A stretch of DNA of 63,785 nucleotides, filler included, from Ministeria vibrans ATCC 50519 (taxonomy: Eukaryota > Protista > Filasterea), in assembly GCA_943704425.1 (NCBI GenBank). It is 4 parts of 4 records of this genome, joined end to end, with 100 filler letters (N's around TTAATTAATTAA, not from the genome) between each part and the next. Parts side by side here need not be neighbours in the genome. Positions count along the whole stretch, not along the records: positions 46,978 to 53,667 come from CALSCP010002106.1; 3 more parts are not named here. The stretch is one strand, 5' to 3'. Positions 1 through 63,785 of this stretch are shown piece after piece. Under the pieces are notes generated by a model. It was not told the DNA's origin and made no database searches. It worked only from the letters and a program-made list of their open reading frames with translations. Both the position numbers and the translations under genes were made by a program. How positions within the stretch are numbered: position 1 is the stretch's first letter; each line of letters starts with the position of its first letter.

Positions 1-1376
1 ATACAATCAAAGGAAGCAAAATAACATGATAATAACACAATAATTATGGTAGTTTTTTGATGAGTTACCCTTATTCACTTCAATATGTCCATACATATTA
101 CACCCTTCGTTATGCGCATTCTTAAGTTGCTCCGTAAATCCCTCTCGAACACACTACAAAAGATACACATATTAAATCAATCAAAGTCACCCAATAGCTA
201 CATAAATAGCCTTCACAACTGCTTGTGTTTCGTACTTGCTCCATTCCCGCTGGGTCAGCAAAAGCCCATCCTTTGGCGCGATACGCACTTCTCACTTCTT
301 CACAGGTTTGACAACACTTGATTCCCTCACCTGACACACAAATAAAAATCAATCCATCAATCTATGTTTCTCTTCTCCCGACGTTTATGTTTTTTTTCTT
401 CGTACTTTCTGCTCCGTAACAGGATCCACAGTAGTTTTCTGGAAGTGTGTTGTTCAGTGCTTTTGTCACTTCTTCACTGTGATCTCCCAATTCTACACAA
501 AAATAAAGTGGAAAGTTGAACCCCCCTTGAAACCCCATCATTTTGACCTTACTCTTGAGTCCTTCTGCTGTCTCGTCAATCGGTACACCTTCCAAAGTCA
601 GACGCTTCTTAAAAAGAGAGTGCGCCAGATCAAACTGCTGTTCGCCAGACACGTCCATCACATCCACACTCAAAACTAAACAAACACATTGAATGAATGA
701 GATGTTTCGTCTTGTCTCAAAGATGAAATAATGTTTCATCTTGTCTCAAAGACGAAATGATTCGTCGTCATGAGATTGATAAGATGTTTCGTTTCGTCTC
801 ATCAATGAGATGTTTCGTCTCATGTCAAAGATAACAATCCGTTTCTCTCTGTGACAAACACACACACACACACACATTTCATCACTCTCCCACACGCGAA
901 TCATATGCTAAACACTCACATGAGCAGGAGAGGCGCGGGAAGGTAATGTCGATGTTGATGCGCAGCTTCTCATTGCGCGACGTGTCCACCAGCAGCTCCT
1001 GCTGCATGTCGTACTGCAGAAAGTACTGCAGCTCCGAGAAGAACAGCAGCGCCATGAACGCCAGCGACACAATCGAAACTGCAGGCCAATGCGACAAGAA
1101 CAACGTGTGTGTGTGTGTGTGGGTCAGTCTCATTTTGTGTGAAGAAGAGAAAAAAATGTCAATGACAATTGAACAGAATCAAAAAAAAGAAAAAAAAAAC
1201 ACGTCGCAAACCAACAGGGCTGGTAAGAAGAGAGAGACACACACAATGAACCAAGATGCAACGGCTTGGGGCGACAGGCGGGCCGTACTGATGCTGCCAC
1301 TGAGTGTTTTGATGCGGACGTCCTCCAGCGTCTTGGGATAGGCGTCCAGCTGCCGCAGGTCATCCATGAACCCCAT
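1..1376 (-). CDS. ERGIC3: ER-Golgi intermediate compartment protein 3 (Erv46 family); multi-exon, 3' end runs off the window
   Basis: Exons read MGFMDDLRQLDAYPKTLEDVRIKT, LLFFSELQYFL..ELLVDTSRNEKLRINIDITFPRLSC, LSVDVMDVSGEQQ, YCGSCYGAE, CCQTCEEVRSAYRAKGWAF and EGCNMYGHIEVNK. These are the hallmark ERGIC3/Erv46 motifs, separated by GT-AG introns. Confidence 0.92.
697..835. repeat. Degenerate intronic minisatellite (GAGATGTTTCGTCT(T/C)..TCAAAGA-like units)
   Basis: About 4-5 imperfect copies of gatgtttcgtc/tctcaaaga inside an ERGIC3 intron. Confidence 0.6.
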
Positions 1377-1718
1377 GATGACGATACGAGTGAGAAACCA
1401 ACCAGAGGCGCCGACAACAAGCTCTTTAGAAAAATAATGTGTCTTTTTTACTTTATAGTTTAATCAACTCAGTAATGAACTCATCTCGAGTCCCAAAGAC
1501 AGCCTATGACCAAAGTGACTCGCTTCCATGATCCCTGTCTCAGTATTTCAACACCCAATGTCTTCTTAAAGCCTCTCGCATTCAAAGTCGTGCTGGAGGG
1601 GTACGGGGGGGTTAAAAAAATCAATAATTCTTCGTCGATCAATATTGGACTTCTTCTTCTTCAATTAATTTTCTCCGTACCGAATTGGCTTTTTGATCAT
1701 CGGTTTGCAGATCCTACC

Positions 1719-1907
1719 ATGGGTCTGGGTGTGATCACTGAAACGGATGCGCGAGAGGGAACTCCGTCGTTCTTCTCCACAGCCGATCGCTATGTCGAGC
1801 GCGGCCGATGGCTCAAACACGCCGTTCGCACCCTTGTCAAGGACTCTCGTGTACGTGTCCACGACAAAGCTCATCTTCTCCACCAAAACTCAATATGAGG
1901 AGAGAGT

Positions 1908-1949
<42 letters not shown>

Positions 1950-3502
1950 GAAAAGCCATAGATGCACTTGACTGCTCTCCTCTCTCTCTCTCTCTCTCTC
2001 TTTGAACTGCCCTCTGTTCTCAGAGCATGACACCGTCCGTCTCTGTACACCCCTCCCGCCCCGGTCTCCTGCTCTGCTGCCCCCCCCTCTCTCTCTCTCT
2101 CTCTCTTCTCTCTCCTCTCTCTCTCTTTCGCACAAGTTCTTTTTTCTGCTCTTATCGACTCTCGCCTTCCATTGTTAGGCGGTTCTCCAAGCGGAACTTG
2201 CGTCCCACGCCATGTTCGCTGCCTTTGTCGACAAAATGCATGCCATCGGTACGTCCCTGCCCCCCACTGCGCACCCCCCACAGCGCCCCCAGAGGCCCTC
2301 CAGGGGCCCTCGCGACTCCCACTTTTTTGACCTCTCTCCTTTTGTTTTTCCAGTCATGGACGAAGCCAAATGCCCCGACGCCCTCATTGATGACCGCAAA
2401 CGCGCTGTAAGTACCTATTCCAAGCATTCAACGAGAGCGCACAGTCTCAACAAGACGCCGCACACCCAATTGTGTGATTTCGACCTGGTGCTAAAATCGA
2501 TCTCGCTGGTTTTCTTATATTCAAGGTGATGCTGGACGTGATGGAGTCGGCCGTGACTGCCTCGAGCTTCCGTGAGATGTTTCTCTTACAATTTGAACAG
2601 CTGCTTGTCGAGCCCCTTGAGCGAACAAGCAATCAAGACCACAAGGTACCGAGATGGTGCTTTTGTGTCGGTGTGCAGCGAATCCTGACGTGTGTGCACT
2701 GTCGTGTACGTAGGTTGTGAAAGAGGCTAAGAAGAAGTTTGACAAGATTGCCGATGACTACGAAAACTTCTTGAGCAAGTTTTCGGCTCTTAGGAAGCCC
2801 GAAAAGAAAAGTGCACAGGTAAAGGGGACGCTTTTCAACGAATCGTGCTGATTCTTTTTCGTTTTCGTTCATAGGAAAACTACCGCAAATGGAACAATAA
2901 GTACCAAGAGAGTGCCCTCGAGTACCGTTCGGCCCTTTTGAAGTTCCGAGACAAACAGCAAAAGGAACTTCCCAGTCTCATTTTGGGGTAAACATTGTTT
3001 GTATGATTTTGTAGTTTGTGTGTTGATTTTTTTTTTTTTTTTTTTTTTTTGCGGCTCGATTATTGTTAGGTTTGGACGTGCAAATTATTCGCTATACAGT
3101 CAGTCATTTGAGGGAATGAAGGACATTGCGGATGCCATGTCAAACTTGGCACTGGACATTCAGCGCGAAGAGTCAGGAGAGATGCACGGACTTAGAGTAA
3201 GAGAGTGGCATGATCTGCGATCGTGTGTTTTTGATTTTGAATATATTTGTGTATATGAATGATATTGACATAACTCTGTCTGTGTGAATGGTATGTGTAT
3301 GTTTGTTCCTTTGCGTACGAGTGAAATGACGTGTTGGTGGTGAAATTGATTGGAATGAACTTGTTTTTTCAAGGAGAAGGAGGAGGAAGAGGAACGCGAG
3401 CTGTATGAGACAGTGAACATTGACAGCGCCACACTCAACTGCAACTACCGCGGCCATTTGTTTATCATGGTCAATCAAGGGGAGAAGAAGGTGCGTGACA
3501 TG

Positions 3503-3535
<33 letters not shown>

Positions 3536-6427
3536 TTGTTTGACTGAGTGACTTTTTTTTTTCTTTTTTTTTGCTAATTTGATGCGGATTAGGCGACGTC
3601 GCGTGCTTGGGTAAGATACTACTGTGTATTGGACCAGGCGGGGACGCTGCTGATTATGAAGGAACGGCCCAAGGGGAATGAGGCGATTGTGGTGGATTCG
3701 TTTCACATGCGCAACTGTCTGGTGCGCCCATTGAACAAGCAGTTTGGACGCAGCTATGTGTTTGATGTGCGCACCGAGAGCAGCGGGGTGTACAAGCTGC
3801 AGGCGGAGTCGGAGACGAGCATGAACAGCTGGGTGACGGCCGTGCAGAAGGCGTCGCAAGGCAACGATGCGCATCGTCACGCACGCACTGACCAGAGCCA
3901 CGAGTCGCGAGAGGCTATTCGACTGGAGCGTGCCCGTCAGGACAAGCAGTACCGTGAATACTTGCAGCGCCGAGAGAGTCAGCGTACGGGCGGTGCGGGT
4001 GTCTCGCAGAGCTCCGCGAGCGGCTCCATTGGGTCTGCGCCCGCACTCACTACTCGCGAACTGCAGGAGCGCGCTCACGCTCAGCTGCGCGAAGTCGCTG
4101 AGTCTCAAGAGCTCTACGTTGCGCATCGCCAGCAACAAATGCGTCCCAGCTCGGCCATGGTCTCGTCGACGGGCGTGCGGCTCATGTCCAAGGCAGAGGC
4201 TGCACAGGCGCCCATGCCCAAGAACCGCTTGATTGCCGCCGCCCAAGCGGCCGCTGCCGCTCGTCCTTCCTCCACCTCTGCTTTGCCTGCGGCGGCGGCA
4301 GCCGCCTCGGCCACTGCCATTCATCCTGTTCGCGCCTACCACCCTAGCACAGCTGATGACGAGTCGAACACTCTTTACGAGCGTCCGTGGGATCTCGGTT
4401 CGGCACCTTCAACAGCACCCCCGCCGCCTCCGGGTGCATCGGAAGCAGTTAACCTTGACGACACGGGTCCCTTGTATGCCACCACCGACGACGTGATGGC
4501 CGTTATGAAACCGTCCCTGAAGAAAGCGCCTATCACAAATGCTGCCCCTCCCCCACCAATCCCAACTTCGGCGCGCCCACCCAGTTCCAGCAGCACTTCT
4601 GCTGCATCCACTCCAACAATTGCCAGCGCTTCTTTGTCGGGATCCTCAATGTCACCGTCGGTCAGTGGTGTCCCTTCACGACCTGCTCCCGCTCCCCCAA
4701 TACGCACTGTTCCTTCCGTTACAGCCGTACGACCACCTGCACCCCAAGCGCCCGCGCGCCGTCCTCGTCAACGCCCCTCGAGTGAAGCGCTCTTTAACAG
4801 TGGAAACGCACCCACCACACCACCCTCAGTCAAGCCTACGCCGCCCGCTGTGCCCGGCTCCAAGCCGGTCATGCAGCCTCCGACAAACCGGCCGCCACCC
4901 GTGCCGTCCACACCCGCTGCTCCACCACCCGCGAGTGTCGCGCACCTGCCTCACAAGCTTAGCTTCCACTACGACGAGGCGGACACTATCGATGCGGCGG
5001 CACACAACTACGCCGAATGGGATGACCCACAAGACGATGACGAGGACGACGATGAGGAATTCAAGACCAAGCTGACGGAGTCGCGCATGCGCAAGGCCTT
5101 GTCCAAGAGTAGCAAGGAAAGCACACTGGGCGGCGTCTCCGAAGAGATACTCTCAACAGGCCTGGTCGAGGCACCCGATGGCTACGCTGATGACGACGAT
5201 GACGACGATGACGACGCTGATGATTATGAGGTCTTTGAGGCGGACGAGGCAATGCGACGACAATATGAGGAATCGATGCGGATGGAAGAGGAGGCGCGGA
5301 AGCAACGCTCGTTGCGCCGACAAGAGCCAATTCACGATGATGATGAGGATGAGAAGGCGGACGAGGAAGAGGAAGAGGATGATGATGAGGAAGGGAGCAG
5401 TGATGATGATGATGATGATGATGAGGACGAGGACGAGGAGGACGAGGGTGACGAGGAGGAGACGGACGACAGTGACGATGAGAGTGTTGGCAGTGCCGAT
5501 AGTCATCTGTACGAGTATCCGTTTATCCCCGAGAGCTGTCGACTGGGATCCTTTGCTGCCGACGACCTCCCTCCGCCACCGCCACTACCGTCCGCGTCTT
5601 TCTCACCGTCAACCATTAGTGACCTTCCACCGGCGCCCGACATGTCGTCGTTGCCGCTGCCCGACGAACTCATAGAAGTAGAAGTACCCGAGGCTCCCGC
5701 AACCGTTGTTACAACGCCCGTTCCCGCGCCAAGACGCACCTCCAGCAGCTCTGGCCTTTCGATCGCCACCACCACAGTGACTGCGCTCTCCCTCTCCACG
5801 CCATCCACGCCCACACGTCCCCATCTTGACCTTAATCCGTCACTTACTGTCACCGAGAATGAGTCTCCACGCGACGCAGCCACTCGCGTCGCCGGCTCAG
5901 ACACGGTTGGTGAGCTTGTTGAAGCCACTATGGAGACTCTTATTGCGCGCAACTGCACTGTCGACGAAGTAGGCGACGAGAAAATACGTGTGAAACCTCG
6001 AGTAAGAAAGAGACAGACAACAAAAGACACAAACACGAATCCTGACTCATCTCACTCTTCTTTCGACGCAAAGGGCTCGTTGACGCCGGGCGAGCACAAA
6101 GTCATTGCCAAGCACAAGGCGGCCTTTCTTGCCTACATCCGTGTCGCCAAGGCTGAGCAGAGTATCCACCAACACGCATCGTTTCCATGCGTGGATTTAA
6201 ATCGTTGGTTTTTTTTTTTTTTCACGTGCAGCGCAACGGATTTACGATCGACTGTCTACAAGAGAAGCGACAGCGAAAGGGACCAGTGGGAAATCAGTGT
6301 ATGCTGACCCTGAGTCGCTGACCACCACCACGCAGTACAAGTCAGTGCGCCCGTCAAACTCATTCTCGTCAGAGACATCGGCAAGTCCAAGGTATCCTTT
6401 TTTCTCTCCATGTATCTCCCTCAATAT

Positions 6428-6479
<52 letters not shown>

Positions 6480-6639
6480 CTTTGTTTCTCTGTATCACTT
6501 TGTTTCTCTGTATCACTTTGTTTCTCTCTATCACTTTGTTTCTCTCTATCACTTTGTTTCTCTCTATCACTTTGTTTCTCTCTCTCTATCACTTTGTTTC
6601 TCTCTCTCTATCACTTTGTTTCTCTCTCTCTCTATCACT

Positions 6640-6713
<74 letters not shown>

Positions 6714-6754
6714 CTTTGTTTCTTTCTCCTTTCTCTCTCTCTCTCTCTATCACT

Positions 6755-6814
<60 letters not shown>

Positions 6815-7273
6815 AACTCTCTCTCTCTCTCTCTCTCTCTTGAACTCTCACTCTCTCTCTTGAACTCTTGAACTCTTGAACTCTCTCTCTCTCTTTACCT
6901 GTCGTATTTAAAATTTTATTGATTTGTTTGTAGTGTACAATACACTGCGATGAATGCGGGTGGTGGTGCGGCTCCGCCTCGCCCTTCTCCTCGCCCAGTC
7001 AACGCCATTACCGACGACTCCAGACCCGCGCCCCCGGCCCCCGTTGCACTTACAGTCGCAGGCGCCACTGCCACTCTGCCACCCCCACCGGAATACACCA
7101 GAATGCCTGCGCCCCGTCCCCAACCGCGTCCTTCCTCTGTCACTCTTTCCTCTCCGGTCCATGCTCCTGCCCCCTCTTCTTCAACGCCTGCTGGTCAGCC
7201 CCCTGCCGTGCCCAAAAGACCCAATTCCAATCTCAAGCTCCAGAATTCCTCCGGTGGTGAGAGTATGGCATGA
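1719..7273 (+). CDS. BAR-PH domain protein with a long Pro-rich, acidic, Tyr-motif-rich C-terminus; multi-exon
   Basis: N-terminal helical exons (FEQLLVEPLER, KEAKKKFDKIADDYENFLSKF, ESALEYRSALLKF) resemble the ACAP/APPL/oligophrenin BAR domain. PH domain: WVRYYCVLDQAGTLLIMKE...YVFDVRT..VYKLQAESETSMNSWVTAVQKA. Followed by PxxP and D/E tracts; stop at 7271-7273. Confidence 0.75.
6430..6895. repeat. (CT)n microsatellite with embedded TATCACTTTGTTTC units (intronic)
   Basis: Directly visible tandem units of about 19-25 nt. Confidence 0.9.
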
Positions 7274-7327
7274 TGTGTTTGTACGTAAACGTTTTATTTT
7301 TATCATTAAAAGAATAATATTATTATT

Positions 7328-7418
7328 AATAGAGAATCGAGATCGGTAGCTGTTCTTAATGTCAAAGCAAGACTATGTACAAAACAAAGAGCAGCACAAT
7401 ACTTCCGCCGTAGACTTC
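7328..7418. repeat. Dispersed ~90-nt intergenic repeat, copy 1
   Basis: aatagagaatcga...agctgt...tgtcaaa.caagac.at.tacaaaacaaa..gcagcacaatacttccgccg matches 58351-58437. Confidence 0.8.
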
Positions 7419-7652
7419 ATTCATTCTATCTCTTTATTTCTAATCCTAAGGTGGAAGCATAAATAGCATCGTACTGCTCTTCATTGTATTATTTCTACTT
7501 ATTTCTTAATGAGTGCGTGTTTTCTTTATTTGTACGAAGCATAAATTGAAATAGCATCGTATAACTCATTGTATTGTATTGTGTAATGTTTGTTAAGTGT
7601 TTCGTTTATTTGTACATGGGCTCATTTTCATTTTTTCTATCGGTATACATGG

Positions 7653-8304
7653 CTACATTGGAGGATTGTGGTTCGCGTGAACAAACTCGAGGGTCTTGGA
7701 GACAACACGCATGTCGCTTTCAATAGATCGGCTCCAGTTTTCAACATCACCAATTTCCTAAAATATGTAGTCCAAATTCAGTCCAAAAGTTGATCAGTCA
7801 GTGGTGGAAAGAAGCGACGCAATAGAAGACGTGCCTTGAGGGACTGGTTGAAGGATTCAACCATGGCAAGCCACTGCGAAGCCTGCTTCATGTAGCGACC
7901 TACGCAGAAAATGAGCAGAGAGCGAATCAACAAACGAAAGAAGAATGAAAAAAAGAAAAAGTCTAAAATGCGAACCAGCGAGAGTCTGCAGATGCTTTGC
8001 CTCCGTCTCCAACGCCTTCTGGTTAGTGAACACCCTGGCGACACCCCCGTTGAGCGCGTCGACGAGTTCGTGGCTCACTTGGCCCACAGACGCAACAGCT
8101 TCTTTGCGTAAGCGCTCTAGACGCACGGGAAGGTGCGGGAAAGGGCAGGGGGAGGGAGAGGAGGAGAAGGGTAGTGTGTGAGTGGACAAAGAGGCGGGTG
8201 TAGAGGCAGAGGCAGAGGAGGGAGAGTGTAGAACAAGTTTTACCATTCTCGTTTCGCAGAATCTGCTGGCGTCCCGAGTGTTCCTTCAAAGCACGAGAGA
8301 GCAT
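7653..8304 (-). CDS. BLOC1S1: BLOC-1 subunit 1 (BLOS1/GCN5L1); 4 exons
   Basis: [11 protein letters not shown] / [24 protein letters not shown] / [18 protein letters not shown] / [24 protein letters not shown] are the typical BLOS1 blocks. Confidence 0.92.
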
Positions 8305-8540
8305 GATCAGCAGAAGAATGAAGGTACCAAGAAGAAGTAGAGCAAAAAAAAACTGATAAGACTTTTAAGTCACTTAAGAGAGTCTTAAGTGTAATGTGTT
8401 GAAGTGACGAAAAGTTGGTGAACTGCTGAAAATATCAAAACTACTTACTCCGTAGTTATTACTACACAAAACTTATCTGGTTATCTAATACCTGTGGCCA
8501 CTCGCCGTTGGTTGTGATCGCGTCGCCCAAGGCCTGGATC

Positions 8541-9139
8541 ATGGAGAACCTGTTCGCCAATGCGTTCTGGGAGACCACGGGAGACTTTGCGGGTTTCCCT
8601 GGATTCGACGCACTCGCACAGAAGACGATGGCTGCTCGCGAAGGCATGGGCGAGCTAGGCGAATACTACAGGCAACGGTAGGCGAGGCGTGCAAGCGCAG
8701 AGTCGTTTCAGTCACATTTTGTGACGAAACACAAAACTTTTTTTTTTTTCATTTCTCACCTTTGCGTTTATATCTCTCGGTAGAGCTGCCATTCAAGAGC
8801 AGTACGGGAAGCAGCTTGTCAAGCTATCAAAGGGCCGATGTGTCAATCGCAATTCGCTGTACGGGTAAGGAGAAAAATTCAAAAAAAACGACACAAAAAG
8901 ACAAAGTGAGTAGCATGCGACTGGTTTTATACTGCTGTGACTACCTTGAGNNNNNNNAGACATTGAAAAAAAAAAAAAAAAAAGAATGTGAAAAACATTG
9001 GTAGCAGCGCAAAAGAGGCCTTCTGTCGCTCGTACCAACTTCAAAAATGCCCATGAGAAGTTCGCGTTTCAAGTAGTAGTCGTCAAATTGGTGGTTCTGC
9101 AACAGGAGAAGCACAGAAGGTTTCGTTTAGAATAATACG

Positions 9140-9176
<37 letters not shown>

Positions 9177-12060
9177 AGGGAGTGATCAATCACACATTTC
9201 TGTCTGTCTCTCTCTCTCTCACACACACACAGCGGCCTTGGCGAAGTATGGGACGCAATTCTCGTTGAAACGGAGAACACTGGCACCGCAATGATACAGC
9301 ATGCGCAGGAGATGGTGCGCAGCGTTGAGCAGCTGCTGCGGACGTTTGGAGAGCGGCAGAAGGAGACGCAGAAGAAGGTGCAGAGACAAGTGATGTTGAT
9401 TGAGTGTTGCTTTTTTTATTATTACTATTATGATTTTTTAAACCTGTCGTGGTGGTGGGTCTCCTTGTACATAGGCGATTGAGTCTGTTCGTCCAGTTCA
9501 GCGAAAGTTGGCGGCATCTGCGGAGCGAGCAGCAAAGGTTGAAAAAAAAAAGAAAGCGAACATACACAATAATTTGACCATGCCATGGTATGTGAATTGT
9601 GTGCAGTTAAAGGAAAAGTACGAGTCAAAGTGTCGCGAGAGTGACGCAGTCCAGGACCAACTTGCAATGGAGAAACAGAGAAGCGTGATGGGCGAAAAAG
9701 ACCTGGAGAAGCTGTCCGCCAAGGTTGAGCGAGCGGTACAGAGTGTCCACCGTAGAGGTACACTGTTTCTTTGTTGTGTATACTGTTCCCACACGCCAGT
9801 CAAGAAGACACACCCACTGCCACCTCATCGAACTTGAATACTGCTCCCTTTTGTTCAATATTTCTCTCCATCTCTCTCCGTTGGTCAATATTTTTGTGAT
9901 CTCGCTTTATAAATTGTTTGTCTTGTTTTGATATTGAGTGCTATTCTTGATTCTATTTTAAATGTTCCTAATTGTTTGTTTTCCTTTGGTTTTTTGTTTT
10001 TGTCATTAGATGACAAGTACCGCAACGCTATTGGTGAGCTCCAGATGGACCATCAAACGTGGGTTTCGGCTACGAGAGAAGCAGCAAACGTACGTGTGCT
10101 AAAAGAGGAGTGAGATGGTAACTGATACTTCACTGATACACTTTTGCAGATCTTCCAATGTCTTGAGATGGAAAGGGGACTGTACCTTCAGCTTGTGCTG
10201 CGTGAGGCACAACAGGAACAGGCAAAGATGGTGGGAACGGTACTGGAGCATATCCAGGGCACACAGAGCCGACTGGACCAGTGGCAGCCCAAACGTGATG
10301 TCGTCGAGTTTGTGGAGGTGAACGGAGGAACGGTGTGCGAGCCAGTGCGTAAGACAACCAAACGTTCACTGTGGTCCCCAATAGTATAGATCATGAGAAT
10401 GATCTCTATTTTGCGTGTGTTTGTTTTATTAGCTCCTGCGACGTATGACAACTACTATGGACCGCGTCGTGCGCGAAGTGCCTCGGGTACAGCACCGCCT
10501 GGGGGGGTGCGACGGCGTGCCTCTGTGTCGGATGCCACTGCCACGACCATTCTCTTTTCGCCGGGCTCCTACCACCGTCGCCTGGACGGCAGTGGACTGC
10601 TTGCCGTGCAATACGAGTCGGAGGTTCACGGCTCACTCAACAGTCTCACCAGTGCGAGTTCGGGCGGCACCAACACACCCTCGTCTCTGCTTTCACCCGC
10701 CGCTCCCCGACGCCACCACATCATCTCACCACTTGCTTGCGTTGATACTAGCTCACCGGTCTCTTCGCACCGCTCCGCTCCCACCACACCACGCAGTCAC
10801 AGCCTTCAAGCACCCCGCTCGGCCTTTTTCCCGTCGACCACCCAGATACACGCTCCATCGAGTCTTGTCTCCACTGTGACATCCCTGCACATCAACACCA
10901 CCACCACCACCAATGCAAGTGGCAGTCCCCCCACCCGTAAACTCCCCCTGACGCCGACCGATCGTGGGCGTCAGCAATCAGCCACCAATGTGGCAGCAAA
11001 TCGCGACAGTATTGTGCAGCTGACAACGCGAGCGTCACCGACTCGGCTCCTCAGTCCCAGTGAAGAAGGTGAAACTAATTAAGAGTGTAAAATAATAATC
11101 ATAATAATACTAAAAATAATAATATAATTAATTTTAATTGCGCTTGTAGATGAAACAAAGTCTATCACGCACACGGTACGAGTGGCACACGAGTACCGCG
11201 CACAGGGCCAGCAAGAGCTCACGTTGCACGTGGGCGATTGCATTGTGGTGCTTGAAAAGAGCAATGATGTTTGGTGGAAGGGTTCGTGTCGCGGTGCTGT
11301 GGGTATGTTCCCAGTGTCTTTTGTGGAGGATTTGGCGGGAAATCGATTGGGGATGTCACCGGAGATGAACCGTGCAGCAAAGCGCTTTCAACGTGTAAAG
11401 GGGGTGCTACAGCAACGTCGACAGCAGCAACGGTCGTCCCGCGCAACGGAGAAGGAAGACGAGGCTAAGGAGGAAGAAGAAGAGGAGGAGGAGGATGTTG
11501 TGGAGGTGGAGACAACGTTGCGAGTGCGGTCCAAACCCATCGGGGTGCGACCCAACTCGTTTGCTGCGTCTATGCCGCACATGGTTATTGATGAGGAAGA
11601 CACATTGAGTTTGTCTGACGACGATGATGACGAAGAAGTTGAAATCGGGCAAACACCAGCGGATGGTGGTGAGCTAGAGGTGGGAAAGAAGACAGAGGAA
11701 GGAACGGATGAGGAGGGGAAGAAAATATGTGAGGGGGGAGGGGTGCGGACGGAACTGCATAAGGGCATGGTGGGAAGACGCTTTTCGGCGCCGAGTGCTT
11801 CGATGGAAGAAGGCATTGCAATGTTGCGACAGCGGAAGCAGCTGCCGTCACCAGGTACCTCTATGACGCTATTGATAGGCACGGAGCCCGACGGAAGTGA
11901 GCCAAATGACACTGTGGAGGAGCAGAGTGGCGAGGTAGAGGGACTGCAGGCGAGTGGGCTCTATGCACCGCCGTCGTTGATTCTTGAAAAGGAGGAGGAA
12001 GAGGAAGAAAAAGAAGAGATGGAGGAGGAGGAGGAGAATGGCGCTGATGTGGTGGAATAA
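8541..12060 (+). CDS. F-BAR (FCH) + SH3 protein, PSTPIP/Cdc15-like; multi-exon, small N gap in an intron
   Basis: MENLFANAFW..GFDALAQK...ELGEYYRQR/AAIQEQYGKQLVKLS is an FCH motif; IFQCLEMERGLYLQ. SH3: VAHEYRAQGQQELTLHVGDCIVVLEKSNDVWWKG...GMFPVSFVE. Acidic tail. Confidence 0.8.
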
Positions 12061-12121
12061 TAATGATATCGTTTGTACTGTATAATTATGCAATCACACT
12101 AATTTTTTATTTTTATTTTTT

Positions 12122-13947
12122 TCACTCCGTGAGCTCATCGTCGTCAAACAATCTGAATCGCGGCACCAACTGCTCACCGATGAGAGTGACGCACTTTTCG
12201 AGGGAAATGGATGGATCGGAGACCTTGGGCACAAAATCCGGCATGTTGAAGGCGATGGAGAAGACTTCGTTGAAAACCGGTGAAGTGTCACTGATGGACA
12301 TGAAGATACGGGCGAGATGGCAGCAGCGAATCAGGCGCGTGCGTTGCGACGAGAGTGCAAGCAATGTGGGTTCAGCGGGTGGTACGGTGAGGAGAAAGCG
12401 CTCCCTGTCTGCTAGTTCACGAGCAAGACGCTCGACAGAGAACTTAGAGAGTGGGGAAGGCAAGCGTGAAAGAATGCCGCGGGCGGAGGAGAGAAAAAGC
12501 TGTTGGCGGGGCAACGCCTGACGCAGGTGGGCGGGAAGCTGTGCATCTGTGACACCAGTCAGCCGAGCAAAGCGAACGTTGGGTGGCGCCTGGAACTGCG
12601 CGACTGCTTGAAGACGCTGCCGAAAGACAGGGTCGGCGGAGCTAACTGAACTGTTGATCGTCACCATGTCGCCCTTGGCTTGGCACACGTGAGTGCGACT
12701 CCTGAGGTCATGCAAGCAGGCATAGCAGAAAAGATGGCCGCAGAAGCAGTGCATATTTTTGCACCCTTGATAGCGCTGTACGTCACGGTGGCACTTAGGG
12801 CACGGTTTTGACAGTGTGTAGATGAGTTGAAGCGAACGCTCGTTGGCCTCCTGGGCCGAAGGTGTGTCTTGAATATGCGTAGAAGGCACTTCATCTTGAG
12901 TGGTTGTTGTTGTTGAGTGTGAGATGGAGTCCTCTGTCGCACGTGGTGCCTCATTGGTGGAGCTGGCTATGTCAACTTCCGTCACGGCAGGTGCCTCATT
13001 GGAGGGGATGGCAACTCGGGAGGTTGCCACTGAGACTGCGGAAAGGGACGTTGTTGCAGATGGGGGAGCGGTCGTGGGCATGGCTGGCGCGGGGGCTGCG
13101 GGGGGCGCCACCCGACGAAGGTCTTCCAAGATGTTTTGGAAGAGAGGGTCGGTCCTGTATTTCCGTTCCCGTCTGTCAGCATAGCGNNNNNNNNNNNNNN
13201 NNTTTGTTGGCTGATGACCACGGGTGCGGCGTCGAGGACGGGAAGCGCAGCCTGGGCGATGTTGCAGGGTAAAGGCAGGTGAACTTGAGAGCGACAGTCG
13301 CTGCACATCAGCGCCCCACAGGGACACTGGAGGGACACTGAGTGTCGACGATCGCCTGCATAGTAGAGTCGACGGTTGCATGCGTGACAGTCCAGGCCAA
13401 ATTGCTCGAGCAGCGCCGACTGCAGAGTGACTGTGTATTTGTGTTGAGGCAGAAATCGCGCAACGGAAAGAAATTCGCCGCACGCCCCGTCGCCAGCAAG
13501 GCAGCGTGTCTCACGGGGGGCAGTGTGCGTAGTGTCTGCTTCAAGGAGGAGCACGTCGACCCACTGGACGTAGCACTCGTAGTGGTACGCATGGCCACAA
13601 TCTCCCTCGACCCTTCGACCAAAGTCTTGTTCCGTAAACCCGCACGTACACGCCGGACATGTCTCGCCGATGGTCGGCGAGGCGCCATCAATAGAACAAA
13701 GAGGACCTCGTTGCACTGCGCGCGGTCGCGGCTCTTTCAAAAGCGACTCAAAGGCAAAATTGGTAGCAACGAGTTTTTCGTGAGCGACAATGCGGAAAAG
13801 TAAATCTTTTGGCCCCTGAACCACATTCTCCAGTTGGGCGTATGTCTTATTGAAGCGCTCCGTGAAGGAATCGTGCAGTTCTGTACGCACAATCGCTGCC
13901 GCTGCGGCAGAGAAGTCGTCATCCATTCGGTACACGACGCTATCCAT
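12122..13947 (-). CDS. RING-between-RING (RBR) E3 ubiquitin ligase; apparently intronless, frame broken by N gap 13187-13202
   Basis: RING1: CPAC...CGHAYHYECYVQW...RCLAGDGAC. IBR: CHAC...CPCGALMCSDCRSQVHLPLPC. RING2: KPCPKCHRDVQRYQGCKNMHCFCGHLFCYAC. Confidence 0.85.
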
Positions 13948-14271
13948 TTCTGAGGGTTTTGACTTTCGTGTGTGTTTGTGCGGCAAAAAAAAACTGTTGA
14001 AGTGATCAAGCCGATAGGGAAGCCCAACAGACGACTCAGACGACTCAGACGAGTGAGTCAGTCGAAAATTGTATGCAAAAAAAATGTAAAGAAGAAGAAT
14101 TTCCAATATTAATTATTTATTTATTATCAAAAAGTGACTTATAGTAGTAGTAGTAGTTAGTGCGTTAAACTGATATTGAGTCAACTGTGAGGTGTGATTC
14201 TGTGTGAATCAAGGTTGCACAAATTGCAAAGCAACATTAATTGCCACTCTTCAACTTGGGAAAGTCCAAGC

Positions 14272-15382
14272 TCAACACATAGTCAATTGAAACGCGCCCG
14301 TCTGACCTAGGAAACGAAAGAAAGACATCATGCAACAAACCAAACCAAACAGCTTCTTTTTTCTTTCTAACGCATTGCTGTTGACTGCATCCTCCACAGT
14401 GGCAGTCTTATCGTGACTCACTGCGCCATCCAGCGACACCAGATACTTAATCACCGCCACCAGTTCCTCCGCAAGCACAAACCCTTCTCCATCATTTCCC
14501 AGTTCCGCCGCTGTTTCCACTGCCTTATCAATGTCCTGCGGAGCAAAAACACATTGAATAAAATTACACACACGTCGTGTGTTTTCTATGGTCCTTCCTA
14601 CCTGACACATGTCGGTGATGCACAAGGAATAGAAATGGTGCCAATGTACATCATCGCCAAAGTTGCCCAATCTACAAACAAATGTTATTATCCAGCGACA
14701 AACGACTCATCCGCGCCAATCGATCCTTACTGGAGACAATCATTGAGTGTTTGTGCGGGCAATGCGACTTCTTTGCTGGCGTTTATCATATCCGTCTTTT
14801 TTACCAGACCTGACTCGTCACTCAGCACAATCAACTGGACATGTCACAACATTAAAAATGTACACCTCCTTTAGTGCACACCCAAACTACAGCACATGCA
14901 TGCATATACCTGTGCTCGAAGTCCCTGTAGTTGTTCGCGAGTGACCGCCGCTGATCATGAAGATCAATCATGAGCGAGAGACAGAAAGAAAGAGAGAGCA
15001 ATAAGATAATTATTTTTGTCTGCGCCAATCAGCGTACCTGTCATGCGAGCAATCGCCGCTTCTTGCTCCTGTCTTACTGCAAGCCGATTGAAGTAGCTGT
15101 GGGAAGGGAGAATGCGGCGTCGAATCAGGTTTGAATGGGTGAGTTCGTCGTTGCCATGGGTTTCCGTTCTGGCGAGACGCCACTCTGGCGCTCCAAAACA
15201 GAGGGTCGGCATCAATTGACACACACACGCAGGCACACACGCACACACCTTGCTGCCCACACGAGGGTGTCCTTAGGCTGCGCTCGAATGGCTGCTTTGG
15301 TGAAATCTTTGAGAATGTTTGGAAGTGCTGCTGGAATGTGAATCTGTTCGGCTGAATAGAGAGGCTCCGTGGACATGTCCAT
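14272..15382 (-). CDS. ROPN1L: Ropporin-1-like / radial spoke protein 11 (RIIa D/D domain); multi-exon
   Basis: Exon 1, not in the ORF track, translates MDMSTEPLYSAEQIHIPAALPNILKDFTKAAIRAQPKDTLVWAA, then (S)YFNRLA. This matches the ROPN1L QIHIPxxLPxILKxFTKAAIRxQPxD motif. C-terminal KYLVSLDGAVS. Confidence 0.85.
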
Positions 15383-15752
15383 GGTGGATGGCTCGACAAT
15401 TAGAAGCAGAAGAGTAAGGAGAAAGTAATAAATTTAAAGGGAAAAAAGACCATAATATTGTATTATTATTATTATTATTATGATTGTCAATAAATCAAAA
15501 TGTGATCAAAATTTTGGTGGCGGCCACTGCGTGCAGTCCTGGATCGCGACGGAGAAGATGAGGAGAACATGCATTGAGGGGGATTTGGCCGTGACAAGGA
15601 CAAACGAGTCCCCAAGAATCCCCATAATTCTCATGGTATATACTTGGGAGGTTGACGCGATTGTTCCGATGGCAAAGCGTGTAAATGTTTCATGTGTGCA
15701 GTGCAATGTTGCGAGAGGTAATTGGTAAAGAGTGCGAGTGCGCTGTCTGTGC

Positions 15753-15831
<79 letters not shown>

Positions 15832-15833
15832 GT

Positions 15834-15933
15834 NNNNNNNNNNNNNNNNNNNNNNNNNNNNNNNNNNNNNNNNNNNNTTAATTAATTAANNNNNNNNNNN
15901 NNNNNNNNNNNNNNNNNNNNNNNNNNNNNNNNN
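15834..15933. other. Artificial contig linker (N44-TTAATTAATTAA-N44)
   Basis: 100 nt with a six-frame-stop core; identical structure occurs three times. Confidence 0.95.
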
Positions 15934-15950
15934 GAGAGAGAGAGAGAGAA

Positions 15951-15987
<37 letters not shown>

Positions 15988-16218
15988 GAAAGAAACAAAG
16001 TGATAGAGAGAGAGAGAGGAGGAACAAAGAAACAATAGAGAGGAAGAACAAAGAAACAAAGCGATAGAGAGAGGAGAGAGAGAGAGAGATAGAGAGAGAC
16101 AAAGTGATAGAGAGAATAACGAGATAGAAAGAAAAAGGAGAAAAAAGCAGATAGAGAGTGTGTGTCAGTGAGTGAGACGGACGAGGTTATACGCAACAGA
16201 ATGCGTGTGTGTGTCTGA

Positions 16219-18056
16219 CCTTGAGACGCACATCGATGACGCGGCCATCGCCCGTGTCAATGCGCTTCTCGCCTGCCAGGACACGCGCCCCCACCGTACC
16301 CGCCACGCAAAACCCTGGCATGACGATCATGTTGCGCTCATCTCCAGCCCACTTGCGGAACACGTCCAGACTCGTCCCTGCGTGCAGCATTCCGGGCGTG
16401 GCGAACAGTACTTGTGGGCCCTACACACAAAGTAAGAGCGGTCATAAAATCGCCATCACAAATATGAGCGTTTTTCTAACTTTGTTGTCTGCAAAGTGTC
16501 TCTCAAACGCCCGAATGTGTTTGAAATCAAACATATTTCGCTTCACAAACGTCTTTTTGATCTTCTCATTGGTCCACGACACAAACAACCGATAATACTC
16601 ATTCGCCCGCTGAGTCAATCCTGCAAAAAATATCCAAAATTTATTGTTCTCATACACAATCCATCAATGGCTTACCCGCACTAAAGTAAACTGGCACTGA
16701 CAGAGACATTCGCTCCCAATACGATTCAATCAGAATGCACAGCTCTTGTGCTCTCCCTAAAAACAAAAGTCAGAATGGGCAAAGGAAAAGCGAGAGAGAG
16801 AGAGAGAAAGGAGAGGGAAAGAAACAAAGTGATAGAGAGAAAGTAGAGAAAAAGAAACAAAGAGAGAAACATAAACGATATAGAGAGAGAAACAAAGGGA
16901 GAGAGAGAGTAAGACACGAAGAGAGAGAGTAAGAAACAAAGAGAGAGAGAGAGTAAGAAACAAAGTAATTAAGAAACAAAGTAATTAAGAAACAAAGTGA
17001 TAGAGAGAGAGAGTAAGAAACAAAGTGATAGAGAGAGAGAGACCGAGAGCGAAAACGGGAATGAGCACTTTGCCGCCCTGGTCAACACAGGCATGGACAC
17101 GCTTGAGGAAGTCACGCTCACGCATGCGACGGGAGTCACGGATGGTCGTGGCATAAGTGCTCTCGGTGATGAGCAGGTCAGGGGAGCAGCGGGGAACCCA
17201 AGCCGAACCAAGGTGCCTGCAAACGGGTTTAGGTTGGGGTGAGTGAGGGTTTGGGCTAGGGTTGCTTTTTGTGTACCGGTCTGGCGTCATGTTGTAGTCG
17301 CCTGTGTAGAGAACACTTTCACCGCTTGAGCGCACTAGAAACATGGTGGCACCGAGCACGTGGCCCGCATAGTATGCCGTGATTTCAAGGTCGTCATCGA
17401 CGCGAATGGTCTCGTGGACACCAATGGTGCGCACTTTGCCAATGCACGCGTCAATGTCGCTCGACGTAAAGAAGTCCTTTTCGCCCTTGTGGTCTACTGT
17501 GATCCGCCGGTAATCTTCCAGGAGAAGAGGACAAATGGCCTATGTGAATGGACAAAAACGAGGGCGGGGGGAACAATTCAATGCCAACTGCTTGATGATC
17601 GGCTGGCGCACCTTGGTTGGCGTTGACATGTACAGCGGCCCATGGTAGCCAACCTTCTCGGTGAACCACGGCAGTGCACCGCAGTGGTCCAGGTGAAAGT
17701 GTGTAATGAGCACGGCGTCCAGGTAGTTGGTTGTGTCGCGCCCATTGGCGATGTACTGAGAGAGAGAGAGAGAGACGGAGAGAGAGCGAGTCAGAGGTGG
17801 GGTTGCAGTGGCGCTCTCAGACGCTGCCCTCTCGTCTTACGTTAAAATCAGGAAACCTCCGCTCGTCGTTGTAGCCCATGTGCATGCCGCAATCAAACAT
17901 GACCTTTTTGGTGCCTTGGGAGTGTCAGCACAGAGAGATGGGAAGCGAAACATCAGAAACGTCACTCTGCACGTTGAGAACATTACCGACTGTCACAAGA
18001 ACACACGATCGTCCAACATCTTGACCGGCTCCCAGCGGAACCACTTTGATCGTCAT
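16219..18056 (-). CDS. INTS11: Integrator complex subunit 11 (CPSF3L, MBL/beta-CASP endonuclease); 3' truncated at contig end
   Basis: [114 protein letters not shown]. Confidence 0.95.
16787..17040. repeat. (GA)n tract with GAAACAAAG(TGATA) units in an INTS11 intron
   Basis: Same unit as at 6475-6760 (reverse complement) and 15993-16110. Confidence 0.85.
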
Positions 18057-18483
18057 GAGAGTCGCAAATGTGAAATTGATTATTGAGAGTTGTAGTCTGT
18101 ATATGAATTATAAAATTGAGAGATCAGAGATTTGATATCGCATTGAATAGGATTGCTTCGGTCGCGATTAAAATTCAAGTCGCAGTGCACGGCCTGCGCC
18201 AGTCTTGAGTGACACAGTCACAAGCTACAACTATTGACAACTTTAAATGGCTTGTGAACTCATAGAGAAACTGAAACTTGTGTTGCACTTGAAGGTAGAA
18301 ACGATTTCGGACGTCAATCGACGATCAAAAATAAAAATTGAAAAGTAATTCAAAAAAATTCGTGAAGCCTCACTACCCCGTGGCCTCCAACCCCCCCTCC
18401 TCCATCCCCCTCCCGTTTTTTTTATCCCGGAAGTAGGGTTCAGGTACGCCATCGAACAACCTTAAAAAAGTTGTACAACTTCG

Positions 18484-18520
<37 letters not shown>

Positions 18521-19359
18521 TGGTTTGAGCGTCTTTTGGTTGTCACGAAAAAAAGGCGTGTGAAAACTCGCGTGGGGTTTGCGCGATCACATCTGGACCA
18601 CGGTGTACACACTCGTGCGCGTGGCACCGTCGCCATTGCTCAATCATTTCGCAACACTCCAAAAACTTTCGCAAATCGACCCGGATGTCTCCGACGCGAA
18701 CTACGCCTCTCTCTTGCTCGCATCAAGTCCGCATACACTCCACAGTGCGACATGCGCAGCGTCGCTGTCTGACGCGCTCATCAACACTCTTCGATTTTTT
18801 TTTCACTGATAAATTCCAAAATCTGTTTTTGACCGTTTCTCGCGTCCTGCACGTCGACTGTCGGCAAGTCCACCGTGGTCTGGTAGTTGCCCCGCAACGA
18901 CCGCTCTTTATCATACGACTCTTTTATTTTCTTTTTATTTTCGCGTTTTTTCTTTCTTTTTTTTTTCTTTTGACGTCTCATTTTGAATCTTGTCGGTTTC
19001 GTTGAAAGCAGTCTTGCAATGGAGTTGAATGTCTATGGAGATGTCGATGGAAGTCGTTTGGCGACAATTAGCCTTCACTTTTTCGCTTTGTCCAAATTTT
19101 TCGCGTGATTTTTTTTTTTTGTACTGTCTCTTTCTTTGAAAAAAAAAACGAACTCGTCCGTCTCTCACACGCCCTCTCTTTCCTTCTGTGCATGCGCCCT
19201 GTGCAGTTAGAGTAGACGTAAGGTCCTCGCTGTTCCATCCCGCGGTCTCCCCACCCTCCCTATCCAACGCCCTTTCATTTCCCAAGCGCCGTTTTTTTCA
19301 GCCTCCATCGCTGTCAAAACTTGAAAAAACAACAAGAAAAAAAAAAGAAAAACAACAAA

Positions 19360-20535
19360 ATGAGTTTTGCCGAACAGGTAGGAAAGACGCCGAGTGACCA
19401 TGGTGATGATGAGATGTACCCCTTGTCTAATACTTTTTTTTTGTTCTTTTTTGTTGTTTGTTCTTCTTCCTTGTTTTCCTCACAGGATTTCCTTCACACT
19501 CTGGTTGAGGAGCTGAGCTCCGCTCCCGCCTCGCCCGTCTACATTGCTGTGCCAGACTTTTTCGAAGACGAGACTGATCCTTCTTGTCTGTCAACTGCCG
19601 CGCCGTCGCCGGCGGCGTACTCGCCGAGCGAGGAGATGCACGAACTCGGCGGGTTCTTTGCCGAGAACGACATTGACTCGGTGCTGCTCTCGGGCGCCGG
19701 TAATGTCTGCTTCAACGAGGACGATCTCACGCCCGAGTCGTCCATCTTTGGCGACGAAGACCTTGACAGTAGCAGCCGCATGACGTCGGTGGAGCCTTTC
19801 TTTGGCACACCTCTGCTCGTGTCGGAGAGCACCGCCACACTGGACCAGCAGCGTCTTCAAATGATCCAGCTCGAAGAGAAGCAGCAGCAACTGATGCGCC
19901 TTCAGCAGCAACAGTACCAGCCACAACAGCAGCGCTTCCACTTCGCAGCACACCAGCACGACGAGGCTCGCGATCACTTTGCCGCCAGCAAACCCCTTGT
20001 GGCGACGCCTGCGTCGCTTTCAAAGCGAGGCCGCAAGCGCAAGGTGTCTGCCATTGTGTTGGAGCAGCAGGAGGCACGCAAGGAGGAAGCGGACGACTAC
20101 GACGTCGATGACGACGACGAGGAGTACAGTGGCAGCAGCGAGTTCGCCGCTGACATGCCCCTGTACGGCTACATCGACGAGGGTCTCATGTCATCGTCGT
20201 CGCCGTCCAAGGTGGGCCGTGGTCGCGCCGGTGCCCGAAAGCGCGTCCGCTCCAACCCCACAGCAGACTCGGAGATGAAGCGCAACATGCACAACGTGCT
20301 GGAGCGTCGTCGACGTGACGAGCTCAAGGACTCGTTCAACGACTTGCGCTACGTCGTGCCCGAGCTGGCCGACAACGAGCGAGCGCCCAAGGTCGTCATC
20401 CTCGAGAAGGCCACCGAGTACATTGGACAGCTCACCGACTCCACCCACCTTATCCGCGCTGAGAAGGACCGCGCTCTCCAGCTCCACCAGCGCCTCCGTG
20501 CCCGCCTCCAGCACTTGGTTCTCACGCGTGCCTGA
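19360..20535 (+). CDS. MYC: Myc-family bHLH-leucine zipper transcription factor; one intron 19378-19485
   Basis: C-terminal [49 protein letters not shown] plus a zipper at the extreme C-terminus closely matches the c-Myc bHLH (HNVLERQRR..LK.SF..LR..IPEL..NEKAPKVVILKKAT.YI). Confidence 0.88.
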
Positions 20536-20774
20536 CTTTGTTAAGACTTTTTTGTTTTTGAGAAAAAGAAAAAAAGAAAAAAAAAAGAAATACACCGAAA
20601 CACTTTTTTATGGAGGACAATAACAATCAATTTTATACCAACGTCCAACAACAATAATAATAATTTATATTATTATTATTATTATTAAATATCACACTAA
20701 TATTTCTGTAGATTGATTAAAGACAAATTAATATTAATTATTAGTAATCAAATCAATCAATCATTAATATTGTA

Positions 20775-21555
20775 ATGTTCCGTGTCCTCCTCGTTTGCGT
20801 TGCTGTTGCTCTCAGCCTCGCTCATGGTGCTGCCATGCCGCTTTTCTCATGGGACACCTTGCCTGTGTACTACCACTCGTCAAATGGCACTGGTCCGTAC
20901 ACTGATGAAGGTAAACAATACAAAAACAACCGAAGATTAAACTCTGTCGATCACATCAGCGATTGGTGTTATTGCCCGCTACCCCATTGTAACCATCGAG
21001 AAGTTCCAAGGAAAATGCTGGCAGACGCTTGGGACGCCCGCCTGCGAGTAAGGAAGGCGAACGCGTTCTTTTGTTGACCTTCCTTTCATGTCTCTGTCTG
21101 CAGCCAAGAGGAAATCATCCTCACGCAGCTGCGTCGCGTCAAGGCCCGCAACAGCAGCATCCAGGCCATCCTCTACCAGAATTCCATCCTCGATTTCGCC
21201 CAGTACCGCCTGCACGCCGAGATTGAGCTCAACTTCTGTCAGCTGCTCGACGTCCACGGAAACATTGTCAAAATGGGCGGTATGCGAACACGCCGACTCA
21301 CACTATGCCACCTCGTACACTTAGACATAGAATACGCTGTGTTTTAGGCGGCGGCCGCACCTCCGATGTGTACGATTTCACGCGCGACGAGTGCGCTCAG
21401 TTGTACATCGACGACTGTGTCAACGCCACCAAGAATGGCGCCGACGGTTGCTTTGCCGATCGCACCATCCAGAACATGACTGCAGCCCAGTTGGGCGAGA
21501 AGAAATCACAAGCGTGGAATGATGCTCATTGGAAGACTCTGAAGTATTCAATTTT

Positions 21556-21643
<88 letters not shown>

Positions 21644-22550
21644 GAGGAGGAAGAAAGAAACAAAGTGATAGAGAGAGACAGAGAGACAGAGAGACAGAGA
21701 GACAGAGAGACAGAGAGAGAGACAAAGTGGCAAAGACAGAGTGATAAAGAAAAGTGATAAAGAGAGAAGGAGTGTATGTGTGTGTGAGTGAGTGAGAGAA
21801 TCATCACATTGTTGACTTTTCACTCAATTTACACTCCCGTAGACGATTGCAGTCACTCATTGAGCCTGGTATGGTCATTGCCAATCACGGCTACTCATTT
21901 GATGGTAGAGATAAACATACAAAAAAAAAGCAGAGGAACTGATGAATGTCTCAGGCGCAAGTGCAGCCATGGTTGAGGCTTGCGAGAGCAACGCAAACGG
22001 TTTCAGGTATGAAGGCACACCTATGTTATGCATGGCGTCACACCCTTCATCTTTATCTTTCACTTGGTTTGTCTTTTTGTCTTTGCAGTTGGCTACAGGA
22101 GAGCATCAAGAACGGCAAGATTGTCGAGTGCCATTCGCCGCACTGCAACGACGAAAACAGCATGGCCATGTTCCTCATTCTCGTCGGTACATTACAGTGC
22201 TCACTTCTCTCTGCGCACTCTCAACACTTCTTTAGAGAAGTACGCGTACTACGGCTGTGGACCCTGGACATTCACTGACAATACCACTGCAGCCGACTTG
22301 TGGAGCCCCAACTACGACAAACCGTACGCAACTTTATCACTCTCACTCGAATCCTCACCCCCCTGATTTTTTTATACTATATAATTATATTATAATAATA
22401 TATAATATAATTTATATATATTTTAGTCTGGGCGCGCCCATGTCCGCTGCAGTGCTCAAGGGTACCAATTACGAGCGCCACTTTGCGTCGGGCACGTGGG
22501 TCGAGTGGGACCACAAATCATTCAAGGGAACAATACATTGGGCGTCATGA
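20775..22550 (+). CDS. Secreted putative glycoside hydrolase (GHL15-like TIM barrel); multi-exon
   Basis: Signal peptide MFRVLLVCVAVALSLAHGA; FSWDTLPVYYH; VTIEK; ILYQNS; VYDFT..ADGCFADR; C-terminal PNYDKP/LGAP...YERHFASGT...GTIHW. Family recalled from motifs only. Confidence 0.6.
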
Positions 22551-22581
22551 TAAATGCAAAATCTTTAAAATTCAAGTTTCA

Positions 22582-23685
22582 CTACAAATACGAGGTGGAG
22601 GAGCCGACGCCGCCGGAGCCGTAGCGGGGCGCAAACTCACTCTTGAGCTTGAGGTACTCAACCTCGTGCATGTCACTGCGACGATGGCGACGGTAAAGGA
22701 CAACGCCGACGATAATGGCGATCAGGACGAGCAGACCGACGACGCAGCTCACGATGATGATGGTCTCGCGCTGCTTGGATTTGTGCGGCTGCACCGTCAG
22801 AAAGACACCGTCAACCACATATACAATACCGTTGCTCAACGCAATGCTCGGCGCCAGCACGGCTGCATCGTCAAAAGCATCCACGCGCGTCCCATTCATC
22901 GACACAACCACATCGCCGCCCGACAAAGGACGCACCACCATGCCCGAGAAGAGCCCCGCTGGGAACCACGTCCCGCCCGCCAGCACTTGGTTGCGCATGG
23001 TGGGGGTCGCCGAGCCCGGGTTGATCAGCAACGTCGCCAACGTCGCATTGTCAATGCGCTTGAGTGCCGCATTGGTCGACACCAGCACGGTCAGTGACTC
23101 GTTTGTGCGCCCAAATTGCTCCATGAAGCCACCCGTCGTGGCAATAGTCGAAAAGAGCGAGAAGGAAAAGGGCAGTTTCTGCGAGTAGTTGCCAAAGCCA
23201 TTGGTGTGGGGATCGGCAAGGAACTCAGCGATGGTCTGACTCGGTGGAAAGGCCACCGACGACAGCACCTGTACAGCCCCATTGCTCGCGGCCACATCCG
23301 CCTGAGCAATCACCGCTCCATCGTACGTGAGCACACCGGTCGTGTCGCGGTAGTCATTGAGGCGTCCCCGCACCTCGCCGTCCTCCGTGCGCACCACCTC
23401 GTCGTTTACAAGCGTCTCCACCGATATCACCGTTCCATTCAACACGTAGTAGTCAATGAGCTGGCGCAACGACCCCGTGGGATCGTCAAAGAGTGCCTCA
23501 CGCTCAGCCGTGGGAAGCGCCGCCCACGCATCGTTGTTGGGCGCAAACAGCGTGTAGTTACCGTCGTTGTCGAGTGCCGAGTACAGTCCTGGCACCTTGT
23601 TCACCGCCGACCCGGTCGTCGTCAGCACACCGTTCTCTTCGCCCAGCAGAGCTGCAATCGTATTGAGATTTTCTGGCAACAGTAC
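22582..23685 (-). CDS. C-terminal exon of a FAS1 (fasciclin) type-I membrane protein: 2 FAS1 domains, TM helix, cytoplasmic tail
   Basis: YTLFAPNNDAW, ASNGAVQVLSSV, SNGIVYVVDGV. TM: IIIVSCVVGLLVLIAIIVGVVLY followed by RRHRR. Acceptor ttcag at 23686. Probably the continuation of the 28658-31604 gene. Confidence 0.85.
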   Translation of the reverse strand, partial: VLLPENLNTIAALLGEENGVLTTTGSAVNKVPGLYSALDNDGNYTLFAPNNDAWAALPTAEREALFDDPTGSLRQLIDYYVLNGTVISVETLVNDEVVRTEDGEVRGRLNDYRDTTGVLTYDGAVIAQADVAASNGAVQVLSSVAFPPSQTIAEFLADPHTNGFGNYSQKLPFSFSLFSTIATTGGFMEQFGRTNESLTVLVSTNAALKRIDNATLATLLINPGSATPTMRNQVLAGGTWFPAGLFSGMVVRPLSGGDVVVSMNGTRVDAFDDAAVLAPSIALSNGIVYVVDGVFLTVQPHKSKQRETIIIVSCVVGLLVLIAIIVGVVLYRRHRRSDMHEVEYLKLKSEFAPRYGSGGVGSSTSYL

Positions 23686-23765
23686 CTGAAATAAAAGACC
23701 GGGGAGAAAATAATGAAAGTTGCTCTTTTTTTTTTTTTTTTTTTTTTTTTGTGTTTNNNNNNNNN

Positions 23766-23958
23766 ACAAATAACAAAGTGATAGAAACAAAGTGAACAGA
23801 GTGATAGAAACAAAGTGAACAGAGTGATAGAAACAAATAACAAAGTGATAGAAACAAAGTGAACAGAGTGCAAATAACAAAGTGATAGAAACAAAGTGAC
23901 ATGAAAATAATAACAAAGTGATAGAAACAAATAACAAAGTGATAGAGAGAGAGAGAGA
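23766..23958. repeat. Tandem ACAAAGTGATAGAAAC-type minisatellite
   Basis: Roughly ten or more imperfect copies next to an N gap. Confidence 0.9.
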
Positions 23959-24105
23959 GAACCCAACACCAAACAGAATAATGAGTGGATAGCACTGTCG
24001 CCATGCCACACTTGGATGCAAACGCCATTGGACGCTGTGCGCTCAGTCATAAGATCAGATGACATCGAACGGAAGAAGAAAAAAAAATAAGGAAAAGGGA
24101 CAAAC

Positions 24106-24351
24106 CTCGTCATAAATCATCGTCCAGAAGCCGGAAGGGTTGCCGTCAAGAATGGCAACGTCGTCGCGAGCAAGCGTGACGCGGATCTTCTTCACGGCGG
24201 CAAAGGGAGCTGAGCAGTTGACGGACGACGACTGGCCGTCTGCGCCGACCGACAGCTCCCACTCGCCCAGCGTCTGCTCATACAGACAGTGCGTGGGAAT
24301 GTCCGCAACGGCCGCGGTGGCAACGAGAGCGACAAGGAGAGCTCGGATCAT
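24106..24351 (-). CDS. CTSC: Cathepsin C (dipeptidyl peptidase I) first exon only: signal peptide + start of exclusion domain; rest not seen
   Basis: MIRALLVALVATAAVA-DIPTHCLYEQTLGEWEL...VNCS...KKIRVTL...GNPSGFWTMIYDE resembles the cathepsin C exclusion domain (DTPANC..GTW..NCS..GHFTIIYNQ). GT donor at 24105. Confidence 0.75.
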
Positions 24352-24569
24352 CGCTAAATCTAAATCTGATGAATAATTCTGATATTCCCAATCACTTTTG
24401 TTAGCCGAGTGTGTTACGGTCGAAAGGGGAAACAAAGGGGCGCGTGAAGACTGAAGAGTGTGCGATACGCCGAATACCGTCGACCAATCACAATTCCATT
24501 TCGCATCTTGTGAGTCTCACTGATCAGTTCGATTGGAAGTCACTCTTGATTGACACTCACCGCTGCTGC

Positions 24570-25660
24570 ATGAGCGCATCGCCACGACCTGACACGCCGC
24601 CGATGCTCCCTGTCCTGCCCCGCGTTGTCCTCGTGGCATGCGGTTGCTTCAACCCCCCCACCATTGCCCACATGCGAATGTTTGGTACGTCGCCACTTCA
24701 CCCACTGCCCTTTGGTCGACCAACCGCCCTTTCGCGGTCAAGCGCCTCTGACTCGACTGGGCCGCTTGCGACACGGCCAGCACCCACCATGTCTATGGAG
24801 GGAATGGCGGTGGCATGCGCCTTTGCCGTCGCGTCGCTCACTTTTCCCCTCTCTCTTTGTGTGTGTGTGTGTGTGTAGAACTTGCTCGCGATCATCTGCG
24901 CAATATGCGACTGGGCAACGTCGTAAAGGGCATCATTTCGCCTACAGGCGATGGATACACCAAACCGGGGCTGCTGTCGGCCAAGCATCGCCTTGAAATG
25001 TGTCGGGTAAGCACAAAGCAACCCGTGTCGTCATCTGACACTTGCACACCATTGCTTCTTTCTTTCTCTCTCTCTACCGTCCGTAAGATCTCGACGGATC
25101 ATCTGTCTTGGATGGAAACAGATACTTGGGAGGCAACTCAACCAACTTGGCAAACAACGCGGTTGGTTCTCAAGCATTTTGACGAGACTCTCAACAAAGA
25201 CAAACGTAAGCAGTGCACTTTTCATACGTTCATGTATAACAATATTATTATCATAATAATTATTATTGTAATTATTATGATTCTGCTTGGTTTAGCTGCG
25301 GAAGAAAAGGTGAAAGTGAAGCTTTTGTGCGGCGCGGATCTCATGGAGTCGTTTCAAAACCTGCAAGTGTGGAAGGAGGGGGACATTGAGAGAATCATCC
25401 AAGACCATGGGATTGTGTGTGTGAATCGCGGTGCCATTTCGGATGCCAATGTACTCATCCGCAAGCAACCGGTGCTTTTCCGCAACATGTGGAATATCAC
25501 AGTGCTCTCCGACTGGCTCCAGAGCGATATTTCCAGCACCCTGGTGCGTGCGGCAGCGCGTCGACACGATTCGGTGCGCCTTGTTGTGCCGCCTGGCGTC
25601 TCCGAGTACATCCTCGAGCACAGACTGTACGCAGACTCACCGCCACCGTCGCTTCTCTAA
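24570..25660 (+). CDS. NMNAT: Nicotinamide/nicotinate mononucleotide adenylyltransferase; 4 exons
   Basis: ACGCFNPPTIAHMRMF/ELARDHL, GIISPTGDGYTKPGL..AKHRLEMC, DTWEATQPTWQTT..VLKH, KLLCGADLMESF, ISSTLVR. Confidence 0.93.
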
Positions 25661-25819
25661 TAATCCGCCTCTACCCTATGCGCACACACATACACAATTT
25701 TATTTCACTTTTTTCTAACCGAATGGATTCGCTTAAACTGGGGCGTTCTTCTTTCTTTTATTGTATGTCTGTGACGTATTATCAGAGTAAATTGGTGTGT
25801 GTCTGTGAGTGAAAAGGAA

Positions 25820-28549
25820 CTATGCCTTGTTGGGAGAGGGGGCTGCAGGACGCGTGCTGATGATGTGGTTGACAATATCGCGCGTGTACTCCAAACGGCG
25901 CAGCAAATCGCGCTGTAATAATAAAAAAGAGCGGGAAGATTGTGAGATGACATTGCTGTTTCTCTTTCACTCGCGATGTGTGCTTACATTTGCGTTGGAC
26001 GGGTTGACTGAGCTGAGGCGGAGGGTAGAGACATCGCCGTGTTTGTCGATGAAGGTGACGGAGTCAGCGGGAACGGACAGGATGAGCTTGGTGTGATCGA
26101 CAAAATTAATCTGGATGATGCTGCTGGTGAGGCGGAAGACAATGGCGTCCTTGGTGCGCAACCAGCGCTTAACGTGGTTTTGAGGAGCCATGGTGCGCTG
26201 CTGATCGCCAGTGGCACTGCTGTGCTCGTCCAGCTTGGCGCCGCCCTTGAGCAGATGCTCGTTCATGTAGTTGCCAAAGTACTTGAGCAGCGTGATCTTT
26301 TTGCTGAGGTGAGCGGGGTACTCGCCAATGGTCATGGCACGCGTGCTTGTCGCACTGGCGCCCGTCGGTGTGGCAGGAGCACCTCCCTTGCCTGCGCTGT
26401 TGGCCCCTGTCCGCTCAATGTAGCGGATCGAGTCGCCGTCTGCGCCCAGAGCCATTTTGGAGGCATCGTTGAAAAGCACGCCAACAGAGCCATCGCTTAG
26501 TTGGTAGCCCAGACCGTACTGTAGAGAAAAGTGTGTGAGTATGAGTGAGTGGCGCGTGTGTTTGAGAGTGCTGTGTACCTTGTTGGAGTAATCGACCCAC
26601 TTGGTGACCCAGGTGAGGGAAGGGAGTGACTCAGGCACCACGTCGGAGGGGTGGTCGGGGACACTGGCAGCCGAGAGACGCTCGTTGAGGCGTGAGTAGA
26701 TGGCGTCAAGGGAGCCGCGGCGACGGGAGCCGCCTGGAGTGCGCTGAGTCGACTGTGGGGTGACCGCTGCGCCCATGGTGAGCCCGTCAGAGGTGGGTGC
26801 ACTGCCGTCTGCACAGGCAACGGGGGAGCATGTTGCGGGCGCAGACGCAACCGAGTCTTTGACCAAGCGGTCGACGCGAGTCTTGAGAGCACGACGGTGC
26901 TGCTGGTGGGGCTCAGCTGCTGCTGCTGTGGCGTGGGTGGATGCACGACTCGTCGTGGGCACCTGTGGCGGCGTGTTCTCGCAATCCTTTGTACCTGTAG
27001 CACTGGCAGGAGCCGCAGTCTTTTTGGCGGCTGTGACACTGGAACTGGTGGTGGATTGGACCGAGGTAAGGGGTGCGCGCACTTTGAAGGTGGGCGCTTG
27101 GAAGAGTGCCGAGTCGGGTAGGCCGGACGGGATGCGCGACATGTGGAGAAACGGATGTGTATGGATCTCATCGAGGGAAGGACGCGCCGAGGGCTCGTGG
27201 CTGAGCATGCGTGCAATGAGGTCCTGAGCCTCTTTGCTGATGGGCACGCGGGTGGGCATTTCGTAGTCATTGTCGCGGATTTTGCGGTACGTTGTCTTGA
27301 CTGACTTTGTCTCAAATGGTGGCTTGCCCGTCAACAGTGTGTACAACACAACGCCCATGGCCCAAATGTCGACCTCAAAGCTGTGACCATGACAGTTGTC
27401 GATGATCTCGGGTGCCATGTAGTTGGGTGTGCCGCAGAGAGTGCGCCGGCGCTCCTCCGCCACGTCCAGCTTGGTCGCCAGCCCAAAGTCGCCCAGTTTC
27501 AGGTGCATGTTGCCGTCGAGGAACAGGTTGCCCAGTTTCAAGTCACGGTGGATAATGTTATGCTTGTGCAAGTGTGTCACGGCGTCCAGCATCTATACAA
27601 GGCAATGACAGTGAGCAAACTAATTCATTCTTGTGTCATTTTTAGCTTTCGTACCTGAAGGGTAAAGTATGCGGCCTCAGGTTCTGTCAGTCTTCGACGA
27701 CGCTTCATCAACTCCATCAAGGACTGTGTTTAAAATGAATAGAATGGGTGTGGTCGTTGTGAGATGACGTTCCATTTCTCTCCGGCGTACCTTGTGTTTG
27801 CAAATTTCGAGAATCATGTAGACGTTTTCCTTGTCCTCAAAGAAGTGGTGGAAGCCCACAATGTGACGGTGTCGCAGAGCACGGTGGATGCGAATCTCAC
27901 TCGCCAGCTAAGGGACGAAATAAACAAATCGTGTGAGAAAAACGGCCGACCGACGACAAACGATGAGTCGCCCAAAAATATGTTTTTTTGGGAACAATTC
28001 AAAATGGGAGAGAGAAACTGATACACGCAAAGTGAGCATAACACTTAAGAGTGCATTTTGAGTGTCATTGGGCACAAATACAGTCAAACACGCCGTAGGT
28101 TGATGAAATATAACCCTTTTTTAATTTAGTGACGATTTTTTTTTTCGTCGCGTTTGTTTGCGCGAACTTGAGCGACGCGAAATGGAGCGTTCGTTCTCGC
28201 CATGTGATTTATGCAAGGGATTTAAATGTAACGTAATGCAGGCGAGGCCATTTGGCGGCCGACTCACCTTGTCTTTGGCACTTTGCTTTTTCAAGGAGCT
28301 TTTGCGAACAATCTTGCCAGCAAGCAATTTGCCCGTGTCGACGTCGAAGAGCTCGTAGCACTCGGCGAAGCCACCGGTGCCAAGGAGAGCCCCGCGACGG
28401 TACGTTTTGCCGCTCGTTGGGTCGACGAGGAGCGTGGGCAAAGGGGCCTTTTCGTCGGTTGACGCCTTCTTGTTTGTCGCGACCGACACAGGCGCCATGG
28501 CCTTTTTCAGCTCGGCGGGGAGCGGTCTATGGGCTACTGTGTGTGACAT
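25820..28549 (-). CDS. PLK1: Polo-like kinase (PLK1-like); multi-exon
   Basis: LGTGGFAECYE..AGKIV, IIHRDLKLGNLFL, DFGLAT, TLCGTPNYMAPE. Polo boxes: WVTKWVDYSNK/YGLGYQLSDGSVGVLFND, KKITLLKYFGNYMNEHL, QINFVDHTKLIL. Confidence 0.93.
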
Positions 28550-28610
28550 GATGGTGCTGAAGTAGGAAATACAGGGCAAACAGTCGATTTTAGGTTTTGG
28601 CAAACAATCC

Positions 28611-28645
<35 letters not shown>

Positions 28646-28657
28646 GATTGGTATTAC

Positions 28658-31604
28658 ATCGTTGATAACATAGACAACGCCATTCGTGACAGAAAGGTCG
28701 GCGGCGGCGACGGGCATACCGTTGACGGCAAAGGAGTCAAGGGTGGTGGGATCGCCACTGACGGTCAGTGACTCGTCGTTATTGCGCGTGAGCAGTTGCT
28801 GGCCCTGAAGCATACCAGCAGTGTAAACGGTGCCCTGTGCTGCGGTGAGCAGCGTGTATTGGCAGACACGACGCAACCGCTCCTTCTCGCTTGTGATGAG
28901 ATTGAGCGTGGCGTTGGGCAGCTTGGCCCAGGCGTCATTGGCAATGGCAAACACCGTGACCGGTTTGGTGTCCTCCAGCACCGTCAACAGGTCCGTCTGC
29001 GTGAGGTAGTCGACATAGATGGAAAAATTTGCGGGCTGTGCCTGCAAAAGGGCGGCCGCGGTCTGCGACGCGGCAAAGGGCACGCCCGAAAGGGTGTGAA
29101 GGATGCCGTTGGAGGCCATCTGGCCGGTGGGCGATACGACTGTCATGCCCTGGACGGTGGTGGCACCCGTGGTCGCCGGGTACTTGTTGATGCGCATGGA
29201 CGTGCCGGTCGTCGACGTCTCCAACAGCTGGTCGTTGGCGAGCGAGGCGAGCGTATGAAAGCCATCGAGCTGCAGCAGGAAGCCCATGTGAGCACTGAGT
29301 TGCGTCGGGTCGTCGTACCACGACTGTAGTTCGCCCTCGGGGAGCGCCGCAAACGCCGCGTCGTTGGGCGCCCACAATGTCATGTTTCCGCCGAGCGTGT
29401 CCAGCTGCTGTCCCAGTGCGGGGTCGGTAGTCTTTTCGAGGGCCGTATTGAGTGTGAGTAGGTCACCATTGGTGGCGGCGGTGTACGACGAGAGCGTGAA
29501 GAGGTCATCGGGAAGCGGCACCGAGTCGACAAGGTGCACAACACCATTGGTAGTGCTCACGTCGGCAAACACAATGCGAGCGCCGTCAATGCCATAGGTG
29601 GCGGTGGTGGGCTCGGCTGATAGCGTAAACGACGTCTGTCGATTCTGACTGGCAACCGTCTGACCATTGGCAAAGCCGGCGGTGTAAAGGGTGCCCACAC
29701 TGGCTTGGGCCATGCCGTAGCGGAGCACGCGCTGGAGGCGGTCCTGGTCGGCGTTCAAGGCGGCCATTAGGGTCGCGTCGACAGCCGCCCATGCCTCATC
29801 GGTGGGAATAAAGAAGGTGACGGGCTTGTCGGTCGACGAGTAGGTGTCGGTGAGGTCTGCCTGGCCAATGAGCTGTGCACTTGTGGCTGTCGACCAGTTG
29901 CCAACGGGCGTGCCCGCCGAGACCACGTCAAAGGCGGTGCCTGTAGACGCAACGACGAGCTGATTGACCTGAAGGAGCGCACCGTTGCTCGTGGCCTGCA
30001 CCGACAACAACGACGAATCAAGGTCGCTGACAATGACAGTGCCCTGAACGGTGTACACGGAGTCAGCATAGACGTTGGTGCGCAGCGAGACGTCTGGTTG
30101 GACGGTGGGCAGAACAGCGTCGTTGGTGATGGTGGTGGTGGAGAGGACCACGTCGGGAAGGAGGTAGGCATTGAGGAAGGCGGTCATGGCGGAGGCACTG
30201 CCAAAGAGGGTATTGCGCTGATCGGTCGACATAAGGGCCCAACCGGCATTGGAGAGCGCCAGGAAGGTCTGGTCGGCAGAGAGGGCGTCGAGGGCGTTGT
30301 TGACGGTCGGGGCGACGGCAAGGGCGGCGTCGAGAGTTGAGAAGTGTGCTGGGTCGGCAGCGAGCACGGCCGAGACGGTGTCGAGGTTGGGCGGGATCAT
30401 GACACCCTTAAGTGCGTTGAGAACGCCATTGGTGCACGCCTTGTCCTTGAAGAAGAACTCGACGTTTTCGACCATGAGGGTGCCGCCGCTGCCGGTCCCT
30501 GTGATGGTGAGAGGCAGCGCAAAGTTCTGTGAGACGACCTCGCTGCCGTCGGAAAAGGACGCAGAGTAGAGCGAGCCGTCAGCGGGTGTGGCGAGATGGT
30601 AGAGAAGAATGCGACGGAGCGTACTCGGCTCGGTGGCAATGCGGTTCTTGAGGCTTGGGCTGAGATTCGACCAGGCATTGTTAGTGGGCAGGTAGACGGT
30701 GAGGGGACTGTCGACGGCGCGCTCGAGCAGTCCCGTCAGGTTCATTTGGGCAAGGTAGCTAAGCGACGTGTTGAGATGAACGGCCTGAGCGCTCTCGAGG
30801 AGCGTCTGTGTGACGGGGGGCAGCAGCTGGCCGATGCCGTAGACGTCGCCATTGATGGCGCTCGTGGCGAACGACAGGATCTGGCCGTCGCCGGTGAAGA
30901 CGGTGCGCTCCTTGTACACATTGATGCGAATGTAGTGACCGGTAAGGCGGGTCGGGTAGAGGGCATCGTTGACAAAGTCGCGCACGTCAATGCGGCTCAG
31001 CAAGATCTGGTAGTTGAGGATGTTGGTGAGGCGGGGAATGTCCGACTCGAGCGCGGTGCGCTCCTCGGGCGACAGGTTCACAAACCAGGGGTTGGTACAC
31101 GAGATCATGGTCAAGGGGGCGCCCGTCTTGTTCAGCGGGGTTTGCAGCAGGTGGGCAAGCTGCAGTTCGCCGGCGAGTTCGGTGAAGGCTCCGCCAGGGG
31201 TCACGAGGAACTGTGCGATGGTCTCGTCGACGCTTGTTTCGGTGGCGGACGCTTGCGGCTCGACTGCCGTCTCCGTAGGCACGCCGGGTACGACCGAGGT
31301 CTCCTCGGGAGGCGTAGGCAGCTTGGTCGTCGCCTGGGGAGGCGTCACAGCGGAAGAGTCGACAACCGCAAGGGACGTCGCTGCTTCAGTTGGCGCCACA
31401 GGCGCATCTGTGGACGGCTCGGCGGGAAGTTGAGAGGGGAGCTCGGTGGGGAGCTCGGTGGGTGCGCCAGTGGCACCTAAGCTCAGCGTGGATTCTTGAG
31501 CTGAAAAAGTTGGACGAGTTGAGAGAGAATGAGTCTCATGAAAAGACAATAAGAATACCGAGGGAGCCGGTCGTTGCAAGCAAAAGCAGGAACAAGAGGC
31601 GCAT
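28658..31604 (-). CDS. N-terminal exons of a large multi-FAS1 protein: signal peptide, Thr/Pro mucin-like stalk, about 6 FAS1 domains
   Basis: Exon 1 MRLLFLLLLATTGSL, intron 31501-31558. Repeated TVYLPTNNAW, TFFIPTDEAW, TLWAPNDAAF, TVFAIANDAW and NGVVHLVDSV / NGVVYVIND motifs. Strong donor GTAATA at 28657. Confidence 0.88.
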
Positions 31605-31951
31605 GATATCAAGTTGAGGGAGGGAGAATAATAATAATAATAAAATTTTTATTATAATCATTTTTATTATTATTATAATATTATTATTCATTAGAATATT
31701 ATCATAATATTATTTTGAATGAGATCAAACTGACTCTCCTTCTCACACACTCTTCGAGTCCATTGGCTTAGCGCTGGCAGAAACGTGTGAGTCTCTGTGT
31801 AGTCTGACGCCGCAACTTGCAAGATGTGAAGAGTGATAAGAGTACAAGGAATCACACACGAAATCACGTTCAGTGATCAGTCATGTAGTCACTCAATAGT
31901 CAACACATTCTGAACAGTCGGCCAACGGGCAGTGTGTTTTATTTTCTTAAG

Positions 31952-32175
31952 ATGTCGACTGAAGTAGACAAGTAAGACGTGATCCCGAGTGTGTGGTGTC
32001 GTTCCTGTCGCGTCTGCTGTGCCAGACAAGAGGAAATATATATAATATAAAAAAATCGCTCGAAATTGTGCTTGTGACTTTGCGTCCTTGTGCTTCCGAC
32101 GTGTGTGGGTGTGGGCTTTAAAGCGGTTCTGATGCCCGTGGTTGCTCTACGACAGGCGTATCAATCTTCTCGCGT

Positions 32176-32213
<38 letters not shown>

Positions 32214-34058
32214 ATCCGTCACATTGTGGTGTAGGAGCCCACATTTGATGCCTCAGAATGCTGAGACAGTCGACATAACCAAGCTGAACCCCCTGACTCC
32301 TGAAGTGATTAGTCGGTAAGTGAGAGAGAGAGCGAAGGAAAAGCGAAAAAGCCATTTTGTGGATTGTGGAACGTGTTCCAGTGTCTATACGTGCGTGTGG
32401 CGCCATGTATGTGTCTGCTGTCATGGTGTGATGTTGTGCGTGGCGAAAGACCGCGCAAAGAAGACGCGCCTGTTGTGGATGGCGCTTGTTTGACTCGTTC
32501 TGAATGATTTTCTTTCTTCGTCTCACTGTGGGCAGACAAGCGACGATTAACATTGGCACGATTGGCCATGTGGCGCACGGCAAAAGCACCGTGGTCAAGG
32601 CGATCTCGGGAGTACAGACGGTTCGATTCAAGAACGAGCTGGTGCGCAACATCACCATCAAGCTGGGCTATGCCAATGCCAAGGTGTACAAGTGCGACGA
32701 CCCCAACGCCGTCCGTCCCAACTGCTACACCTCGGCTCGCTCCAGCAAGGAAGATACTTTTCCCTGCGAACAGCCTGGCTGCTGCAACGGCCGTGGTCGC
32801 ATGAAGCTCCTCAGGTATGTTAATGCAATTGGCACTATATAATTATAATTATTATATTTTTATGTCTTTTAATATTTTTTTTTGTTTTTTGTTTCTGCAG
32901 ACACGTTTCCTTTGTGGACTGTCCCGGTCACGACATTCTGATGGCAACCATGCTGAACGGCGCGGCGGTGATGGACGCGGCCATGCTGCTGATTGCCGGC
33001 AATGAATCGTGTCCGCAGCCGCAGACGAGCGAGCATTTGGCGGCCATTGAAATTATGAAGCTGCGCCATCTCATTATTCTGCAGAACAAGATTGATTTGG
33101 TGCGCGAGGAGCAGGCCAAGGAGCAGTACCAACAGGTGAGTAACAATTAGATATAATGATATTATATTTATTTATATTCACGTCTCCCTGTCTAAATTGT
33201 GTCCGTGTGTGTATGTGTGCCACTGAAACTTTCTTTTGCAGATTGTCAAATTTGTCGAAGGGACAGTCGCAGAGGGTGCACCGATTATTCCGATTTCGGC
33301 GCAGCTCAAGTACAATGTGGAGGCGGTGTGCGAGTACATTGTCAAGCGGATTCCCATTCCCAAGCGCAACTTCACAGATGCGCCGCGACTGATTGTGATC
33401 CGGTCATTTGACGTGAACAAGCCCGGGTGCGAGGTGGACGACCTCAAGGGGGGCGTTGCAGGCGGGTCTATTCTGCGCGGCGTGCTGAAGGTGGGTCAGG
33501 AGATTGAGGTGCGCCCCGGCATTGTCAGCAAGGACGGCGAGGGTCGCCTCAAGTGCACTCCCATCTTCAGCAGAATACTCTCTCTCAACTCGGAGCAGAA
33601 CTCGCTGCAGTACGCCGTTCCCGGTGGCCTCATTGGTAAGAGAGACAGTGTGTGGTCTGTGGTGCACTGACGATGAGTGCGTTCTTAGGCGTCGGCACCA
33701 AGATTGACCCGACTCTGTGCCGCGGAGATCGTCTGGTGGGCCAGGTGTTGGGGAGTGTGGGCAACCTGCCGGGCATCTTCACCGAGCTGGAGATCAGCTA
33801 CTTCCTTTTGCGCAGACTGCTGGGCGTGCGTGCCGAAGGCGACAAGAAGCAGGCCAAGGTGACCAAGCTGGCCAAGGGCGAGGTTCTCATGCTTAACATC
33901 GGCTCTCTCTCCACCGGCGGCCGCGTCCTTGCCGTCAGGGCCGATCTGGCCAAGATTGCCTTGACCCAGCCTGTGTAAGCAATCGTGTATATGGGTGTTG
34001 TTGATATGTGCGTGTTTTTGTACGTGTATGTATGTGCGTGTTTTTGTATGTGTATGTA

Positions 34059-34089
<31 letters not shown>

Positions 34090-34317
34090 TTGTCTCTTTG
34101 TGTTTGTCTTTTTGTGTTTGTCTTTTTGTGTTTGTCTTTTTGTGTTTGTCTTTGTGGTCTTTGTGGTGTGCGTCTGCTCATTCTTCTCTCTTTTTGTAGG
34201 TGCACTGAGGTGCAGGAGAAGATTGCGTTATCGCGTCGTGTAGAAAAGCATTGGCGTCTCATTGGGTGGGGCGAAATCCGCAAGGGTGTTGCCATCGAGA
34301 CCCCCGGACGAGAGTGA
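31952..34317 (+). CDS. EIF2S3: Eukaryotic translation initiation factor 2 gamma; multi-exon
   Basis: [87 protein letters not shown]. Confidence 0.97.
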
Positions 34318-34384
34318 AAAGGACAAAAAAGAACTGAACCCAATGAAAATTATGATTAATTAAATCAACATTAATTTTGTTTTC

Positions 34385-35646
34385 ATGACTACCGCGCAAG
34401 ATGTGTTTATGCAAGCGTTCAAGAGACACAAGACAAATGCTGAAGGGGTAGTCGGTGCGTTTGGTATGGTCAAACACGAAAAGGGGATGCACAGGCGGAA
34501 TGACACACACTCTCGTCAGACGACGATGCGTTGAGAAGCGTCCAGCTCAAGTGTCGCGCCGAGGACTCTCCTGTGGTTCGTTGCGATGGCGAAATGGGCA
34601 ATATGGCCCCGTGCATGACCCCTGTTCTTGGTGTAGTGTGACATGTCAGGCTGTTCGGCCTTTCAAATTGCCGATTGGGAAGGTACTCCCCACTGACACT
34701 GTCAGGGTGATTCGTGTTTGATTTTCTCCCTCCACATCTCAGGCGCCTACGTGCTACGCGGCGCCCTCTCCCCGACCGACCAGGCTCGATTCTTTCTACG
34801 TGCCCTTCAGGAGTACCCCCGTGCTCCGAATGTCAGTAACTTGGATGCGTCGCGTGGCCAACCGCTGCCTGAGACGAGTCTCTTTGAAGACACCCACTCT
34901 CGGAAGAGGGATTCCCTGTTGACGTTNNNNNNNNNNAGTAGACTTTTCATTTAATTAATAAAATAATAAAATTAATATCCCTTCTCATGTTTTGTATTGC
35001 AGAGCGTTTTCCATCGGCGCAAACTTCGCTGGGTGACACTAGGGTACCACTACGACTGGACTCACAAGGTGTACAATCAAGAATTGTACTCGGCCTTTCC
35101 GGAGGCTCTCGAGCAAACCTGCTCGGTGATATCGGCATCGCTGGGCTACGCACGAGGCGCTCGGCCATTTGATGCAGCTATTGTAAACTACTACCGCGCC
35201 GGGAACACTCTGAGTGGGCACACAGACCACTCTGAAGTGGATTTAACCGCGCCACTCGTGTCCATAAGTCTTGGTTGCGACGCAGTATTTCTTCTGGGCG
35301 GTCTCACCAAAGATGTCGAACCTAAGGTGAGCCAAAAACAACAAAAGAAAAAAACGCTCGACTGTCTCAACTCTCACGTCAACAATGAACAATCTAATGT
35401 GCATGTTTACCAAAGGCGTTTGTGCTGCACAGTGGCGATGCAGTGGTGATGGCGGGAGAGTCGCGTTTGCGCTACCACGCTGTACCGTGTGTGCTCAGGG
35501 AAGGTGCAACGGCAACGACAACAACGACGACAACAACACCCCTTCTTGACGCGATTGCTGTTGCTGCACCACACCTTGTGGACATTGCGCGCGGCCTTCG
35601 CGTCAACATTAATGCTCGTCATGTCGGATGGACCGCGAAGGAATGA
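34385..35646 (+). CDS. ALKBH1: AlkB-family 2OG-Fe(II) dioxygenase, ALKBH1-like; multi-exon, small N gap
   Basis: KLRWVTLGYHYDW..KVY, AAIVNYY..TLSGHTDHSE..APLVSISLGCDAVFLLGGLTKD, LHSGDAVVMAGESRLRYHAVP, RVNINARHV. Confidence 0.9.
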
Positions 35647-35701
35647 GTGAGGGTGTTTACTCGCAATGTATAGTCTAATGTAGGATTGTGTATTCATATG
35701 A

Positions 35702-38354
35702 TTACAAGTCTGGGTTGTACTCGAGTGGAGCAGAGTCAAAGGAGTTCTCGCTAGCGAGAATCTCGGCGGCAGTGGCCATTTCAAAGGATTCGGAGGTCTC
35801 GACGAGATTCGTCTCGATCGGCGGACGGTACGCACGGAAACTCAGGTAGAAAAACAAGGCCGAGAGTCCTACGGGGAAAAGGGAAGGCATGAGTGCGCAC
35901 CTCCTATGTGTGGTTTGTAAATGATGGATGTACCTTTGAAGGTGATGACCCAGAGGACAAAGCGCCAGCGGAGGGCAGATGCGTCGTAGATCCAGCAGGA
36001 GCCATCGTTACCGTCGCAGGTGGTCTCGCGCATGAGACAGACGGTGTCGATGACATAGCCAAAGACAACGGGTCCCGGAATAGCCCCGAGCAGACGGTAG
36101 AGAGAGCTCTGAATGGCCAAGCCCATGGCACGCTGGGAGGGCGGGAGGCATCGCAGAACGACGTTTGTGGCCGGGACGTTCTCGGAGAAGGTGCAGAACA
36201 TGGCGAGGAAGAGGCCAAAGAGGAAGAAGGGCAGCGAGTGGCAGTGGAGGTCGCACATGCCGGCGGCGGCCGTCTGCGGCGTAGACGCGGAGACGCACGA
36301 GCAGTTGCCAAAGAGAGTGTCGGAGACGGCGGCGGTGGAGTCGGCGGCGCGGTTGCTAGTAGAGCAGCCGGCGTAGCACGCCGAGAAGTATACGGTGTTG
36401 TCAGCGCCGCAGACGGGCGCGTATGGCCACTGGCTGCAGCCGCACTGCGTGTTACATGTCGACGTCATATTGAAGGGGGCGCCGTAGGCACTTGCGCTTG
36501 TGCCTTCGTCTACAGACAACTTTGTGTGAGAGGAGCAAAGAAAGTGAGAAGAAGAGAGAGAGCGCGCGCGTACAAGGTAAAGTGACGCCGCGGATCGGTT
36601 GCATTGGACAACCCAGGAGAAATACTGAAAGATAGAGAGAAACAAAAGACGAAAAAAAAGAGAAGATTTCAGTACTGGCGGTGTAGATTGCTCTATACCG
36701 AAACCCAAAACGGCGGCGAGGACAGACGAGGCAAAACAAGCAAAGGCATTGGCACGGCCCGTCGCATTGATACGCTTCATCAGCCACCCGCCAAAGAAGA
36801 TGCCTCCGGCGGCGCCGGGCACGACGACCAGGCCGACGGTGATGGAGGCGTGTGACGCAGTCAGACCAAACTGCACTTCAACAAACTTGCCAATGAAGAC
36901 GGTGAGCGAGGCGACGGTGAGCAATTCGAAGGAGGCGCCAATGCAGTTGAAGACAAAAGTCGCGTTGCGTGCCAGTTGTTTCACCGTGGGCCACAGCTCG
37001 CTGAGTTGCAGTTCGGTCGCATTGGCAGCAGATGATGCCTTGGGTGGAGCGGCAGTGGCAGTGGCAGCAGAGCGGCGCTGGTGAGCTGCGTCGGTGACGG
37101 AGCGTGACGCGCGCGACTCGTTCTGCTGGAGAATCTCCGACGAGTCGCTCTTATCGCGGCGAATGTGGACTGTGTTGGGCAAGAAGCGTGGGTAGAAGTA
37201 GAGAGGGATGGCACAAATGAGCGACAAACAGCCCACCAGGACATAGGAGATCCACCAGGCACCTACCCAGTCGGGGTGTTTGGGGTTGAGTCCCGTAGGC
37301 GCATTGCCAAGGTCCACCCAGAACGACAGGAAGGCACCTCCCATGATGAACCCCACCGCAGGGCCCACCGCACTCATGGCAAAAAAGATGCCCAGGTAGA
37401 GGGCAACTGTATTGGCACCCACGTTCTCGTCCAAATACCTACAATGAGAGAAGATTTTTTGAATTCGCATCTCCTGATCTCCTGTAATGTTTGCTTTTTT
37501 CGCCCCACTTTCCTCCCTTCCCTTCCCTTCCCTTCCCTTCCCTTCCCTTACACTGGCCCGAGGACGTAGAGGGGCGCCGCAGCGATTCCAATAAGACTTT
37601 GGCCAATGATGAGGAGTGCAAAGGACCAAGAAGCGCCCGAGGTGGGACCATCGCCGTTGTTGGCGGCGGCACAGGTGTCGCTGTCGTTGGCTGTACACAT
37701 GCCCACAATGATGGCGTTGCTGCCCCCCGAGCTGAGCTCGTCCGCATACGCCGGGCCAAACATTTCGGGTGCGGCAAAGAAGAGCGTACCGAGGCCGAGG
37801 AGGGCAAGACAGGCGCCGAGTGCGCGTGGTTTGTGTCGGGACACAAAGGCAAAGACGAGCACCAGCACGCCGACGAGGACGTCGTAGAGCGACGCCAGAA
37901 ACCCCGTCTGTGAGCTGCGCAGTCCGTAGCGGCGCTCCAGGGAGCTTACGCTTGAGGGAAAGAGGCCGCTGACGGTCATGGATTGGAGCACGGCAAAGAG
38001 GCTAATGAAGAAGAGCGCCCATTTCGGCGTAAGCAAACCGAGGCGGTTCATCAAAGGATGCAACCGCTTCTCCAGACGCCCCTCCGACTTAAAGTCGCCG
38101 AAATCCACGCCGTGTCCCTGCCTCTCGCTGTCCAGTGCATCGGTCGATCGACAGTCGGCGTCCGCATCGACATCTGCGGTTGGAGAACAATCGAACCACA
38201 CAATATAATATAATCGTTATAATTATCATCATAAGAAGGATTTTGCTTTGAATGCGTTGCCTTCGAGTCGTAGTGTGGCCGGACCATCAAGTGGTTCAGC
38301 GTCTTCACGGAGAAGCAGGCCGACGTCATCCTCGTCGTCCGAAGATAGAGCCAT
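35702..38354 (-). CDS. Organic anion transporting polypeptide (SLCO/OATP) with Kazal-like loop; multi-exon
   Basis: SSLERRYGLRSSQTG, PLYVLG/YLDENV, VGPAVGFIMGG, WVGAWW, CNTQCGC..YAPVCGADNTVYFSACYAGC, RLLGAIPGPVVFGYVIDTVC..GSCWIYD. Confidence 0.93.
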
Positions 38355-38481
38355 GAATAAAAGCAGAGAAGAGTGATTAGTGAATAACTGAATAATTTCG
38401 AGAGTACTTTTTTAGAATTTAGACTTTAGTAATACTCACTAATTAGGTTCATAAATCAGTTTTATTTCAACAATTGTTACC

Positions 38482-40220
<1,739 letters not shown>

Positions 40221-40391
40221 AATTGTCAATAAATTATTGGCACTTAATACAATACATTCCCTATTTGATAATTTTTTTTTTTTTATCTTTGGTCCTCCTA
40301 AAACCAAGAAAAGCTAAAAGACATTAGCCTTTCAAAGTTCAAACTTTTAAAAAATTAATAATATTATTGGTGATGGGCGACCATTAAATGT

Positions 40392-41563
40392 TTACTGCGT
40401 TTTTTGAACGACGCGCACCGCATTGACGGGCGGCACCGCAAAATGGCGCTCAAACTCACTTGTCAAGTGACGCTCGCGCATCATCTCGTCTGTGTCCCAC
40501 ACGCCCATGCCATGCGGCCCTCCGCGCGACGCCCCACGTGCAAGCCATGCTGACCGAACACTTCGCTCACGTGCCTCGTGCACCTCGAGTCGCCTCAACT
40601 CATTAAGAGTCTCTTGTGCACTCTGTTCGGCCCTGCGTTGTGCCACAGCCGCACTCCATCGCTTTTCTGCCTCTCGCTTCCGCATCATTCGTTCGTCTTC
40701 TTGAGACTTCATGCGTTCCTCAGCAGCCTGTTCCACCTGGGGAGCAACGAGGCGCGCATCCGGCAATGCGTCTGCCTCTCCCGCACGCACCACCCTGCAG
40801 TGCGTTTCCGCGTCGTGGTACCGCGTCGAGTGGAATCCAAGCGTCGTTTCACTCACGCGAACACGTGACGATGTTGACGCTCGACGACGACGCTCATGTG
40901 CAGCGAGAGCACTCTCAATTTTGCTGGCATCTGCATCTCGAGTGCTTTGGCGTGCCACCGTCGCATGACGCGCGGCCAGCTGCCGGCTTGCCTGTGCAGC
41001 GTCGCGCCTTGCCTGTGCCAACGATTCCATCTGAATTCGAAGCTGATGGTAGTGGCTGGCTTTTGCTTCAGCCTCCACTTGTGCCTTGGCCTGGCGATAT
41101 CGCTTGCGAGTGCACTCCTCTCGTCCCGCCAGTTTTGAAAATTCTCTCTCTCGCCGCGCTTGTGTGGCGGCCGCGACTGCCTCTGCCTTCTCGTAGGCAT
41201 TTCCAATATTATTTTCAGTGTCATGGTACCGTTCCACTAGCTGTTTGTGTTGTGTCTGGAATGAAAGAGAGAGGGGCGAATTAATATAATAATGATTTTT
41301 GAAAATTTGGTGTCTTCTAAGTAGGAGTACCTCTCGGTGTGCCTCCCATATCGACTGTAAGTGTGCGTTTTGCTGATCAAGTGATGCTTCATATTGTCGT
41401 TGGTATTGTTGACGTTGAAGGGAGACTGCAGCCTTCTCGTCGGCGCGAATCTGTTGAAGGATGAGCGCAGCTTTGAATTTTGACTGAAATTGACAGACTG
41501 AATGCGAACCTGACGGAGGCGTTGTTGGCGCCATTTTGCAGTTAAAGTGGCGTGGTTTTGCAT
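40392..41563 (-). CDS. Coiled-coil protein resembling the CEP295/Ana1 (DDC8-like) N-terminal region
   Basis: WRQQRLRQ/IRADEK...QSIWE.../..LVERYHDTENNIGNAYEKA, FHSTRYH and DARLVA follow the recalled CEP295 N-terminal pattern (RLLQVREQE..W..Y..MGEGHRQA). Confidence 0.55.
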
Positions 41564-41755
41564 GAAGGTTGAAACTTGAATGGATAATGGTGAATAATAG
41601 TTCAGTTGATTCATAAAAAAAATTATGTCATTTTGGAAAGAAAAGAAGAATCATACGTTTTCTGATAAATAATTCATTATTCATTAATCATTACAGATTA
41701 CTTCTTGCTGCTGACTAGAACCCATCCTTTGTGATACGTTAGTACATCAACCACC

Positions 41756-43022
41756 ATGCTCCGATCACTGGCTCAATCGACGACGCGCGCACTCGCTTCG
41801 GGCGTGCGATCGCGTCTGCTCCACTCTTCCGCTGTCGCCGCAACCGACTTTTCGCACATCATCGTCAACAAGGGCGGCAAAAACGACACGGTGGGCATCA
41901 TCCAGTTGAACCGTCCCAAGGTAGGGCGCCCCCCGTATGGTCGTTTGGGCGCAGACTCATCGCGACTCCTTTTCACCAGGCTCTCAACGCCCTCTGCGAC
42001 CCACTCATGCGCGAAATCAACACGGCACTCCAGTCGTTTGAGGACGACAAGGACTGCGGTGCGGTGGTGATCACGGGAAGCGACAAGGCCTTTGCCGGTA
42101 TCAGACAAACATGATTGTGTCATCTCAACTGAGCCTTGTTCATTCAGCTGGCGCGGACATCAAGGAAATGCAGCCTTTGACAGTGCAGGTGTGTAGAATG
42201 CCGCATGCAATACTTGTAGCTAACAACAGATGGATTGTAGGATTGCTATGGTTCCAACTTTCTTGGGCACTGGACGCAAATCACTCAGTGCAAGAAGCCC
42301 ATCATTGCCGCGGTCAACGGCTTTGCAGTAAGCTTACACACACACAGACACACACACACACACACATACATACATACACACACATACATACATACACATA
42401 CATACACACACATATACACACACACTTATATACACACATATACACACACACTTGTAAACACACGCGCGTAATATGATGCTCATCGTTTATTTTTACACAG
42501 CTTGGCGGTGGCTGTGAACTTGCCATGATGTGCGACATCATCTATGCGGGAAGCACGGCACAGTTTGGTCAACCAGAGATCAAGTTGGGCACGATTCCCG
42601 GTGCGGGTGGTACGCAGCGTCTGACGCGCGCCGTGGGCAAGTCACTTGCTATGGAACTGTGTCTGACCGGCGACTTCATTTCGGCCGACGACGCGCTGCG
42701 CTCGGGTCTGGTTGCTCGTGTGTATCCTGCCGAGGAGCTTGTTTCTAAGGCGATCGAACAGGCGAGCAAGATTGCGGCCATGTCCAAACCAGTCGTGATG
42801 ATGTGCAAGGAGGCCGTCAACAAGTCGTTTGAGATGACCCTCGCTGAGGGCGCTCACTTTGAGCGTCGCATGTTCCACGCCACCTTTGCCCTTGTACGTC
42901 GGAGATTGAGCAAAGCAAAAACACGCAAGAATTTAATTTTATCTTTGATGTTGCAGAACGACCGGAAGGAAGGCATGACGGCATTTGCAGAGCGTCGCAA
43001 GGCGAACTTTACCGACTCTTAA
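41756..43022 (+). CDS. ECHS1: Mitochondrial short-chain enoyl-CoA hydratase; multi-exon
   Basis: Mitochondrial presequence; [81 protein letters not shown]. Confidence 0.94.
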
Positions 43023-43148
43023 ATAAAAAGTTAAAACTTAAAAACAATAACAATTAATTAAATAATTAACAACTATTTCTGCTACTTCATACTCACCTTG
43101 TTGTCCCGACAACACCTACATACACTCACAGCCCCGCACGTCACAGCC

Positions 43149-44483
43149 ATGTCGATCCCCGAGACTATGAAACGAGTCATTTTCAAGACACCCCATCCCG
43201 CCGATGCCTCATTCACCGTACGCCTTGCCACCACCCCACCAGGCCACCACTACCACTACTGCTGTTATCTGTACTCGCTTTCTTCGCCTGCTCACAAAGG
43301 GAACTTTTTCCACGTGAATTTAATGTAGAAAGAATCGCTCGACGAACACATTGCCATTGAGACAGTGCCCGTGCCCACGCCCCGCGCCGGGCAGTTGCTC
43401 GTCAAGACCACCTACTCGCCGATCAACCCAAGCGACCTGTCGTACATCACGGGGTCGTACACCAACGCCGGCACAAATCCGACCAATTTCACCGCCGGCT
43501 TTGAAGCTTGTGGTGTCGTTGTCGCGTCTGGTGGCGGTATTCTGACGTGGGGCGCCGTCGGCAAGCGGGTGGCGTTCAACTCTACCGCTGCGTGGGCCGA
43601 GTACTGCATTGTCGATGCGCTCAAGGCGATTAATCTGCCTGAGGATGTCAGTGACGAAGTGGGTGCTTGTGCACTGGTGAACCCGCTGACCGCAGCGGCG
43701 TTTATTCGCGAGGCCAAGGCAGCTGGCCAACGTGCCATTGTGCACACGGCGGCTGCTAGTCAGCTGGGCAAGATGCTCATCCGCAGTGGCAAGCAGGAAG
43801 GCATCACCATTGTGTGTGTGGTGCGTCGCGAAGACCAGGCACAGGCATGCCGCGACGCCGGTGCCACACACGTCATTGACTCGTCCACGGCCACCTTTGA
43901 CGCCGACCTCAAGGAAATGCTCAAGGAAACCAACTGCCACTGGGGCTACGACGCTGTGGCGGGCCCGCTCACGGGACGCATTCTCAAGTATACTAACAAT
44001 ACGAGTAATAATAATTATTATTATAACTGATGCTGTGCCTGCCTGTCTTGCTGTAGTGCGATGCCAAACAAGTCGACGCTCAAAGTGTACGGTGGGCTGT
44101 CGGGCGAGGCGTGCTCGAACGTTCACCCGCGCGAACTCATCTCAAACGGAAAGGTGCTGACTGGTTTTTGGCTTCCTCCATACCTCGAGTCCCTTAGCAA
44201 GTTGAGTCTGCTTCTCTTCACGCGGTCTGTTGCCGCGTCGCTCTCCAACACTATGAGCTCGACCATTCAAGGGCGCTTTTCGCTTGATGATGCATCGACT
44301 GCCATTGCGACGTACACGAGCAACATGGGTGCAGGCAAGGTCCTCTTTGCGTGCGGGGGAGTACCGGTTACGCCCCAGTCCAACCCTGAGAATGTTGCGG
44401 ATGTTGCGGATGCTGCTGATGGTGATGAAGCTGCAGGTGATGTTGCGTCCGCGGAGGGCGTCAAGGGCGACGACACTGTTTGA
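43149..44483 (+). CDS. MDR-family NADPH-dependent oxidoreductase (quinone reductase / enoyl-thioester reductase-like)
   Basis: VPTPRAGQLLVK...PINPSDL, AGFEACGVVVASG, NPLTA, VHTAAASQLGKML, GKVL. Confidence 0.85.
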
Positions 44484-44702
44484 TTTCTATACACATGAAA
44501 CGTTTGATTTTCTTTTATTTTCATTCTTTTATTTTAATAATAAAATATTTTAATAATATTATAGTATTATTATATAATCATCGAGAAGCAGATAGGTAAC
44601 GTATGCTATTGGTGTCATTAAAATCAAAGAAGTTTCATACTAATAATAATTTATAAAATACAAATGTGTAAGAAACTTGAAGAAACTTCCGCCGTCTATA
44701 CG

Positions 44703-45730
44703 TCACAGAGGGTTGGCGGTTGTAGCAAGTGGATTGGTGGGCTGGCTGAGACTGCGCCTACGCGTGGACCGTTGTTTGGACTGGGGGCTTGAGCTGGCGC
44801 TGGGAGACACGGATGAGTCGTGCTTGTCCATGCCAAAGTCGTCTTCTTCGAGGGCGGGCGGGAGGGAGTTGTCGAGGGCCTGGTCGAGCGTCGTGAGTGA
44901 GGCGAGCGTGTCCGGGTCGAGGGTGGGCGAGACCGCGCTAGGGCTGGATGTAGCGGGGTGGAGGTAGGGCTCGGCAACGGGTGGTGTGATCAGCACATCG
45001 ACGGACAGTGACGAAGGCGTCTTAGGGCTGGCCGACACGGCACGCGCAAATGACTCGCTGGTTTGTGGCATCTGGTCTGTCGTGGGAATAGTAAGAGTGG
45101 AGGCGGCGCGGGAGGCATCGTCAGGACTGGGCTCGAGGCGCGACATCATGCTGGGACTGGCAGTGGCGGCGCGTGTGTAGGGCTCGGGCGTGCGCAGGTG
45201 ACTGGTGTTGAGGCTGTCGTTTGAAGCGGAGGTGGAGGACGCGCTGACTGTGCATGTGGAGAAAGGAGAGTCAGCAAGAAGACAAAAAACAACAAAGACA
45301 GTGTGGTACATAAAGAATGAATGGGCGGTGAGGCCATGGAGGCGGGGCGGGGGGCAAGGAACTGGCCGTGCGTAAAGTCAGACGACTCGCTAGCGTGTGG
45401 GTCGTCGTGTGCGCTGAGGGGAGTCAGTTGGAGGGTCATTTGAGAGCGGAGGTTCTGGAGGTCTTCGGCGGTGCGTACGCCGACCGAGGCGGACACGAGT
45501 TTGCGGATGTCAACGGCAGCACCACCGTTGAAGCTCTTGGCGCGGTTGACGCTGGAACGGTGGTGAGGGGAGTGCGGAGCGGACTTGTGTCCGCCACTGA
45601 AGGGCAAAGTGTTGCTCTCGTCGACGTTGAGGGTGGGTGCTGTCATGTCGCGCCTAGACATGATCGTCGACGACGGTGCGCAAAATTGCACGGATGGCTC
45701 GTCGGCCACATTGACCTCCAACTGTAGGTA

Positions 45731-45763
<33 letters not shown>

Positions 45764-46650
45764 AGTTGAGTAAGAGCAGAGGGTGAGAATCGTCGCGTAC
45801 GTCCAAAAGGGAGTCAAGTGCACGTGCGTTGAGCGCAGCCATCTTCTCGGGAGCAAGAGCAAGCTCTTGCGACGCCCGCAGACTCGACTCGAGCCCGTCG
45901 GCAGCGGCGTGCATGCGTAACTCAAGGCGTACCGGCGGACCTGACAGCATCGTCAGCTCACAGTACTTACGTCGATGTGCAATCACAAGGCTATCCAGTG
46001 CTTTGCGCTTTTGCACCTGAAGCTGTTCACACTACACATACAGAGTCGATGACTTTGTGTGGGAAGAAAGGGGTTCACTCAAAGTCCGTACTTCTTTGTA
46101 CAGCTGCTCTTGTTCCAGCTTCTGCTTGTTTGACATTTTGCGCTGCCGTCTAAACGTCGATTTCCAGTCCTTCCTATACAATAAAAATAGAACGAGATAG
46201 GAGGTAGAAAAAAAAGAGATATAAAGTAACACAGCATGAGAGATAGAAGAAAAGACGAGTGAGAAGTAAAACGGAAAGAACACTTCGTACACGCTTTTTT
46301 CGTACGCAGTTTGTTTGGAAGCTGTCTTGATGGTTTTGTGCATGCGCTGCGCTGTCTTGTCAAACTGCTTGACAATCTTGGCAATGTCCGATCGATGTGA
46401 GTCCTCAATGGTCTAAAAGCGCACGTCATGCCAGATGAGTCAAGAAGGAATGATAAAAAAAGGTACTTTAGCAATTTCGCTGAAGCGCACAAGACTGGTC
46501 GCCACTGCCACCGTTTGGTGTTGGGCCGTTTCCTACAAGAAGGTTCAACAAAGACAAAAACACGACATAGATATGCCGTACACGCATACCTGTTGTTCAT
46601 AAACTGTGTGGAGTGCGGTACCGAGCGAGGCGGTTGCACCAATGCACGAT
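44703..46650 (-). CDS. I-BAR (IMD) domain protein, MTSS/MIM-like; 5' truncated at contig end
   Basis: GATASLGTAL, IVKQFDK and KRKALDSLVIAHRRKYCELTMLSGPPVRLEL...LALAPEKM align with the MIM IMD C-terminal helix (KALIEERGRFC..L.PVIEEE..DPHKL). Ser/Pro-rich tail. Confidence 0.6.
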
Positions 46651-46701
46651 TGCGCAGGCTAAAACAGAGAGGATGAGCATACAAAGAGAGAGAGAGAAAG
46701 G

Positions 46702-46800
<99 letters not shown>

Positions 46801-46877
46801 TGAAAGAGTAACAAAGCAAAGTGAAAGAGAGAGACAGAGAGAACGAAAAACACAGCTGCGCTCCAACAACGCATGTC

Positions 46878-46977
46878 NNNNNNNNNNNNNNNNNNNNNNN
46901 NNNNNNNNNNNNNNNNNNNNNTTAATTAATTAANNNNNNNNNNNNNNNNNNNNNNNNNNNNNNNNNNNNNNNNNNNN
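46878..46977. other. Artificial contig linker
   Basis: N44-TTAATTAATTAA-N44. Confidence 0.95.
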
Positions 46978-47048
46978 ATGACAATGAGTGGAAAAAGAGG
47001 AAAGGGACGCAAGAGAGCACAGGCGCCGCCCCTTCCCCGCTGTCTCCA

Positions 47049-50000
47049 ATGCGCTGTTTGCTTCTGTGTTTGCTGGGCATTGCCTGCGCCCACGCCCTGC
47101 CCTACGCCGCCGACCCCTCATGCTCGGCCCCCCCACCAACATCTCCAACCCAGGTATGCTGCTCAAACAGCCGCTCGTGCTTTTTTTTTTTCCCGGGACT
47201 CTAAAAAAAAGAAGAAAAAAAAAAAGAAAAAAGAATCGTAACAACAACAAAAAACACTGACGCTTACCTCGTACGTGCTGACCTCCATACGCAAGACAAT
47301 ATGTATATCCACCCCGTAATATTCGTCATTGTGGCGCCACACGTGCGTGTCTCCACTGATTTCTTCCGTCTCGTTTATTCTTTCCGACGTCAATGTTAAA
47401 ACAAAATCGTGAAAAAATAAAGTTGACGTTAAATTGGCCTGCCTTGCTTCCCCACGCCTGTCCACGATAGGCGCTAGATAGCCGCACGAACCGGACCTTC
47501 ACCGGCGAGACGCTGGTGCTGAACGCAGGAGTTTACTCGAGCGCTTTTCTGCCGATTTTTCTCACGGGTGATGTCACACTTGAATGCGAGGCGGGCGTGC
47601 GCTTTGTCGGGTGCGGCACGACCGCGTCTGCCATTGTGGTGTCGGGCGCCAACAACATCGTGCGCAACTGCGGCGTGTTCGCTGCCTTTTCCGCCGTCCC
47701 CATCGATGTGTCCCCCCATGCTGCTCTCCACCTGTCCGACGCCCACTTCACCCAAAACCTCCCGGCCGCCGTTGCCTCAAGCCTCACCGCTGGCTTCGGC
47801 CAGCAGCTCGCATCCGATTCGCTGCGCGCCCCTTCCTACTTTCGGCAAAACAGCTCTTTTTTTGCTGGTGCGAGCTTTTCCGCCGCTCCCTCAAACCTTT
47901 TCGTTGGGGCCGGTGTTCTTCGTGCCCAGTCCATGGCCACAGTCGTTGTGGATCGTATCAGCGCCTCAGACTGTCTTGGTGCACCTGGCGCGCTTTTCTT
48001 TGTCGACTCGGGAGCCACTCTCAATGTGGCCGACTCCATCTTCAACAACACGCTCGGGTGGAATTCGGGCGTTGTCACAGTCGCCGCAGGCGCCTCTGCC
48101 TCACTCTCACATGTCAACACCACACACACGGTCGCCGTGAGCCTTGATAATGTTCCAAGTGCCGGCGTCGCCTTTGTTGGACGTCTGGGAACGGCGGGTA
48201 TGCCGAGCGCGACGGCCAGTCTCATCCTGAGCCACTGCAACATCTCCTTTGCCGCTGGCGCAAGCGCCGGTGTCCTTGACAGTGCCTCTCCTTCACATTG
48301 TACTATCACACAATCGACGCTCACTCAGTCGCAGAGTACAAGCGACGAAATCGACGACGGTGGCGCAGCAGGCGCGCTTCGCGTCGTCGGCCAAGAGGCT
48401 CAGCTCGTCGTCGACGATTCCATCTTTTCGCATAACTCCGCTCGCGAAGTTGGCGGCGCTATTGCGGCACTCTCTCGTGCCCACGCCACCGTGACTCGCT
48501 CCGTCTTCTCCGCCAACATTGCCAACATCTACGGTGGCGACATCTTTGCCTGTGCTGGCGCAAACGTCTCTCTCTCCGCTTGCGCCTTTAACGGCTCCTC
48601 CGCCTCCGTGGGCGGCTCGCTTTACGCCACTGGTCGCAAGGGCACCATTGTCGTTAGCGACAACTCCATCTTTGACTTTACCGTAGCAAAATTCGGCGGT
48701 GCCATTGGTTCGGCCGAGTCTGGCAGGGTCTTCGTCGATGGCGGCCAAATCTTGCACGCGTCAGCCTTTGGTGGTGGCGCCCTCTGGGCCGGCGGCCGAA
48801 GCTCCGTTCGCCTAACTGGCGTTGAAATTCGCGACTCTCGCAGCGAAATAGATGGTGGCGCAGCTCGTGTCGTCCAAGAATCAACGGTTCTCCTTGACGG
48901 CTGCGCCATCACCGGTAACTACGCGCCCCGTGGTGCCGCCGTGGCCGCCATTGGCTTGTCCAAACTGGACGTGCTCAACTCAGACGTCACCTTTAATCGT
49001 GCCTCCTACTCGGGTGGCGTCGTGTATTCGGACAATCTTGCCGTCGTCACCTTCGATCACTGCCACCTCGACGACAACGTCGCTGTCATTGAGGGTGGTG
49101 GCGTCGCCGCACTTCAGTCCGCCAGCACCGTTAACCTTCTGCACTCTTCGGCGATACGCAACGCCTCCCCGCGTGGCGGTGTTGTCTTTCAGCGTCACTC
49201 GAGCACCTTTGTCATGCGCGAGTGCCGCCAAGTCATGTTTAATCGTGCCGTTATTGGGAACAACACCCTCTCGGGCGACGGCGGCATTGCTTATGTCGAG
49301 GAGCAGGCCTTTGAGAACGACCTCACGCGCACCGTCGCTAACGGCATTAGCCATCCAAAGGTGATGCGACGTGACGTAGATGCGGCCATCATTGCGACTG
49401 TCGGTGCTGCCGGCGTCGATGGTCTTTACACCGAGCCTGACCATAGCATTTTGGGGACGCCGCAGGCGGTTGCCAAGCTTAACATGCCCTTCCATGACTT
49501 CCCCAAGTCGTGGTATATCAACACGACCATTCTGAACTGCACCGCTGCCCGCGACGGCGGCTTCTTTAAGGGCTACGACACCAACTTTTACCTGAAAAAC
49601 AGCACCATTGTGTACGTTGTGGCGGGACGCGACGGCGGAGTCATTTGGGATCAGTTTGTCAAGTTCAACACCTCCGAGGGTTTCCGCCAGGACGACCTCG
49701 ACCCGCTTGCACCCGAAGAGCCCTATGCCAACCTCATCTACCGCGAATGCGACGTGCACCACTGCACCGCTGGCGGTCGTGGCGGCTCGCTTCACATCAA
49801 CCAGTTGCCCATTGACGAGATGGCGGGCCGATTCTACATCAACAGCAACAGCTACAGCTACCAGATGATCGCCAACGTGGGGGGTCTTTTCTACGCCTCC
49901 GACGTGAGTCAGGTCGAGTTTAGCGAAGCGCAGTTTTATCACCTGCTCAACGTTTACGCACAGTATACGCCACCACCACCACCGGGTAGTTTCTTGTCAC

Positions 50001-53000
50001 ATGCCGTCGAGTGGGGCGACGAGTTTGCCACGAGCGAATTCAAGCTGTGCATGCCCTTCACGTGGGGAGTTCAGGGCGACACCGCCTGCTCGTTGGTTCC
50101 CTCCTTCACTGTGTACTCGGGCGAACTGTTGCAGGCGGTCATGCCTCCTGTGCAGCTCATTGATGTCGCCGGTACCATTGTGACCACCTCCTTTGACCGA
50201 TACGCTCTCGAGATTGGCGCGTGTCAGACCAACCCGCGCACCCAGTCACCGGGCGAGGCGCCCGTTGTCTTTGGACGCGAATCCATTGTGACGGGCACCA
50301 TGGAGAAGGGTCAAGGCAGTGTCAGCGGCGTGACGGTGTATGGTGAGCCGGGACAATACTGTGTGCACGCACGCGACACAAGCATTTCCAATATGATCCC
50401 GTTTCAGTTTAATGTGACCATTGTCGAGTGTTCCAGGGACGACCGCGTCATCTATTATGACTTCCTCTCCCAGTACCCTGCGTGCAAGGCTCAAAGCGGA
50501 CCGCCTGAAGTTGAGAGCATTTTGAGTGTCTCTCTCGCTGTCCTTCTGCTGCTTGTCATGCTTGTGTCACTCTGCATCATCCAGTGGCGTCGCACTCACA
50601 AGGCGACGACAGTCGCCGGACGTCTCTACATGCTTTGTGTGTTGGCGGGTCTTTCGCTTGCTCTTGTCATTCCCCTTATGTGGCGTATTTCCGCCACCCG
50701 CGCCTCGTGCATTGGTGTCATCTGGGTGGGCCATCTGTCGTTTGTGTTCGTTTTTGCGCCCATGTGGGCCAAAGTGAGTCTCATGACGTTCCTGACGCTG
50801 ACGCAACGTCGCACCGTTCAGCTTACGGTGCCCAACGATAAGCTGCGCAACTACTTGAGCGTGTCGCTGGCGCTCGTGATCCCTTACCTTGTTTTCTGGA
50901 GCGCCATTGACGACATTGAGCCTCAACAGCTCGTCGACAGCAACGGTAGTGTCTACCAGCAGTGTGTTTACAGCTCGGGTTTCTCTATTGCCCTGCTCAT
51001 CTGTGAGGGTGTACTGCTGAGCAGTCTTTTTGTCCAGCTGTGGATGCGCCGTGCTATCACGACGCTTTACAATGAGAGCGCCCGCCTCAGCTACTGCTTT
51101 CTTGTTGTGGCCGTCTATGCGTGCACTCTCATGGCTATTTACTTTATCGTGTTGGAGAGCTACGCCGGCGGCGACGATATCCTCATCGATGCCTTTGTTA
51201 TTGGTGCCGTTCTTTCTGTGTGGCTCCTCGCCCTCTATCCCATTGTACAGCGCCTCTTGCGTCGCTCGTGGGAGAGCACTGGCAACGAAGTGTTTATCTC
51301 GTATGCCAGCACTGACAAGGTCTTTGTGAACAAGTTGCGCGACAGCCTCAGCAACGAAGGCTTTGGCGTGTACGTAGACTCGGAGCGCAGCGAAGCGGGC
51401 GCAGTCTGGCGTCATCAGGTCGCACAGGCGATTCAAGCTAGTCGGATTGTCATTTTCGTTGTCTCCCCAAAGTCGTATGCCTCTTCCTACTGCAAAGAGG
51501 AGCTCCAATTTGCCTTTGACGAGAAGAAGCATATTTTCCCGATTATTCGCCAAAAGGATTTTGGTGAGGGCAACGATCCAGGACTAGACAGTAAGGAGAA
51601 CAATTATGATGTAAAATATATTGTTACTTCGTGCATTTTTGTAACAATAGACGATGGCAGTATTATTATTTTAATTTATTATCAATATTAATTTTATTAA
51701 TTTTGTCTTTTTCTTTTCAGTGCTAATGAAGACGTATCATTGGGCGTTGTTTGACAACCCGTCGGAGTTCGAGCTCAACACGCAGAAGCTTTTGCGCACC
51801 ATTTTGTACACGCTGCAGAAACAGTCTCTGGAGTATGCAGTGGAGAACGTTGAGCACTATCGTCAGAGATACCGTCTGAAGTACGCCAACGCCGAAACTG
51901 AGCTCGCTGCCCACACCAGGTTTCAAGACGTAATAATAAGAACACCAGAAAATCCAATAATAATAATAATAATTAATAATAATTATTATTATCATCGTTT
52001 TTTTTAGTACTTTTTGTCGTGGTCGCATGACGACGCGGACTTTGTGAGGCACAGATTGTACGTGAACCTGTCTGACCGCAAGTGTGAGCCATGGGCCGAC
52101 TTTCTGGGTTTGCGTTCGGGCGACGACTGGCGCAGTGTCATTGGCGAGGCTATCTCGCACTGTAAAATTATGATTTATGTGCTCAGCAGCTCGTCTGTTA
52201 TCTCGCAATGTAAGAGAGAGAGAGAGAGTGAGTGAGAGAGAGAGTGAGAGAGAGAGAGAGTGAGTGTGTGTGTGTGTGCACTGACATTTTGCCGTGACTG
52301 ACATTTTGTCCTGTGGTGTAGACTGCCAAGAAGAATTGCTGTATGCGCTAGAGTGCAACAAGAAGATTGTGACGGTGCTCGTGGACGATGTGCAGGACAT
52401 TCTTGTGCATGGTGCGCCTGCTCTGGCCAACCTGTTGACGGGTTGGCCCGTCGTGGACATGCGCGACATGAATGACTACACAGAGAACCTGGCTCACCTT
52501 CTGCGTCTGTTGCGCAACAAAGAGTTCTTTGACAAGCAAGCGGCCATCGACAATAGGAAGGGTCCCTGGGTGGAATTGCGCGCTGCTCTTACGAACGCCG
52601 TAAACCGCAACCCACCGCAACTGTGCGCCATCAGCGCTGCACTCTCCGCGCGTGGTGCGGCAGCGCGTATGAATGGCACGTCAGATCAACGCGACAGTTT
52701 CCACTTGTCCAGAGCGACTCGCAGTGATGCGTCCACCACTGCTCTGGCGACTGGCTTCAGGGCTGACGAGGCAATTGAGATGTCGACACACGCAATCGAG
52801 ATTGACGAGGACGGTTCTGTGCCGATGAGTGCGGAGACCAGCACACACGAGAGCGAGGTATACGACAGCGGCAGCGGCTCCGGTAGCAGCAGGCGCGAGG
52901 ATACTCAAAGCGCCGCTTTATTACCTCTTCAACCACTGGACGCCGTGTGTATTGCTCTTCAGCACGTCGTCGTCGACGACAGTGACATGGATGACAATGT

Positions 53001-53082
53001 CGTCGACGACAGTGACATTGACGGCAGCGACACCGACGACGATGCCCAGTTCTCTCCCGACGTGGTCGAAACTGCCCTCTAA
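47049..53082 (+). CDS. Receptor: signal peptide, beta-helix (PMP/pectin-lyase-like) ectodomain, class C-type 7TM, TIR, TIR
   Basis: Exon 1 MRCLLLCLLGIACAHA. GGA(I/L/V) and FxxN repeats. Seven hydrophobic helices at about 50515-51245 with class-C motifs (C..W..HLSF.FVFAPMWAK, WS..D..P, YNESARL, ALYP). TIR1: VFISYASTD...SSYCKEELQFA. TIR2: VLLSWSHDD...SQ/YCQEELLYA. Confidence 0.85.
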
Positions 53083-53291
53083 ACTTCGTCTCTAGTATTT
53101 CCTTATCATATTTCACAGTTGTCACTGTAATAATGATCACCAAAGTAAAAGTAATAATAAAATTAATAATAATAATAATAAATTTAATTAATAATTACGA
53201 GGAGTAATTTTTATTTATATTAAATTAATAATATTAATTAATTGGGTTTGTGGTTCCTGATTGTTTGATCATTGATCATTCATTTTCTGTC

Positions 53292-53667
<376 letters not shown>

Positions 53668-53767
53668 NNNNNNNNNNNNNNNNNNNNNNNNNNNNNNNNN
53701 NNNNNNNNNNNTTAATTAATTAANNNNNNNNNNNNNNNNNNNNNNNNNNNNNNNNNNNNNNNNNNNN
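53668..53767. other. Artificial contig linker
   Basis: N44-TTAATTAATTAA-N44. Confidence 0.95.
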
Positions 53768-54766
53768 GAACTTGGCAGAGTGGCGGCTTTTTTGAATTCA
53801 AAAAAACAAAAAAAAAAAGGATTGTGAAGGGATACCAAAGAATCACCCACGAGATGAATGTGATTGAGCAACAGCGTGGCAATGCTGTCATAAAAAATAG
53901 AAAGAAAAAGCACGATTGGAGCAGGAGATGGCGCGATTGAAAGAGGAGAAGGCACGATTGGAGGGGGATAACGCACGTATCCTCAGCTCACAGAGGGAAT
54001 ACAAAGATTATTCCACCTCTCTTGAGCGTCTGGAAGACTTGTTGAAGGAGAAGTGGATCGAGCAGCGCGAACAAGCATTCACCGAGCACCTCGTAGCTCG
54101 AATGAATAAAAATAACCGAGCCTATCAATTAATAAGCCGTGTATTGATAAATCAGAATTAGTAATATTTCGCCGTACATAACTAATACAATACTACACTT
54201 AGAAGAACACTGATATCGTGCGAAATATAATAAATATTGTATTTACAATGAGCACTACGTGTTGCGAAAAACATACTTAAATAGTTACCAGTATCAAAGT
54301 TTGCTAAACGTAGAGTATAGGCGGCGAGAGGAGCGGCGAAAGGCACATAACGAGAGTGTAAGTTATAGAGAAGGGATGTGAGGCAAAAAGATGGTATTAA
54401 AATGCCCATAAGAAGCGAAATCTTAGATAGCGAACGAAGTGAGCTATGAAGCGCGCATTGAGAGGAACGAGAAATGAGATCATGAACGATAGCGGGCAGC
54501 CAAAGGCTGTGGACGCAGAAGGAGACGAAAGACGATCCTGTTGCTTTTCTTTTTGCACGAAATGAGAAGAAGAGTCAACTGAAAGTTTAATTAAAAGAAA
54601 AAAAGTAAGAAAAAGGAAGAAGAAAATGCGGACCGAAAGTCTAATATTAGATGATGAAAGTCATCTAAAAGTTTAATCAAATAGAGAAGAAAAAGGGGAA
54701 GACGAAAAATGCAAAAAGGGGAAAGGGAAAGAACGTAAAATTGGCGGTGTTTTTTTGGGGGGGGTT

Positions 54767-57709
54767 TCAAATCATCATTGCTGCAGCTCCGACTGCCAGG
54801 TAGACCGCGCCATGTGTGAGCGATCGTGTCAGCTCGTTGTGCAACGCAACCTGGTCCAGACCACACCACCAGTCAAACGAAGTGCTTAAAGTGCTCCAGC
54901 GTCGTCGCTTGACGTCAATCCACAGGTGGCCTGCGTCCAAGTAGGCAATGAAGAGAGCCGCTCGAAGAGACGCTGTAAGACGACTCAGGCCGGTGCATAA
55001 GGGTGCATTTGTGCTCAAGTAGGCACGACCGCCTTCAAGAGCGAAGAATGACGCAGAAATTGCAGTCACGACGAAGAAGATGAGACGGTATGCGACGGCC
55101 GCGTTGCCAAAGCCCAGCGCGACAAGAGCAAGAACGAGACACAATACAACCAACTCAAGGGCATTGGGAAACCGTCTGTAGCACCACTTGGGGTATTTGT
55201 CACGCAGCAGCCCGTCGCCTTGTGTCCAGAGAAAGAAACGCCACGGACTAAAGTTACCGTCGTCCCACCAGGGATGCACAGCGCGTGCTTCTGGGGCGGA
55301 GCTCAATGGTAAGCCGGTCGCCTGAACAGTGTCAAGGCAAAGAGCAATGTCTTCACCTCCACCCGTGCCAATGAAGTCGGGGTGGAAGCGCACCGAGGTG
55401 CGACGAGTGCATAAGTTGGCGGTCACGCCCCAAGGAGGCTGTGGCATGCGCGCGGCAATTGACCAGAAGTACGTTACACTGCTCAAATCGGCGGCAAGAC
55501 ATGACGGCGAAGAAGGTGGAGGGAAACTTGTGAGACCCACAAATCCGCTTGAGTTCTCCCCTTGGTCACGCACCGCTGTTGCATACGAGCATAAAATGTC
55601 CAAGTCAGGCTCGACATCATCGTCAATAAAAACGATCCAATCAGCATCCGACTCGTCCAAGCCACGGTTGCGAGCCTTTGAAACACCCATGTTGCGCGGT
55701 TGAACTCGCACGCGCACACGACCTTGGAATTGTGACTCGCGCTCGAGCTCACGAACGTGCACGGCATTTTCGTGAGTGGGATTGTCCACAATCACGTGCA
55801 GCAACGTACTCGTTTGAGGTGCCTCCTTGATTGTAAGAATGCGACGCAGCGCAGGCAGAGAGCAGCGATATGTGGGCACGACCACATCAAGCACCAGGTG
55901 CGTGGGCTGAAAGTGAGAAAAATGGCGTGCAACACGCTGAACGCCGTCCGAGAGGATGTGTCCCTTCCAGTCGACGTGCTCGGGTGTGTATCGTGGCTGC
56001 CTGTCTGTGCCTCCAATTTCATTGCAAATCATGATTGAGTCGAGAATGCTTGAGCAACCCCAGCGACGGTACAAGGCAAAGACAAAAGGATCCGCGTCCT
56101 GGTTGACAAACACATCGGGACAGAAGCCACCAAAGCATTTGATGTGTTCGCGATGCACAATAGGAAACGTCGGAAAGCCCGGCGAAGAAATGTCATTGAG
56201 AGCCACGCAACCCAAGCCGGGTGGACAGCCGGCGCGTTCGTACTCGCGAAAACGCCGCTGAACCTGTTCCATCCAGCATTTTCGCGCGCCCGACATCATA
56301 CGCACGTCGTCACCCCACAGCACAAAGTATTCGCATGCACTCGCGTCGTCCTCGAGCGCCCATTTGCACAGCTCGTTGTACCACTTGTAAAGGGGAGCGG
56401 GACGCACGGGCGCCTTCTTGCGCACTTGGGACGGCACGCCCAACAGCTGGCTCAACCACCCCGTCAGTTCGGTCTCGGATCTCTCACCGAGGAGTGGGTC
56501 GTCGCTGTCAATTACAGCGTACACACGGGACTTGTGTGGAAGTCCTTGTGCCATCAAGCGGAGGCCCTTCTCAAAGGAGGCACGGTCAGTCTCGGTTAGG
56601 CCGCGCGATGTAAACGGAAGGCCAACCGCCAGCGTGGGCAGTCGCTGTAACACATCGTTGCGGGTGCGTGTCAGCCCATCTTGAAGTGAAACCTTTGGTG
56701 TCCAGCAAAGAATTGATTTGGCTCGGTGGGTATCGGCGACGCGCCCACGGTCACCCTCAGGGCTGTCATGGTCAAAGGACAGTTGCGTTGTCGAAGGCAC
56801 AATCAAGGCTGCCACTTCCGAAATGGAGACAGCTTTACCGGACCCGATTTGCACCGGAGCTCTGTCCAGGGCATGCTTGTAGAGCGCCAGCAGGCCCGCG
56901 ACAACGTCTTGAACATGAACAAAGTCGCGGAATTGGTCACCCGAGCCCTTCACTGCAAGCGTTGGCGGCGGCAATGCCTTTACCTGTCCAAGTGCGGCAC
57001 GAAGACACAAACCGGTAATGACTTGAGCGCTGTCGTCGAGAATGGCGCCTTCGCCGTAGACGTTGTGCAGCCGTGCAATGCCCAGGCGAGTGATGGTGTC
57101 CCGGCATCGTAACGAGAACACAATCTCACCCGTGCGCTTGGCGAGCCCATAGCCGCTGTGCGGAGCTCCCTGGTGCATGTGCGAATCCTCAAGCAGAGCA
57201 AACTTTGGCTCATCAAACGCTTGCATGGCGGCTGGATAGGCACACGCGGTGCTCACGTAGACGACAGCGGCAACGCTCGCACTTGCACAAGCGTTGGCTA
57301 CGCATACGTCGATGGCGAGTGTCTTTGTCAACATGTGTGCCTCGCGAGCCATCACGTGTTCGCAGCCTCCAACAGCGGATGCAAGATGAAAGACAATGTC
57401 TGGCGCAAGCTTTTTGATGAGCTCATCACAAGGCACTGACAGATCCTGTTGAACAAACTTGACACCGTCGGGAAAATCTGGCATCGACGACGTGCGGCTC
57501 AGATCGTCGACAACAAACACTTGAGTGCAGTGCTCATCGTTGACCAAGGCCTGCGTTAGATGAACACCGATGAAGCCGGCACCGCCAGTCACTAGAACGC
57601 GTTGAGTTCGGAGGGAAGGGACGGGCGCGGGTAATTCACCGACGTTGCTCTCGTTCCTGGAGAGCACATCAGCAACCGTATGGAAAGGTCGTGGTGAGGG
57701 CTTTGACAT
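54767..57709 (-). CDS. Intronless fusion: NAD-dependent sugar-nucleotide epimerase (extended SDR) + GT-A-like domain + GT2 glycosyltransferase + C-terminal TM region
   Basis: SDR: VLVTGGAGFIG, YVSTACAY, YGLAK, RLHNVYG, RDFVHVQD. GT-A-like: AVGLPFTSRG..AVIDSDD..LWGDDV. GT2: DVVVPTYR..GVSKARNRGL..VFIDDDV..GEDI. Hydrophobic C-terminus. Confidence 0.85.
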   Translation of the reverse strand: MSKPSPRPFHTVADVLSRNESNVGELPAPVPSLRTQRVLVTGGAGFIGVHLTQALVNDEHCTQVFVVDDLSRTSSMPDFPDGVKFVQQDLSVPCDELIKKLAPDIVFHLASAVGGCEHVMAREAHMLTKTLAIDVCVANACASASVAAVVYVSTACAYPAAMQAFDEPKFALLEDSHMHQGAPHSGYGLAKRTGEIVFSLRCRDTITRLGIARLHNVYGEGAILDDSAQVITGLCLRAALGQVKALPPPTLAVKGSGDQFRDFVHVQDVVAGLLALYKHALDRAPVQIGSGKAVSISEVAALIVPSTTQLSFDHDSPEGDRGRVADTHRAKSILCWTPKVSLQDGLTRTRNDVLQRLPTLAVGLPFTSRGLTETDRASFEKGLRLMAQGLPHKSRVYAVIDSDDPLLGERSETELTGWLSQLLGVPSQVRKKAPVRPAPLYKWYNELCKWALEDDASACEYFVLWGDDVRMMSGARKCWMEQVQRRFREYERAGCPPGLGCVALNDISSPGFPTFPIVHREHIKCFGGFCPDVFVNQDADPFVFALYRRWGCSSILDSIMICNEIGGTDRQPRYTPEHVDWKGHILSDGVQRVARHFSHFQPTHLVLDVVVPTYRCSLPALRRILTIKEAPQTSTLLHVIVDNPTHENAVHVRELERESQFQGRVRVRVQPRNMGVSKARNRGLDESDADWIVFIDDDVEPDLDILCSYATAVRDQGENSSGFVGLTSFPPPSSPSCLAADLSSVTYFWSIAARMPQPPWGVTANLCTRRTSVRFHPDFIGTGGGEDIALCLDTVQATGLPLSSAPEARAVHPWWDDGNFSPWRFFLWTQGDGLLRDKYPKWCYRRFPNALELVVLCLVLALVALGFGNAAVAYRLIFFVVTAISASFFALEGGRAYLSTNAPLCTGLSRLTASLRAALFIAYLDAGHLWIDVKRRRWSTLSTSFDWWCGLDQVALHNELTRSLTHGAVYLAVGAAAMMI

Positions 57710-58350
57710 AGTGCCAGATTAACAGTTGGTTGAGCAAGGATTGTATGAGTGAATAAAAGTGGTGCATCAATTTATTATTTTTAATCTCACATCAAAAGTA
57801 TTGTGTTCAACTCCGGATAAAGATTCGGGAATTTTTTTCAACTCCGGAAAAACGGGGGAAAATGGCCACTCTTACGCCAGCACCAGTCAAAAACTAGCAT
57901 TTCGTTAGGTTTGTAGTCAAAAACAACATTAGTGACAACAGGGGAGCTAATAGACTGCAGTCTATGGTTTGTGAAGGCGCGACGTAGCAAGCAAGGCGAA
58001 TGTTTCGGCTCGAGTGAAAATAAATAACAATAGCAGTACGCGAGAACGGTTCCAATACAAAATTACCGCTCTTCTCCACCACGCATTCTCCACTAACACA
58101 CCAAACACACTTTAAAGAATCTGTGAAGCCTTTTCAGGACGTGCCGCAGCTGCATGAAAGCACGTTGTCTCAGCCTGCAGGGTTGCTATATTGGCGGGCA
58201 AGGCAGCACCGTACTCGAGAACGAGAGTCTGTTATTTGCTTTTTGGCTTGGGTATCAACAAGGAAGGTCACTTAAACTGATTTAAAGGAGTTGTTTAGTC
58301 ACAACGCCATGTTGCTGTTGTTTTTGATATAATTAAGAAAAAGTAAAATT

Positions 58351-58437
58351 AATAGAGAATCGAAAGCTGTACTCAATGTGTCAAAACAAGACAATATACA
58401 AAACAAAAGGCAGCACAATACTTCCGCCGACAACTTC
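58351..58437. repeat. Dispersed ~90-nt intergenic repeat, copy 2
   Basis: Diverged copy of 7328-7418. Confidence 0.8.
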
Positions 58438-58509
58438 TAGACGAGAATGTATCAAAAGAAGCCCATAGACCCACTGATACACCCATGGATTACATGATTA
58501 AATGAGTTG

Positions 58510-59151
58510 TTACGAAAGATCCTTTCTGCGACACCACTTTGCAGGCGCACAGTACGACGGCAGCTCAAAGACGCTGGCGGGCACATCGCCGACAACGACG
58601 CGGGGCACATCAAAGTCCCATACATACGGCTCGAGATTGGGCCCACCGCCGTCTGCCAGTTGACAGGGCGTCTGTGCCGTTGTGTTGGTGTACGCATAGT
58701 AGTCGTTGGACGTGCTGCCCGTGACGACGAGCTGTTCGCAGGCGACGCCCGTCGAGACATTGTGGACGCCCAGCGAACGAGCGCCGTCCAGCCAGTTGGG
58801 TGTGAGTGCACCGCAGCCGCTGTCGCAGTCGAGACAGCACTCGTGCAGCTCGGGCCAAAGGAAGTAGCGCGATCCGTTGCGCACGGCGATCTGCTGACAT
58901 GCAGTCTCCTCGTCGTGGTAGCGGCTACACAGCGGGTTGTAGCGCCCGTCGGCCCGGTCCACACGCTGCGAGCGCAGTGCCCACGAGTAGTAGAGCGCCC
59001 CACGCACCGTGTAGTTGCGCGTGGGGAACAGACTGAGTTCGGTGAAGGGTCCCGAAAAGGCCAAGGGCCACGGCGACGCCTGGTGTTGACTGGCGGCAGC
59101 TGCGGTTGACGCAAGCAGACATGCGGTGGCGAGAAGAGTTGCTGCGCGCAT
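58510..59151 (-). CDS. Secreted Cys-rich protein, probably ependymin-related / LolA-like fold
   Basis: Signal peptide MRAATLLATACLLASTAAA; PWPLAF, GALYYSW..QRVDR, ECC, LTPNWLDGA, C-terminal VFELPSYC. The family pattern is recalled, not searched. Confidence 0.55.
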   Translation of the reverse strand: MRAATLLATACLLASTAAAASQHQASPWPLAFSGPFTELSLFPTRNYTVRGALYYSWALRSQRVDRADGRYNPLCSRYHDEETACQQIAVRNGSRYFLWPELHECCLDCDSGCGALTPNWLDGARSLGVHNVSTGVACEQLVVTGSTSNDYYAYTNTTAQTPCQLADGGGPNLEPYVWDFDVPRVVVGDVPASVFELPSYCAPAKWCRRKDLS

Positions 59152-59237
59152 TGTCAACTGATGTCGAATTAAAAGTGTGGGACAGTGGGACTGTGTGAAA
59201 GTGAAACTTGAAACAGTGAAAGTAGTGAGATCAAAAA

Positions 59238-61469
59238 ATGGGCAAAGAACAATTTATTTTACTTATTTACGTTCGTGAATACGGCATTCTCTGGTTCATA
59301 TCCAGCGGAATGGCACTCTTTTGCAATGGCGCACAAGAGTGCCCCCTGGCCGGCAGCAACTATGCTCTAGTGATCGGCCGAACCTTTTTCTCCGACACCA
59401 CCCCTCAGCTAAACGCCCTTCCAGGCGTCGCGCTGACCGTCCGCAACATGGCCGTCGATCTTGTTTCGAACGGATTCAACACAGTGGTGCTCGCAGACAC
59501 GCCTATGGCGCTGACGAAGCCCGCTTTCGACGAAGCGCTTCTCGAAGAACACTACGCGACGCAAGCAACCAACGCCAAGCAGAGGAAAGACCTGCGCTGG
59601 TTCCAGGCGGAGGCGACGAGAGGCTCTATCCAGGAAGCCCTTGACCTTCTTTCCGCCATGGTCACTGGCCATTCCATCCGCTCAGCAGACCAACTGCTTG
59701 TTTACATTTGCACCCACGGCGTCCGCAACGCCTGCGATCAATCGTACGGCGCAACACTCGCCGATGTTCGGTGCACGAAGACGAGCGCCAAGGATGCGAA
59801 TGGCAACGATCTTCCTGCGACGTTCGAGGGCGCCTACACGATGGAGCAGCTGCGCGAGGACTTGGGCGTCAACACAACACGACTGTGGCGCAACATCCTT
59901 GTTGTCCTCGACACATGCTCCTCCGCCGATGCGTTTGGCGCAACCGACGTGTCCAAACATGCACGAGGCATAACTGTGACACCAGAGATGGAAGAATTTA
60001 AACAACACGAGTCCTACCAATGTCTAGCGGCTGCGCCTTGTCGCAGTGCCGCCTTTTGCTTCGATCACGGCACTGCGCTACATACGGCGCTGCGACGCGC
60101 ATGGCTGTCAAGTGACGAAGATGGTGGGGCATTTTCACGCGGCCGAGAGGGCACAGCACAATGGGCGACTATTGCGTGCGTGGCAGACCGTGTCAGTGTG
60201 GAACTGGCTACGCTGATGAAGGAGGCACAGCAGCGGTTGCCCGACGATCAGAGACGGCCCGACGATAACTACGTACTCCGACAGTCTTGTCTGCTCGGTC
60301 GACTTTCATGGCGCAAGTCTGACAACACCGGCGAATTTTTGGCGTTTAACAAGAGGTACACGGAGCGCAACAAGCTGGCGATGGTACCTCCTGCGCTGGC
60401 AAGTTTCACTGGCCGCGTCAAAGAGCTGGAGGATTTGAAGAATCTACTGCACCCATCGAGTGAGACTGCGAATCTGACCGTGCGCGTGTCTGCTGCGGGC
60501 GGAGTAGGGAAAAGCGCACTGGCGGCGGAGTATGCACGACAGAACGAACACAAGTACCACTGTATCCTGTGGGTGCACGGTGCGAATGCGAAGACGATGA
60601 TCGGGTCGTATCGAGAGGCAGTCAAGCTCGAGTACATTCAACTTGCAGATGTGGATGCTGAGACTGCAAAAAACAAGGAGGTGGTGGCAGCCGTGAAGAA
60701 GTGGTTGGCGCTGGAGCAAGGATGGTTGATGGTGGTGGATGGTTGTGATAACATCACAGAGGAGATGGAGAAGATGATGCCTTGTGGAGTGGTGAAGGGG
60801 AAGATGATTGTGACGACGCGACTGCAGGAAGGCCCGTTGTTTAATAGGGAAAATGCGCCGCTCCGGTTGGGTCTGTTTAAGGAGGACGAAGCAAAGTCGT
60901 ACATGATGACGCGATTGCACAATCGAACGCACGAAAAAGAGGAGCTGATGAAGATTGTGGAGAAACTGGGCGGGATGCCATTGGCACTAGAGTTGGCGGC
61001 AGCGTATCTGGCAAAAATGCCAGCTACAAGCGCTAAAGTATATCTTGAACGGCTAGAAAGAGATGTCATTGAGGCGTTGAAGGAAAATGGAGGGGGAGGG
61101 GGACAAGATTTGAAGGATCGAGTTGTGGCGACGTACAAGCCAAGCATCGCACTGGCGATGAAGAAGGGAGGCGAGGCGATAGTTCGGAAGATGGTTGGAG
61201 TGATGGGATTCTTGGAAGGGAGCGCCATAGAGGTGGAAGTACTGCGTTGGCTGGTGATGGGCCAGAGAAACAAGGAGAAGGAGGAGGAGGATGCGTTTGA
61301 TGTTGCCCTTGGTGAGTTGTGTCAACTCTCGGTGGTGGATGTGAATCGAAATGTGGTGTCTCTGCATTTGTTGGTGCAAGATGTTTTTCTTTTGCTCGCT
61401 TTCAAGGATGCGGAGGAGCGTGCGAGGAGTCGAGCCGAACTACTGTGCGTCGTCTGGTGCGCGATGTAG
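59238..61469 (+). CDS. Intronless NLR-like protein: C14 caspase/metacaspase-type protease + NB-ARC (STAND) ATPase + winged helix; no repeat sensor seen (start may be ATG 59310)
   Basis: Protease: NYALVIG, LLVYICTHG, LVVLDTCSS (His-Cys dyad). ATPase: FTGRVKELEDL, AAGGVGKSALAAEY (Walker A), WLMVVDG (Walker B), MIVTTR, LGGMPLALELAAAY (GxP), LHLLVQDV (MHD-like). Confidence 0.85.
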   Translation: MGKEQFILLIYVREYGILWFISSGMALFCNGAQECPLAGSNYALVIGRTFFSDTTPQLNALPGVALTVRNMAVDLVSNGFNTVVLADTPMALTKPAFDEALLEEHYATQATNAKQRKDLRWFQAEATRGSIQEALDLLSAMVTGHSIRSADQLLVYICTHGVRNACDQSYGATLADVRCTKTSAKDANGNDLPATFEGAYTMEQLREDLGVNTTRLWRNILVVLDTCSSADAFGATDVSKHARGITVTPEMEEFKQHESYQCLAAAPCRSAAFCFDHGTALHTALRRAWLSSDEDGGAFSRGREGTAQWATIACVADRVSVELATLMKEAQQRLPDDQRRPDDNYVLRQSCLLGRLSWRKSDNTGEFLAFNKRYTERNKLAMVPPALASFTGRVKELEDLKNLLHPSSETANLTVRVSAAGGVGKSALAAEYARQNEHKYHCILWVHGANAKTMIGSYREAVKLEYIQLADVDAETAKNKEVVAAVKKWLALEQGWLMVVDGCDNITEEMEKMMPCGVVKGKMIVTTRLQEGPLFNRENAPLRLGLFKEDEAKSYMMTRLHNRTHEKEELMKIVEKLGGMPLALELAAAYLAKMPATSAKVYLERLERDVIEALKENGGGGGQDLKDRVVATYKPSIALAMKKGGEAIVRKMVGVMGFLEGSAIEVEVLRWLVMGQRNKEKEEEDAFDVALGELCQLSVVDVNRNVVSLHLLVQDVFLLLAFKDAEERARSRAELLCVVWCAM

Positions 61470-61839
61470 CAGTGTCGCTGTTTGGCAAAGACAACCTCGA
61501 AAGCATTCAAGAGCATCTCGCGCGGTATGCATGCGACATAGCTAGCTGTCGTGACGACAATATTTAGAGGTTTAAGGAACAATAAACATTGATTTGATTT
61601 CGATTTGATAGTGACTAACGTACAATGTATATTCTTCCTCCCCACGCATTCTTGTGTTGACAGTGGGTTTGAGTTGTTTGGTGTTGTTGCTTTTCGTATT
61701 TGTTAGTTTGTGTGAGAGATGGGTACCCTGGGTCGAATTTGCATGGGTCTTCTCAGTCATCAAGGCTGTTATTGACATAATCATGACTGAGAATCATTAT
61801 TTTGTTGGCTTGTATCAATAAAGTTTGATTAATTTCTTG

Positions 61840-63240
61840 TTAGTTTGTGTATCGGGCGAGATACAACGCCAAGGCACCCATGGTGCCAAGGAAAGAGCCG
61901 GCACACATGGACGAAAAGGTCCACTGGCCAATGAGACTTCGTGCGCGCGTATGGGAAAGAGGAAAGAGGGCGGGTGACATGGCGAAGCAACAGCAGGCAA
62001 AGAAGCCGTGGTAGACAGGCAAGAGGAAGGTGAGTGTGTAGGCAAAGGCATTTGAGGTGAGTAGCGATGGGTTCACATGGGTGTTAGTGCTTTGCGACGC
62101 CCACAGCGCCACGAGGAAGAGCGGCAAGAAGACCACGAGCTCGATGGCCAGCACCACCATAAATAGGTATTGATTTTTGGCGTTGAATGGCATCCAGAGA
62201 CGCGGCAGAAACTTGCCTAAGGCATCGCCAGTGTTGAACATGGCCAGTGCAATAACAGGAAACCAACCAGTGCTTGCCGAACCGTGAAGCACGGAAATGA
62301 CGCCCGGATACAGAAAGTTGCAGAGCGCAATGTCAATAAAAATGTACACAAGAGGAATACGAGCGCGTCGCAGCACGTCACCTGTTGTCATTCCGTTTTC
62401 TTCGCCATGATCAGCCTGCTCTTGCAATTGGGCATTGTCAGCGTCAAACGAGCCATTTGCCTGTCCTTCAAGCAGCCCCGATTGTTCCGTTTGGTCTACA
62501 GCATTGATTGCGAGAGAGTTCGTCTCGTCGCACGACGCCTCGTCTTCGACCTGCCTTGCGAGAGTGGGACCGTCGCTTGCAAACTCTTTGTAGGAATAAA
62601 AGACAGAAAAAGCAATGGGAATCATGGAGACGGTGTAGTAAGTGGCGGCGTCCGTGGCAAAATTGGTGACGGCCGCTTTGAAGATGACCCGCAAAATCGC
62701 CACCACAAGCGCCGAAAGAACTCCGCCCGACTGAACGGCTTGCGACAAATTCCAAGTCGATGGGTACTGAGCGGCGCGAGCATACAACGCCGAGAGAGAC
62801 GTAGCGATGGCAAGGGAGAGGAAGAAGAAAAGGACCGTCATGACGGCCATGGTGGCGCGGACGCTCACGTGGGCGTTGTCGTGCATGCCGATAAGCGCCG
62901 AAATGAACGCAATGCAGAGAGACAGCTCGCTCACGAACGATGGCGTTGAGGCATTTCGAAGTTTGGCTGTCAGTTGAAACAGAGGGATGGCCATCACGTT
63001 GGCAATGCCATTGGCTAATGGAAAACGAAGAAAATAAAAATGGACGAAAGTTGCAGTTTTGTTGCTTTGGTCGAAAAAGGTTTTTTTTTCCTGACCGGCT
63101 GTGATGAAAAAGACTGGATTAGATTCTTGGTCAACGCTCCAGTTGAGAAAGTCCACTGAAGTATTGATGGCCCAAAAGGGAGCCTGTGCAGCAAAGCCCA
63201 AGAGAAGAAATTGAAAGTATTTTGCTGTGCGGAGAAGCAT
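61840..63240 (-). CDS. Equilibrative nucleoside transporter (SLC29/ENT); probable in-frame intron 63015-63095
   Basis: LLLG...APFWAINTSVDF, SQAVQSGGVLSAL..ILRVI.KA, LYPGV, WFPVIAL.MFNTGDALGK; about 11 TM helices. Confidence 0.85.
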   Translation of the reverse strand: MLLRTAKYFQFLLLGFAAQAPFWAINTSVDFLNWSVDQESNPVFFITAGQEKKTFFDQSNKTATFVHFYFLRFPLANGIANVMAIPLFQLTAKLRNASTPSFVSELSLCIAFISALIGMHDNAHVSVRATMAVMTVLFFFLSLAIATSLSALYARAAQYPSTWNLSQAVQSGGVLSALVVAILRVIFKAAVTNFATDAATYYTVSMIPIAFSVFYSYKEFASDGPTLARQVEDEASCDETNSLAINAVDQTEQSGLLEGQANGSFDADNAQLQEQADHGEENGMTTGDVLRRARIPLVYIFIDIALCNFLYPGVISVLHGSASTGWFPVIALAMFNTGDALGKFLPRLWMPFNAKNQYLFMVVLAIELVVFLPLFLVALWASQSTNTHVNPSLLTSNAFAYTLTFLLPVYHGFFACCCFAMSPALFPLSHTRARSLIGQWTFSSMCAGSFLGTMGALALYLARYTN

Positions 63241-63643
63241 TATTGTTTCAGTTTAAGATTTGCGGACTCTACTGGACGGTTGATGGTCGGCTCCGGTTGC
63301 TTGTGCTGCACTCACAGCTGCAGCAGAGAACAACAAAAGTGGAAAACAAAAGGGGGGCAGTCTGATATCAGTAGGAAGAAAAAATGAGATCAAATTGAAA
63401 AAATAGTAATGAATAGATTAATAATTGTTTAGAACAGAAGTCATAAAGATTATAATAATAAGGTGCTATGTATAATATATTTATTGGAAAAGTGACAGAT
63501 GAGAAAAAGCAGGACAGAGAGTCACCAGTCCATTTCAAGAGACGCCTTTTGGAAGACATACTCAACATCGCCCGAATGCAGAACACCACTCTAGAAACAA
63601 AAGAGGCAGACAGGGCAGTGAGAGGAAGGTAAAAAGAAAAGAA

Positions 63644-63785
63644 AAGAGAGAGAGAGAGAGAGAGAGAGAGGAGGGGGAGAAAGAAACAAAGTGATAGAAA
63701 GAGAGAGAGTGAGAGAGGAGGGGAAAAAGAAACAAAGTGATAGAAAGAGAGAGAGTGAGAGAGGAGGGGAAAAAGAAACAAAGTG
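63644..63785. repeat. (GA)n with GAAACAAAGTGATA units (~47-nt higher-order repeat)
   Basis: Three visible copies of gaggagggg(g/a)..aaagaaacaaagtg(atagaaagagagag); the last is cut by the window end. Confidence 0.85.

What the first reader, a model, noticed from the sequence alone, without database searches (positions are those of the whole stretch)
47049..53082. Class C-like GPCR with a beta-helix ectodomain and two cytoplasmic TIR domains (candidate direct sensor-NADase receptor)
Seen: a signal peptide, about 900 aa of ectodomain with GGA(I/L/V)/FxxN repeats, seven TM helices with class C motifs, then TIR1 in the same large exon as the 7TM. The fusion therefore does not depend on a splice prediction. 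A second TIR follows across canonical introns. Both TIRs keep the Glu in C-x-E-E-L. Established: class C GPCRs normally use a Venus-flytrap ectodomain and signal through G proteins. TIR receptors (TLR, IL1R) are single-pass, and the equivalent Glu is catalytic in SARM1, plant and bacterial TIR NADases. Inference: an immune-like receptor in which ligand binding (possibly a bacterial glycan) and receptor dimerisation drive TIR assembly and NAD+ cleavage. I do not know this architecture from characterised proteins, but I cannot confirm it is undescribed.
Basis: partly seen in the sequence, partly recalled or inferred. Interest (0 to 1): 0.88.

Follow-up and report, generated by a model that had tools for sequence, protein, structure and literature searches.

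The report
Seven-helix receptor fused to two TIRs
A marine eukaryote makes one messenger RNA for a surface receptor that joins a beta-helix outer domain and a glutamate-receptor-type seven-helix membrane core directly to two TIR immune-signalling domains, a conserved but undescribed design that could link sensing to NAD+ cleavage without G proteins.

Summary
Window 47049-53082 (+) is one five-exon gene of 1798 codons. Spliced RNA contigs from separate studies carry it as a single transcript. They move one splice donor to 51590.

The protein has these parts, in order:
- a signal peptide;
- a roughly 1000-aa ectodomain whose core is a right-handed beta-helix (Vag8 passenger Z 28.8, pertactin Z 25.3);
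- a full class C 7TM (Pfam 7tm_3, 57.5 bits; family profile against mGlu3, E 4e-12);
- about ten residues later, TIR1 (TIR_2, 6.6e-21);
- TIR2 across two further introns.

Both TIRs keep the Glu at the catalytic position (E1379, E1550).

The same four-module design occurs in two uncharacterised Capsaspora owczarzaki proteins and two metagenome fragments. Orthologous TIRs are more alike than the two TIRs within one protein, so the design is old. Nine of 12 strain variants are synonymous.

No paper I could search describes a 7TM-TIR fusion.

NAD+ cleavage, the ligand, dimerisation and G-protein coupling are untested. The Glu alone is weak evidence: only 4 of 29 protist TIRs carrying it made cADPR isomers in a 2026 preprint.

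Verdict: a real, expressed member of an undescribed receptor family. The enzymatic mechanism is plausible but unproven.

The parts
47049..47153 (+). Exon 1: start codon and signal peptide (MRCLLLCLLGIACAHA|LP...), 35 codons, phase 0
   Evidence: Sequence. Hydrophobic segment at residues 1-22. Junction 47153|47471 seen in RNA contigs of X6, X10 and X19. No ATG lies between the contig 5' ends (about 47020-47039) and 47049.
47154..47470 (+). Intron 1 (317 nt, GT..AG, 42% GC, poly-A/G tract at 47203-47232)
   Evidence: The joint 'skips 317, GT..AG (cut +2)'; TRF; GC.
47471..51590 (+). Exon 2 (4120 nt): ectodomain, 7TM and the first ~100 residues of TIR1 in one uninterrupted reading frame
   Evidence: ORF 47516-51691. 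RNA contigs are continuous over it and spliced at 51590|51721.
47990..49903 (+). Right-handed parallel beta-helix core of the ectodomain, with GG[AS]x coils about 27 residues apart
   Evidence: Pfam Beta_helix 2.5e-11. Motif count 11 against 1.3 expected. AF2 model pLDDT 80-95 over residues ~300-610. VIA-align: Vag8 passenger 7akv_G Z 28.8 (rmsd 2.9, 402 aligned), phage Andhra tail 8egr_A Z 27.1, pertactin 2iou_H Z 25.3, model range 174-811.
50051..50500 (+). Membrane-proximal ectodomain module conserved in the family (V[YF]G.PG.Y ... T[IM].EC just before TM1); fold unknown
   Evidence: Alignments A1 and A2. No Pfam hit. The AF2 model has pLDDT below 50 here.
50507..51268 (+). Seven-transmembrane domain of class C (glutamate-receptor) type, with an ECL2 beta-hairpin
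   Evidence: Pfam 7tm_3 57.5 bits. Seven helices in the AF2 model. Family profile against mGlu3 E 3.8e-12 over the whole 7TM, with the TM3 and ECL2 Cys, TM3 Lys and the ICL3 'FNE' motif aligned. Foldseek top hits are all class C. VIA Z 11-12.4.
51290..51590 (+). TIR1, N-terminal two thirds (betaA to betaD). It starts about 10 residues after TM7, behind an invariant Ser-Trp. The Glu at the catalytic position is E1379 (codon 51500-51502)
   Evidence: TIR_2 6.6e-21. In the alignment to plant AtTIR 3jrn, SSYCKEEL matches SSWCLDEL. E370 of the alignment query is invariant in all five family members. Fold match to the MapSPARTA TIR Z 10.9 and the RRS1 TIR Z 10.8.
51591..51720 (+). Intron 2 (130 nt, 22% GC), inside TIR1
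   Evidence: The joint 51590>51721, GT..AG, in all four runs laid.
51721..51929 (+). Exon 3: the end of TIR1 (to about 51825) and a short helical linker
   Evidence: RNA contigs. The family motif DPGL(D/E)ML(L/M)K runs across the junction exactly as in the Capsaspora proteins.
51930..52007 (+). Intron 3 (78 nt, 15% GC, (AAT)n)
   Evidence: Contig record positions leave exactly 2 nt for 52008-52009. TRF.
52008..52209 (+). Exon 4: TIR2, N-terminal half (YFLSWSHDD...)
   Evidence: TIR_2 1.6e-10. Resembles the bacterial TIRs PdTIR 3h16 and AbTir 7uxr. 44-50% identical to the Capsaspora TIR2s.
52210..52321 (+). Intron 4 (112 nt, (AG)n and (GT)n microsatellites)
   Evidence: Contig record positions leave exactly 4 nt for 52206-52209. 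TRF.
52322..53082 (+). Exon 5: the rest of TIR2 (to about 52530; Glu E1550, codon 52333-52335), then an acidic low-complexity tail of about 180 residues and the TAA stop
   Evidence: Sequence. SQYCQEELLYA is identical in both Capsaspora proteins. A 15-nt coding repeat lies at 52973-53040.
53083..53192 (+). 3' UTR (approximate end)
   Evidence: X6 record 17 extends 153 nt beyond 53039. It stops before the next gene's ATG at 53292.

Best explanation
Shown: the locus is one expressed gene for a 1798-aa type I, seven-pass receptor. An autotransporter- or tailspike-like beta-helix ectodomain sits outside the cell. A class C-type 7TM spans the membrane. Two complete TIR domains lie in the cytoplasm, and the first is tethered about 10 residues after TM7. 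The design is conserved in Capsaspora and in uncultured eukaryotes, and the gene is under purifying selection.

Inferred: the TIRs are the receptor's output. A polymeric extracellular ligand binds the beta-helix. This rearranges the 7TM protomers, as in class C dimers. Because the tether is so short, TIR1 and TIR2 of neighbouring chains are forced together. TIR assemblies of this bacterial/SARM1-like (TIR_2) type form composite active sites around the conserved Glu. The most likely consequence is therefore NAD+ cleavage, which would either produce an ADP-ribose-derived signal or deplete NAD+. On this reading the protein is a direct sensor-enzyme that bypasses G proteins, in the manner proposed for GPCR-bigrams.
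For: - One spliced transcript in runs of four studies.
- Pfam 7tm_3, two TIR_2 and Beta_helix hits, all above their cut-offs.
- Class C hallmarks aligned to mGlu3, and class C structures as top fold matches.
- Beta-helix fold with Z up to 28.8.
- Linker of about 10 residues with an invariant Ser-Trp, and an invariant Glu in TIR1 in all five family members.
- The Glu is also kept in TIR2 of the window protein, of both Capsaspora proteins and of L002.
- The TIR1 Glu aligns with the catalytic Glu position of plant TIRs.
- TIR1's nearest profiles are NAD+-processing defence TIRs: ThsB, TIR-pAgo and SAVED-TIR, E 1e-13 to 1e-9. Its fold matches the NAD+-bound SPARTA TIR.
- Orthologous TIRs are 33-50% identical against 23-36% for paralogous pairs.
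- 9 of 12 strain variants are synonymous, against 24% expected, and no non-synonymous variant lies in the 7TM or the TIRs.
- A 2026 preprint argues that catalysis is the ancestral TIR function and finds active TIRs in four protist lineages.
Against: - No activity was measured.
- The Glu is also present in TLR1. In the broad screen only 4 of 29 Glu-bearing protist TIRs made a detectable cADPR isomer.
- The 7TM+TIR1 model has low confidence (mean pLDDT 59.8), so no active-site geometry can be read from it.
- The homodimer prediction gave no answer.
- The conserved class C microswitch residues would also fit ordinary G-protein coupling.
- The ligand is unknown. Few charged residues are conserved in the ectodomain.
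Confidence: 0.5

Rival explanations
1. The TIRs are scaffolds. Receptor activation nucleates a TIR-TIR platform that recruits other TIR-domain or adaptor proteins, as in TLR/IL-1R signalling, without any catalysis.
For: TIR1 also aligns well with TLR1 TIR, which carries the same Glu. Most Glu-bearing protist TIRs tested elsewhere were inactive for cADPR isomers. Tandem and multi-TIR proteins are the closest TIR relatives, which fits homotypic assembly.
Against: The TIRs score much higher with TIR_2 (75.5 bits) than with the animal-type TIR profile (38.7 bits). They are closest to bacterial enzymatic TIRs. The Glu is invariant in both TIRs across all members. No partner could be examined because only 6.7 kb of this genome is available.
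Confidence: 0.25
2. It is an ordinary G-protein-coupled class C receptor with an unusual ectodomain. The TIRs are accessory: they act in regulation, trafficking or clustering, not as the main output.
For: The full-length 7tm_3 match keeps the TM3 Lys, the ICL3 FNE motif and the TM3-ECL2 cysteines. Class C receptors with non-flytrap ectodomains and large cytoplasmic tails are known, such as GPR158/179.
Against: The TM7 PKxY Lys is lost in this protein (Y-P-I-V-Q). TIR1 begins about 10 residues after TM7, where class C receptors normally carry the proximal C-tail. The two TIRs are the best-conserved parts of the family.
Confidence: 0.17
3. It is an artefact: a mis-assembly, a read-through of two neighbouring genes, or a decaying pseudogene.
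For: None was found.
Against: Single spliced contigs span all exons in independent runs. The frame is open for 1798 codons. The same domain order occurs in Capsaspora and in L002. Strain variation is mostly synonymous.
Confidence: 0.02

Closest known systems
Capsaspora owczarzaki CAOG_08484 (KJE89761.1 / XP_011270066.1, 1897 aa) and CAOG_08660 (XP_011270271.1, 2102 aa)
   Same: The module order is the same: signal peptide, beta-helix ectodomain (Pfam Beta_helix hit in CAOG_08484 only), 7tm_3, TIR, TIR. Identity over 7TM+TIR1 is 26-30%. They share the motifs SW after TM7, YC.xE.QFA, DPGL(D/E)ML and SQYCQEELLYA.
   Different: They are annotated only as hypothetical or 'TIR domain-containing' proteins, and no searchable paper mentions them. 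Their TIR1-TIR2 linkers and tails are longer. They keep the TM7 PK(I/M)(Y/H) motif that the window protein has lost. Their genes are broken by many more introns.
Class C (glutamate-family) GPCRs: mGluR, GABA-B, CaSR, GPR158/179
   Same: The 7TM sequence profile, the TM3-ECL2 cysteines, the TM3 Lys, the ICL3 FNE(A/S) motif, an ECL2 hairpin and a large ectodomain.
   Different: There is no Venus flytrap (ANF_receptor) and no NCD3G domain; a beta-helix takes their place. TIR domains replace the usual C-tail. G-protein coupling and dimerisation are unknown.
GPCR-bigrams (GPCR-PIPK such as Dictyostelium RpkA, GPCR-AC, -PDE, -INPP, -TKL; choanoflagellate GPCR-TKL/K)
   Same: An N-terminal 7TM and a C-terminal, presumably catalytic, effector domain in one polypeptide. 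The same question arises of direct receptor-to-enzyme coupling.
   Different: TIR is not among the described accessory domains. The 7TM here is class C with a large ectodomain, and the effector is duplicated.
TIR NADases activated by induced proximity: SARM1, plant TNL resistosomes (RPP1, ROQ1), bacterial ThsB, AbTir, SPARTA
   Same: TIR_2-type sequence, a Glu at the catalytic position, and the fold. A receptor dimer would bring four TIRs together, the number present in a TNL resistosome (inference).
   Different: Those sensors are soluble or single-pass proteins with ARM, NB-LRR, pAgo or SIR2 partners. None is fused to a 7TM receptor. Activity is not shown here.
Autotransporter passenger and Pmp-type beta-helices, and phage tailspikes
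   Same: The right-handed beta-helix with GG[AS]x coils. Best structural matches are Vag8, pertactin and phage tail proteins.
   Different: There is no beta-barrel translocator. The Chlam_PMP profile is below its cut-off (10.4 against 20.6 bits). No lyase or hydrolase catalytic signature was identified. The domain is anchored to a eukaryotic 7TM.

Membership tests
Class C GPCR (Pfam 7tm_3) | Full-length match to the 7tm_3 profile above the gathering score | tested here: met
   57.5 bits against a cut-off of 33.5, profile positions 8-245 of 251. Family profile against mGlu3 E 3.8e-12.
Class C GPCR (Pfam 7tm_3) | Seven TM helices, N-terminus outside, C-terminus inside | tested here: met
   Signal peptide plus seven hydrophobic segments, with Arg/Lys-rich loops after TM1, TM3, TM5 and TM7. 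Seven helices in the AF2 model. This is prediction only.
Class C GPCR (Pfam 7tm_3) | Conserved TM3-ECL2 cysteine pair, TM3 Lys and ICL3/TM6 'FNEAK' Glu | tested here: met
   K127, C191, R220 and the TLYNES motif align with mGlu3 K, C and NFNEAK.
Class C GPCR (Pfam 7tm_3) | TM7 PKxY motif | tested here: not met
   The window protein has Y-P-I-V-Q, so the Lys is lost. The Capsaspora paralogues have PKMH and PKIY.
Class C GPCR (Pfam 7tm_3) | Venus-flytrap (ANF_receptor) ectodomain with NCD3G cysteine-rich domain | tested here: not met
   No such Pfam hit even at E up to 10; Beta_helix is found instead. This feature is not universal in the class (GPR158, GPR156).
Class C GPCR (Pfam 7tm_3) | Structural similarity to solved class C 7TM domains | tested here: met
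   Foldseek top hits are GABA-B, GPR158, mGlu and CaSR. VIA Z 11-12.4 over about 210 residues. The model has low confidence (pLDDT 59.8), and Z below 13 is not decisive for helical bundles.
Class C GPCR (Pfam 7tm_3) | Obligate dimer; coupling to heterotrimeric G proteins | not testable with these tools
   The homodimer job gave no answer.
TIR domain (Pfam TIR_2) | Profile match above the gathering score, and a complete domain | tested here: met
   TIR1 75.5 bits and the TIR2 N-terminal half 41.9 bits, against a cut-off of 28. The C-terminal parts on exons 3 and 5 align with the Capsaspora TIRs.
TIR domain (Pfam TIR_2) | Flavodoxin-like alternating beta/alpha fold | tested here: met
   betaA to betaD with alphaA to alphaC in the model. 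MapSPARTA TIR Z 10.9 and RRS1 TIR Z 10.8. Tested for the exon-2 part of TIR1 only.
Enzymatic (NAD+-cleaving) TIRs | Glu at the catalytic position of helix alphaC | tested here: met
   E1379 aligns with the Glu of SSWCLDEL in AtTIR. It is invariant in the family. E1550 lies in the identical motif of TIR2.
Enzymatic (NAD+-cleaving) TIRs | Measured NAD+ consumption or cADPR/ADPR-type product, dependent on the Glu | not testable with these tools
   This needs expression and LC-MS. The prior from one screen is low (4 of 29 protist TIRs).
TLR / IL-1R type TIR receptors | Single-pass membrane protein with an LRR or Ig ectodomain | tested here: not met
   Seven TM helices and a beta-helix ectodomain; no LRR or Ig hit.
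GPCR-bigram | 7TM domain followed by a catalytic accessory domain in one polypeptide | tested here: inconclusive
   The fusion is shown. Whether the TIRs are catalytic is untested. TIR is not among the listed types PIPK, INPP, AC, PDE and TKL.
Chlamydial Pmp / autotransporter passenger repeats | Chlam_PMP repeat profile and a C-terminal beta-barrel | tested here: not met
   Chlam_PMP scores 10.4 bits against a cut-off of 20.6. There is no barrel. Only the beta-helix fold and the GG[AS]x motif are shared.

The most novel reading that the evidence does not exclude
This would be an ancient eukaryotic receptor-enzyme. A class C 7TM dimer, on binding an extracellular polymer through its beta-helix, directly assembles four cytoplasmic TIRs into an NADase. 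The NADase makes an NAD+-derived second messenger or triggers NAD+ collapse. That would be a G-protein-independent 7TM signalling route. It would also link surface recognition and TIR catalysis in a design separate from TLRs.
Probability: 0.35. Interest if true: 0.9.

Novelty: new variant of a known kind. Interest (0 to 1): 0.76.

Why it matters
TIR domains are known on single-pass receptors (TLR, IL-1R) and on soluble sensors (SARM1, plant TNLs, bacterial defence systems). Seven-helix receptors fused to enzymes are known for kinases, cyclases and lipid kinases. A 7TM receptor wired directly to tandem TIRs joins the two worlds, and I found no description of it.

Three points make it worth following:
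- The TIR sits about 10 residues behind TM7, so the protein is a natural test of whether 7TM rearrangement can drive an effector by proximity alone.
- Capsaspora, a tractable close relative of animals, carries two copies, so the question is open to experiment.
- If the TIRs are active, the family would show how surface sensing and NAD+-based immune chemistry were coupled in unicellular eukaryotes.

Tried and rejected
- Splice donor: I first placed the exon-2 donor at 51563. RNA contigs showed 51590.
- Word-index protein searches found no 7TM+TIR relative: the window's 7TM+TIR1, the same region of Capsaspora P0157 (itself only) and alignment A3 (nothing, not even its own members). These are limits of the tool, not evidence of absence.
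- Metagenome scans with a degenerate family motif and with an exact 40-mer of the window found nothing.
- ESM Atlas gave no usable hit.
- The homodimer prediction for 7TM+TIR1 gave no answer, neither for nor against.
- Foldseek on the whole ectodomain gave only weak rows, none at E of 0.001 or below. VIA-align then gave clear beta-helix matches.
- Rfam found no RNA family in the piece.
- The organism could not be identified because run and organism names are coded. Near-identical copies occur under six organism labels and in algae and marine metagenomes. No protein of this genome appears in either protein library.
- Literature: no paper contains 'GPCR-TIR' or the Capsaspora accessions. The GPCR surveys and the TIR survey that I opened do not mention such a fusion.
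- Supplementary tables that might list the Capsaspora architectures are not held as text.
- The joined (spliced) protein was not given to any search, fold or complex tool. All such calls used single exons by reference. Exons were concatenated only inside scripts, to check the frame, hydropathy, motif counts and variant effects.
- TIR2, and the complete TIR1, were therefore never folded as whole domains.

Full report
**The gene**

The piece 46978-53667 carries one long ORF (47516-51691, 1391 aa). Shorter ORFs lie in register downstream.

Reading the sequence gave a five-exon model. I then tested it against public runs. Twenty runs from ten studies hold the stretch.

Contigs of four RNA-type runs were laid on 47040-53039. 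One contig of 5517 nt (X6) and one of 4789 nt (X10) cover the gene with all introns removed. A polyA RNA-seq run (X18) and X19 show the intron-2 joint.

The RNA moved one boundary: exon 2 ends at 51590, not at the 51563 I had first chosen.

The final model is:
- exon 1: 47049-47153
- exon 2: 47471-51590
- exon 3: 51721-51929
- exon 4: 52008-52209
- exon 5: 52322-53082

It has 1798 codons, no internal stop and GT..AG at all four introns. The transcript contigs begin 10-29 nt before the ATG and end near 53192, so the neighbouring gene is separate.

Coding sequence is 57% GC (GC3 68%). Introns are 15-48% GC and full of microsatellites.

**The domains**

Pfam hits on the large ORF:

| Family | E-value | Bits (cut-off) | Note |
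|---|---|---|---|
| Beta_helix | 1.5e-10 | – | ectodomain |
| 7tm_3 | 2.2e-15 | 57.5 (33.5) | nearly the whole profile |
| TIR_2 | 6.6e-21 | 75.5 (28) | TIR1 |
| TIR_2 (exon 4) | 1.6e-10 | 41.9 (28) | TIR2, N-terminal half |

Hydropathy shows a signal-like N-terminus and seven membrane segments. Basic residues follow TM1, TM3, TM5 and TM7. The ectodomain has 14 N-x-S/T sites. The TIRs are therefore predicted to be cytoplasmic.

TIR1 starts about ten residues after TM7, behind a Ser-Trp that is invariant in the family. Intron 2 cuts TIR1 after DPGLD. Exon 3 supplies the rest of TIR1 and a short linker. Exons 4 and 5 encode TIR2 and an acidic tail.

**The 7TM is class C**

A profile of the family hits mGlu3 at E 3.8e-12 across all seven helices. 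GABA-B, mGlu1/2/5/7, CaSR and GPR158/179 follow.

That alignment matches these class C features:
- the ICL1 motif
- the TM3 and ECL2 cysteines
- the TM3 Lys
- the TM4 Trp
- the ICL3 'FNE' motif (TLYNES here)
- the TM7 Pro

The TM7 Lys of PKxY is replaced by Ile in this protein. Capsaspora has PKMH and PKIY at that motif, so the Lys is kept.

The AF2 model of 7TM+TIR1 has low confidence (pLDDT 59.8). It still shows seven helices, an ECL2 hairpin and a TIR. Its best structural matches are class C receptors (Z 11-12.4). Those Z values alone would not be decisive for a helical bundle.

**The ectodomain**

The motif GG[AGSV][ILVAM] occurs 11 times against 1.3 expected, about 27 residues apart. The Chlam_PMP profile is below its cut-off.

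The AF2 model is confident (pLDDT 80-95) for about 300 residues of regular three-stranded coils.

An unbiased structural scan gives:
- Vag8 autotransporter passenger: Z 28.8, 402 residues aligned, rmsd 2.9
- a phage tail protein: Z 27.1
- pertactin: Z 25.3
- a cyanophage tailspike: Z 24.1
- alginate epimerases and lyases: Z 18-20

So the fold is an adhesin- or tailspike-type right-handed beta-helix. Few charged residues are conserved with Capsaspora. I see no sign of an enzyme site, but I did not test for one. A conserved membrane-proximal module (V[YF]G.PG.Y ... .EC) has no recognised fold.

**The family**

An exhaustive HMMER search of 1.84 billion representatives with 7TM+TIR1 gave 12,129 hits. 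Nearly all of the best 150 are multi-TIR proteins (the two examined also carry WD40 repeats).

Only four representatives match across both the 7TM and the TIR:
- two Capsaspora owczarzaki proteins, CAOG_08484 and CAOG_08660
- two metagenome fragments, P0008 and P0070

One Capsaspora protein scores Beta_helix + 7tm_3 + two TIR_2, and the other 7tm_3 + two TIR_2.

The contig of P0070 (L002) also encodes 7TM, TIR1 and TIR2 split by introns. Both of its TIRs carry YCLEE.

Identities over 7TM+TIR1 are 24-36% among all members. TIR1 is 33-46% identical to its Capsaspora counterparts and TIR2 is 44-50%. TIR1 against TIR2 is 23-36%. The tandem TIR, and hence the whole design, therefore predates the split of these lineages.

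Among strains, 9 of 12 variants are synonymous against 24% expected. The three replacements lie in the ectodomain and the tail.

**How it may work**

The fusion, its expression and its conservation are shown. What follows is inferred.

The TIRs are of the TIR_2 type:
- TIR1 scores best against defence TIRs that process NAD+: ThsB, TIR-pAgo and SAVED-TIR.
- By sequence, both resemble bacterial AbTir and PdTIR.
- TIR1's fold matches the NAD+-bound SPARTA TIR.

E1379 aligns with the catalytic-position Glu of plant TIRs and is invariant in the family. E1550 sits in an identical motif.

From established knowledge of SARM1, plant TNLs and bacterial TIRs, such domains become active when brought together. 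The short TM7 tether and the expected class C dimer would bring four TIRs together. I therefore rank a proximity-driven NADase output first.

The caveats are real:
- TLR1 has the same Glu.
- A 2026 preprint found cADPR isomers for only 4 of 29 Glu-bearing protist TIRs, although it argues that catalysis is ancestral.
- The homodimer prediction gave no answer.

Scaffold signalling and ordinary G-protein coupling remain live rivals.

**Comparison and novelty**

The closest kinds are:
- class C GPCRs, which share the 7TM but not the ectodomain or the tail;
- GPCR-bigrams, which have a 7TM plus a C-terminal enzyme. The listed types are PIPK, INPP, AC, PDE and TKL, with no TIR;
- proximity-activated TIR NADases, none of which is on a 7TM.

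No paper contains 'GPCR-TIR' or the Capsaspora accessions. The 2014 and 2025 GPCR surveys of animal relatives never mention TIR, and the 2020 TIR survey never mentions GPCRs.

The architecture is thus present in databases but undescribed. I rate it a new variant of known kinds.

**Limits**

The organism is hidden by coded names, and its proteins are absent from the libraries. Only 6.7 kb of this genome is available.

The spliced protein was not submitted to any search or fold tool. Exon-wise references were used instead. Exons were joined only inside scripts, for frame and composition checks. Complete TIR1 and TIR2 were therefore not modelled.

Noticed in passing
window 53292-53411 and 53481-53558 (+): A second gene starts 210 nt after the stop codon. 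Its second exon (IAFYFSDAALQKDRFLMRCIEDDAEG) matches the Pfam La domain (E 6.3e-07, partial, below the cut-off). It is cut off by the end of the piece inside an intron.
   Followed up: partly
window 53563-53667; 52213-52278; 51956-51991; 47203-47232: The introns are AT-rich and loaded with microsatellites: (AG)52 in the La gene's intron, (AG)26 plus (GT)9 in intron 4, (AAT)9 in intron 3, and an A-rich tract in intron 1. The metagenome relative L002 also has (CA)n in its TIR1 intron.
   Followed up: no
window 52973-53040: A 15-nt coding repeat (4.5 copies) encodes the acidic DDSD(M/I)D tail. The tails of the Capsaspora proteins are also long and of low complexity but cannot be aligned with it.
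   Followed up: no
window 48037-52962 (12 positions): Strain or population variants between runs. Nine are synonymous and three are replacements (T315A, Q461H, Q1759H). None of the replacements lies in the 7TM or the TIRs.
   Followed up: yes
P0007, P0009 and many others: The closest TIR relatives are giant proteins with three to seven tandem TIR_2 domains followed by WD40 propellers. They score higher than the true 7TM-TIR relatives because of the repeated TIRs.
   Followed up: partly
L003, L004 (Capsaspora loci): The Capsaspora orthologues are broken by many introns, also within the 7TM region. In the window gene a single 4.1-kb exon holds the ectodomain, the 7TM and most of TIR1.
   Followed up: partly
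runs X1-X20: Near-identical copies of this gene are filed under six different coded organism labels and in 'algae' and 'marine' metagenomes. The source may therefore be a widespread marine protist or a frequent associate of algal cultures.
   Followed up: no

Follow-up and report, generated by a model that had tools for sequence, protein, structure and literature searches.

A predicted caspase-fold protease joined to an NB-ARC module, without a repeat sensor, in the Ministeria vibrans assembly

In animal apoptosomes, the NB-ARC switch and the caspase are two separate chains that meet via CARD adaptors. A eukaryotic C14-type fold fused directly to NB-ARC outside the well-studied groups would inform how machines of death and immunity were assembled, and would provide a compact system in which to test how a NOD activates a protease by induced proximity. 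One such candidate lies in the assembly of Ministeria vibrans ATCC 50519 (GCA_943704425.1), on a stretch of 63,785 nucleotides, filler included, referred to here as the window. A preliminary description had presented the gene as an NLR forming an 'apoptosome in one polypeptide'. The reading favoured here, and considered fairly probable, is that of a two-module protein from a fast-changing family, composed of a caspase-fold protease and an NB-ARC module, which has lost its TPR sensor and would be activated by induced proximity.

The reading frame and its two modules

The open reading frame that runs through the locus (Table 1) is a real coding sequence. Across 200 shuffled versions of the piece, the longest run without a stop had a mean length of 172 codons and a maximum of 321. 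Codon-position GC is coding-like throughout, and codon usage correlates with that of the neighbouring genes (r 0.43 to 0.61). M25 is the probable true start, because GC content jumps from 37.5% in the first 24 codons (59238-59309) to 58.8% after 59310, and because the N-termini of homologues align with M25, about 20 residues ahead of the first beta strand. The preliminary description had read an HG...DxC dyad followed by a series of NB-ARC motifs in this frame, and every motif that it listed is found in its place.

Table 1. Features of the caspase–NB-ARC locus, in positions of the window
Feature	Position	Strand	Basis or remark
Longest open reading frame, 743 codons plus TAG	59238..61469	+	Beyond the 321-codon shuffle maximum
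Probable true CDS from M25, 719 aa	59310..61469	+	GC rise; homologue N-termini
Caspase-like domain (clan CD, Peptidase_C14-type), residues about 41-370	59358..60347	+	Pfam PF00656, profile, AF2 model, VIA-align
His160 codon, putative catalytic His (THG)	59715..59717	+	After modelled strand 128-135; aligns with caspase-2 SHG
Cys227 codon, putative catalytic Cys (LDTCSS)	59916..59918	+	Ends modelled strand 196-202
Short linker between protease and NOD, 19 residues (371-389)	60348..60404	+	Alignments
NB-ARC (NBD-HD1-WHD), residues 390-716	60405..61385	+	Pfam PF00931, NF040586, AF2, Foldseek
Walker A / P-loop GGVGKS (421-426; K425)	60498..60515	+	G422, G424 and K425 invariant in A3
Walker B LMVVDGCDN (497-505; D501)	60726..60752	+	W496, L497 and D501 invariant in A3
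IVTTR, RNBS-B / sensor-1 (TTR 526-528; R528)	60807..60821	+	T526 invariant, R528 nearly invariant in A3
GLPL-type motif GGMPLALE (578-585)	60969..60992	+	P, L, A, L (P581-L584) nearly invariant in A3
MHD-equivalent LHLLVQ in winged helix (709-714)	61362..61379	+	H710 invariant, Q714 nearly invariant in A3
Short C-terminal tail, one modelled helix, plus TAG stop	61386..61469	+	In L003, helices then TPR repeats from here
Non-coding spacer ahead of convergent ENT gene	61470..61839	.	No TPR remnant

The N-terminal domain, spanning from a first strand YALVIGR to a terminal GEFLAF motif, narrowly passes the Pfam threshold for Peptidase_C14 (PF00656), which is set at 21.4 bits: residues 1-395 searched by themselves score 24.1, and the complete protein 21.7. 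L005b, another member of the family, reaches 46 bits, which ties the family to C14. Searched against the PDB, the family profile finds caspase-2 at E 6e-4, and its top sequence matches are nearly all caspases; a PDB sequence search with the whole protein gave no match. In the ESM Atlas, the nearest clusters with a Pfam family are all bacterial Peptidase_C14. The AF2 model of this domain, built on a family alignment of nine sequences only, reaches a pTM of 0.75 and a mean pLDDT of 65.7. Its comparison by VIA-align places clan CD proteins at all of ranks 1-23 (Z 8.7-13.0), among them legumain (13.0), Sf-caspase-1 (12.8), GSU0716, AtMC4 and MALT1 (12.7 each) and caspase-9 (12.0), with unrelated SDRs next at Z 8.3 or below, in a background of about 8; the Foldseek list is mixed, with MALT1 on top. 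Since the best VIA-align matches are all clan CD proteins, the N-terminal region models as a caspase fold, in agreement with the preliminary description. The scores of caspases, metacaspases, paracaspase and legumain tie within 1, so that no subfamily is singled out. P1 specificity is Asp for caspases and Arg/Lys for meta- and paracaspases.

In both alignment and model, His160 and Cys227 occupy the canonical dyad positions and form the putative catalytic pair. The His-Gly element (H160-G161) lies within VYICTHGV (59700-59723) and aligns with the HG of homologues. The Asp-x-Cys element (D225-T226-C227, 59910-59918) provides a cysteine that aligns with that of the D-x-C-H/Y-S-G motif in P0108, P0109, P0111 and the second C14 gene of L005.

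A short linker leads directly into the NB-ARC module, and Pfam detects no CARD or Death-fold adaptor in the whole protein. The module matches Pfam NB-ARC at E 7e-11 (42.2 bits; cut-off 23.5), while the best-scoring NOD profile, NCBIfam NF040586, is matched over its positions 1-341 at E 2e-37. Its AF2 model has a pLDDT of 86.5, and Foldseek relates this model to NRC1, NRC2 and Apaf-1 (E about 1e-10, TM 0.68-0.73) and also to CED-4. Conservation of the motifs was read from A3, an alignment of 31 sequences, and an FTGR motif opens the module at residues 390-393. The second acidic position of Walker B is Gly, where the A3 consensus has DD; the same Gly occurs in L003 and P0113 (VVDGWD), both NOD-bearing members of the family. 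Judged by the Pfam match, the invariant motif residues and the NBD-HD1-WHD fold of the model, the NB-ARC module is complete, as had been proposed.

Sensor loss and decay in a small family

The protein ends 29 residues past LHLLVQ, and Pfam finds no repeat family anywhere in it. Its homologue L003, 50% identical over nearly the full length, carries TPR_12 and TPR_10 repeats. A tblastn search with the C-terminal part of L003 gave no match beyond 61421. Hidden downstream TPR exons are excluded, as the stop codon lies only 370 bp from the convergent ENT gene, an interval without any tblastn match. By sequence comparison, the copy at 59238-61469 has lost the TPR sensor that its relative retains. 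It is thus not a full NLR, and that label has to be withdrawn for this copy, though L003 does have TPRs. The usual activation logic is incomplete because no repeat sensor is present.

Relatives of the protein are few. An exhaustive HMMER search of 1.84 billion representative proteins returned only seven relatives of the protease domain, all from metagenomes, which places the protein in a small family, in line with the earlier suggestion that it belongs to one. A word search with the same domain gave no match at E up to 10, and an exact look-up found the proteins of the stretch absent from a collection of 15 billion proteins. The layout of caspase-like domain, NB-ARC and TPR occurs in at least one family member and in the sampled bacterial relatives. 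P0113 is TPR-less like the present copy, much more divergent, and has an open frame of 678 codons that lacks both catalytic residues. Of six related loci, four are damaged: L003 is frameshifted, nonsense codons put in-frame stops into L004 and L007, and L005 is missing an internal segment through a deletion. These frameshifted or stop-containing relatives were analysed as separate, unjoined pieces. Stop-codon reassignment was considered for L004 and L007 and rejected, as the genes of the window end in all three standard stop codons (TAG, TGA and TAA) and the stops in question replace conserved Arg and Tyr codons. The closest copy, L001, is 99.4% identical and is a pseudogene, with two 1-bp deletions causing frameshifts and one nonsense change; only one of its eight substitutions is synonymous, which shows no sign of purifying selection.

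The family is small, fast-changing and specific to one compact, intron-poor eukaryote lineage, with related contigs other than L001 tied to the host organism only by a shared metagenome sample. A cyclophilin on the L003 contig matches many eukaryotes equally well. Few and very divergent members, TPR loss, one catalytic loss and frequent pseudogenes make up the pattern expected of a fast-evolving conflict gene family.

The same pattern could be read as simple decay. The gene would then be a relic whose TPR sensor was deleted, which drifts neutrally without present function and which is still open only because little time has passed. The abrupt stop without any TPR remnant downstream would fit this explanation, as would the near-twin, which is disabled by three lesions and has seven non-synonymous changes to one synonymous, and the four broken loci among six. 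Against it, no stop interrupts the 743 codons, the protease dyad and all invariant residues of the NB-ARC module are preserved, and codon-position bias is kept along the whole frame. TPR-less forms can moreover persist, because the divergent P0113 has the same layout and an open frame. Decay without function is therefore regarded as a serious but rather unlikely explanation.

A proposed mechanism and its precedents

Under the favoured reading of a two-module protein activated by induced proximity, we infer expression, catalysis, oligomerisation and a biological role for the product. The proposed scheme is modelled on Apaf-1/caspase-9, CED-4/CED-3 and protease-bearing STAND proteins: on exchange of its nucleotide, the NB-ARC module would open the NOD and lead to oligomerisation. 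This would bring the fused protease domains together and activate them by induced proximity, and the active protease may then cleave itself or a substrate in death or defence. Without TPRs, the usual ligand sensing would be impossible for this copy, which would instead have to be regulated in another way, tend towards constitutive activation, or work jointly with full-length paralogues.

A stronger claim can be derived from this scheme, namely that the protist has a working, sensor-less, single-chain 'apoptosome', in which NB-ARC oligomerisation directly activates the fused C14 protease without an adaptor, within a repertoire evolving by birth and death. Such a repertoire would comprise full-length members with TPRs, members without them, catalytically dead ones and pseudogenes, and might serve cell death, immunity or self/non-self recognition. 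It would also represent a living eukaryotic example of the proposed 'all-in-one' ancestor of the Apaf-1/caspase split. This claim is considered doubtful, and the value of the present copy is limited by its loss of the sensor and by its broken near-twin. The comparison with apoptosomes holds at the level of folds: the NB-ARC model resembles Apaf-1 (TMq 0.73 to 3sfz) and CED-4, and the protease model resembles caspase-9 (Z 12.0) and CED-3 (Z 10.7). In contrast to apoptosomes, the present design has one chain and lacks a CARD adaptor, a WD40 sensor and any cytochrome c logic. CARD-CARD recruitment between separate chains, which defines an apoptosome, is absent, and the likeness may serve as a working analogy rather than as membership.

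Single-chain fusions of this kind are already documented elsewhere. Metacaspase-NB-ARC proteins in Chloroflexus and metacaspase-NACHT-WD40 proteins in cyanobacteria and other bacteria have been described (Asplund-Samuelsson et al. 2012, PMC3501461), bacterial metacaspase-STAND fusions are attributed to Leipe et al. 2004 in the citing text of PMC4986451, and fungi have NLRs with CHAT or S8 proteases (2022, PMC9815663). In view of the all-in-one fusions in PMC3501461 and PMC9815663, the presentation as an 'apoptosome in one polypeptide' overstated the novelty; what is new is a eukaryotic C14-type protease-NB-ARC protein, of a kind known from bacteria and fungi.

The bacterial metacaspase-STAND proteins share with it an N-terminal C14-type protease joined directly to a STAND NTPase and, in the complete form, C-terminal repeats. 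One of them, the C14-NB-ARC-TPR protein P0002 on a bacterial-looking contig, has a NOD 26% identical to that of the present protein, with the motifs in the same order. Its protease domain, like that of any other bacterial protein, shows no significant sequence similarity to the one described here, and P0002 differs further by an extra HATPase_c_4 insert, whereas the present copy has no repeats and a eukaryotic host. The fungal protease NLRs resemble it as eukaryotic single chains of protease and NOD, with or without repeats, including NB-ARC with TPR_10/TPR_12 in the homologue L003. Unlike the fungal CHAT NLRs, the protease scores as Peptidase_C14 and has no Pfam CHAT match, and its model matches the SAVED-CHAT fold at Z 9.8, whereas caspases and metacaspases reach 12-13. 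The FxSxx-COOH system TPR proteins, that is, the actinobacterial NB-ARC-TPR proteins of NF040586, provide the best-scoring profile for the NOD. The protein is nevertheless not a member: it scores 129 bits against a curated cut-off of 300, with only positions 1-341 of 830 matched. The TPR half has no counterpart, the N-terminal domain differs, and the family forms a separate clade.

Joint action with other family members can also be imagined in a stricter form, in which the protein is not an autonomous receptor but a sensor-less partner or regulator, co-assembling through its NOD with full-length caspase-NB-ARC-TPR paralogues as helper, amplifier or dominant-negative. Plants have sensor/helper NLR pairs and truncated NLR regulators, and full-length and TPR-less forms both exist in this family. 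However, no paralogue stands beside the gene in the window, and the shared metagenome sample is the sole link of the related contigs, L001 excepted, to the host. Such a partnership is judged improbable.

Genomic neighbourhood and host origin

The surroundings of the gene support its residence in a eukaryotic host, through both the neighbouring genes and codon usage. The neighbours are a secreted Cys-rich orphan without a Pfam match, an epimerase-GT2 fusion and an ENT nucleoside transporter. The nearest atlas clusters of the transporter are all eukaryotic, which corroborates the host type assumed in the preliminary description. Bacterial contamination or recent bacterial transfer is very improbable: although the best NOD sequence matches are actinobacterial NB-ARC-TPR proteins and P0002 offers a similar layout on a bacterial-looking contig, no bacterial protein exceeds 31% identity, and the similarity is confined to the NOD, the N-domain has no bacterial relative at E below 0.001 among the 1.84 billion representatives, eukaryotic-type genes with matching codon usage flank the gene on one contig, and by its NOD the family makes up a clade of its own (SH-aLRT 96), apart from the sampled actinobacterial sequences and not nested in the sampled bacteria. 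The horizontal acquisition considered earlier thus finds no trace of a recent event, given host-like codon usage and the position of the NOD clade.

PADLOC gave no defence-system match and no tRNA was found; Pfam showed no gasdermin-like neighbour over the roughly 10 kb covered, a search that divergent gasdermins can escape. A kinetoplastid-type polycistronic context is ruled out by mixed strands and a divergent adjacent pair. That pair consists of the caspase-NB-ARC gene and the gene for the secreted protein, which point away from each other across less than 160 bp. For the epimerase-GT2 fusion, the best relative is 39% identical and lies on a Logan contig, followed by one at 32% in Mycena.

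Protease and NB-ARC domains of the STAND protein

Shuffled versions of the piece carrying the STAND gene contain a longest stop-free run of 172 codons on average (maximum 321 in 200 shuffles), against the 743 codons of its open reading frame (ORF). Codon-position GC (~0.61/0.41/0.62) is coding-like throughout, and relative codon usage correlates with that of neighbouring genes at r up to 0.61. The true start is probably M25 at 59310, because AT-rich sequence makes up the opening 24 codons (37.5% GC versus 58.8% downstream) and the N-termini of homologues lie ~20 residues ahead of the first strand.

The protease domain barely passes the Peptidase_C14 threshold in Pfam (residues 1-395, 24.1 bits; cut-off 21.4), a word-based search with residues 25-385 returned no match, and only seven relatives emerged when 1.84 billion representatives were searched exhaustively with HMMER. 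A profile of the nine-sequence family alignment matches PDB chains of caspase-2, caspase-3/6/7 and caspase-7, aligning the family HG with the SHG histidine of caspases; as a lead only, all ESM Atlas neighbours having a Pfam family are bacterial Peptidase_C14 clusters. The AlphaFold2 model from this alignment (pTM 0.75, mean pLDDT 65.7) has a well-predicted core, and its comparison with 48,161 PDB representatives places clan CD proteins at ranks 1-23, followed by unrelated short-chain dehydrogenases (Z ≤ 8.3). Among these clan CD proteins the Z scores are legumain 13.0, Sf-caspase-1 12.8, GSU0716 12.7, Arabidopsis metacaspase 4 12.7, MALT1 12.7, caspase-9 12.0, Yca1 11.8, CED-3 10.7 and SAVED-CHAT 9.8; the subfamilies are tied, so that caspase, metacaspase, paracaspase and orthocaspase are not told apart by them. 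Foldseek by itself gave a mixed list headed by MALT1. In the model, one central strand leads into His160 and the next one terminates at Cys227; in the alignment, the two residues match the D-x-C-H/Y-S-G dyads of homologues. The N-terminal domain is thus modelled as a caspase fold, and the refuting condition that the preliminary description set on this point does not apply.

A complete NB-ARC module makes up the C-terminal half (Pfam E 7e-11). It also matches positions 1-341 of 830 in NCBIfam NF040586 (E 2e-37), with a score far under the equivalog cut-off. Across 31 aligned sequences there is no variation at the P-loop G/G/K (K425), Walker B W-L...D (D501), T526 and the MHD-type H710, and almost none at R528, the GLPL residues and Q714; the window protein retains all of them. 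The position after D501 is Gly rather than the second Asp of the consensus, a feature common to the homologues on L003 and L002. The NB-ARC model (pLDDT 86.5) matches the NB-ARC domains of NRC1 and NRC2, Apaf-1 (TMq 0.73) and CED-4. The preliminary description had proposed one ORF fusing a caspase-family protease to a complete NB-ARC; the ORF, both folds and its list of motifs, every one of which is found at the expected spacing, bear this out.

Related loci and the sensor region

Of the seven relatives, five belong to one ENA metagenome assembly, one to a sister sample and one to a Logan run. Broken copies were handled solely as separate pieces, and the analysis required no spliced gene model.

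Features of the STAND gene neighbourhood and related loci
Feature	Location	Strand	Description
Epimerase/dehydratase-GT2 fusion	54767-57709	-	980 aa; NAD-dependent epimerase/dehydratase (residues 38-279), GT2 glycosyltransferase (609-704), hydrophobic C-terminus
Secreted Cys-rich orphan	58510-59151	-	213 aa; signal-peptide-like N-terminus, many cysteines
STAND ORF	59238-61469	+	743 codons; in piece 53768-63785
Equilibrative nucleoside transporter (ENT)	61840-63240	-	PF01733; convergent with STAND gene
L001	L001:1-1607 (ENA ERZ23497376 scaffold_8772, environmental sample)		DNA 99.4% identical to window 59582-61190; 1-bp deletions at two sites; seven of eight substitutions non-synonymous, including TCA-to-TGA nonsense in the homologous frame
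P0113 (L002)	L002:321-2357		Divergent homologue
Transposase match (L002)	L002:3950-4720	-	Weak, piggyBac-type (PF13843, E 0.008)
L003			50% identical, residues 42-728; single frameshift at short CG repeat
L004			45% identical, residues 39-329, to contig end; conserved Arg to TGA
L005	L005:588-3189		Two tandem caspase-like genes; first with internal deletion, second a C14 gene
L006			Caspase-like domain alone, then Ser/Thr-rich tail; no NB-ARC module
L007			49% identical, residues 42-280, to contig end; conserved Tyr to TAG
P0002 (L008)	L008:933-4769		Peptidase_C14, HATPase_c_4, NB-ARC, DUF7779, TPR

L001 is a pseudogenised allele or very recent paralogue. Its contig comes from the window's organism, as the other related contigs presumably do, judging from the shared sample. 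The deletion in the first L005 gene fuses the N-terminal part of the protease to the winged-helix end of the NB-ARC module; the second encodes a 339-aa protein that aligns with the window protein, with a strong Peptidase_C14 match (46 bits) and no NB-ARC module. Stop-codon reassignment behind the in-frame stops is excluded, because TAG, TGA and TAA all terminate genes in the window. Taken together, these sequences show the birth-and-death turnover that characterises conflict gene families, and the reading of the window copy as a degenerate relic therefore has to be taken seriously.

The window protein stops 29 residues past LHLLVQ; Pfam detected no repeat family in it, and no TPR remnant was found in the 370 bp between its stop and the ENT gene. 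The L003 homologue, which is from the sister sample and nearly full length, continues into TPR_12 and TPR_10 repeats up to the contig end, so at least one family member has a caspase-like, NB-ARC, TPR layout. TPRs also occur in the sampled bacterial relatives. The window copy is a TPR-less form. The much more divergent P0113 is TPR-less too: its stop is genuine, and AT-rich DNA lies beyond it. Neither catalytic residue is left in P0113 (CASV replaces the His motif, DTSGS the Cys motif).

Origin, known counterparts and proposed activation

In the NB-ARC tree, the window protein, L003 and P0113 form one clade (SH-aLRT 96) apart from the sampled actinobacterial sequences, and identity to any bacterial protein is at most 31%. 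The interpretation in the preliminary description holds in part: it overlooked the missing sensor, and the horizontal acquisition that it considered possible finds no support as a recent transfer. A distant bacterial affinity is the usual picture for NB-ARC-TPR modules.

Activation would follow the induced-proximity principle of caspase-9 on Apaf-1 and CED-3 on CED-4. By this analogy, the NB-ARC would open and oligomerise in a nucleotide-dependent manner, gathering the fused protease domains and switching them on by proximity. Lacking TPRs, the window copy may have escaped regulation, may rely on partners, or may be inert.

Bacteria are known to encode metacaspase-NB-ARC and metacaspase-NACHT-WD40 proteins (PMC3501461; PMC4986451), prokaryotic conflict systems include STAND NTPases fused to caspase-superfamily peptidases (PMC7159879), and there are reports of fungal NLRs that have a CHAT or S8 protease as effector and lie next to gasdermin genes (PMC9815663). 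The present analysis adds P0002, whose contig looks bacterial and which combines C14, NB-ARC and TPR domains; its gene has a start-stop overlap with the upstream one, and PADLOC models for Argonaute-associated SIR2-PNTD also match its insert. The STAND gene shares the design principle of these bacterial and fungal proteins; its host is a eukaryote, its protease domain is C14-like rather than CHAT, and the window copy has no sensor. PADLOC gave no match, and no published eukaryotic C14-NB-ARC fusion was found in the literature searched, although one may still exist. It is a eukaryotic variant of protease-STAND proteins already known elsewhere, and its interest is lowered by the missing sensor and the pseudogenised near-twin.

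Neighbouring genes

The host is a eukaryote. Every one of the nearest atlas clusters of the ENT is eukaryotic (Apicomplexa, Oomycota, Perkinsozoa, Ascomycota, Chordata). Each gene is a single ORF, and the genes lie close together on both strands, separated by AT-rich or CT/GA-rich spacers; this compact layout and the metagenome matches make a unicellular host plausible. No gasdermin-like neighbour was detected in the window by Pfam; the orphan, divergent from the STAND gene with start codons 86-158 bp apart, has no Pfam family and by Pfam is not gasdermin-like. The epimerase-GT2 fusion has an unusual and poorly represented architecture, its nearest relatives being 39% (Logan contig) and 32% (Mycena indigotica) identical. 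Upstream of the ENT gene (63241-63785) and downstream of the epimerase-GT2 gene (54268-54767), the + strand is strongly purine-rich (GA/AG-rich low complexity; - strand CT-rich), with GC skew up to 0.43 and AT skew up to 0.45.
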